DNA from: Cenococcum geophilum | Taxonomy: Eukaryota | DNA length: 64,000 nt | Assembly (NCBI GenBank): GCA_050273025.1 | Contig: CP158635.1 | Coordinates: 7,316,001 to 7,380,000 of the forward strand | Reading direction: 5' to 3' | Shown here: positions 1 through 64,000 of the stretch, piece after piece | How the letters are laid out: each line of letters begins with the position of its first letter | Position numbering within the stretch: position 1 is the stretch's first letter | Program-made: the position numbers and the translations under genes | Notes under the pieces: model-generated | What the model was told of the DNA's origin: nothing | Seen by the model: the letters and a program-made list of their open reading frames with translations, nothing else | The model's database searches: none

Positions 1-2107
1 TAAATAAGTATATTCTTAAGGTTATTAAGCCTAACGCCTAATTTATTTATATTTATAATATAAAATAAAAACGGAGTGTTTATAGGGATAATATAGAAAG
101 TGATATATCCTAAGGGGGTTTAGACCCTAATTATGCTAAAAGAGATTATAGTACCCTTACCAAAACAAATCGTGTGTTGGCCTACTGTTAAATAGTTAAT
201 CTAAATAGAGCTATTAAGCTACTAAAGGGCTTAAACTTAAGGTTCTCCTACTATAGATACTCCTGCGGCTCTAGTATCCGGCATAATACTATAGAAGACG
301 TTCGCTAAGTATCTGTCGTTAAAGGAAAACGCGGAGCTCTCCTTTAGCTTATTAAAGATATCTAACTTCGTAATAGAATGGAGCGTAGATTAGTCATTAA
401 GAACAGCAACGGTTTATATACTATTTACCTCACCATACTCAGTAAAGTATTAGTTAGGTAAGTAGTCCTTAATTTCTATATCTATAAGGAGCTGTTTAAC
501 CTTATTAACCTTACCCTTAAGATCTTCTACGCCTTCGTATTAAACTAAAAAGCTTTAAAAGTAGGCCGCAGTAACCTTATAATTTCTAACATTTCTTATA
601 CTCTAACGGAACCTATTATATGCCTTTTTTTGTTTATTAAGGGAGTATCTAGTTAACTAGCAATTTAGCTTCTTATAAACGTAGCACTTCTTTTAGTAAT
701 TACTTTAAAATAAACCTCTACGAGGACCTCTATAATTACCTTATAGTTAATATTAATCGTACCCTCTTCTGTATTCCCTACTACGGCCACTATATATTTG
801 ATTAGTCTAGTTATAATTATATTAGTCAGGAATACTTAGTTAGGTAGGGTTTTCGGTATAAAACTATTAAGATTCTTATATTCGTATTATAGTACCTATA
901 GTAGAGCGTAGCTTAGCATATACTCCTTTAAACGTATCCGCAGGTTTATATAGCGCTAAGTTATACTTAGGAACGCCACAGTATGCTAAGATAACCTAGT
1001 CCCTTAGGCTGTTCTTATTTTAGTAAGTTTTGGTAAAGCCATATTAGATTTTCTAGAGTTTATTAAAGAGTAGTTAAAGGTACTCTAAATAAGTCTTTAT
1101 TAGGTTAAAAGCAATAACTCTTTAGAACGTAGTTTCCCGCCATTCGGATATATAAAGTTGGCGATTCTTATTAGTCTTAAAGTGAGCTTTAGTAAGCTAA
1201 AGCATTACATTAAAGCTATAGTTTTTACCTATAATATAGTTGTAATAGAATATTGCTACCCATCCCTTTAATATAATAGAGAAAGTGTGGTGGTACTAGT
1301 AGTATTAAATTCTAACCTTATTGCAACAGTTATAAAAGACCTATAGTTTTACTCTAAGTATATTATACAGTTCTCCTCTAAACTTCTTTTCTTCGTCTAA
1401 GTATACCTTTATTAGATTCGTAACTTCTTATAGTAAAGGGTTACCGGTTAGCTGGAGTAGAAAAGCTAGAGGCAGCGGTAGAGGATAAGTACCTCTAGGT
1501 GGGAGAGTAGCGTTCTAGGGGTTTTGTTTTAAATTAAAGTTGCCTTTTAAAGAATATGGGTTAGTTCTAAGTTTCCGTAGTTAACGTATAATCTTAGCTT
1601 CTATCTATACTGGTTCTTCTATACTAATAATAACGGCCTAAATATTGCTAGCGATTGGGTTACTATTCTTAGTAATATATACCCCGTTCCTACGGAGGAA
1701 GTCTTAAAAATCCTAAACAATATTAATATTGCTAAGTGCCCAGGTGTTAGCGGTCCATCCTATAAAATCCTCCCTAAAATATTCCCATAGCTGTATATTG
1801 GCGTAGTATCTACTTTAGTAGAATATAATACGGTGTAGGAGAAAGCTATTAACTTATTTTGCGGTATAAGTTATTATATTAAAGGTAAATTCGTCCTAAT
1901 TTTCATTAATAAGTTTCGCGTATAAAGCTACCCCTAGTAGTAAGGAGTCTTCCCAGTCGTTTAAAGTAGGTGTAGCTATATTTTTAGAGGGAGGGAAGTG
2001 TTATTGGTATAGAGATTGTCGTTTAGTACGCGTTCGTAATATATATTTATTATTTAGTACGCGTTCGTCGTTTAGTACGCGTTTATAACGTATATTTATA
2101 ATTATAG

Positions 2108-2276
2108 GGCTTAGGACCAGTTCTGGCCTTAAATCGCGAAGACTTATAAAGCGTGTTGTTCTGCATAATAGACGCAAGAATCCGTAATCTTAGAAAGGCT
2201 TAGGACCAGTTCTGGCCTTTAGATCCTTAGATTTATGGAAGAGTTCTATTTAAGGTTTAGGACCAGTTCTAACCTT
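2108..2276. repeat. Three dispersed copies of GGCTTAGGACCAGTTCTGGCCTT in the Copia 5' leader
   Basis: Copies start at about 2108, 2197 and 2254; the third has RIP-type changes. Confidence 0.8.
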
Positions 2277-2384
2277 AAAAAACAGCTCCCTTTAGCACGA
2301 GTAGCACTAGTACAGTGGCTTATCTCTTCTTAGTGGAATACCTAGCTGCTCTATAGTATAACAGTGAAGTTAACCACTAATTAG

Positions 2385-2594
2385 TATTGGTTACACAAGG
2401 TAATATCGCGTAGCTACGGTTCGTAGATAGTATAATAATTGTTGTTCTTCTTAATATCCTTAAAGAAAGGGGTAAGGAACTTAAGGTTCCTTACCACGCT
2501 AGTGCCGCGGCGGCACGTGACGGCAACTTGCCGTATGTAACGGCAACTTGCTACACGTGACGGCAATATGCCTTATATACCTTTATTCCCAACA
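2385..2594 (-). repeat. 5' LTR of the Copia element (inner boundary approximate)
   Basis: TGTTGG start on the minus strand and internal GACGGCAA(C/T)TTGC repeats; no second LTR in the window to fix the inner end. Confidence 0.55.
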
Positions 2595-2788
2595 CCTAAA
2601 AATCTATCTATTTAGATTTTTGTTTAATAAAGAATTAGTCTAAATAAATATACTTTAAAGTTAAAGAAGTGTAAAAAAAGAGTGTTTTATATACAAATTC
2701 GCTTAAATTTTATAATACCTAACTTTATAGTATATTTATCTAAGCTAATTCTTTATTAAATAAAAATCTAAATAGGTAGATTTTTAGG
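2595..2788. repeat. Foldback inverted repeat, about 68-bp arms (MITE-like remnant)
   Basis: 2595-2662 (cctaaaaatctatctatttagattttt...) is near-complementary to 2721-2788 (...aaaaatctaaataggtagatttttagg). Confidence 0.75.
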
Positions 2789-3979
2789 AATACTATTTGT
2801 TTTTAATTATTAATTTTTTTAGAATAAATTTATAATTTATAGTAGTAGAAATTATACTGCGAATATGGTGAGTTTTGGTGTGAAATCGCTTAGACGCAAA
2901 GACTTTTGTCCTGTGGCTGTACCTCCTACCCTTCCGGCACTATTATTAAGCCTAATATACCCCATAATATGTTGCCTAGTTAGACTAGCTACAGTACTAA
3001 TTACTAAGGCAGTAGGCCTAATAATGTTAGCAACCCTAATAGCGGTATAGATAGCGGGATTAATATAAATAAGTGCTATAATGGATATAGTAGAGTTAAT
3101 ATAGGTAAAGATAGCGATATAGATAATAAAATTAATATAGCTTTAGGTGGTAATAGGGATAATCAGAATGGTGTAAGTAAGGGGGGCAATAAATATAATA
3201 GAGTGGACGTAGGTAATAATACTAGCGTAAATAGTGGAGAAGATATAGATAAGGATAGTGGCGTTAGTAATAATTTTAAAAATAATACCTATAAGCTAGT
3301 CTTTAAAGGTATAAAATCGCGGAATTAGAAACGTACTATTAATATACTATATCTCTAGAATTATAAACAGTTAATAGTTGCGGTTAAGCTATTTAGAAAG
3401 ACGCCTAGGGCTAAACCTAATATAAGTCTTTAGTATACTATTAGAAAAGAGATTAAGTTAGTACTATTTAATAATAAAGATCTAGATATCTTTAGAATAA
3501 AAGTAATAGAGGGGTAAGGTAAGGCAAATGCTTTATAGTCTATAATAGGTTTAGAGGAGTAGCTATTCTATAGAGTAGTTATAATATAAATATATGTTTA
3601 AAGGTATATTGTGGCAATCTATAGCAATTTATAGCAATCTGTAGCAATCTGTAATAGTATATTAAAACTTAAAAAATTATATATATAGTAACCTAGTTAT
3701 TACGCGATATAAATACTATACGATTTATATAATTTTTATAATTAGTACGATTTATATATATTATACTAATAGTACGCTTTTTATTTATAGAGTAGGGGAT
3801 ACATGGTATCAGATTAGTGCTTAGGCGTTTTGCTGCGGTTTGCTTATAAATACTGCAAACTTGCTACGGAATGTGCGGTTTGCGCAAACCGATAACCACT
3901 ATATACCACTGCCGCGATCGTGCAGTTTGCGGCAATTTGCCGCAAACTGCAACAATACGCCCAAAAAAATTTCCTGATG

Positions 3980-4800
3980 TTATAACTCTATATACTAAGT
4001 CTTAGGCAGTATAAACCCTATTAGCTTTTACTAATATTCTAATTAATACCTAGTCTGTTACTAATAAGGGTCTAAACATACTAAAATAGGACGTCTTTAA
4101 TATAATATTAAAACCTAGTAATATATTACCTCTAGTTACTAAGCTATTTCTTTAAACCAATAGTAAAGCTATAGAGTAATTAGAACTTAAAGCCCTATAA
4201 TAACTAAAGGATTTTAACCTTATAACGGTCTTCCTAATATCTATATATATACTAAGAAGTTATAAAATCTATAGTATTATCTAATTTTATACTTAAAGTA
4301 ATATAAAATAAAATAGCTTTTACCTAGAAACTATTTAAAAGGTTAATAGATTTTATCTATAAGATACAATAGAGGGGCGCCTCTTATACTACCTTTAATA
4401 TAGAAGTAAACTAGAAATGTAATAGAAAGAAAGCTACTAGGTATTATTATTAGGAACTAGACCTAATAGGCCTACTATATAGATATAGTAAAGTTTAGGT
4501 GCTTAAGAAGTAAATCTATAATAAAAGATTCTTATTAAAAATTATAATAATCCTTTAAGTGGCTACTATGGTCTAACTAAAATAATAGGGCTACTTTAAT
4601 ATAAATACTATTAGCTAAAGCTTAAATAGGAAGTAAGGGAGCGTATTGGCTATTATAAGAAGTATTAGGTATATAAAATCTATGGGTATAAGCTATAGGG
4701 TTTACTTAAATTAGTTCCTCCTATTAGCAAGCTATAGCAATATTACGCTATAGACTTTATTACGGATCTTCCGCTATTTAAGAATAGGTAAGAATAAATA
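3980..4800 (+). mobile_element. Ty3/Gypsy pol fragment (integrase zinc-binding region), RIPed
   Basis: About 4550-4775 translates PLSGYYGLTKIIGLL*YKYY*LKLK*EV...YAIDFITDLP, the RIPed form of GHxG..KT..LL.RKYYWP...MDFITDLP. Confidence 0.75.
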
Positions 4801-7328
4801 TATTATTGTTAATTCTATTTAACGTCTAATGCGGTCCCTATTTAGGTTTATATAGACTAATACCATAATATAGGTATAAAAAACCTTTAAGGCAGATATA
4901 AGAGGTAATACAGTATATACCCCACTAGGTAGCATGCCCGTACTACGTTAATAGGAGGAAAAATACCATTAGGTCACTGCTTTAAGACTTCTATAAAGGA
5001 GTGTCCTAATTACCTATTTTATCCTATTTGCTATTTATATTATACTTTTACTTAATTATAGATTGCCGTAAGCTTGCCGTAAGGTTTTATATACCTACCC
5101 TTACTCCTATTTAAATGCCCTATATATATACGCCTACAGTACTCCTACTTATAGTATAATTTTTACCCTAAAGAAATAGTAGGATAAATTTAAACTAAAA
5201 TAGAACTAAGTATTTTATCCTAGGGCCCTAACCTAGGTCCCTTATTCCCTATCTTCTATATCTAATAAGTATGCTTAGCTTAGTACTAGTAGTAGGGGTA
5301 CATTAAGCCCCTATACTTAAGTACTAAAATATAGCTGAGTAGATTAAGGCGTAGAGAAAGACGGAATACTACGAAGTAAGTCTAGGCTATTAAGTAGGGT
5401 AGGGAATAAGAGGCTTATTATATGCTTCTTAGGCCGTATATAGTTCGTTCGGTTACTATACCGTATAGGTACTATATTATAGTTATATACTATATAGAAG
5501 GAAGGGAGAAAAGGGGGGGGCGCCGAAGGTAAATACCGTGTTTTAAATAAATAATTAGAATGTATATAAAGACGTAGGTAGCTATATCGAGTTCTTATTA
5601 GGGCTTACCCTCCGAGTGAAATTTTTTTCACAATACTACTATATTGCCGCGTCCGCGCTGCGCCGCCGTATATATATCTCTACGTTTGTTCTGGTAGTCT
5701 ATTAATATAATCTTAATAAAATGCCAATGGCTGTCTGCTAGGTTCCTAGGCTCTACCGCGTAGAGGTATAAAGGCTGATTTTTATAGAGCCTAGACCTAT
5801 TAATTATTAAAGAAGCTTAATATAAGATACCTAAGTCCCTTTTAAATTTTAAAAAAAATTAGTAAGCTAGCCTACTATCTCTAACTACCTTTATCTATAG
5901 CCCGTATATATCTAGTATTTTAAATAAATATACTAGAGCTATAGTATAGACTATCGCTAGAAAAGAACTTATATTTAGGTCTAATTAAATACCTTAAAGT
6001 AAGAGGCAAGCGATATAAGGTTAAAGCAATACTACGCTATAAGCCTATTAAAAATAAGCTTTAATATAAAGTTAAATAGCTAGGCTAGCCTATTAAGGAC
6101 TCTATATAGGAACTAGAGGACTATCTTAATTACTATAAAGATATTTTAAAAGAATATTAGGACTAAATTATATAGTCTATAAATTATAGAAAGCGCCCTA
6201 ATACTATAATGTTATTATAATCTATAAAGAAAGCTTATAGTAGGCCGTAAGAGGCCCTAAAGAGTATAAAAATAGTTTAAATCAGATATAGAACAGATAA
6301 GCTCCGAAAACTATAAGGATTAGGGCTACGGCCTAAGGCAGAATACGTCCTTTACTTTTTACGTATATAATATAGAATGTAATAGGGTATTTTGCTAAAA
6401 TTGCATTTCTATTAATTAGTCTATACTAGAAATAGTGTTTCTATAAGCTTATAAGTTCTTTCTAAAAGCCTTATAAGGCCTCTCTAAGCACTAATTAAGA
6501 TCTTTAATTACCACTATATATAAGAATAAATCACAAATTCTATAAGTCTAAGCTATAAATACATAGTCTAAAAGCCACTACGCCTTATCTTTAGAAGTAG
6601 GATTAGTATCTATTAGCCTATTAAGTAATAGCTAATAGGAATAAAATCCCTTTATAGGAGTGTAAGTAGGTATAAAAATAGGGGTAAGATAATAAGATGT
6701 AGCAGAAGCAGAGATTCTTAAACGCTTAACACTAATATTAGGTCTAAACTAATACTGATAAAGCTCTTAAGGCGTAAGCTTATAGTTTATAAAGATATAC
6801 TTAAGCCAAAAATAAACAGATATATTAGCTGGTTAGTATAACTTAGAACTACTAAGACCTTATTATAGTAACTATTAGTTACCTATCTGCTAGGTACCTA
6901 AGGAGTAACCTATCTAATAGTGTACTATATTATGCTCTTTAGAAACCTAATATATATAAAAACTTTTTCCTATAGTATATAGCGACCCTCTTTTTATTAC
7001 CCCTATTATTTACCCTATCCTTAATATACTAGCCTTACTCTTTTATTAAGCGCTACTAGCTAGCTTACTAGAAGTTATTGGCAGTATAAATAGCTGTAGT
7101 ATAGTTTTAAATTTAACTATGTTATTTAGTATTAGCGCTAGAATAAAAAAGAGCCTAGGCGATATAGTAGTTAAGGATATTAAAGGTATGTTACTACTTA
7201 GGCCTAGGCTGTTAAGACCTAAAGTTAGTAATGGAAAACCATCTAAAAGATAGGAAAGCTTACCTTAATATAACTACCACTCTTAATACGTATACACTAA
7301 TTATAAAGACTAAAGATATTAGACCTTA
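4800..7328. other. Unclassified RIP-degraded repeat DNA
   Basis: Very AT-rich, TpA-rich and CpA/TpG-poor; no ORF of 60 aa or more; no motif recognised. Confidence 0.5.
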
Positions 7329-8670
7329 TGTTACGGCACTAGTAGAAACTAGTAGATTATAGCTAATAGATATTGGTAGATTATAGCGGACAGTTGCAGA
7401 CAGTCGTAGATAGTTTTATACAGTTTTAGACAGTTGCCGTTACGTAACTAGAGGATTATATATAACGTTAAGCGGCGCCGCCCTTTATCTCCTTTCCTTT
7501 TTCTAGCTTTAGATCCTCGTTTATAGACTACTAATTATATAGGCTTGCGCGTCCCTCTTGCCGTGCTTATGCCTTAATTAACTAAGTTGCTAATATTATC
7601 TAAAGCTTGTCTACTCTTCTTCCTAAAAAGGAACTTTAAAAAATATCTACGGACCACAAATAAGAATAGAACATAGAAATAGACCTAAAGACTATTACTA
7701 GAACTCGAAGAATAAAATAGAACTAGAAGAATAGAAAAGAATAATAAGACCTATAGAACACGTATAGACCAGAACCCCTATAAAATTCTATTAAAAGCTA
7801 CCCTAATAACTATATTACTATACTAAGAACTATAGCGGCTGGTAAAGCAGCTATAGGACCCTTAAATACCTCCAATAGTAAAACAGCAACTAACTTAAAC
7901 TCCTAGGTAGAGCTTGTAGCAGCTAATGCTAAAATTAAATAACTTCGAGAGCTGCTTAAAGCTAGAGAACCCCTTATACTTAGTAAAGAGTTATTAGATA
8001 TCTAGAGACTTTCTATAGTCCTTAAGGCCTAATATATAGTATTAGCATCGTTGCGGTCCGCGAAGGTTATAGACCCCCTATTACTTATAGACGGAACCGA
8101 CCCTATATTTAATAATTAGAAGCTTTAATTATAGGATAAGCTTAAAGTTAATACGGATTACTTCCCTACTACTTAGGCTAAAATAGCCTATGTCTTTAGC
8201 CGTACTGGCGGGGATATATAGACGCACCTACGTCTATAATACGTATAGGACTTAGCAGATCTCTTCCTCTTTGGAGAAGAGATAATTATATACCTATCTT
8301 TTATCTATAAGGACCCCTTTAAAGTATAAAACGCCCGACTTAATTATAAAAGCCTAAATATAAAAACGATAGAGACCTTTTTAGCCTTTTAGACCCGCTT
8401 TCTGCACCTAGCTAGCTAGGCTTAAATTTCCTAGGAAGATCTAATACTAGACCTATTTAATAAGCTTACCCTAGACCTACAGCGAGCCGTATTACTAGTT
8501 CTTACTACTATATAGACGCTAAAGAAACTTATAGATTAGTGCTTAGCTATTAACTAAGGCCTCCACTAAATTAAGGCACGCGCCAAATGGTATAAAGCCA
8601 GAAACCCTTTAAATTAGACTATAAGCAATATAAGAATGGCCCACAATGCCCTAATATAATTGGCAACCCC

Positions 8671-9039
8671 TATTACGGGACACCCCCGTGACACCTTATA
8701 CACGTCTACCTATTTCCACCGACCTAGCAACTAGAGACTAACCACGAGACGGCAATTTACGGCAATCTGACGGCAATCTGTTATATTCTGCCATATTCTG
8801 CTATATTCTGCTAAGTTTTACTAAATCCTGCTAAGTTCTGCTAGGACTATTACTTAAATCCTATTCTACTCTATATACGTATTAACTAAGCAACCAAGCT
8901 AATAATATATACCCTTTCTTTCCATTTTCCTGCCTTCTCTCCTTACGTAACGTTTTAACCTTACTATATAGTTTATATACATAGCTTAATAATATCTACT
9001 TTACTATATATTATCGTCGCTTATACTCACTCTATAATA
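8671..9039 (+). repeat. 5' LTR of Gypsy element B
   Basis: Direct repeat of 14837-15205; differences are mostly C>T/G>A; TG..CA ends RIPed to TA..TA. Confidence 0.95.
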
Positions 9040-10079
9040 CTACGTTGCGTTAACTACTTACACTACTACCTAAAATGGAAAACGCATCTAAAGCCCCCGT
9101 AACGGCCACTAATATTATATCCATCCTCTAAGAACAAATAGTAAGCATATAGAAGTCCTTTATAGAGGCCCTTAAATAATAACAAGTTGCCTTAACCTAA
9201 TAGTAAGCTAAGCAAGAAGCACGGCATTAAAAAATAATGGAAGCCCTCTAAGAGGAAGTCTGTACCCTTAAGATGCTTATGCTAAAACCCTAAGACCGAA
9301 TACTATTGCTAGAGGCTTATACACAAAACGCGAGCCCTAAACCTACAGCAGCTGTCCACCCTAAACTAACTACTATACTATAACGATCTAAACGGTTACC
9401 TAACCCCCTAATATTTACTAGTAAATAATAAGAACTCTAATTATTTCTAAGCTAGCTTAAGAATAAATTAACTAGAAATGCTAACCGCTACCTAACTAAA
9501 GCTAACTGACTCTATTACGCCCTAAGTTAACTAGGAGGAAAGGTAGCTAACCTTATTAAACCCCTTTAGCCAAACTTAGTACAAAGCCTAGTTATACTTC
9601 TTAAAGCTATATATAGTGACCTAAACCGCTAAGCTACCGCTTAGAGAAAGATAAACTATATAGCTTAGGGAATAAAGAGTTTCCTAGTATACTTCTCTAA
9701 ATTTAACCATTACGCAAGGGAAATAGGCTAGAACAATTCCGCACTAATTAATAGCCTTATTAAATTATTAAGCCCTAAACTAAAAACCTCCCTAATAAGC
9801 GTAGACCTACTAGGAGCTATTAATGCCTACACAAACGTTATTAATAAATGGTATAATAATATACTACGCCTAATACCAAAACACGCCCCTTAATATAATA
9901 CGGCAACCCTATAAATATTTACTAAGTTATTATCTCAGCCTAAGCACCCTAACGCCATAGATATTAACACTAAAACGCTAGGATACGCCCTACTAGGGTC
10001 CTTTAAACGAGAATGACGCATTAAACTAGGCCTCTACTTTAAATATAGAAGTAACTCCCACCTCTCTAACTACTGCTTT

Positions 10080-10223
10080 TGTTATGCCCAAGCCCAACCC
10101 ACTTGACCATACAAACCACCAAAAAGGTAGCAGCAGTGTCTCGCGACTGGACGGGCTGCCGGTTGGAATGCCTTATAAGCTCTCCAGCCCATACCGCAGG
10201 TATGGGTAGCGCATCGCATGACA
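10080..10223. mobile_element. Solo LTR (144 bp) inserted at the end of the gag zinc knuckle of element B
   Basis: TGTTATGC...GCATGACA termini; 5-bp TSD GCTTT at 10075-10079 and 10224-10228; retains CA/TG unlike its flanks. Confidence 0.85.
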
Positions 10224-13200
10224 GCTTTGCCCCTATACCCAAATATAATTTATAAACGGCTAATACTAATAACCGTTTACCGCACCGATCTTCTAGTTAC
10301 TATCCCCAATCTTTACCTGGTTCCAGCCGTATATCTAGTAAGTACCGTTTATAAGGACAAAGCTCTAACCAACGCTCTATAAAAACTCCGCCCTAATTAC
10401 CTCTAAAAGAAAGGTCCTAGAGCTAAGTCGCTCTCCGGGACGGCTTTGCCTTAGGATCTTGTTAAATACTTTAGATGTTATAAACTCTAACTCTTAGGAT
10501 TGTAGTATAACCGTTAACTATTATCTCCGGTAAAATAATTAACGAGTTAATACTTAAGTCTTAATTAATATAGGAGCTAGCGGTATAGGATTTATTAATA
10601 AGATCTTTATATAAGAAAATGGTTTTACCCTAACCCCCCTTAACCGGCATATTAACGTATTTGGATTTAATAGCAAACGTACTATCTTAGGCCGTATTAC
10701 CTATATAGTAGCCCTAAGACTCCAATACCTAAATTATAAAGAACTGATTAAGCTTTTTATTACTACCTTAGGTTACCTAGTAATCCTTAAACAACCCTGG
10801 ATAAAGCTATATAAGGTGACTATTAATTAAGACAACCTTAAGCTTCTATTTACCGCCTCCTATTATAAGCAGAAATGCCTTATAACATACCGCCTTAACC
10901 CTAAACTAAAATCTAGAAAATCTACCAAGATCTACCAGCCTAAGATTTCTACTAATATTTACCCTACACCTAAGGAATCCATCAGATTCCACTAACCTAA
11001 GAATTCCACCGAATTCCACCGACATGAAAATTACATTAATATCCACTAAAGATCTGGATTTTCTACTGAACCCTATAAACCGGCCCTAACTACTACGCCG
11101 CCCCGAACTAAGCAGAAGCTTAATACATAAAAATACTAGAAGGACTAGTATTCTACTATAAAAAGGATTCTCAAAGAACCTAAACCTAAATCTAACACTG
11201 ACTTCGTACCTAACACCGAACCTAAACCTAAATAAGAAACTATAGACAATCTAAGCAAGCTTGGCACCCTAGATATTTATATAATTAGAGCTACCCCGCT
11301 AGCGTGACTCGCTAAAAAACCTAAATATACGATCTTCGCTATCACTATAGCTGATATTAAGAAGGCCTTAGTACTAAAGAAGCACACTAACCCTGCTATA
11401 AAGGTACCAGTAGAATACTATAACCGCCTAGAGGTATTCTTACGGAAGGAAGCCGATAAGCTACTGGAATACCGATTATACGACTATAAGATTATACTAG
11501 AAGAAGGAAAGCAGCCTAGATTTAGACCCCTATATAGGATGTCCTAAAATAAACTTTAAGTGCTATAGAAGTATCTAGACGAGAACCTAAGCAAAGGATT
11601 TATTAGAGCAAGCTCTTTACCTATAGCCGTACTAGTCATCTTTATTAAGAAACCAGGTAGCGGACTGCGCTTCTATATAGACTACCAAGCTCTTAATACC
11701 GTTACTATTAAGAACCGATACTTAATTTCGTTAATATAGGAAACACTAAACTAATTAAGCAAGGCTTGCTACTATATAAAGCTTAACATTATCTCTGCGT
11801 TTAACCGCCTTTATATAGCAAAGGGAGATAAATGGCTTACTGCATTTCGTACTCGGTATGGATTATTTAAATACTTAGTAACGCTATTTAGCCTTACAAA
11901 CGCTCCGAGCTCGTTTTAATATTACGTAAATAATACCCTACGCCCCTACCTAGACATCTTTTATACTACTTATATTAATAATATCTTAATATACAGTAAT
12001 AACCTAACCAAATATTGGAAATACGTTAACCTTATCCTATAAGCCCTATATAAAACTAGTCTCTAATTAGATATAGATAAATGCAAGTTTTATAAAACGG
12101 AAGTTCTATACCTTAGGCTTCTTATTTCTATAAATAGCATATAAATGGACCTAAAGAAAATTAAAGTAATTATAAACTAGTAAAAACCTAAGAACGTTAA
12201 GGACGTAAGAGCCTTTATAGAATTTGCCAATTTCTACTAACGGTTTATTAACAACTTCTCCGCCCTAGTTTTACCCCTTATAGCTCTAACCTAAAAGGAT
12301 AAAGCCTTTATCTTTAATAAGGAATATAAGAAGGCCTTTATTTATTTAAAGGTTATATTTACTACCGCGCCTATACTCTAATACTTTAACCTAAACTAAA
12401 TAAGTGTTATAGAAGCTAACTTATCCAACTATGTTACTAGAGGCATCCTATCTTAATATAATAAAGAGGGAGTATTGCACCCTATAGTATACTACTTAAA
12501 ATAACTAAGCCTAGCTAAATATAACTATAATATCTATAATAAGGAATTACTGGCTATTATTAGATACTTTAAGTAATGGCGACCCGAACTAGAAGGCGCT
12601 AAATTCCTAATTAAGGTCCTTAGTAATTATAAGAACCTATAGTACTTTACAATTATAAAACAGCTAAGCTACCGTTAGGCCCGCTAGTTAGAATACCTAT
12701 CTCGTTTCCAATTCTCAATTATATACCGCCTAGGCGTTTAAGGCTAGAAGCCTAATACCCTAACCCAACGCTCATAAGACGCGCTAATACTAGAAGAGGC
12801 ACGTTCTTACTAAAATTAGACTCTACTTTATCCTAAACTATTTAACCCCCCTACTAAAGATCTTATAGTATAAGTCCTTAAAATAACTGATTGATTAATT
12901 AAACAAATTATAACTAATAAATACCTAAATGACGAGTTTATCTAAGAGACGCTTAAGCTAATTTAAGATAGCGTTAGACGCTCTAAGAAGATCTCTTTAA
13001 GTAAATATAAAGCTCGCGGAAACCGCTTATATTACTAAAACCGTCTAGTTATCCCTAATTATAATAAACTTAGGCTTAAGCTCCTTAAACACGTATACGA
13101 CTTATTAGTAGCCAGTCACCTAGGCTAAGGAAAAACCCTAGAGCTACTCTAACGGGAGTACTACTGGCTAAATATGTATAATATAATATAAAGGTATATC

Positions 13201-14234
13201 TTTAGCTGTTATATCTACTAATAAGCTAAAGCTTTATATAAGATATATAACGGCCTTTTAAAGCCACTACCTGTTCCGGACTGAAGATAAAAGGATATTT
13301 TAATTAACTTTATTATTAACCTCCCCGTAAGTAAGGGCTGCATAAATATTATAGTAGTTATAGACCGGCTATTTAAGATAAGACACTTAATCGCCTGCCC
13401 TAATATATTAATACCTACTATCGCCTAACTGTTCCTAAATTATATATAAAAACTCTACGGACTCCCTAAAATAATTATCTCTAATAGAGGCAGCTAGTTT
13501 ATCTCTATATTCTAGAAAAAACTAACTACCCAACTCCGTATTAAAGCACTATTGTTTATAGTATACTATTTAGAAATAGATGGTTAAACGGAATGTATAA
13601 ACGCTATAATGGAATAGTATATTTGGATATATACGTTGTACTTATAAGATAACTGGATTAACTGGCTTGTATTTACTAAGTTTACCGTAAATAATTCCGT
13701 CTCGGAAACTATAAAGGTCTCCCTATTTCTGGCTAACTACGGCTAGTATCTATAAATAGGTTTTAAACCCTTTAGTAATATTCCTTGCCCTACCCGCTAT
13801 ACCTTATAAGTTATAAAAGTAAATAAATTTGTAAAGAAAATGGAGGAACTATAATAGTTTCTTACTAACAAAATAATATAGGCTTAATCTGTCTATAAAG
13901 CTATAGCGAATAAGAAATAAACCCTAGCACCGGCCTACTAAATTAGTAACTTTATTTGGCTAGATATAAGAAATCTAAATATAAAACAACCTGCTAAGAA
14001 GCTTAATTGGAAGAACGCTGGCGCTTATAAGGTCGAGAAGGTTATTTCCTCCTACGCCTACCGATTAAAGCTTCCTGATACGGTTAAAATCCACCCTATA
14101 TTCCACACGTTAGTCCTCTACCCCGCTACTTTTACATTAGACGCCCTGCCCGGATAGATATAAGACCCTCCCCTACCAGTTAAAGTAGATGGTGAGAATA
14201 AGTACTTTATTAAAAGAATTAATAATATTAAGTA

Positions 14235-14660
14235 ACGTATTCCACCACCGAGCCGGCAGAACCACCGAGCCGGCAAGTCCATTTCCCCACCAAAAATCGT
14301 AAAAATCACAATATAATATCTTAACAACCACTTAATAATAAATTTTAAAAATTTATATTTAGACTTTTATATACGCTTTGCAGCTTCTATTAAAGTTGTA
14401 TAGTAATTAGTTAAGTGGTTTTTAAAATATTATAATTTGGGGGCCAAAATATAGCCAAATTACTATATCTTAAAAACTACTAAACTAATTACTATGCAAC
14501 TTTAATAGAAGCTGCAAAGCGTATATAAAAGTCTAAATATAAATTTTTAAAATTTATTATTAAGTGGTTGTTAAGATATTATATTGTGATTTTTACGATT
14601 TTTGGTGGGGAAATGGACTTGCCGGCTCGGTGGTTCTGCCGGCTCGGTGGTGGAATACGT
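14235..14660. mobile_element. Foldback MITE (Tc1/mariner-pogo type) inserted in the chromodomain of element B
   Basis: ACGTATTCCACCACCGAGCCGGC...GCCGGCTCGGTGGTGGAATACGT; about 200-bp near-perfect arms; TA at 14233-14234 and 14661-14662. Confidence 0.9.
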
Positions 14661-14836
14661 TATAATAAATGGAAATATTAATATATATATCTCACGAAAT
14701 AGAAAGGCTTTACTAAGCCCTTATGGAAACCTGTTAACTCTATAGGACTTATATAAGCCATAGAAGACTTTTATAAACTCCATCTAGAACTACTATAACC
14801 CTATCTCGCAGAAGCTCAAGTTTAAAGGGGGGGTAC

Positions 14837-15205
14837 TATTATGGGACACCCCTGTAATACCTTATACACGTCTACCTGTTTCTACTAACTTAGCAACTAA
14901 AGACCGACCACGAGACGGCAATTTGCGGCAATCTAACGGTAATCTGTTATATTCTGCCATATTCTACTATATTCCACTAAGTTCTACTAAATCCTACTAA
15001 GTTCTGCCAGGACTACTACCTAAATCCTATTCTGCTCTATATATGTATTAACTAAGCAACTAAGCTAACAATACATACCCTTTCTTCCCGTTTTCCTACC
15101 TTCTCTCCTTATATAACGTCTTGACCTTACTATACAGTTTATGTATATAGCTTAATAATATCTACTTTGCTATATATTATCGTCACTTATACTTACTTCG
15201 TAACA
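14837..15205 (+). repeat. 3' LTR of Gypsy element B
   Basis: Follows the polypurine tract, ends CGTAACA, followed by TSD ACCCC. Confidence 0.95.
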
Positions 15206-17981
15206 ACCCCCGTAGCACCACCTATATAGCCCGCCGCTAATTTAGCAGCTAGCTATACGGCCAGTCCTACTATAGGTCCGGCGAATGCTCGGCCTATATA
15301 TAGTAACCCCTATATATAGGCCCTTAGTAATTAAGGAACTTACTTCTCTTATAGTTAGAAAGGTTACTATATAAAGGATTACCTAATAAATGTAAAAGTG
15401 GATAAGGTTTTGTTAATCTAAGAGGATAGTATAGAGTTAGAAAAAGAGGAACTTTAGAGGAATACTTCTCTCTAGGGTTAAATAGGATTAATATATTAGA
15501 TGTTAATCTAGGTCGGCTAGTTAGTAAAAGAAGCTGCACTATCCCTTATACTTTATTCCATAATAAATACTAAGTTTTAACTTCTGCTTTAGCTAACTTT
15601 AGAGTAAATACCTTTACCTTAATAGACACCTAGTATACTATAAAGCTGGCTAACTTTCTAAATGCACCTATTAAAGAACTACCTAAACCAATTTCTATCC
15701 GCGGGTATAACGGGCGGATAGGGCCACCTATTATAACTATCTTGTAGATTTACCTCCGTGTTAATAAACAAAGGTAGTATAATATCCCCTTCTTTATTAT
15801 AGACCTAGGTAGCTATAATATAATCTTAAGGCGAAAATAGCTAGCCTATTTAGGCTTATAGCTTAATATACGGAGTAGACGGCTTATCTAGCCCAAAACT
15901 CTACCCCTAACCCCTTCCTTTATAAAAGAAATTAGCATTATAATAGAAAACCTTATACGGCCCTAGATTAATACTATTTACTAGGCCAATACTATATGTA
16001 GAGGCTAGGCCTTTAAGAAAGATATATAGCTTAATTTATAACGGATCCGTATACTATATTGCCCCTAAACCACCTATATTACGCTACCCGCATTAAAAAC
16101 CTAAGAAGTTAGTAGTAACCTAGAAAAGCCCCCTATAGAGAGCTTAGGCCCTATATAGCCATAAAGAATAGTAAGGGATGTTAGATATTATACTAAACTA
16201 ATAAATTAGAGGGATAACCTACGGAAGATGGAATAGGAGCTAGAAAAGATTCTAAACCCTAAACCGTAAAATATGGTCTAGAAAACGGCTGTAAGGAAAC
16301 TAGCAGACTTTCTACTAGTTAATATCTGCTATATTAATGCCGTAGAATTCTACTAGAACTTGGTTTAGCCTAATACCGTTACCTTTATAACAAGCTTATA
16401 TAAAATTAATTAAATAATTAAGGGAAAAAAAGTAAGCTTAGCGAATAAGAAAGCGAGCTTATAGATAAGGAACTAGTAGAATAAAAGCTGCCCTATTAAC
16501 ACTAGAAATTTAAGGACATATTCTCTAAAGCAGCGTCTAATATACTTCTACCTTACTAACTATATAACTATAAGATTAAAATTAAGCAGGGCAAGGAAAA
16601 TACCCTTAGCTTTAGCCCCCTCTATAAGCAGTTTATTACTAAATTATAGGCTATAAAGTAATATCTTATTAATAACCTAAATAAGGGCTTTATTAAGCCT
16701 AGCTAAGCCCCTTTCGCCTTACCTATTCTCTTTATTAAAAAGCTAAATAGAGGACTCTACTTCTGTATTAATTATTATAAGCTAAATAATATAACCTGCA
16801 AGGACCGCTATCCGCTGCCCCTACTTAATAAGACTTTAGCCCGAATAAGTAGAGCTAAGGTCTTTATAAAGCTTAATATCCGCTAGGCCTTTTACTAAAT
16901 TAGAATAAACCCCGGGTCTAAAGATCTTACTATATTTTAAACCTATTACGGAATGTATAAATATAAGGTACTTCCTTTTAGACTAACTAACGGACTAGCT
17001 ATATACTAGCGGTATATAAATAATGTACTCTTTAACTACTTTAATAACTTCTATACAGCCTATTTAGATAATATTATAATCTACTCTAAGAATAAGCTAG
17101 AATACAAGGAGCACATCTATAAAGTCCTATAATAGCTCTACAAGGCTAGCCTCTAAGTCAATATTAAGAAGTTAGAGTTTAGTGTTAAGCGTATAAAGTA
17201 TCTAAGTTTTATTATTAATATAGACGGAATTAAAACCAACCTAGAGAAGATAGCTGTAATTAACTAGTAGGCACCCCCACGGACCGTAAAGGGGGTATAA
17301 TTATTTTTAGGTTTTTATAACTTCTACTAACGCTTTATTAAGAACTATAGTAGGATCACCTAGCCTCTTAACCGTCTTATTAGAAAAGACTAGCCCTTTT
17401 ACTTTAACGCTATATGCAGACAGGCCTTTAATAAGCTTAAGAAACGGCTAGTATTAGCTCCCCTACTTGCCTATTTTAACCTAAAATAGCCCTTAATACT
17501 AGAAACTAATACCTTAGACGGCGTAATAGCTAGTGTTTTTTCCTAGAAGCAAGTGGACGGAGAGTGGCACCCTATTGTATACTATTTAAAGACTATAATA
17601 AATGCCGAGCTAAACTACCACATCTATAATAAAAAAATGCTAGCTATTATCTCTAGCTTTTAGCACTAGCGTATATAGCTAAAGGGGACCCCTAAGCTAA
17701 TTAAGGTAGTTTTAGATTATAAGGCCCTAGAATACTTTATAATAACTAAGGCCCTTATAGCCTAGTAGGTATACTAGGCGGATACCCTATCTTAGTTTAA
17801 CTTCTTAATTATATATAAACTAGGCGCTATAAACCGTGCGGATACTCTTATAAAGCGTAAGTAAGACCTAAATAACTAGACGGCTATAAAGATCTTATTA
17901 TAAACCTAAAAGCTACTATAACTAGAATACCTTAACCCCTAAATATAGGCAGAACTATATACAGACTTCTTAGGCGCCGAG

Positions 17982-18231
17982 TGTCACGGGACTCACGCGT
18001 TCTCACGTCCCTACGCGTTTTGACGTTCTTGACCCGTACTCACGTTCGTCCCGAGACACCTACGCACGTTCCCCTACAACTCCTATTTATACCCGTACCT
18101 AGCACACGAAGATTCTTCTTCTTCATCCAAATGTCTTTGTATCAACCACGCATAGTTACGCGTACGTAGCCTTCTTCAATTACTACCCTATTTAGTACAT
18201 TGTATTCCAGCTCGTGCCCACTTCCGTGACA
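17982..18231. mobile_element. Solo LTR (250 bp) inserted in pol of element A
   Basis: TGTCACGG...CCGTGACA perfect 8-bp terminal inverted repeat; 5-bp TSD CCGAG at 17977-17981 and 18232-18236. Confidence 0.9.
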
Positions 18232-19559
18232 CCGAGATATATTCTATTAACTCCTTTAAACTTAACCTTATTAATAAACTACTATAGGCTAACTAAACAA
18301 CCCCCTCTCTATAGGAGTACTGTAAAAAGGTAAAGAACGTTACTAGCCTATAGTCCCTTAAAAACGGACTACTTAAGCTCTAGAAACGGCTAGTAGTAAC
18401 TAAGAAATAGAACTTACGGACCTAGCTTATTGCCGAAGCTTATACCTAGGTCTCTACAGCCTACCCTAGAAAAAATAAGACCCGTAAGATTGTTAGTAAC
18501 CGCTACTACTAGCCCGGAATAGTTATAGATATTAACCGTTATGTATAGAACTGCGACAGCTGCTGTAGATTTATAATCCCATAAGATAAGACCCTAGGAC
18601 TATTAAAACCACTTCTAATACTAGAACGCCCCTAGTAATATATCTTTATAGACTTCTATAAGCTACCTATAGACCATAACGGATATAATATAGTTATAAT
18701 TCTAGTTAACCACTTTAGTAAGCGCCTGTTCTTAATCCTATATTATAAGAATATTAATACTAAAGAAGCAGCCTAACTATATATCTACTACGTCTACCAA
18801 ATCTATGGACTACTAGATACTATTATATCCAATTATAGGCCGCAATTTATATTAGTATTCTAGAATAAGTTTACCTAAATCTTAGGCATTAAGCTAAAGC
18901 TTTCTACTATATACCACCCCTAAATAGATAGTTAGACAGAAATTGTAAATTAATACTTAGATTAGAGACTTTGGCCCTTTATTAAATACTTCTAAGATAA
19001 CTAGGCTAAACTACTACCTCTAATAGACTATACCCAAGCGACCCTACCCTATAACTCTATAGGATTTGCCCCTATTTAACTAGAAAAGACTAAAAGGACC
19101 CTAGACCGTACGCGAAAAACTATTTTATAAGAAAGCACGGCAGTACGCTAAGCGCTTAGAAGAAGCCTAAACGGTAGCCTATATAAATCTAGAAAAGGCC
19201 TAGAAATTAATATAATAATAGGCGAATAAGTATAGGCGAGAGCTTAACTTTACCGTAGGAGATATGGTTTAGGTTATAATAAAAAACTAAAAGACAAAAC
19301 GACCTAGCCATAAGCTAGACTATTAGATAGTAGGACTATATAAGGTTCTTAAAAAGATAGGCAACGCGTATAAAGTACCTAGCTAGAACACAGACAATAC
19401 ACTCTCTCTGCTGCCTGAAGATTTGCCCATTTTTAGCGTGAACGTGCGACACCTGCACCGCTATGCGGTCTCTTCTTGGGTCGCAAGCCATTCTTCGACG
19501 TAACATGTGCGTTGAGGCAACTGTAACGACGTCTTCGCGAGAAAGGCGACAAAAAAGTC

Positions 19560-20100
19560 GGAACGCGATGACCAAATATCAGCCAGCAGGGAGAGGTCGC
19601 CAAAGCCAACCGCTCACCTCCCTAGAGCGCCTTCATTGGACGAAATCGCCAGCGTCCGTCGAGCGCTGCTCAAGCCATCACCGATAACTGGTCTCAAAGC
19701 AACGAATCGGCTGACGCTGCTCGGGAGTTTTCCTTACAGGATTCTACAATCTCCCCAAGCCTCGTAGGTTTATGCACCGTATACCCAGTTCCTTGCCGCT
19801 TCAGACTCTTTAAGATATAAAAAAGGCGAGCTATCCCCGGGATCATTTCTAGCGAGCAATTGCAGGAAATGAAGGACACGGCACTCTTTTTGCGGCGCGA
19901 GAACATATAAAGTAGAATCTTAATTGCGAGGCTGTCCTTATATAAGAACTATTTAGATTTAGGACAGTGCAAGTAATTAGTACAGGTGTTGTGGGACGAG
20001 TAATCACTTCTTTTAATGAAACCTTGAATAAAGCCTTCCAAGAAATAATTAAAAAAAATAGTAGTTTATAAGGCGTGGAGAAACACGTCATTGGTCAGCA
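19560..20100 (+). pseudogene. Possible degraded ORF remnant (RIP leakage)
   Basis: One frame reads protein-like (RRFMHRIPSSLPLQTL*DIKKASYPRDHF*RAIAGNEGHGTLFAAREHIK*...) with TAA/TAG stops consistent with CAA/TGG mutation; no family recognised. Confidence 0.25.
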
Positions 20101-20276
20101 CAGTAGATGCTGTCAATGCTTAGCTTTCACTCCTAAGCAATAGCCAGCAGAGTTTCGTCACATCGTGATGGACCTCGTTCAATTCCAAAGCGGGCAACCA
20201 AGCATTGATCGCTGTTGGAAACCTTCGGCACCCCCAAGTTGTCCCCTGAGAAAGAAGCAGTCAACCATTGTCGTAT

Positions 20277-23200
20277 CTATGGACAAGTAGCCGGGATCGC
20301 AATCAGGTTACTGGATCGCAGAATCCGAGCGCCGCCCAGATTAGCTGTCAGAGGCAAGTCTGGGAAGTTTTCTTGCGGCATTAGTTCCACAGCAAGCACG
20401 CTCAGGGGTGCCTTAACAGAGAACCCAAGCGCAGCAAGTTGCGGAAACACGTCTCTATCGAGATCAAAAACCGCTTCGCCGTATGCCTGAACTTGTGAGT
20501 GAAAGTTCTGTGCAACCACGGCTCGCCTAGATGCCACGAAGACATTGTGGAAATCTTCTCCATCTAGGCGTGCCGCTTGCGCATATAGTACCACCTCAAT
20601 TGTCGAGGCAACTGATTTTGGGAAGTCAGCACGACCGCGATTGATTGGTAACGCATATGGCGCGCTTGCGATGATGCTGGAAATGTTCCTAGTAACCCGG
20701 ACATTCAGAGCAGGGGACGGGTGTTGAATGCCAGTCACACGCAGCGGCGGACCAAACCGACCTTGCGCTGTTGACCATAAGCTTCCGGAATGTCCAACTC
20801 GTAACTCATATGTAAACATTCCCAAGAGTTCAGGCGAATCTTCTGACATTCCAGGCGGAAGTGGCAAAGCCCAGTGGATTGGGGAGTCGGATGGAATCAA
20901 GGGCTGCATCGCGTAAAGACCAGCCGAGTCATCTGATTGACCAACAATTATCTTACGGACCGGTTCGGGGTCTATGGGGAGAGGCGGCTCGGAGTTTGGT
21001 CCTGTGGCAGATTCCGAACCTGCAAATAACGGGTCTGCACAATGCTGCAGGACACGAGCAAAGTAGCTATCTTGGGGATTTTGTAAAGCCTCTGCCAGCT
21101 CGATCCACAAGGCACGCTTGCGCGGCTCAGTCGATGCATAGTCTGATGATCGATGGTATGGGGACAACGCTATGCCTGCTGAAACAATGCGCGGCACTTG
21201 TGCTGGTGGCGTGGTCACCGGCAAGGTCATTTCAAGCTCCATCGGTCCATCTCCTTCACCTCCGCCTTGGAACGAGCAGACCAGCTCATAATCGAGCTGA
21301 ATTTCAGCTGGAAGCTCGCCTGGCTTCGGTTGAGGGTTTATAACGTCGATTATGATCAAGTCTGTTTCGTCTCGAGTAGGTGCGGTAAGGGCATCATGGT
21401 TGACATCTCCCGGTAACGAGAATTTACCGATCGTTGCGCCATCACGAGACACTGTCAGCTCGGACAATCCAATCCAAGTCCAGTCTCGTTTAATTGTCAA
21501 GCGAGCCACGACGAGCCAACGTAAGGCAAGGTCGCTCTGAGAAGCAAAGGTAATACTAGCCCGGTCAGGACCAAGTACATACTGGATGGACGAAGCACAA
21601 GCGAACACTGCGCGACGGCCGGGCTGAGGACGCAGTGTCAAGTTCTCGCTGCGCAGCTCCAAGGAGGACGCGAGTGTGGATGCAATATCGGAACCCTTCT
21701 CGTTAGGTTTTGCGGACGAGAGTAACAGGTCCGACAACGCTCCATCTGGCGGGATGTCCGGTTGTAGATACAGAGCACAGAACCGCTTGCTAGATGTTGT
21801 TTCCTTGAATAACGCTTGCTCACGCGAAGCATGCTTGAGTAGCGTTACTTGCGTGTCGATACTGCGAAGAATGTCCTCCGCTCCAAAATATACGAGTGGC
21901 TGCGTCGGATCAGTCCGTGGGTCCTCTCGGCAGAGCGACCTGATTCGCAATCTGATCAACCTTGCAGTTGGTAAATGCAGAGCTCCATCTGCTCCAACTG
22001 AGAAATCAAAGACATTGGAGATGTCTTTCCATGTCAAGTCAAGCTCGAGGGGCCTGTCAGCTGCTGTTGGAAATTGCCTCTCTACCGTAACCAAGGGGAT
22101 GAAGTTGTCACTACTAGCCAGTGGATCACCTTTCAGTGCTCCTACTTCGACAGTAATCTCAACGCGGTTCACATCTGGATCTGGTAATCCCGGTTCTCGT
22201 TGTTCTGTTTTGCTTGCAGCAATGTCATCGAGAAGGAGTTGTATGGCGTTTGTATATGCTCCAGTACACAGGACTGCGTTGCAACTTAGCAATGGCCTGT
22301 GAATCACAAGTCTGTCTGGCGCATTTTCTAGGTCTGGTTGGCTGCTGTCACCAATGTCGTCCTGGATGGTGGGCCGCAAAGGAGGAACCCATCGCCTAAA
22401 AGGAATAGTGGCAACTGGTTGTGGTCCAGGCAACAACGGGTCACTCTGGACCAGTGGGCCGCCGCCTGTTTGGTCCATGAATCGGACTCGAATTTCATAA
22501 GATTTCCCGTACAGTAACTGGGTAGCAGGCTCTGTTCCCACGACCAGCGGTATCGACGCCTGTTGTATACCCATTAGTTTCAACCTCCTTGGGTCTTTGC
22601 TGACAAGGGATGTTCCATCCCACGCCGACATGTATATCGGCAGCCCTGACACAGAGTCAGTGTTCTGATGTGCATAAAAATCCTTCGAGTAGCTTACAGA
22701 AGTCCCCCTTCGCTTCTCCACGGGAATTACCTGGATGCACTTCCACGTGCAGTTCGCCATCAAAAGTCCCAAACTCAAGATCTTTGAACTTGAGAGGCCC
22801 TTTTGCTCGTACTAGAGACTCCCAAGCTTCCTCGCCCTCCACTCTGATATCAATGCGGTAGCCAAGAATTCCGAACGGGCTATCGTGACCCTCGAGATCC
22901 GGTGAGAGCTGACGATTCATCCATAGAGCCATCTGCTCATCGTCCCATCCAATCTGTAGTCCGCATTCTTTGATTGGGCGACGTCCATCTCCAGATTGTT
23001 TTATTGGATCCATGTACTTCATTTGAGCCACATGGACAGCTTTGGCCCAGCCATCATTGTAGTCTTCGAATTCGGCGAATATCTGGTCGTAATTGACACC
23101 AAATGACTCGTCTGCTCGTACCGGAAAGAAAACCGGGCTGAAAAGGTGTCGGTTCGCACTCAAAGGCGGAATCTGCGTTGCATATGTTTTCAAGGCTTTC

Positions 23201-23847
23201 GGAGCGCCAGGAAACGTGACTCCAGATCCTCCGGAAGCTAAGGAAATCCACAGATAGCCCCCTTCTTCCAACAAGCTGCGATCAGCAACGGGAACGTGAA
23301 GACTCCGAATCATACCAGCTGCTCGTGCGAGAGACGGGTTCCGAATGAGAATCGCATAGACCTTGCCCCAGCTGATCAAAGGGTTTGGTGGCATTGGTTT
23401 GTATTTCGTATCTGGAGGGAAACTTATGGCGCAATTATACTCCTTTCCAAATACCAGGAGGCCAGAAGAGCTTGTCTGCGTTCCCACAGCCTGCCTGTAT
23501 GACTCGGGTGCATACTTGCGAACTCGATTCTCGGGACTGCGAACAGCCTTTCCGGCGGCTTCACTGATAGGCAGCTCATCCTGAAGTGCCGTGAAGAGCG
23601 ATGTTGCTGTCCCAACCGCGTCAGAAGCGATTACTGAAAATGGTGCAGTTGCCTCGAGTGGCAATGTATCGACGCCAGACTGGACGTGAACGTTGAAGTC
23701 GAAGGCAGCCTCCGCAAAGCTCTTTGGGTTTGGGGACAACAAAGGTTTGAGAGGACTGTTGCGTGGAAGCAAAAGCACATTGATTGTAAGAGTATCGGCC
23801 TCCCACTTCTGGAGGAAAGGTAGCGCAACCAGAACTATCTCCGACAT
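20277..23847 (-). CDS. Large hypothetical protein A, about 1172 aa, two exons (23847-22698, 22645-20277); bacterial-type uncharacterised family by recollection
   Basis: The 396-aa and 833-aa ORFs are joined by a 52-bp intron at 22697-22646 (GTAAGC...CTGAC...CAG), giving ...KGDF-W-LPIYMSAW... in frame. Motifs GWDDEQ, YEIRVRFMDQTGGGP, PDPDV, RDWTW, WSTAQGRFG. No internal stops and no obvious signal peptide. Confidence 0.85.
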
Positions 23848-24055
23848 GGTGGAGGAGAGAAAAAATTCAGGCGAGCATGAAGTTTGCAGGACTACTCAAG
23901 CAGTAAGAATATCGTAATGGGGCGGGCAGGCTTCAGAGGTTCTTCAGCCTAGTCCAGCATTGTTGTTGATGCAGACCGGTCATAATCTGCTTTCACTGAG
24001 ATGTGTATACGAGACGAGGATATGGAGGTTCAACTGATGCAGGAAAGTGGCGAAA

Positions 24056-24366
24056 GACGAAAGAGCAATGAAACAAAAGTCAGCTTCCGTTTGGATATCG
24101 TCCAAGATGTGTCGCGTAGCCAGTTTGGCACATGCCCTGCGCGAAGAGCTGAATGCATACTGCAGCTGGAAAGTTCCGGTCACTCGTTCTCGGCCAATCC
24201 GACACGACGAAAGAGCGATGGAACAAAAGTCAGCTTCCGTTTGGATATCGTCCAAGATGTGTCGCGTAGCCAGTTTGGCACATGCCCTGCGCGAAGAGCT
24301 GAATGCATACTGCAGCTGGAAAGTTCCGGTCACTCGTTCTTGGCCAATCCGACACGACGAAAGAGC
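24056..24366. repeat. 150-bp tandem duplication in the divergent intergenic region
   Basis: Two nearly identical 150-bp units; GACGAAAGAGC occurs at 24056, 24206 and 24356. Confidence 0.95.
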
Positions 24367-24546
24367 TGAACAAGCAGACCGGTGAGAAGTTCAGTTTTCA
24401 GTAAATCGCGAGGGTGTGGAAGAATTACGTGGAGCATTTCAGGCTCCATCCAAACCTTGCTCCTGAAGTTGTCATGGTCAAGTCCTCTCGCCCTTCAATG
24501 CGCATGCCATCCTTAACTTCTGCTATTTTCAGTCATATTTGCGATT

Positions 24547-27500
24547 ATGGATAACCCCCTTGATCAGTTCCTCCAAAACCGTCGAGATGATTCAAACTCA
24601 TCGATATCACTCCGCGATGCAGTTTCAGGAATCCAGCTTGACCAGCTGGCTGGTGCTCCGAGATCTCATGCGGTCCCAAGCTCTACCCTGGGGCCCTTTC
24701 GAGATCGGTTTGGACGAGACATTCTCGTAGACGTCTTCGATGCAACTGTATTGCAATTCGTGAAAGTCGTTCGGGAAGATGCAAGTCAAGCTTTCCTGCT
24801 TATCCACTCCTCTGCGGCCGACTTTGCGGGTGGTGGCACTTCTTTCACATTAAGTGGAGGATCACTACATCTCCGAGCTTCAGAGTTCGCGCCAGCGTCT
24901 ACAGACTTCTTCTCTGGTTTTCTCGGCTTCAAGATCGTCGAAGGAACCCTGGCATTCCGTGGGGAATATACCTTCGATGCAGCTTCGCAGACGCTCACAT
25001 TACTCGAGCCGCACGACGATCCTGGACCCTTTCCGGGACTGTTATCACTTTCCATGAAACTTGAGTACCCTGGGTCGTCATCTGTAGAGCTTAGCGGGAA
25101 AGGGCCTCAAGACGTTGTTCTGGAATTTGATGGAGCCTCTAGCCATGGAGGAGCGTTAGTCTCGGCCACGAATGGCTCCCTTTTACTACAGGGGAATACT
25201 GTATCTTTCACATATCTGGGGAAGCCTCCGGAATTCAATGCCGACTTAGCATCTCTAGGATTCGAGTTCCAGTCCGATCAATCAAAATTCTCAGGCCGGC
25301 ATGGACCGGGAACTTTGGTTGAGTTCATGGGGACTGCAGCCATTGCGAAAGCAACCTGGATAATTCCAGTAAGTTTTCAAGACCAATCGACACTTGGTGA
25401 AGTCGTAGGGTCCGGATCGATGGGCATCGAGTTATCCCCTGGACTTTCTATGAAGATACCTAGCCTAGGTGCGTCACTGGTCTGTGGTAAGATGCTAGTA
25501 GCCGTGCAAGGCAACGACATGTCGGCCGTGGGATCGGAAGGAAAGCTGAGTTCTGCAACTCATACCACCAAATTATGGAGCAACAGCTCGGTGACGTTCC
25601 GGAAGCAGGCGAGGACACAAATCACATACTTCTTCCAGCAAGCCGGAAGTGGAGAGGCCTTGGTCATGCCAATTGACTCGAAGATCAGCTTGAACAAGCC
25701 ATGCACGATCAATGGGGCAGACACCGTCTTGTCCGGGCAGGGGACACTTGCGCTCACGTCGGACGCTCAGTCCACGTCAATTAATATCGTGAGCACAGAA
25801 GGCCAGGCTTCGCCCGCTGAACGCCAATCCTACGCCTTGAAGAATGCCCTCTTCCAGACGAACAAGGTCAAGGCAATACGATTGGTGGGAGTGTATTCGA
25901 AAAACGGTGGCGGCTTGTCCAACGCCGGTGCCAACGTAACATTCGAATTGGCCCACGTAGTTCCTTTCCTCCCAGATCCCTATACCACCAATCTCGCAAT
26001 TGATCTCCAAAACCTCGCTCGGAGGGGGCTCGGCACTGATGTTGAGCTTTTCGCAGTGTGGAATAGGGAGACAGATGCAACGATCGACGTGAAGATGGAC
26101 CCGACGAGTTTGAGTGAGCTTGTGGTATTGCCCAGGGGCAATGATATCGACATGTCGCGCTCAGATGGTGGACGCTTGCTGCCGCTGAACGACAGGATCG
26201 AGGCGCCACCGACGACAGACGAAGTGACCGCACTCATTCAGCAAGGGCCGCTTCTGCTCGACCTCTCCTCAAATGCCTCTCAGTTCGGAGTTCGCATCAA
26301 CACGGCTTCTGACCGTAGTCTTGCGAGCATGGAGCTTTCGGTCTCCGACCTGCTTTTGCATCTTCCGTACAGGTTCATGAACCTCACAGCTCTTCCAGCT
26401 GTGCAGTGGGAGCCCGTCACCGCTGTCGAGAGTAGCAAAAGCCTCGACTTTGCTGGGTCCGGTCCGACCACGGTCATGGGCTCAGATACGGTCTCTCTGA
26501 CTCCGGTCACACCACGCCACGCCATCGATGGTTTCATCTTTGCTGCACAACCGCAGGCTGATCCACCTAGATTTTCAGTTCGCTTCGGACTGCCATCCGG
26601 AATTGTCGCCTATTCGACCTGGCCACGAACTGACGAACAATCGCCACGCGTTCTAGCCGTTCAGCCCAAGTTCTCATCTCCCGGCCTTACAGGAGGGGAC
26701 CAAGTGTCAATTCAAGCATCATCAAGGTTCGTATTCCCACCTAACAGACCGAGAGCGTCACCGCATCTGCCGGGCGTCGCACAATTGCGGGTAACCGGTG
26801 CGCGTTCTGGAGCGGACGCCTCTGCCATAGGTAAAAGCGACTTCATCAAGCTTTTCAACGACACCTTTGGCAAACCCGGCGGCAAGATCCCGGTGACCAG
26901 AGTGGACATCTCGGGCTACGGCGAGAGCCTGTTCAGCGACTGGCGTAACATACCCAACACTACTAGCGGCGCCGTCATAGAGAAGGTGCAGTTCCAGACG
27001 GCGGTTGGGAGGACCATTCGGGAGGTGGTGCAAATAACCTCGATTTGCTACTGCTACTGCTGGCGCGCGACCAAGACCATCGAAACCGAAAGAGCAAGCG
27101 ACGGGAAGCTGTACATCAGAGAGAGCGGATGGGAACCCACGGCGGATGGAGTCGGCGACGCTGGAACTTCAGGCATCATCAATCACGCAGGAGTCTTTCG
27201 TCATGCCAAAAACATCACCAACGTCCGCGAGATCGGAGGTCGCTCGAGGAACGTGTTGATCCCAGGTGCTGCCGAGCCGGTAACTGTGCAAGCTGTACTC
27301 TTCAACTGTACGTTAGACTTGGAAGGCACAGCAAACGTTCCGGCCTTAGATCAACTGGGTTACATCCCTTTGGGCGAGTTCACACCTGCGCACTACGCAC
27401 AGCTACTCGATGATGTTGGAACGCTAGGACGACCTATTGACACGACAATCGATGTCGCTAGCACAGGGCTTGAGATGAAGGTGCAGAGCGTCGGAGTGGG

Positions 27501-35906: not shown

Positions 35907-38900
35907 ATGACATCTGAAATCATTGCCAATGGCAGTGCCTCTGCCTCTGAAGGCTTAACACCCGCACAAAAGTTGATGGAGAAGCACGCGGCGGACGAAG
36001 CGCATCGTCCCTCCGTAGAGGATGTTGTGGATGAAGAAGATATTGCTCACCCACCGCCTTCAGCGACCATACAACCCTTAGTACCTGACTCCGCCGCTTC
36101 CTCTATTCCGCCAACACCAATGGGTGAGAAGGCTGCTAGGAAGCAAAAGGCTCAGGATCCAGAAGCTATACCAGTCAAGAAATCCAATGTGAATGCCCCA
36201 TTGAATACTCAGTCGGAGGAATTGTTTCCTGCGTTGGGATCTGGACCGAAGCCGCGCGCTCCCGCCTCCGTCCCTCCTGCGTGGGGAAGGAAGCCTGCAT
36301 CTGTCACAACTAATGGGGTTAACGGAGCTGCAAACGGTCTTGCATCTAACAATGCATCTTCCCGAGCCTCGACGCTAGCCTCAGGAATGGTCACTCCAAG
36401 CTCGTATGCACCACCCACAGCTGGCCAGCGTGGTCCAAACCTTCAAACCTTGTCACTCCCCGGGAAGTATACCGAGCGTATTCAATTCGCCCCATCCCAA
36501 TTATTGCCACGGAATCAGTTGAAAAAGCCTGTAGGAGATGTTCTCCGCGATATTAATAGACGTTCCAAGGCAAATGTTGAATATAAGTCTGGTCCTGGGG
36601 GCAATATTATATTCGAAGGCCATGGCCCTGTAGATGCCGTCCGTCAAGCACTCAAAGAGGTGGCAAATGAATTGGGCTCCAAGGTAATCTGCACCCTACC
36701 GCCGGCTTAGTTGAGTTGCTAATGTTATGTAGCAATCTGTCAAGGTTCCGGTTCCTGCCTCCGTTCGAGCGCACATCATCGGTCGCCAAGGGTCAAAGAT
36801 TCAGGAAATTAGCAAGCGGACCGGCGCGCGTATACAAGTTCCGAAACAGGAGGATTCCGCAACTCCCGTTGACGATGACGATGGTGCGACTATCGACGTA
36901 TTGATAGAGGGCAATGCGGTCACGGCTGAAATGGCCCGCCAGGAAATTGAGAGTATCGTCAACGAACGTACCTCCACCGTTAACCTACGACTGAAAGACA
37001 TACCCGCCGAATTCTACCCCTTCCTTGCTGGTCCCCACAATTCCCAAATCAATTCACTTGAGGAAGGTCGCGATGTCAGGGTACAGATACCGCAATACTA
37101 TACTTGGAGTACACAAGCACCGCCACAGGCCTCCCGAGGCCAGCCGATACCATTCGTGCCACAGGCAAGCTTCCCAATCCAGATAGCAGGAGAACGAAAT
37201 GCTGCACGTGAAGCACAAGCCGAACTCGAGCGCCAAGTCGAACAGCTTCGTCGCCAATTAACCATCCATCAAGAGCCTATTGAGCGTGGTCGCCATCAAT
37301 TTATCGTTGGCGAACGGGGTGGATCGCTACACGACTTTTTAGAAGAAACCGGCTGCTCAGTCATCATGCCTCCTAACAACGATGAAAGCGAAACCATTTA
37401 TATTGTCGGTCCTTCGGACAAGATTCAAAACGGTATTGACAGGGTCATGGACTTAGCGTCTAGTATGCAAATGGCTACCGTTGATGTTGCACGGCAGCAC
37501 GGGGGTGCACAGGCCCATGCCCGGAATCTCTCGAGATATCTAAGGTATCGTCAAGTAATTGAAGAGCTGGAAAGTCAGCATGAAGCTAGCATTGTCTTAC
37601 CAACGCTAATGGATGGCCCGACTGCGTGGGAAATTTATGCGCGGAATGGAAAGAACACTATGAAGGCCCGTACCGACATTATGAATGTTATTAGTGGGCA
37701 TCCTCCGTCGAGGCTTGTCAACATGGCTGTCAACCCGTTCTATCACCAGTTCATTCAGGATCGAAATGCACAACATATTCGGGATGACATGGGCGTCCAA
37801 CTAGTCTTCCCAGATGAAAACGATGAATCTCCTGAAATACTTCTAGTTTACGAGGGACCAATTGCCCCTACCGATTATGTAATTCCTCGAGGTGCTCCAT
37901 CTACTGCTGATGTCCAGAACTACCAACGCGCTCTGAAGGAAGCTCAGCAATTTATTAAGGACCTTACCAGTGGTCAGCAAGAGATTGTATTCCGAGATGT
38001 TGAAGCACCTCCAAAATTCCACGATAAAATACGTCGCCATGTCGATCGACTACAGCAGGGTCTCCCTCGCGATGAAATTCCCGTGCAAGTATTATTTGGC
38101 GAACGAAGACCACAAGAAGCCCGGAGATGGTCGAACAACGGTATTGCAATGAGAGGCCCGGCAAACGCTATCGACGACCTTGTTGCGAAGGTCCTCACCT
38201 TTGTTGAACAGGAAGAGAAGGATGAGCTTGAGCGTGGTTACACTACTACCCTCGACTTCCCTCAAAAGTACGCCAACATTCTCATTGGTAAGCGCGGTGA
38301 GAATATCAGGAAACTCCGCGAAGAATTTGACGTAGACATTCAAGTCTACGATGGCAAGGTTGAGCTCAAGGGCCCTGAGGCAAAAGCTAATGCCGCCAAG
38401 GCCCACATCATTGCTATGGCAAAGAGACTGGAGGATGAGGCGACTCACGTCTTAAAAATCAAACCACAATATCACCGTGACCTTATCGGTGCGAAGGGAA
38501 ACCAAGTCAACCGCTTGCAAGAACGATACAGTGTTCGCGTCAATTTCCCTCGCTCTGCCTCTGCGAACGATGAAGATGCCACAACCGAGGGTGCGGGATC
38601 TCAAAAGAACTACCGTACCCAGGCTCCTGATGAGGTTGTCATTCGCGGCCCCAAGCGAGGCGCTGATGAAGCTCGTGAAGAGCTGTTGAACTTGCTGCAA
38701 TGGACTGTCGATAACTCTTACACGGACACCGTATCTGTCGCTCAGAGCCAGGTCCCATCGCTCATTGGCTCTGGTGGTAGAGAGATGGAAAATCTCCGTC
38801 TTACTACAGGCGCTCAAATCGATGTCCCTGGTGTGCGAGACGCTGTAGATCCATCTGGCCGCGCAGAGATCAAACTTAAGGGTACTAAGAAGCAGGTTGA

Positions 38901-40086
38901 AGATGCAAAGAAACTACTCCAAGAACGTGCAAAAATTTTTGACGATACTGTGACCAAGACCATCGAGGTGGACAAGAAACACCATAGAGCCCTCATCGGC
39001 GGCAACGGTAGCTATTCCAGCCCTTGTACTCAGCTGTCCTACTACTGACCACAGAACGTAGGCGCAAACATCCGCAACATCGTCGTCGCTGCTGGGGGCC
39101 CCCATAGCCCTCGCGATCTCGCCCGGATGGTGCGCTTCCCACGCCCCGAATCTGACGATTCCGCCATTCGTATTGAAGGCCCCAAAGCCGTCGTCGAGAA
39201 TATCGCCGCGGCAATTCAATCCCAGGCCTCAACTCTTGACAACCAAATCATGGAAATCATTGATGTCTCGCCTGACAAACATCGCCTACTCATTGGCCGC
39301 GGTGGGGAGACTCGCCGAAACCTTGAATCTCAGTTCAACATTCAACTCGATGTACCAAAGCAAAGCACAACTGGTGCTGCACGGAACCAGGTTAAGATTA
39401 AGGGTGAGCCGGCAGCCGTGGAAACGGCTAAGGATCACATCCTCGCCCTTGTTAAGGGCCAAGAAGGCGAAACCGTCCATCTTCCCAAACACCTTCATCA
39501 CATCATTGCAGACAACGGCCAATTCTTCCGACGTCTACGTAATGAACATAAAGTCACCGTCGACCATGGAGGACAGCAGCCGCCAGCACGTCCAGCGCAA
39601 GCTGCAACAGAGGCAGGCAAAGCACGAAAGAGCGCTAATGGAACGTCGTTGCCTCTCATCACCGATGATGATACCAGCACTGGAGCAGAGGAGAACTACT
39701 CTTGGGAAATCGTGGACAACAATCCGGTGGACCCATCCGCTGATACGTCGGAAACCATTCCCTGGATCCTGCGCGGGTCCTCTGACTCTCTTGCCCGCGC
39801 CCGTGCGGCCCTCGAATCTGCTATCGAGGCTGCATCTAAGCCATCTGTAACGGGCTACCTAATCCTGCCTGATCCGCGCGCGTACAGATTGGTTGTGGGA
39901 CCTGGCGGCAGCACCATCAACAACATCCGGAAGAAGACAGACACAAAGGTGCAGGTGCCACGGGACCAGGCAAAGGGTGAGGCAATTGAGATTACGGGAA
40001 CGAAGGAAGGCGTTGAGGAGGCGAGAGAGTTAATTCTAGAAATAGTTAGCAGAGGTGGAAGCGGCGGCGGCGCAAGGAGAGGTTGA
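35907..40086 (+). CDS. SCP160: Vigilin / Scp160-like multi-KH-domain RNA-binding protein (3 exons: 35907-36683, 36733-39007, 39062-40086)
   Basis: Many KH GxxG loops (HIIGRQGSKI, LIGKRGENI, LIGAKGNQV, LIGSGGREM, LIGRGGETR, VVGPGGSTI); N-terminal SEELFPALG motif; canonical GT-AG introns. Confidence 0.92.
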
Positions 40087-40439
40087 AAAATTGAAGCATT
40101 TGCGTATTCCTAAAAGGGGCGGAGACACAAGACGTGGGGCTATTAGGTGCAGGTGAAGCTTATAGGCTGGTGGACTATGTGTGTTGAATCTTTTCTTAAA
40201 TCTTTCATTTCTTAGTTTCCACCTCCATACGGGAAAGGGTGCTTGCTTAACTTAACCCACCCATATTATTAACTTTGACAAGACCCAGAGGAAGGGGTGG
40301 GTGAGGGATTGAGTGGCTAGCGAGATTTGCAAATTTTGTAGTTTGCTATACGTGTGTCGTGAGGAGATGTGAGGAGTTCATTCTCAAGAGTCCATCGAAA
40401 AAAAAACCAATCTCTACTCCATCCAACTCTCTCACCGCC

Positions 40440-41000
40440 TACCATTAAACGTCCCCGAAACCTCATCGTAACAAACTGCCTCATCCATTCCAGCACGCCT
40501 AGCCCGCTCAATACCACCGTCCTGTCCCAACCCTGCCCCCCGCTCTCAAACCGCCTAATCTCAAAAACACCCCGCTTGCTCCAGCTCGCGGAATCATGCA
40601 CGAATCGCGCAAAGTAAGTCCCCGGTCGCGCCGTCTAGTAGCTTGGGATGATACCGGTCCGACCTCTCCAGCACGCCGACGGCAGCGTTAGCGAGAGCTC
40701 GAAGTCGTTCGCGGTCGCCTTAGAGCGACACCTGACGGTTTCCCATACCATGTCGGCGCCATCGGTGTTGTCTGGGTCGCCGGAGGTCAGGCGGATCTCG
40801 GTCGACATCAGTGACATGTCGCAGGTCCCCGGGACAGAGCCTGAGGTGGAGTTGCCGTCGTGCATTGTCATCGTGTGCTTGTTGTGTGCGAATACGGGGG
40901 TTGAGAAGGTGAAGAGAGGGGGTGAGGGAGGCGGAGAGTATTTGGGCTTTGTTGCGAGTGGCGCCGAGCATCATGACGGTCTATTCTTTGCTGAATCCAT
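40440..41000 (-). pseudogene. Probable pseudogene of a small fungal hypothetical protein
   Basis: ORFs 40635-40871 and 40317-40601 are in the same frame, separated by one TAG. The joined product reads protein-like (IRLTSGDP...MVWE...KRGVFEI...WDRTVVLSGLGVLE); the 5' part appears frameshifted. Confidence 0.4.
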
Positions 41001-41520
41001 AGCTGGAGAGTGATTGGGTGTTATAGATTTAAAAGCAATTTTGAATATGCTAATTTGACGTTGATAACGCAAGGTTACCATACCTCGACGCTATGTTATT
41101 TACCGTGTTGTTGGGATATCTAGTGCTAATCGCAGGCCCTAGAAGTCGTCTTGGCTTATCATTGAGGAGTGAATGCATCGTGTCTCGGCCTTGAGGTTGT
41201 TGCTCCCCACCACATCCGCAGTTTCACAAGGGACCCTAAAACTTCGGCCCCGCCGGCCACCTATACCTAGTATACTGTGCATTATCTAATTTCACATCCT
41301 TGCTTGCAACGGGGTAGTGGAATAGAAATCTTTAAGCACCTGGGTATGCTATCGGCAACATGTTCAAATGTAACTGCCACAAATCTTGTATTGAAACACC
41401 GGCCACGGTTTGTATTGAAATATTTCTAGTATTCATTTTACTACGGCCACAGTAGTTATGGTATCTTGGAGGAAACATAACCTCGATATTTGGATATGTC
41501 TTTATAATAGTGATGGGGAC

Positions 41521-43290
41521 TTATTGCGCGTTCAAGGGTTTCTGAGCCCAGACGACATGGCTATCATGGAAGAAAAAATAACGTTAGCCCAGAATTTTTG
41601 CACAGAGTGATCCAAAGAATAGTTTGAGACTTACAAGTTGTGCTGAGCTTGTAGCCTAGGGTTCTTCAGGTCCTTTCGTATATCCACAAGGAAGACTTGT
41701 ACCTCCTCGCTAGACCAGCCCCGTGCGGTGGTGAAGACACGTAGAGTCATACCCTCAAGGCCATCAAGGAATTGGATTAGGTCGAAGGCACCAATTTCTT
41801 TCTAAGCCGGAGGTGGTCAGTGCGAGTTAGATGCTTGCTGTACGCCCATTCGGGGGCAATCAAAATGTAATAGGGAAAAGAAAGGTTGCTAATACCAGGT
41901 TTTTATCCTTCGGCCATTGGCCAACAGGAATAGGCAGCAGTCGATGATGAACATTCTCAAACCCGGCATTCTTAACCCATCCTTCAAGTTTGGGCCCAGG
42001 TTCAGGTTCGAGTTTAAACTTCTTTATGCCTTCAATGATTGCGTCAGTCCATTTGTCCAGAGGGCAGCCAGGGGTGAATTCGCCGTTGGTGGTGTAGAAT
42101 TTCATATCAAAGTCCTGGAACTCGACCCAGCCTCCCGGCTTGGTAAACCTTTTTAGAAGTAAAATGTAAGCTAGAGAGTAAGAAACAAGGTTTTTCGGAT
42201 TTCCAATGGGAGAAGAAGAGCAATGAGTGACGATTAAGGGGTGCGGGTGACCGTTAAGATGAAATTTGGCATACTTAAACGCTTGGCTCATTAATTTCGG
42301 CCAATCTTTGATAGAGCCAGCAAGATAGCGGCAGTGGACGAAGTCGAATTTCGACCCGTAGACCCACTCGTTCTCGATATCATCTACCTCAAACTTGACA
42401 TTTGGAGGAACCCTGCCTAAACCTCAGCTTATGCTTGCTGAAATGGCTTTTGGGGCGGACATGAGGTACAAGGAAGGTTGTATTGGACTGAGGTCGTTGC
42501 CTAGAATCTGGTGGAAGATGTGTTAGTGGTAAAGTATAGCTGAAGAGTAATTGAGGCTATCTGTATTGTGACGACCAACTTACATCGGCAGAGGGATATT
42601 TGTCCCCTAGTTCGAGCTATTAGCTTCATAGCACTTCCAAAAGGCACAAGGGCTGCAAAAATCACCCATATCGATAGCCCATATTCCCGTTCCAGTGCCG
42701 AGATCTAAAATGCGTTGTGGGTTTTCTCCAATTGGGGCCAGGTGTAATTCGCCACCACAGCGAAGAGTCATGATATGATGGAAAAGGTCAAGACGATCAT
42801 TCTCGTCCTAGGTCCGGGTCAATGCAATATTCGTATCAGAAGGGTTCCTTGGTGGGATGGCAGATACACACCTCGTCGTTGGGCAGGAAATAGGCTGCGA
42901 TTAAAACCGTATTAGAGCACTGTCTGTGGTCCAATGAAAAGAAACTTACATCCGTCCTTGTACGCGTGATAACGCCTTCCATTTTCATAGCGATATTTTG
43001 TAATGCTCGACTTCAGAGATGTTGTGTAACTCTCTCTATGGAGTAAGGGTTAATGTCAGAACGATGTCGTCTTTTGATGGACGAACCACTTACGCATCGT
43101 CTCCAAATGACGAATCTGTGTCGCTTGGGGCTCCCTGGATGGTTATTTATGGTCAGTATGGACGGCTCAGAGTGAATTGCCAAAGATGTTGCACCTCCTC
43201 GGCCTCAATTTGCAAGTTATCAGCCTCGCTTTGGTCATTCTGGGCAGCACTAGGCAATGTTGGGGCTTCGACATTGGCGGAGGAGGCCAT
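41521..43290 (-). CDS. SAM-dependent methyltransferase, LaeA-like/TAM family, multi-exon
   Basis: ENGRRYHAYKDG, DRLDLFHH, RILDLGTGTGIWAIDM, FDFVHCRYLAGSIKDWPKL, KPGGWVEFQD, PVGQWPKDK, terminal HVVWAQKP; several short GT-AG introns. Confidence 0.9.
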
Positions 43291-43640
43291 GGATATGATT
43301 AGGATTGCTTTTTGCTTGGGCGCTCTGGAATAAATGGCTTCGGGGGTTTACGACGGAAATGAGGGAAGGAATAGAAGGTCTTTTATGACATGTCAATCCA
43401 ACATCGGCCCGGGACCGCCATAGTGGCCAACCAGAGGAATTCAGCCCACGGCAAACTCCTGAGAAGTATGGAATGTGTAGTGTGCTGGGGTTGTTGCTGT
43501 GCGGCGTAAAATCAGGAGCTTGAAGTCGAAGCAGATTTCTCCCCCCACGACCTCGCTTGGAAAAAGATTACACACAGCCCGCCAATCCTCACACCCGGGG
43601 CATCTTCCGCGCACTGCGGCGCGACATCCACCCCATTTTA

Positions 43641-45127
43641 CAGTCGCTCCGCAAAAAGCCTCCGGCGTCCGTGCTCCACCACCAATGACACACATGCGTA
43701 TCGCCTTTTTACCCACTACACCACCATGCCTGCAAGCTCTGTATTAGGCTCAATAAGTGGTAATATTCCTCGTAAGAAGGAATTAACCCTTTTTTACAAA
43801 CGCGGTATTGTTAGGAAGGCTTCTGCCAATACTGGGCCTACCCAAAGAGGAGCTTTCCATACCGCGTTCAACGGTTCACGAGACCCTCTACCACGATGGC
43901 ACGTCAGCTCCTCATTCTGGTGCACCAAAAAAGTTATTAAAGGATGACAAACATTGTATTTCACGCGCAGTTCGAAAGGAGCCACGGATCACGTATGCGC
44001 GGCTCATCCGCGAGCTCACCCTTGCCGTCTCGCACGACACCATCTTCCGACTACTCAAGGACCACCACATAATCAATTAGCGTGCAAAATAGCGTCCTTT
44101 GCTTACAGAGGCGTCTGCCAAAGTCCATTATAAATAAGCCCTCAAACATTTCAAGTAGTTGCGTCAAAAATGGAAGAGAGTTACAATAGAGTAACAAGCG
44201 TTCGGTTATCCCTTCCCGCGCTGGCGTCCACAGATTGGCGCCAAGCCTAAGTATGAATATTAGCATCAACGCCAAGCTCTTAGGCGAGCGAGAGCCTATG
44301 ATTGGCCAAACCCTTATCGATATGCGTGGACGCAAACCAGCGTGGGATGGGATAAAGAAATAATACATACACATAAAACGGGCAAAGCTATATCTATTAT
44401 AGTTTAGGTAAGCTTTTTTAGGGCGTTGGGCCCGGGCGGATTAGATAGAGACGAAGATATGTTAAGGAAGGGCTACTCCGCCGTCTCTTATCTTCTTATT
44501 TTAGATAATCAGTCTATAAACCGGGCCTCCTTTTTATATAGGACAACGCCCCAATTTACAAGGCCTATATTATAAGGAATTGGTTCAAAGAGCACGTGGT
44601 AGAAGTAATCAATTGGCCTCTATACCTAACCAATTTAGATCCTATTAAATACGCTTAGTAGGAGCTTAAAAAACTACTCTATAAACTCTATCCACCTCAT
44701 AACTATAGCTAGTAGTAAAGAATATACCCGCAAGGAGCTAGGCAAGGCGTTAGAGATATACTAGAGCTTAATTAAGGACAAATATTTTAGTAAGTTGGTA
44801 TTGTCAGGTGACGAAGTCACCTCGCCTATATTGTTGTTCCGCACAGCCGTGCCTGGCAGGCACTCGCTTACCTTTTGTTGAGGTTTGTGCTGTGGCTGGG
44901 TAGTGCGGAGCCTATCACCTCAAGGTATAAGACAGTAATTAAAGCAAAGGGTAGTATACTAAATACTAAACACAAAAAAACTTTAGGATAGATAGATATG
45001 GATGTATTTAAGCCCTTCATATAATGTTACAAGATTCCTACCAAATTTGGTGGTGAAATCAAGGGTGTTGTGAGGGGGAGATAATTTTTAGTGGTGTGCC
45101 GCGCCGGAGACTTTTGCGTTAGTACTG
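43641..45127 (+). mobile_element. Degraded Tc1/mariner DNA transposon
   Basis: Left end TA|CAGTCGCTCCGCAAAAAGCCTCCGGCG; degenerate right TIR CGCCGGAGACTTTTGCGTTAGTACTG. Remnants of Tc3-type HTH (GAPKKL...AVRKEPRITY), *DNAPIYKA, WPLYLTNLDPIK and VIKAKG*YTKY*. Confidence 0.8.
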
Positions 45128-45464
45128 GATGCGCCGAGACCGCGTACGCTCGAAACGGGCAGCTGCCGCCGCCGCTCATGCAGCAGCCATCCAGCGGGGA
45201 TGCTGGTTCCGCTTCCCCACAGGAATGACACGAGCTCTTAGATGCGGTCGCCAAGCGCGCTCACAGGTAATGAAAAGCATGCGACTACTCAAGAAGACGG
45301 CCCATGTTTTAGCGCGCAATTGCTAGTATCAGTGGATGTGGGTAGATACTGGATACCTTGTCTTGCGACCTCAACGGTCACCCCGACTCCCTTAACCATC
45401 GCCCATCGCGTGCGTCGTATGCGCTGATTTGAATCCCACAAATCCTTTCTATCTGCCTGCAGCC

Positions 45465-47337
45465 ATGCTGGATTATTGGCTTCCGGGTCTCGTGGCACTT
45501 GGGGTGGGGCTGGCCGCAGCTGGCTTCTATCGAATCTACTTGCATCCTCTTGCGAAATTCCCAGGACCCAAGCTGGCGGCGCTCTCACACTGGTACGAGG
45601 CTTACTATGACGTCCTCAAGAAGGGGAAGTACACCTTCGAGATTGGGCGTATGCACCAGAAATACGGTAAGCACAACATCTCACTTCTTCCGTTTGGAGG
45701 GGGCTGCTCCTTTCTGTGGTCGAGAATCCGCGTTTCACAACCTGTAAACCACGATACCTTTCCCATCAGGCTGTCACCGCCGGTCATTGGACATGCCCCT
45801 CTGACCTTGTTTTCATCGTGCAGGCCCGATTGTGCGAATTGGACCTAATGAATTGCACATTCTCGACTCGGGGTACTACAATTCTCTCTACAACATGGCC
45901 AACCGCCTCGACAAGTATGGGTGGTTTTACTCCATGATGGGTAATCCCATGGCAGCCTTTGCAACAATCAGCGCCGACGTGCATCGAGTCCGCCGTAGCG
46001 CCCTTGGCCCATTCTTCTCAACCCAGGCTGTGGCCAAGTTCTATCCACACATGCAACCAATCATCGACCGTCTGATAGCCCGGATGGAGCTATGTGCAGA
46101 GCGCGACGAGGAAATCCCACTCTTCTACGCCTATCGTTGCCTGACCGTCGACATCATCTCTGAGTATGTCTTTGCTCACCAAATGGGCTTGTTAGACCGT
46201 GCGGACTGGGGTCGGTACTTTTATTCTGCATGGCGAAGCTTGTGGGAGCTGTCTCCAACAATTCGCCAATTTCCGTTTATGATGGACGCCATCATGTCGA
46301 TGCCAAGGTGGATAACCAAGCTAATTAATCCGCGAGCGCTCGAGGTTGTAGACATGTTTTCCGACATTGATCACCAGACCAAGGTTCTTCTTGATTCAGA
46401 TCCAGAGACTATCAAGGCCCAACCACACCCAACTGTAATCTGGGAATTATCAAAGAGCGATGCGCTACCACCAAGTGAGAAGACATTCAAGCGGCTTGCT
46501 GTTGAAGCCAATGGACTGGTGGCGGCTGGATTCGAAACTACTGGTGCTACACTAACGCTCATGACCTATCTTGTGCTGTCGCATCCGCAGGTACACCAGA
46601 AGCTACTCAAGGAGCTTGAAGAAGCAATTCCGGATCCCAGTAAAATTCCCGGAGCGTTGGTCTTAGAGAAACTGCCGTACTTTTTTGCAGTCGTCAAGGA
46701 GAGCCTTCGGTATGTTTGTTCAAACTACTAATACGGGAGGAAAAGCTTCCATCTACCCAGCTAAAAACTTGGCATGCTGACAGCTAGCCACATAGTGTTT
46801 CAGTAGGCGCTTACTCCCGGCTCTCACGCGTCAACCGGTACGAGTCAATGCAGTACAAGCAGTGGACCATCCCTGCCGGGGTAAGGAATGATTTCCGCCT
46901 CAGTTCCCTCCACCTCTGCAAACCCATGTCCAGTCTCACCCCACCTATGTCCAATCTAACCTTTCTCATACTAGACTGCCGTTGGCATGTCGGGCCTTTT
47001 CGTCGCTCATGATCCAGAAATCTTCCCGAACCCACTGTCTTTCATTCCAGAGCGATGGCTTGAAGCGGACGGCAGCATCGGCCCCACTGCCAACAAGCTC
47101 GAGCACTATTTGTTGGCATTTGGGAAAGGCTCGCGCTCCTGCGTCGGTATCAATCTTGCCTATGCGGAGCTGTACTCCGTCCTTTCGACTGTATTGAGGC
47201 GATTCGGCAGGAGAATCGAATTATACAAGACCACGGAAAGAGATCTTGAGGCCGTGCATGACTACTTTGCCGGGATGACTCGGCGGCCAGACGGGATAGA
47301 AGGGAATGGGCTGAGAGTCAAGGTCCGGAGGGAATAG
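45465..47337 (+). CDS. Cytochrome P450 (4 exons: about 45465-45666, 45824-46709, 46796-46880, 46975-47337)
   Basis: [29 protein letters not shown] (I-helix), KESLR (ExxR), [16 protein letters not shown] heme motif. Confidence 0.95.
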
Positions 47338-47895
47338 AGGCAGATTTGGCTTTTACATTACACTGGTTTGTATAGCAGCATTAATTGCTACTGTGTTCGA
47401 TATCGCATCGAGTCCTAACTTAGGCTGTACAAATTGCAATTCCTTTTTTAACTCTCGTACTATTTGTTGTATGCTTAGGAGGTCGTGTTTAAGTCCTAGC
47501 TATTTTAGGCAGAGATCTCACTGGAACAGCTTGTTGGTAACCAACCCATTTGGACTGAAAAGAAAAGAATGTTTAAAGGGTTGTACTTATCTACTTAGCT
47601 CTCATTTTATAGAATTTTCTTAGAATTTTCTTAGAATTTTCTAGTACTTCAGTTAACCCTGGAAATTATCTTTTCAGCCTCTCGGTAGAGTGTGCTCTCG
47701 AGAAACAAGTGATTGGCTAGAATATCTTGAGAAACTCTTCTAGTGTCGAATATCAGAGCTGATGAAATAATTATAATATCTTGAAGCAGGCCAAAAGCCT
47801 AGCACAAACATACGCAATAGCTACGTGTTTATTGGGATGAGGGAATACTAGTGCGCAAAAATACAGTGATTGAGCGACGTCACTATAAATACACA

Positions 47896-48699
47896 CTAAA
47901 TAGGAGACAAGAAACCAATTGATAAAGATAGATATCCTGTGAGGCTGTTCCAACGGCGCTTCTTGACGTAAGATCCCCCTGCAAACCACTCCAACTGGTA
48001 ACGAGCCCTGTTACGATCCGACAGTGCTTCGAACCATGCTGAACAGTGGCTCTCTTGACAGCCACACCCATCCAAATCCAAGAGTGCTGTCCAAGCCCTT
48101 TTTTCCTCCAACCCCGCTTTCTCGGTATTTTCCAGCAGTCGGCGAGCAAGTCCTCGTATTTGCCCTATGGTGATTCCATACCTGTCAGGGCGCTTCGAAA
48201 GGGTGGCAGCAAAACGCCCGAAGCAGCCACGATGTGAGAAGTGAGAGACCGGTAGTTGGCAACAGAGCATATTCTGCAAGTTCCCGGCTGGGCGGTTCGC
48301 CGGCTCCTCAAAAGCGTCCTCCATGGACAGGTACAAGGGCTTGTCCCACGGCCAATTTGGATTCACGGTCGGGACAGCAAGAACGCCGTGCAGAAAGGGG
48401 TGCCACTGTTTGCCTCCGATCGGCTTAGCATGATAGTAGTAGCGGCCGCGCTGAGCACGCCTGTCACGGCGGTTGGCTTTGGCATATTCGAGGATGTTGG
48501 TGAGATGGTGTGGGGCGAGGAATATCCGAGCTCTGACTATTTTAGAGGTGTTGACGATGTCTTTTCATTGGTGATAGATATGCTGAGCGTTGAGAATGTC
48601 ACTGTACGGAAGGTGTTGCAGGAAATTCTCGACTATCTCAACTATACAGCCAACACGCTCTGAAGCGCTTTCGGGCTCGGTGCTGGAATTGGAGGACAT
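47896..48699 (-). pseudogene. F-box-like protein gene with one in-frame nonsense codon
   Basis: From ATG 48699: ...IVEIVENFLQHLPYSDILNAQHIYHQ*KDIVNTSKIVRARIFL; TGA at 48567-48565 sits at the usual F-box Trp; the frame then stays open to 47896. Confidence 0.6.
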
Positions 48700-49554
48700 G
48701 GTATTTAGCTACTCCTGGATAGCTTCGAAAAGAGTTTGAATCGAGCTGGGCAAGAGCGTCTAGCTTGAAGATCTCTAATGTTTCGGATGAACTGTGAGTA
48801 ATGATTATCGAATGAACAGACGCTTGGCAGTATGAAGAAGACTGTTAAGGGAGGTAGACTCAAATAAATCATAATTTTCACCAGTAGTGCATACCCTCAG
48901 AAGTCCCATAGAAGTTGGAAAAGGGGCTGAACTAGATTGCAATAGCCTGCTCAAGAAGACTAGGGGCAGAGAATGATTGACATACTTATTTTAGTTCTTG
49001 AGATGGAAAGGACAATCCCAAAGCGGAAGTGAAATGGTGAAACGAGTGCCATAATAACTGCTTCCACTAAATGTGGTAGGGTTAATGTAGAATGGTATCA
49101 AATGTGCACTGGCTGCACCTCAACTTGTCGAGGGAAATAAAATAAGTGATTGAAAAGAGAGACAATTAGCTTGTCTCACTGGGAATAGCCCAAACGGCTT
49201 TACGTCCCAGACATGCACCAGCCAACAAGGGGTATAATGTACAACAAAATGATCCTGAGTCAAAGAAAGAACCACTAAAAATCACTGCTCATTCGTCCAA
49301 AGTTCCAATTACAATAACATGTAGTAGAAGAGCCTTCGCAAAGGTGAGAGGTGAAGTTGAAGGTTCATGCACCAAGACAGAACCGCTTCAGCAAAAACTA
49401 CCGCTCGTAGGCCAAAAGTGAGAGCAGTATTCCCTCCAAGTACCTCTGCATCACACAACCATCTTCATACACTCAATATACAGCGTTGTTGCAATAAATA
49501 TTGGAGCATACCAATCTGATTAGAATATATTCCATCTTATAGGTACTGTGCACC

Positions 49555-52500
49555 TCAATCCACTTCAGCCTCAATGCCAGCATGTGCGGCAAGCTTCTCG
49601 GCAGTTCTCGAGCTCTCCATCAGCGCTTCGTCGTTGAGATCGTTTAGTTGGCGGAGAGATTCTTGCATAGCAGCAAGCTGTTAACAACGCATTAGCAAAC
49701 ATCTAGTTTTAGAAAACAGGGAGGCTAACAGTTCCAAGTACCTCTGTAGGTTTACGGACCTCATAAGACTCCGACGCTCCGTGAGTAGCCTGCCCTACCT
49801 CCCCATTGTCCTCCTCATCCTCCTCATCCTCTTCTTCATCTTCTTCGGTGACAGTGTCGATCGCTCTTGGCGTACCAACCGTAGCAGCAGCCCTTGCGAC
49901 ACGATCACCTGCTGCCAGAATACCTTCCAACCTCTTCACTTTCTCTGCCAATTGGTTTCTCTCTTTCTCTAGCTTGTCCACAACAGCGACGTGTTTACGC
50001 ACCACATCTGCCTTCATCAGCTCCAGTTCACCCTGCCAGCGCTCTCTCTCATCTTCTAGAGCCTGCTTCTCCTCTTCAAGCCGAAGATGATCTACGGTGT
50101 TGTTTTTGAGTTGTTCTCTCAGCTCGGACACAGTCACAGCATGACTAGACTCGAGTGTTTCCTTCTCATCATTATGGACAGCGAGCATCCTGGTTGCTTC
50201 TTCATACTGGCGATGTAGACTAGCGTTCTTCTCCGTTTCCTCCCCCAAGCGCTCGTCTATTTCGTTTATCTGCTTAACGAGTTCGGCCTCCTTGACGCTG
50301 AAGTCCGATACACTGGCCTCCAAGGAGTCAACCGAAGATGTGTATTTTTGGAAAAGGTCGTCGTAGGCTTTGCTATGTTCCTCCTTGAGGGATGATCTCA
50401 TTTTCTCTATCTCATCCTGTGAAGTTTTGGAAAGGGAGGCCAAGTCGGCTCTCAGTAGGTCAGCTCGCCCCTCGTGAGTTTTAGCGGTTTCCGTAGCCCC
50501 CATGTATTTTCGTTCCCAATCAGATCTCATGTTGTCAAGCTCTTCTGCATGCTTCTTTGCCGTCTTGCTCTGTTGGGCTATAAGCGTGTCATGTTTGCTC
50601 TGCAAATCTTTCAATGCTTCAGACTGGTCCTTTTCTAGAGCTTCCTTCCTTTCTAGGGCCTCCGCATGTGCCCTTCCGGCAGAGTCTTTCTGCTCCACAA
50701 GCTGATCATGCTTCGCCTGAACCTCGTCGAGCTTCGCCTGCAAAGCAATCATATTATTAGAGTGACCCTCCTTTAGCTCCTCCGTAAGCAATGCAATAGC
50801 ATCCGCATGGGCCTGGTCAGTGTCAGCAAGCTTCTCGGCGAGTGAGTCGTGCTTCTCTTGCAGGCCCGTCAATACTCTACTATGCTCGGCTTTCAGGGAA
50901 TCGGTAACGTGAGCTACAGCATCAGCATGTCCTTGCTCAGATTCGGCTTGTTTCTTTACAAGAGCACCATGTTTAGCTTGTAATTCGTCAACTACTTTTT
51001 GTTTGGACTCAAGCTTGGCCTTCAAAGCAGAGAGTTCACGTGTGTGATCTTCGGCAACTTTGTCCTTTTCTGCAACGAGCGCAACAAAGTTGCCTTGAAG
51101 TTCCGTGAAAAGCTCATTTGACTCCGTCTCCTTCCTCTCGAGATCCGCCTGTAATTTCTTGAGAGTATCCGTGTGAGTTTTTTCGGTGGCCGTTTTTTCT
51201 GCTAAAAGTGTACCGTATTTGACTTGAAGATCGTCAAATGCCTTCCTTGTATTGTCCGTTTGAGATCTTAGACTCTCGATCTCTCGGACGTGATCGTTAG
51301 CAAACTGTGCTTTTTCTGCAGCAAGGGCATCGTGTTTGGCGTCAGCAACCTTCTTCCCCTCTAAAAGAGCATCATGTTTCGTTTGAAGCTCGTCAAGTCG
51401 CTTCTTTGCATCACCCTCAAGGTCCGCACGGATGGATTCGATTTCCTGATCATGATCTTCCCCAACGGTCAGTAGGTCCTGCCTGTGTTTTTCATGAACT
51501 GTATCAAGCTTTTGCTTTGCCTCATCAAGCTCTGCCTTCATCCTCGATAGAGAAGATGAGTGTTGTTGCTCCTGTTGTTTAGAAATCTGTTCGAGTGTTT
51601 CGATTGTCTTTTTCAGTCCTTCGATTTGGGCTTTTAGCTCTTCACCTTCGGCTGCGTCCGTCGCCAGTTGGTCGTTCATTGCATCAAGCTGCTTCGACAA
51701 TTCGTCGGCTTCTTCAGTTTTAATTTTTAAGGCTTCGGATTGCGCTTTGTTGAGCTCGATAGCCTTGGTGGCTTCCTTGTGGCGCTCCTGTAGTGCGTGC
51801 ATCTGTGCGCGCAATTGGTCGGCAGATTGAGAATGTGATTGAATAACTTCATCCCGTCGGCGGAGCTCATCGGTGTGGTCTTGGTGTAGTGTCTTCAGTT
51901 TTGTTTGGAGACTATCAACGATCTGGTTCGACTCGACTTCCTTGGCCTCGTAACTCTTGGTGGCCTCCCCATGGCGCCGTTCTAGGACGTCCAGCTCTGC
52001 CTTTAACTCTTCGTGGAGGCGAGAAGAGCCATAGATTCTCTCATCTCGGGAGCGGATCTCATCGGCGTGATTCTGCTCAAGTCGACCCAACTTCGTCTGT
52101 AAATCATTGAATACCTGGCCTGCCTCAGTGTTCTGTTGCTTCAAGCCCTCAATCTCCTTTGCACGCTCTTCAATAATACGGAGATTGCTTTTCCGTCCTA
52201 ATTCAAGCTCTTGTCTTAGCGTATCAACAGCCTTTTGCAGGTCACTGGCATTTCGAACCCATTTCGACTTTTCGACTTTATATTCCTCATCCTTCTTCTC
52301 AAGCTCTGCTGAAAGCTGATCAAGGACCTGCTGAAGCTCAGTTGAATGCTCTGCTTCTTGCTCAGCTGTCTTACTGACCTCTTGTTTTTTGGCCTTAGTC
52401 TCAGCAAGTTCGACCTCAAGTTTCTCCTTCTTCTCTCGAAGGTCTTCTGCCTCGAAGGAAAACTTCTTCTCCATCTGATCCATGAAAGACGAGTGTTCTG

Positions 52501-53766
52501 CTCTTGAAGTATCGTTAGAGCTTTGTGTCTCAGATAGTTTCTTATCCTTCTCGGCTAGCAAACTTTCCTTCTCAGCCAACAGTTTCTTGAGCTGGGTCTT
52601 CTCATTTGAGATGTTGATATTTTCTTGTTTGAGGTTTTTTAATTCCTCTTGAAGTATTTCTCTAGCCCTAGTCTCTTTTAAGAAGTCTTGCATAATGGCT
52701 GCGTCCGTCCTACGATTTTCGAGATCGGCTTCAGTTACCGAGCCACTCGGTACAGTGTCAGGTCTGGAAATATCTCGAGGGAGGTCCGAAGGGCTGGATT
52801 TTGTTGGCGAGAAAGGCGTCTTGGAGAGGTTGATTTCTGCGTCTGATGTAGACTTCTCCTTCAAGGAATTGGGTTTTAAGAGCGGGCTTGGTAGAGAGTG
52901 TCTCCTAATGAGGGCGTTAGTAAAGAACCACTCAAGATGCAGTGAAACATCCAATAAGCTACATACCCTTTATCCAAAGTAGCGCTGCTAGCAGCCGTTG
53001 TGATGGGGGCAATTGAAGAGATTGACGGCTTCTTCGCATGTCCAAGCGTGCTCTTTGCGGTAGTGGTGGTGGGCGCCTTGGTGGATGTTGCAGGGCGTGT
53101 CGCTGCTGGCTTAGTTCCTGATGCGAGAGAAGCTCGAGGGGCTATCCGAGTCGCTGAGGTGTCTGCACTAGTACGTGATGTAGTCGTGGGCCGTTTGGGA
53201 GCAGCTGCTGTACTCGATGGTGTGATAGTGGAGCGTCGTTCGGCGGTTGAGGCAACCCCCGAAGGTGAAGACCTTGATGCCGTGGAGGACGACAAGGTTG
53301 ACATCCGTCTTGTCTGGCCATTGACTCCTAGCTTCTTGTTCTCATCGCCTGAGGTGAGGGATGAGAGATCATACTCCTGGTCTGATGTAGTACTTTTCGA
53401 GGTCGAGGTGAGGTCAGTGCGCCGGGTTCCCATGGCGGGCGCGGGGCGAGTAGGTGGTTTGTTCAGGCTAGATCCTAGTGCAGAAGACCTTGTACTGGAG
53501 GCAGCGAGAGGTTTTGTAGTGGTAGTCGAAGGTCGAGTGGTGGTTGTGGCTGGCCGTTTAGCAGCCGCTCCAGTTGTGGCTGTAGATAGGGGCCGACGTG
53601 GAGCAGCATGGTCACCCTTTGATGCAGCTGTAGACGCCGAAGACAACTTCTTCTTCCTCGGTGGAGTGGTTGTCTCAGGCTGCGGATGGGCTGTCGGAGT
53701 TTCGGAGGTGGTTGATGGTGCAGCTTCACTGGTTTCTGACGGTGGCGGAGCTGTAATTTCTGTCAT
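49555..53766 (-). CDS. Large coiled-coil protein with Ser/Thr/Pro-rich basic N-terminus (3 exons), function unknown
   Basis: Exon 1 53766-52967; intron 52966-52905 (GTATGT..CTAAC..TAG); long E/K/L heptad-rich exon; last intron about 49730-49678; final exon LAAMQESLRQLNDLN...VD*. Confidence 0.8.
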
Positions 53767-55119
53767 GTTGGTGAATCTGTAGTCGCCCAACTCCGGATGA
53801 AATGACAAAGGAGAATGGCGAAAGGAGAGGAATGTATAGGCTGTATAGGGTCGATGTATTGAGTTGCAAACTTGGTGTTGGGTTGGGATGGGGAGGTGCT
53901 GTCGTGAAGGTTTGCGGGGGGGGGCAGCTTTTCCATTGGAACACGTTCAGACGCGCGCGCTGTCATGCAGGGCCCAAGCTCCTGCTAGGCCTTCGTATCA
54001 GCGACCACACCTGCCCACCATGCCCCACGCTACCTGTATAATGCCCGTATGAGTGGACTATTGAAGCTTGCACAGGGACCGAATGCGGAGCAAGTGAGGA
54101 GGCTGTGTCGGACTCAATTCACGAATGGGCCATCATCATCCGATGAGAAGACCTGTCCGCTCTTCGCAGCCCTGGACATGGTGGGGCATGTTAATTCGAC
54201 GATATTGTAGTTCTTGTGTTGCCTGACTGATCCATCTCTGACAATTGGAAAGGTAGTGAAGACGCCGCAATACCTATCGCACACGTGCATCCTGGCTGGC
54301 AGAGACAGCTTGCCTCTGCGTGTCCAACTCCCTGTTTCATACAAAGGTTTACATGTGGTTACGGAAATCTTCGCTAGCCCAATCATTCCAGATTGTGTAA
54401 TGGAATCCATGCCATACAAACCTGATCTTAAAACATGTCATGAGCACCAATCCACAACCAATGACTGCTTCAAGATCTCGCACCCCCAGCAGTCAATGCG
54501 GCAGCGGCCTTGTTAAAAATTCCAGTCAAAAACCCTAGACTGGGGTGAAATACAGCAATATTCCTCTACCTACGTCACTCCAATAATTGCCACTTCTAGC
54601 TATTTCAGTGCTAAATAAAAAGTTATGTTTATTTCTGCGAGGAACCGCTCATGTGTGGGCCCATTGAAGATGGGTTGATTAAAAATACCACCGGAATTAT
54701 TATATTAGGAGGTACACCAGTAAAGCATCATTATCAGCTATGGTTGGGTTCAGCTGGGTCTGGGGCCTGAGCCTCGGGGGTTAACGCTGGTGTTGGCGTT
54801 GGTAACGGTGGATCGCATTGATTGGATGCGAGGCAAAAGGACAGCTCTCGGGGGTACAATATTCTTTTAGGAATCTTTAGGGCCTTTGTTGGAGCTGCAG
54901 TATATCAACTAGGCTGCGGAGCCGTTTAGCTGTATATACCCTTGGTGAGGTTGTATGGGAGGTAGAGCGAATGAAGTAAGTGAAGCGACTCAAACTGTAA
55001 GGTAGGCGGACCACTATTCAGGAGAAACTGTTATTTTATTGACGGGTATCTTTCTATCTAGTTATTGGTAATAATAAATTATACGACCTAGGTTCAAGAG
55101 AGATTTTACTCCAGAAGTT

Positions 55120-56701
55120 TCAATCTACAGGGGCAAATGTTGATTTCTTCCTCAGCGCCAAACCATATTTCAAGAATAGAAAGGGCACCGGAATGGCCAC
55201 AACGGCAACACCACCTAGGATTGACATAGCAGGCCCAACTCCTAGACTATGGAACATCGGTTTAGCCGCTAAAGGCAGCCCCGCCGCCATAATACTCCGC
55301 AAAAAAGTATTGGCAGAGACAGCGCTAGCAGCGTATAGACCGTATGTATCAACGAGAAAATTGATACATTGTTGGAAAATTAGGTTGAAGCCACCGCCGA
55401 TGAAACCGGTCGCTATTGTAGGAATAGCCCAATGGAATTTTGGATCCGCAGACCAGCCGAACCAGAACAAGCCGATAGGAAAGAGGAAGCTACCAACAAT
55501 CATGGGTGGTAATCTAGCTTCTGGCACAGGCTTGCCCTTTGCCGCGTCCGCAATTCTCCGATAGCGTGGTTCGTTTGCTAGATTGATGCCTACGGCCCCA
55601 AGTATTCCAATGAAAAGGCCCAGGAAGGGTAGAGATGCGACCATTTGGCCATAGCCGCGTTCCTCTTGAAAGACGATCGGGAAAACTTCCAGAGTCATGT
55701 AGAGCAATGCGAAGACGAACGATGCATAGAACGCAATACATGTCACCATGGGTTCCGTTGTAAGCATACGAAGAGGTCTTGTGAAATGCTTTGTGATGAT
55801 GCTCTTGGGATCAAGCTTCATACGTTCGTGAGGGTGGAAGAAGTTTTTGTTTCCAGTCTCTTCGCGTAATCGTTTGGCTTTCTTTTTGAGAAGCACTGGT
55901 CCATATACCTCTGGAATAGCGAAGACAGTTAACCCGAATACGGCAAAAACAAAGATCGCCTCGATATACTCTGTCCAGCGCCATCCAAGCGTGGGGTTGA
56001 CTAAGATTGCTGATCCAATGACGGGCCCTAAGGTTGGCCCGCCTACAACCATCACGGCGTAAAATGTTACAGCAATACCGCGAGCCTGAGCCATCCAAAT
56101 GTCACCAAGGGCGGCGGAAACGTTACTGACTGGAGCAGATCCGAAAATGCCTCCAAAGAAGCGGGTGATAAACACCGATGCAGCGTTCTTGCTAGTTGCA
56201 GTTCCTATTGAGAAGAGACCTAGACAAAATACGGCAGGGAGCAAGCTCCATCTACGTCCCCATATTTCCGAAATAGGCGCCCAGCACAGCGGCCCGAGAG
56301 CGAAGCCAACACTATTTTGCCGCCGTTTAGTGATGCTTCCCAATGATGGAGGTATATTGCAGAACTTACACGTATAAAGAGACTGAGAGGACGGAAACTT
56401 CGCTACTGACGCCTAAATATGCTGCAATGGCGTCCCCCGCGGGTGATGTGATGCTTGATCCAAGGCTGGCAGCCAATGCTAGCATTCCTAACTGGAAAGT
56501 AATCCAGCATTTGTATGTTACTGACCAATTTCGTGGGTTCTCTGGATCGTCCGCATCCCATTTCACGAGATTTGGATCCTCGGAGGACTGGGTCCTGTCC
56601 TCTAGTTCTGGTCGGTTCTTGTTATCATGCGGAATTGCGCCACACTCCTTCTCCGGGCCTTGCTCCATGGAGAGCCTGGAAGATGAGGTGCGTCCAGACA
56701 T
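55120..56701 (-). CDS. MFS drug:H+ antiporter, DHA1 (12-TM) family
   Basis: WDADDPENPRNWS, GPLCWAPISEIWGRR, LGWRW, PEVYGP, PEARLPP; intron 56369-56312. Confidence 0.93.
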
Positions 56702-57378
56702 AGGAATTCAGAGACTCGCGATGCGCAAGAAGAAGAAGAGTACATTGTGAGCGAGGTGGAGAAAGATTGAAGTAAAAGGAATTAGTTACGGCAAAACGGC
56801 ATCTGGACAATGTTTAGTCGGTGACAATGTCTCTTACATGGCGGAAGCATCAAGCCGGCCGCTTGGCTAGCGGATAAGTGACTTTTCCGCATGGGGTAAA
56901 CACATGGGCGTATGGCCGCCCTAGTGGGCCAATAGTACGCGCGCATCCGCGGTTGAATGAGCAAGAGGGTGCAAGATTCGAGTAAATCTATGGCTTGGCC
57001 GCAGGTGGCGACATGGATATTCGCAAATATCGGCAAGACTCAGCGGGCACCCCAAGCCTCATGCAGGGTAAGATTCAGCGCCTTGCCCATTCGGGCAGGT
57101 CTTCCAAAAAAACGGTCTATTGCAGGATTGCCCATTGGCGGGTAACTATACTTTCTGTCACACAGGAACGCAGGTGTAACGAAAATGTGTAGAGTCCTAT
57201 ATCCCTGAACTCGTTGAGGCGCAACGCCAAGCTGGCTCGTGCATGAACACTGGTATCAGATGTACAAATAATAGCCTCTTATTGGCTGGATCCCTATCGA
57301 TATCGTTGCGCCAGAATCAACAGATCAAGGGATACTAGCGAGGCTATCACGTGATCACAGAAGCTCCTGTGCTCTGGG

Positions 57379-58970
57379 TTGACTCAGCATGCTCAGACCA
57401 AGAAACCGATGAATATCCGCTGCGCGGATAATCGAATATCCGCAAGCTAACCTATTCGATCGATCCATCTGTTTCTTGGTCTGAGCCACTTTGGCAGGCT
57501 TTTGGAAGCTGAGCCGCTCTGTTTGTATAAGGCAAACCATTAACTTTAACGAAATTAATGTAAGCAACCGCCACGTCTATTATCCTGTAAATACCTGCGT
57601 TAGAATTGCCTTAATCAGCTCTCTAATCGATGGATTTTCTAGAACTAACTACCAGCCATAGGTGCTCCAAAAGGCGTCGAAGAAACCCCTTTATTACGGC
57701 TCTGCAACGGCTCTACCACAGCTCTACTATCGCCTATATATAGTCGCCCATACAATCGTCTATACAAACGGCTTTACATCGTCTCTACGAACGGCTTTGC
57801 ATCACCTTTATGAACGGCTTTATGAACGGCTCTATGAACGGCTCTGCAACGGCTTTGCAACGGCTCTACAATAACTCTGCAATGGCTCTGCAACGACTCT
57901 GCAACGGCTCTATAAATAGCTCTGCTCTATAAACGGCTTTATGAACGGCTCTGCATGGCTTTGCGACGGCTTTATAAACGGCTCTGCAACGGCTTTATAA
58001 ACGGCTCTGCAACGGCTTTGCAACGGCTCTGCAACGGCTCTGCAACGGCTCTACAAATGACTCTGCAACAGCTCTACAAGCAGCTTTATGAACGGCTCTG
58101 CATGGCTCTACAACGGCTTTATAAACGGCTCTGCAATGGCTTTACAACGGCTCTACAACGGCTCCGCTAAATAAGTAGACCATTTATAGAGCCGTTATAG
58201 AGCCGTTACAGAGCCGTTTATAGAGCTGTTGCAGAGCCGTTTATAAAGCCGTTTGTAGAACAGAGCCATTTGTAGAGCCGTTGCAGAGCCGTTGCAGGGT
58301 TGTTGTAGAGCCGTTGCAAAGCCGTTGCAGAGCCGTTTATAGAGCCGTTGCAGAGCCATGCAGAGCCGTTTATAAAGCCGTTTATAGAGCTATTGCAGAG
58401 CCATTACAGAGCCATTGTAGAGCCATTATAGAGCGATTTATAAAGCCGTTATGGAGCCGTTATAGAGCCGTTATAGAGCCGTTACAGAGCCGTTGCAGAG
58501 CCAGTCTTAAGCTTTTAATAATAAACTACCCTCTTTATTAACTAATACTACTAAAGGTAAAGAGGGCTTAAATAGATTTTAATGGGTTTCAATAGATATA
58601 GTAGATAGAGGGTGGGTGGTTGAGGTTGATATATTATTAGTGCGGATATTGCTAATTATACACTTTGGCAAACTATGTTATGGCTATTTTAAAATTAATG
58701 TCAGGAACGGGAAGGCAGGGAGGCTTCTTATGTAGACCATTTGATTCGCTAGAGCTTAGTGTATAATTAATGGATTTTTGAAGCTGCCCAAACTTGTCGT
58801 AAGAATAAGATGTGAATATCTATAATATTAGCTATGCGGATATGCCGACCTGCTTTACAAACGTTGGCCAAAGTGTCTCAGACCACACAGGGACAGATGG
58901 CCTAAACTGGTTTAGTGCCATCGGGCCGGATTTATCCGGCGTCCCATGTGGTCTGAGCATGCTGAGACAA
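57379..58970. mobile_element. Non-autonomous DNA element 2 (same family as element 1, inverted), 9-bp TSD, hairpin termini
   Basis: TGCTCTGGG at 57370-57378 and 58971-58979; 22-bp TIR TTG(A/T)CTCAGCATGCTCAGACCA; terminal stems 57392-57406/57471-57485 and 58877-58887/58947-58957. Confidence 0.88.
57695..58502. repeat. 11-bp minisatellite (AACGGCTCTGC)n that switches to its reverse complement (GCAGAGCCGTT)n near 58175
   Basis: Read directly from the sequence. Confidence 0.92.
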
Positions 58971-60077
58971 TGCTCTGGGCACGACCGGCTTCACTCCCTC
59001 TCTGGCGAAATTTAAATTCACCATGCGCATATAATTTCGCCAACTGTACAAAGTAATTGTAGCGAACGGCTGTTGCTGCACGCAATCACTGTTTTGGTTG
59101 CCTGGAGAATTGTCTTGTTTGGCCAGGAGAATCGAATTTAGAACTTGCCTGACGTACGCTTCCTCTTCCCCCCTTTTGCCTACGCCTCCGTTCGTGGAAT
59201 TATCCCTTGCAAACGTTGACTCGTGTCTTATTCTTATCGATAAGCTACTCGATCGTTAGGATCTTAGAGCCGTGATGAGGAATGGCTATGAAAGTCTGAC
59301 AAAGGGCTCGAATTTGGGCAGCTGCCAAGACTCCGCAGATAGTTCTTTTGCTCACGAGTTGGAGGAACGACGTATTTGGTAGGTTGGACGATATCAGTAT
59401 CAAGAAAGGCACGATTAGACGGCATGGTGGTTGATTAATTGATGATTAAATTAATCTATATTATCTGCGAAGCTTCTGCGCAGCTCTGGGATAACACCCA
59501 AAATGCGAATACAACACTGCCTCTGTAGTAGCCGATAAAGTTTGGCAATGTCCTACAGTATAAGTGGAAACCTCACGATATTTGACAAAGATCAGGCCGA
59601 TCGCGAAGTTCTTACTGCCAAGCATAGGCGTTCGCTACGATTGTTATGTACAGCTGGTGGCAATCAGGCGAAGCTGAATGTGTACCGAATTCGAAACTTG
59701 CCGAAGGGAGGTGAAGCTAGTCATGCCCAGAGTTGTATTATCCACGAAACCCGATTTAGTGAGAGGCTGACGTGCAGAAGTAGACTTCTAAATTCTTAGC
59801 TTTAAGAGGAAGCAGCTCGTGGATAAGGGACAGGGATGCTACGTACTCACGGCATTACAGATGAGGGGCACCTAAGGTCAAAGCTCGATAAATACCAAGT
59901 AGCGCAGACGACAGAATCTACAGGGAAACATAAGACCCCCACAGCACAACACCATCACCGCTTTAATTAGTAATTCCGCCAGCTTTAATTCTACAGAACA
60001 TTTGGCTGTGAACTGTGTATTCCAGTAAGCCTAGCGGTTCCTCTTGTTGACACACGTCAACCCCTCCCACCCGCAAG

Positions 60078-61888
60078 ATGTCTACCACCGAAGACGAGGA
60101 GCATCAAGCTTCATCGGAGCCCACCGAGCAAAGCCCTCTACTACCAGACCGAGACCAGCTAGCGGGGGATGGCACAATTTCGCGGCAGGGAGAGGGCAAC
60201 GACGATGACGATAATATTCCTCTGGTAGAAGAACCAAGTACAGGTCAAGCTGTCATAACTCTCGGTAGTATATGGGTGGGTGTGTTTCTTGCGGCATTAG
60301 GTATGTAATTCAGACTTCAAAACTCCAAAGCATTATTAGGACTGTGCTGAATTATAGCGGTTAGATTCAACCATAATTGCAACACTGTCTGCGCCAATCT
60401 CAACTACCTTCAACTCCTTCACGCTACTATCATGGCTTGCCTCAGCCTACCTCATCGCCAATGCAGCCTTGCAACCCCTTAGTGGACGCCTTACGGATAT
60501 ATTTGGTAGAAGGACTGGCCTAGTGTTTTCGAATATTTTCTTCGCGGCGGGAAATCTCATATGTGGGCTCGCTAAGGACGAATGGGTTATGATCCTAGGG
60601 CGGGTGGTTGCGGGCATGGGTGGCGGGTAAGTGGATTGGGGACAGAACCATCCAGATAGAGGGTGAATAGCACATTTTGGCGCTAGGGTATGAGCTAACG
60701 TCATGTAGAGGCCTTACCGCTATATCAACCTTTGTGACAACAGACATCATACCTCTCCGGAATCGCGGTCTCTGGCAAGGCTTTGGAAACATATGCTTTG
60801 GCCTTGGTATGGGCTTAGGAGGAGTATTTGGAGGTTGGATAAATGACGTCTGGGGATGGCGAAATGCTTTCTTAATCCAGGTTCCCTTGACTGTTTTATC
60901 CTGCGTTTTGGTTATCCTCATGGTCAAAATCCCTGTAAGAGAGAAAAACATCTCTCGAATCAGGCGTGTTGACTTTCTGGGAGCGGTTACATTGGTCCTA
61001 ACGCTTGTCCTCCTCCTGCTCGGCCTAAATTCAGGGGGTAATATAGTTCCATGGACACACCCCCTGGTGCTTGTCTCTCTCCCCCTCTCCGGAGCTTTCC
61101 TTCTCGTTTTTATCTTCGTCGAAGCCCGCATAGCCTCCGAACCGGTAATTCCCGTCCGCCTTCTTCTCGACCGTACAGTCCTCTGCGGCTGCCTAACAAA
61201 CTGGTTTGGTACGATATCATTCTTCGCTCTCCTCTACTACGGCCCCATATACTTCCAAGTCCGCGGCCTCTCCAGCACCCAAGCTGGGGCACGTCTCATC
61301 CCTCTATCAATTGGCGCTGCGCTGGGCTCCTTAGGAGTTGGAATAATCACTAGAATCACCGGCCGCTACTACATCCTTACCGCGGTTATCGAAGGCATAC
61401 TAGTCCTCGCCTTCGCGCTAGTAGCCGGCACATTCAATATAAACACGCCAGCCATCCCACCGCTTGTCTACTTCCTCCTGGCTGGGACCGGATACGGCGG
61501 TATGCTAACCACGACGCTCCTCGGCCTCATCTCCGCCGTCGACCACAAGCATCAAGCTGTCATCACTTCGGCCTCGTACGCGTTCCGCTCTACTGGCGGT
61601 ACTATCGGCATTACCATCGCCAGCGCTGTCTTCCAGAACGTGCTGAAAGACCAACTGTGGCAGAAGTTTGGGAGTAAAAAGGGCGCTGCGAATGAGATAT
61701 CGAGAATTAGAGATAGTATTGATGAAATCAACCATCTACCTCCAGGGTGGAAGGATGGTGTGTTGGAAAGCTATATGGGCGCGCTGAGAGGGGTTTGGTT
61801 GGTGACGTTGGGGATTGGGATTTTGGGATTACTGGTTAGCTTGGGTATGAGGGAGCACGTTTTGCACAGGAACTTGGCGAGGAAGTGA
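60078..61888 (+). CDS. MFS transporter, DHA2 (14-TM, Vba-like) family, 3 exons
   Basis: EQSPLL N-terminus, FLAALDSTIIATL, QPLSGRLTDIFGRR, DIIPLRNRGLWQG, GWRNAF, RVDFLG, FRSTGGTIG; introns about 60302-60364 and 60627-60709. Confidence 0.93.
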
Positions 61889-62921
61889 TTAGGAGAGCCT
61901 GCAAGCATCTCTAGTCTACTATAGAATGGGAAGAGCCAGGCGTTGAAAACGAAGCATACAGAGTTGTTTCGGCAAGTCGGGGATTAATTAGTTCGGTCAG
62001 ACTAAAAACTGGACCCAACGCCAACGAAATTCATTTCACATAAGCTTGCCCTTGAATAGTTAGCTGTTCTGCAGACGCATACGATCCCCACCACGCCTCC
62101 TGCCCTTCACCGCTATTCCTATTCCCTTCAAGGGAAAGCTCCAAAATACAAAAGGAGGAACAAAAAACATACAACAGCTGGGATTCGCTAATGGTCACCC
62201 ACTTAACTACTGATCAGCCGGTTACTAGCTTAAATAGGGCGGAGCGGACGGGACGCCTTGATCTCTAGTACCTATGGTCGTATGTAGGAGAAAGCTGAGA
62301 AGACAAATTTGATATAGGCAAAGTAAAGGAAATAGGAAGCAAGCAGGGACGGTAATTTCGCTCATTGGCATGCCAAGGAATTTTGGTTTTGGGTGCTTTA
62401 TTACGTGGCTAGATGGCCCACTTCGGGATGAGTTGGTAGAACTCCGGTAAGGGGACACCCCTTCATTCAATTTCTCACTTGAATTCTACTTTCACTATTG
62501 CTCTATTATTACTATTAACCCCTTGACTTATTCTTCAGTTAAATATGGAGAATGTAAAGCATCCTGCAGGCCGCTATATCTCGCTAATTTAGTAATTATA
62601 TGCTGCTATTTTTATTGTAGCTGCTCTACCACCGTCATGGCAGCAGCAACGATAGAACAGTGGCGAGTAAGTCATATTTATATTATTTTTAACCTTTCAA
62701 GGGGGGAGAACTAAACTTAATTCTAGGGGGTGTCCACATATCAATCATGGGGTGGCCCTTTACCGGAGCCCTTTAAGTATGGGCCCTTGACTAGCACTCA
62801 TCAATGATTCAATGGAAACAATTCAATTTCCATTGTGATCTTTATTATCCTACCCACCAAACGCCATCAATGCACCACGTAGTGTTGTAGTTCTACAATA
62901 TGAACGCCGTGAGACCTCCGC

Positions 62922-64000: not shown

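Follow-up and report, generated by a model that had tools for sequence, protein, structure and literature searches.

Described systems closest to these elements

The elements analyzed here resemble most closely the AcademH transposons, a lineage for which Kojima 2020 (Mob DNA 11:15) is reportedly the defining paper. Both combine a DDE-type transposase and a RecQ-like helicase with 9-bp target-site duplications (TSDs), a fungal host, and non-autonomous derivatives. The accessible part of one study gives TSDs of 9 to 10 bp for AcademH (PMC10045372), and this lineage of the Academ superfamily is also treated in the accessible part of another (PMC10799480). In the portions of the Academ literature covered, which stands apart from the original AcademH description (where the termini may be shown), no hairpin ends, self-targeting, or dispersed motif were found, and covarying subterminal stem-loops, insertion into the ends of relatives, an 8-mer scattered through the elements, cargo resembling Zn-cluster proteins, and a transposase intron that breaks the frame go unmentioned. 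The class of element is already known; for its end architecture, nesting, and dispersed motif, no match was found within that same scope. The reason for a RecQ helicase in AcademH is likewise unexplained in those portions, and covarying stem-loops at both ends would offer a testable hypothesis about its substrate.

Other systems share single features with these elements. IS200/IS605 and Helitron/Helentron elements have subterminal DNA hairpins at their ends, and Helitrons also encode a helicase; however, they use HUH/Y1 enzymes and leave no TSD, whereas an RNase H/DDE fold and a 9-bp TSD are found here. The T-shaped terminal repeats of parvoviruses and AAV consist of a long stem with two short arms, a likeness that is limited by the lack of any flip-flop or Rep/HUH gene found here and by a T shape in only 15 of 31 end types. 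Mutator/Foldback-type elements have 9-bp TSDs and internal inverted minisatellite arrays, as element 2 below does, and were rejected on a missing MULE match in Pfam, a terminal inverted repeat (TIR) of about 20 bp, and an inverted array in only two of nine two-ended derivatives. KolobokH, with its TTAA-type 4-bp TSD, is excluded by the 9-bp TSD of free sequence. According to the accessible part of PMC9587614, KolobokH is a fungal DDE element with a RecQ helicase, and the termini of KolobokP are modules that each carry inverted repeats of their own. KolobokP is excluded as well, the modules here being inverted and differing between left and right in most families; because of this difference, and because the inner boundary has no TT tip, they are not terminal direct repeats. 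Finally, VANDAL elements and their VANC anti-silencing protein also associate a short motif, dense in one transposon group, with an encoded accessory protein. Their motifs lie mainly in noncoding tandem arrays, as far as the accessible part of PMC5735166 describes them, whereas copies of the putative code motif GCGGATAT are scattered over both strands, with an enrichment in coding sequence.

Two elements in the window

The window, that is, the whole stretch of 64,000 nucleotides that was analyzed, carries two non-autonomous elements (Table 1). The 9-bp TSD that the sequence-only reading had claimed for element 2 is present at both flanks, and the two stems with their arms are found where it had placed them, with predicted DNA folds of -30.2 kcal/mol on the left (equaled by 0 of 200 shuffles) and -32 kcal/mol on the right. 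For each of the four termini in the window, the predicted fold is far more stable than those of shuffles (z -4.4 to -10.7; 0 of 200 as good). That reading was also right in assigning a two-armed fold to three of the four: the right end of element 1 has two arms (z -10.7), and the exception is its left end (z -4.4), which has a firm closing stem and weak arms. Likewise, element 2 is inverted relative to element 1, the CCAAGAAA ends of both being the transposase-proximal ones. The three internal motifs described as common to the two elements were all recovered; ATTAATTTCGTYAAAGTT lies near opposite ends in elements 1 and 2, and AGACGATTGTATGGGC lies within filler that parents A, B, and C lack.

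Table 1. Features of elements 1 and 2 and of the split family-K end, in window positions
Feature	Position	Strand	Evidence
Family-K terminal stem-loop (a third relative), interrupted by element 1, which inserted in its stem	33081..35414	-	
TSD of element 1, GTCTGCCTT	33184-33192 / 35378-35386		
Element 1, non-autonomous derivative of family B	33193..35377	-	ends 91-93% to the 11.1-kb parent
Left TSD of element 2, TGCTCTGGG, 9 bp	57370..57378	+	
Element 2, non-autonomous derivative of family A (AcademH-like transposon), 1,592 bp	57379..58970	+ (= parent transposase direction)	match to parent
Left tip TTGACTCAG, spacer, and outer heptamer CTCAGAC (57392-57398), a short imperfect TIR	57379..57398	+	
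Segment from parent A positions 1-324, reaching the start of the transposase ORF	57379..57701	+	94%
Left subterminal stem-loop, 16+4-bp closing stem, two arms	57391..57486	.	fold z -6.6
Left closing stem	57391-57406/57471-57486 plus GATG/CATC		
Left arms	57414-57420/57424-57430 and 57431-57438/57453-57460		
GCGGATAT, two copies in the left stem-loop	57413..57443	-	
GCGGATAT, further copies	58642, 58836	+	
Inner heptamer GTCTGAG of the left stem-loop	57479-57485		
11-bp minisatellite ACGGCTCTACA, 40.6 copies; filler	57696..58164	+	no match in parents A, B, C
Filler motif AGACGATTGTATGGGC	57746..57761	-	
Inverted 11-bp minisatellite, 27.9 copies, making an internal fold-back	58184..58502	-	
Displaced piece of parent A (330-383)	58498..58548	+	87%
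Helicase-proximal segment of parent A (6031-6443)	58569..58970	+	87%
Right subterminal stem-loop, 11+5-bp closing stem, two arms (58896-58922; 58925-58940)	58877..58957	.	z -6.8
Right closing stem	58877-58887/58947-58957 and 58890-58894/58941-58945		
Right heptamers	58877-58883, 58951-58957		
Right outer heptamer, spacer, and tip TTGTCTCAG, a short imperfect TIR	58951..58970	-	
Right TSD of element 2, TGCTCTGGG, 9 bp	58971..58979	+	

The relationship between the two elements had been misjudged: instead of being a diverged copy of element 1, element 2 derives from a different family. Elements 1 and 2 come from families B and A, whose transposases are about 50% identical in the catalytic domain, and this is the reason why their ends differ. 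Element 2 is an internally deleted, filler-carrying copy of family A, and the label of a MITE of unknown kind is not supported, as an AcademH-like parent was found. MITEs are short, noncoding, high-copy elements of uniform length; elements of this kind are noncoding and repeated, yet the two-ended derivatives of family A (9 among 30 loci, all nine with a 9-bp TSD) range from 982 to 1,613 bp and differ in their interiors, with both minisatellite orientations only in element 2 and one other locus (L002). The mobilization of element 2 would have depended on enzymes supplied in trans by the parent, namely the DDE transposase and the RecQ-like helicase. The genome looks repeat-rich, filamentous-fungal, and subject to RIP, with AT-rich blocks and transposase copies full of TAA/TAG.

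Parent family and class assignment

The left end of element 2 gave 137 candidate matches in the genome, and the 40 of them that were scored reached 93-100%. The parent, family A, was located through pairs of ends spaced 6.44 kb apart, and it has a length of 6,443 bp. Nine long copies were examined, of which seven are intact and 99.9-100% identical and two are mutated; eight of the nine TSDs are exact, and the other has one mismatch. Eight further full elements also have 9-bp TSDs, and these duplications are of free sequence, without strong base preference.

Family A encodes two convergent ORFs. The first (939 aa) matches DUF6589 in Pfam (E 1e-68), which is the sole Pfam match of the transposase, with no MULE transposase domain at E <= 0.1; one paper mentions both DUF6589 and transposition, though it does not connect the two. 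The second (854 aa) contains DEAD and Helicase_C domains (Pfam), and its top PDB matches are RecQ (E 7.6e-20), WRN, and BLM; a helicase is also encoded by families B, C, E, F, G, and H, which, together with D and K, are further families in this genome. Conserved YDNFD, GDQKT, and E motifs appear in the transposase alignment, and the modeled catalytic part (pLDDT 78.6) has its best structural matches in the P-element transposase (Z 9.8, rmsd 5.6, 262 aligned) and Hermes (Z 7.7), with integrases matching too, while Foldseek of the model against the PDB returned nothing at E <= 0.001. The fold match to the P transposase is modest. Based on the DDE-fold transposase, the RecQ-like helicase, the 9-bp TSD, and the imperfect TIR of about 20 bp (TT(A/G)NCTCAG..CTCAGAC), we assign family A to the AcademH-like elements with high confidence.

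Spliced contigs from two metatranscriptomes span the whole family-A element. They show eight GT-AG joints on the strand of the transposase, and four of these lie antisense inside the helicase ORF; one raw-read RNA run gave 4 partial reads only. The genome holds seven intact, transcribed family-A copies. A 49-nt transposase intron that is spliced in RNA breaks the reading frame, so that 318 aa result when it is removed and 939 aa when it is kept, and a Met just ahead of the catalytic domain recurs in several relatives.

Terminal stem-loops across end types

The terminal frame that the sequence-only reading had recognized in both elements is far above chance, with 184 matches in the 178 Mb of genome scanned and none for a reversed-pattern control. 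Each end has a tip TT(A/G)NCTCAG and, 2 to 9 nt further in, an inverted heptamer pair CTCAGAC...GTCTGAG that encloses 40 to 208 nt. Ends were surveyed in this genome and other fungi with the frame as sole criterion, without requiring a stem, and 80 metagenome loci were added via transposase alignment, many near A, B, or C and some distant (34-48% identity). The survey yielded 220 ends in 35 types, of which four were removed before folding (one internal pseudo-end and three ends broken by nested insertions); type L137, with a doubtful partner heptamer, was retained among the other 31. Some of these types are deletion variants or sister types of each other and hence not independent, so that the survey figures are not probabilities. 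Interiors of different end types do not align.

Across the 35 types, the 8 positions inside the heptamers form 5.8 Watson-Crick pairs, compared with 2.3 when the 5' and 3' sides of different types are mixed, and at least 7 of the 8 are paired in 49% of types against 2.6% of mixed combinations. At the first stem position, the 26 types with at least 5 pairs have C-G in 11, G-C in 10, and T-A in 2 cases, and all four pairs occur at later positions; these swaps include transversions, which RIP cannot make. Even the heptamers change in register on both sides in four types (CTCAGGC/GCCTGAG, an A-T to G-C replacement, in L131, L132, L153, and L161). With heptamers fixed, 27 of the 31 types fold at z <= -2 (median, -3.3), whereas shuffles fold as well as left end L186 (z 0.6), and z lies between -1.0 and -1.4 for three further types. 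A stem is retained over transposases 26-53% identical to that of family A, and no clade in a tree of 16 transposases lacks the frame or a stem; the family-C row of this comparison is an interrupted A-type end outside the element, and the pairwise tally over rows (270 of 640) was therefore left out.

The arms behave differently. Fifteen of the 31 types are two-armed, 13 are unbranched, and 3 have more arms, and the interior alone folds at z <= -2 in 10 of 31; a conserved two-armed junction was accordingly rejected. The earlier proposal that structure rather than sequence is kept at these ends thus holds for the closing stem, with its excess of pairs and its C-G, G-C, and T-A swaps, and fails for the junction. 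On these pair counts and predicted folds, the closing stem is conserved as a structure and the two-armed junction is not.

Variation within families and proposed function of the stem

Within families (six of them summed), shared non-RIP variants are least frequent in paired sites, numbering 8 in 400 there, 10 in 128 loop sites, and 119 in 904 sites of the flanking interior, and the 8 stem variants are essentially uncompensated. The covariation test across copies that had been suggested found no compensation within families and is uninformative at this level. RIP can itself mimic compensation by turning C-G into T-A on both arms, in up to 16 of 357 cells. Family B has two common left ends, distinguished by a 2-nt indel and a linked, RIP-type C/T change; the junction is closed in the predicted fold of either.

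Substrates of RecQ-family helicases include forks, hairpins, and branched DNA. During transposition, the helicase or a passing fork would open the end, which would fold into a stem-loop or cruciform and re-form the double-stranded heptamer beside a single-stranded tip; the transposase would bind the heptamer duplex and cut at TT, and the helicase would either expose the strand or clear the fold afterwards. Selection would then act on the stem, and the inner arms would be tolerated compactions of the loop, not a fixed recognition shape. That the stem functions as a DNA structure in this way, with a stem-loop on unwound DNA presenting the transposase site, is on balance probable from the comparisons between types and the lower frequency of shared variants in paired sites, while the uncompensated variants within families, L186, and the three other weak folds count against it. 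Selection on the fold, which the sequence-only reading had deduced from compensatory change, is likewise probable, yet the same change is also what template switching would leave.

According to the latter alternative, the inverted heptamers are ordinary double-stranded sites that seed template switching, one arm being copied onto the other and the stem extended as a neutral quasi-palindrome. The process can create and keep such stems without selection, as the accessible part of PMC8794818 indicates, and stem lengths and loop shapes do vary freely here. A T-T mismatch is retained in 206 of 213 family-B left ends, so that perfect pairing is not needed, and the sole alternative base, in all 7 non-T copies (which may be one subfamily), is the pairing one, as copying from the other arm would predict. 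However, such correction is seldom seen (in 7 of 213 ends for the 5' arm and in none for the 3' arm), inverted loops, another expected product, are absent in families A and B, and the stems run inward only and occur in nearly all types over very distant transposases. We regard neutral upkeep as unlikely, though to be taken seriously. Rolling-hairpin replication with AAV-like flip-flop ends was rejected because no flipped ends were found: there were none for the A left end, and the 2 flipped B-left matches, against 213 normal ones, are one end that is truncated and one that lies directly against another element.

Less probable still is the explanation that the palindromes are inverted arrays of sites (the heptamer and GCGGATAT) for dimeric element proteins on linear DNA, with folding as a by-product. 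Arm 1 of the B left end is indeed an inverted GCGGATAT pair, family C has Zn-cluster-like ORFs, and GCGGATAT has a CGG core, the half-site known for Zn2Cys6 proteins. Nevertheless, the stem has an altogether different sequence from family to family and from one end of an element to the other, all of which one protein would need to read, and families lacking GCGGATAT (E, H, L186, and others) keep the closing stem. As for a role in RNA, in which transcribed hairpins would regulate translation or stability or give rise to small RNAs that modulate the element, the family-A contigs, one of which starts inside the left module and one of which extends into the right module, are compatible with it but can neither show transcript starts nor exclude DNA. 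Such a role is made improbable by the ties of the stem to the cutting ends and to heptamers at both ends, by G-T mismatches that do not outnumber C-A ones on one strand (8 versus 12, a weak comparison not oriented by transcription), and by the absence of any Rfam family at the gathering threshold (only fold-back miRNA models, on the minisatellite).

Insertion into the ends of relatives

Insertions sit at the ends of other relatives in excess of the background. For 28 of the 191 unique junctions, an end motif of another relative lies at most 60 nt outside, as it does for 9 of the 690 background windows (about 15% versus 1.3%); 4 of the 28 come from loci chosen for close ends, and some pairs are the two flanks of a single insertion. 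A set of 30 loci selected by an interior motif gave 6 of 37 junctions in or beside the end of a relative, of which one is weak and three are from one tandem array. Element 1 is itself an insertion into the stem of a family-K end. If the stem-loop is what the transposase recognizes, the same affinity for end modules would steer about one insertion in seven into or beside the end of a relative, and this would constitute a damage-limiting or competitive targeting rule. RAG, also a DDE enzyme, prefers hairpin targets, as stated in the accessible part of PMC1618415. By analogy, this preference in an enzyme of the same fold class would fit the nesting.

Dispersed motif and filler

The 8-mer GCGGATAT occurs 26 times in family A, 34 times in B, and 30 times in C, on both strands, and was absent from the distant L186 element and from 37.8 kb of host-like DNA in the window. 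The two ORFs of family A contain 11 and 8 copies, whereas 1.2 are expected from synonymous shuffles (maxima of 6 and 5 in 2,000). Only two of the six sites in the catalytic region of A are common to B and C, and consequently the sites turn over. RIP acts on CpA/TpG; GCGGATAT holds neither dinucleotide, so RIP would spare it. These features suggest that, in this RIP-exposed genome, the motif would serve as a recognition code across the whole element. The two Zn-cluster-like ORFs of family C (Zn_clus, E 0.002 and 0.015) are below the Pfam cut-off, and none was found in family A.

Taken jointly, the observations would describe AcademH as eukaryotic DDE transposons that recognize their ends as folded DNA, RecQ unwinding the element and the stem-loop at each end showing the heptamer duplex beside the single-stranded tip, by a route dependent on structure that has so far been linked with HUH enzymes. 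Through this recognition, the elements would also home in on the ends of relatives, and one clade would have added a VANC-like Zn-cluster protein with GCGGATAT written even into coding sequence. As a whole, we consider this combined reading possible, if somewhat doubtful.

Family I (L081) was rejected as a source of the filler, its array appearing to belong to a passenger. The filler motif AGACGATTGTATGGGC has 115 exact copies in the genome, located between the ends of families A, B, and K and beside those of C and H.

Dispersed motif and transcription of the parent elements

The motif GCGGATAT was scattered over both strands, with one occurrence per 250 to 350 bp, in the AcademH-like family A (L032:304-6746) and in families B and C, and it was not present in families E to I or in distant relatives. 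Within the ORFs, its occurrence exceeded the synonymous-shuffle expectation approximately ninefold in the transposase and approximately sevenfold in the helicase. Genome matches to TGCGGATATTG numbered 1,065, compared with 391 for the reversed control.

The family A transposase contains an intron (L032:1536-1584) whose spliced form was seen in RNA contigs; the protein comprises 939 amino acids if the intron is retained and is truncated to 318 amino acids if it is removed. At the same place, the transposase of family C is divided into two parts in different frames. This intron or frame break could possibly yield a repressor form or a split transposase. Farther along the same copy, spliced plus-strand contigs cross the helicase ORF in antisense (L032:3450-5910), and a single CT-AC joint at L032 3569-3630 indicates that a minus-strand transcript is also present. 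Since both strands are thus represented, double-stranded RNA may form.

Insertion sites, ends, and filler

Element 1, a nonautonomous derivative of family B, is inserted in a relative's end (see the table), and many other copies were found within relatives' ends or at most 60 nt from them, three of them at ~28 nt. At one locus pair (L215/L216; G000:C2:800129-804613), nonautonomous B elements stand in tandem with nothing between them but a common 9-bp TSD.

Filler of one kind, combining a GCAGAGC-core minisatellite and AGACGATTGTATGGGC, was located between the two ends of elements from several families and was not found in parents A, B, and C. In family C, the duplicated cassette is located between the transposase and the helicase. 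The left end of the family A derivative in the window carries, ~150 nt inward, a degenerate inverted tip-like sequence (~57509-57531, minus strand) similar to the family E tip, which may be either a chance likeness or a relic. The decayed ORF of the separate TIR element resembles a Tc1/mariner transposase of the Fot1/pogo type.

Coordinates of features in the window and in collected loci
Feature	Location	Details
Element 1 inside terminal stem of family K relative	window 33081-35414	
GCAGAGC-core/AGACGATTGTATGGGC filler	window 57702-58497; window 33964-34940; L191-L220	
Family C cassette, duplicated	L051:5607-6636 and 7501-8527	Zn2Cys6-like ORF and coiled-coil ORF
Separate TIR element	window 30886-33006	42-bp inverted repeats; decayed ORF
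Inverted repeat	window 14233-14662	208 bp, 97% complementary; 14-nt spacer; inside AT-rich block
Large-ORF cluster	window 20277-29010	833, 396, and 1,487 aa; no obvious introns
Tandem duplication	window 24056-24366	150 bp; within large-ORF cluster
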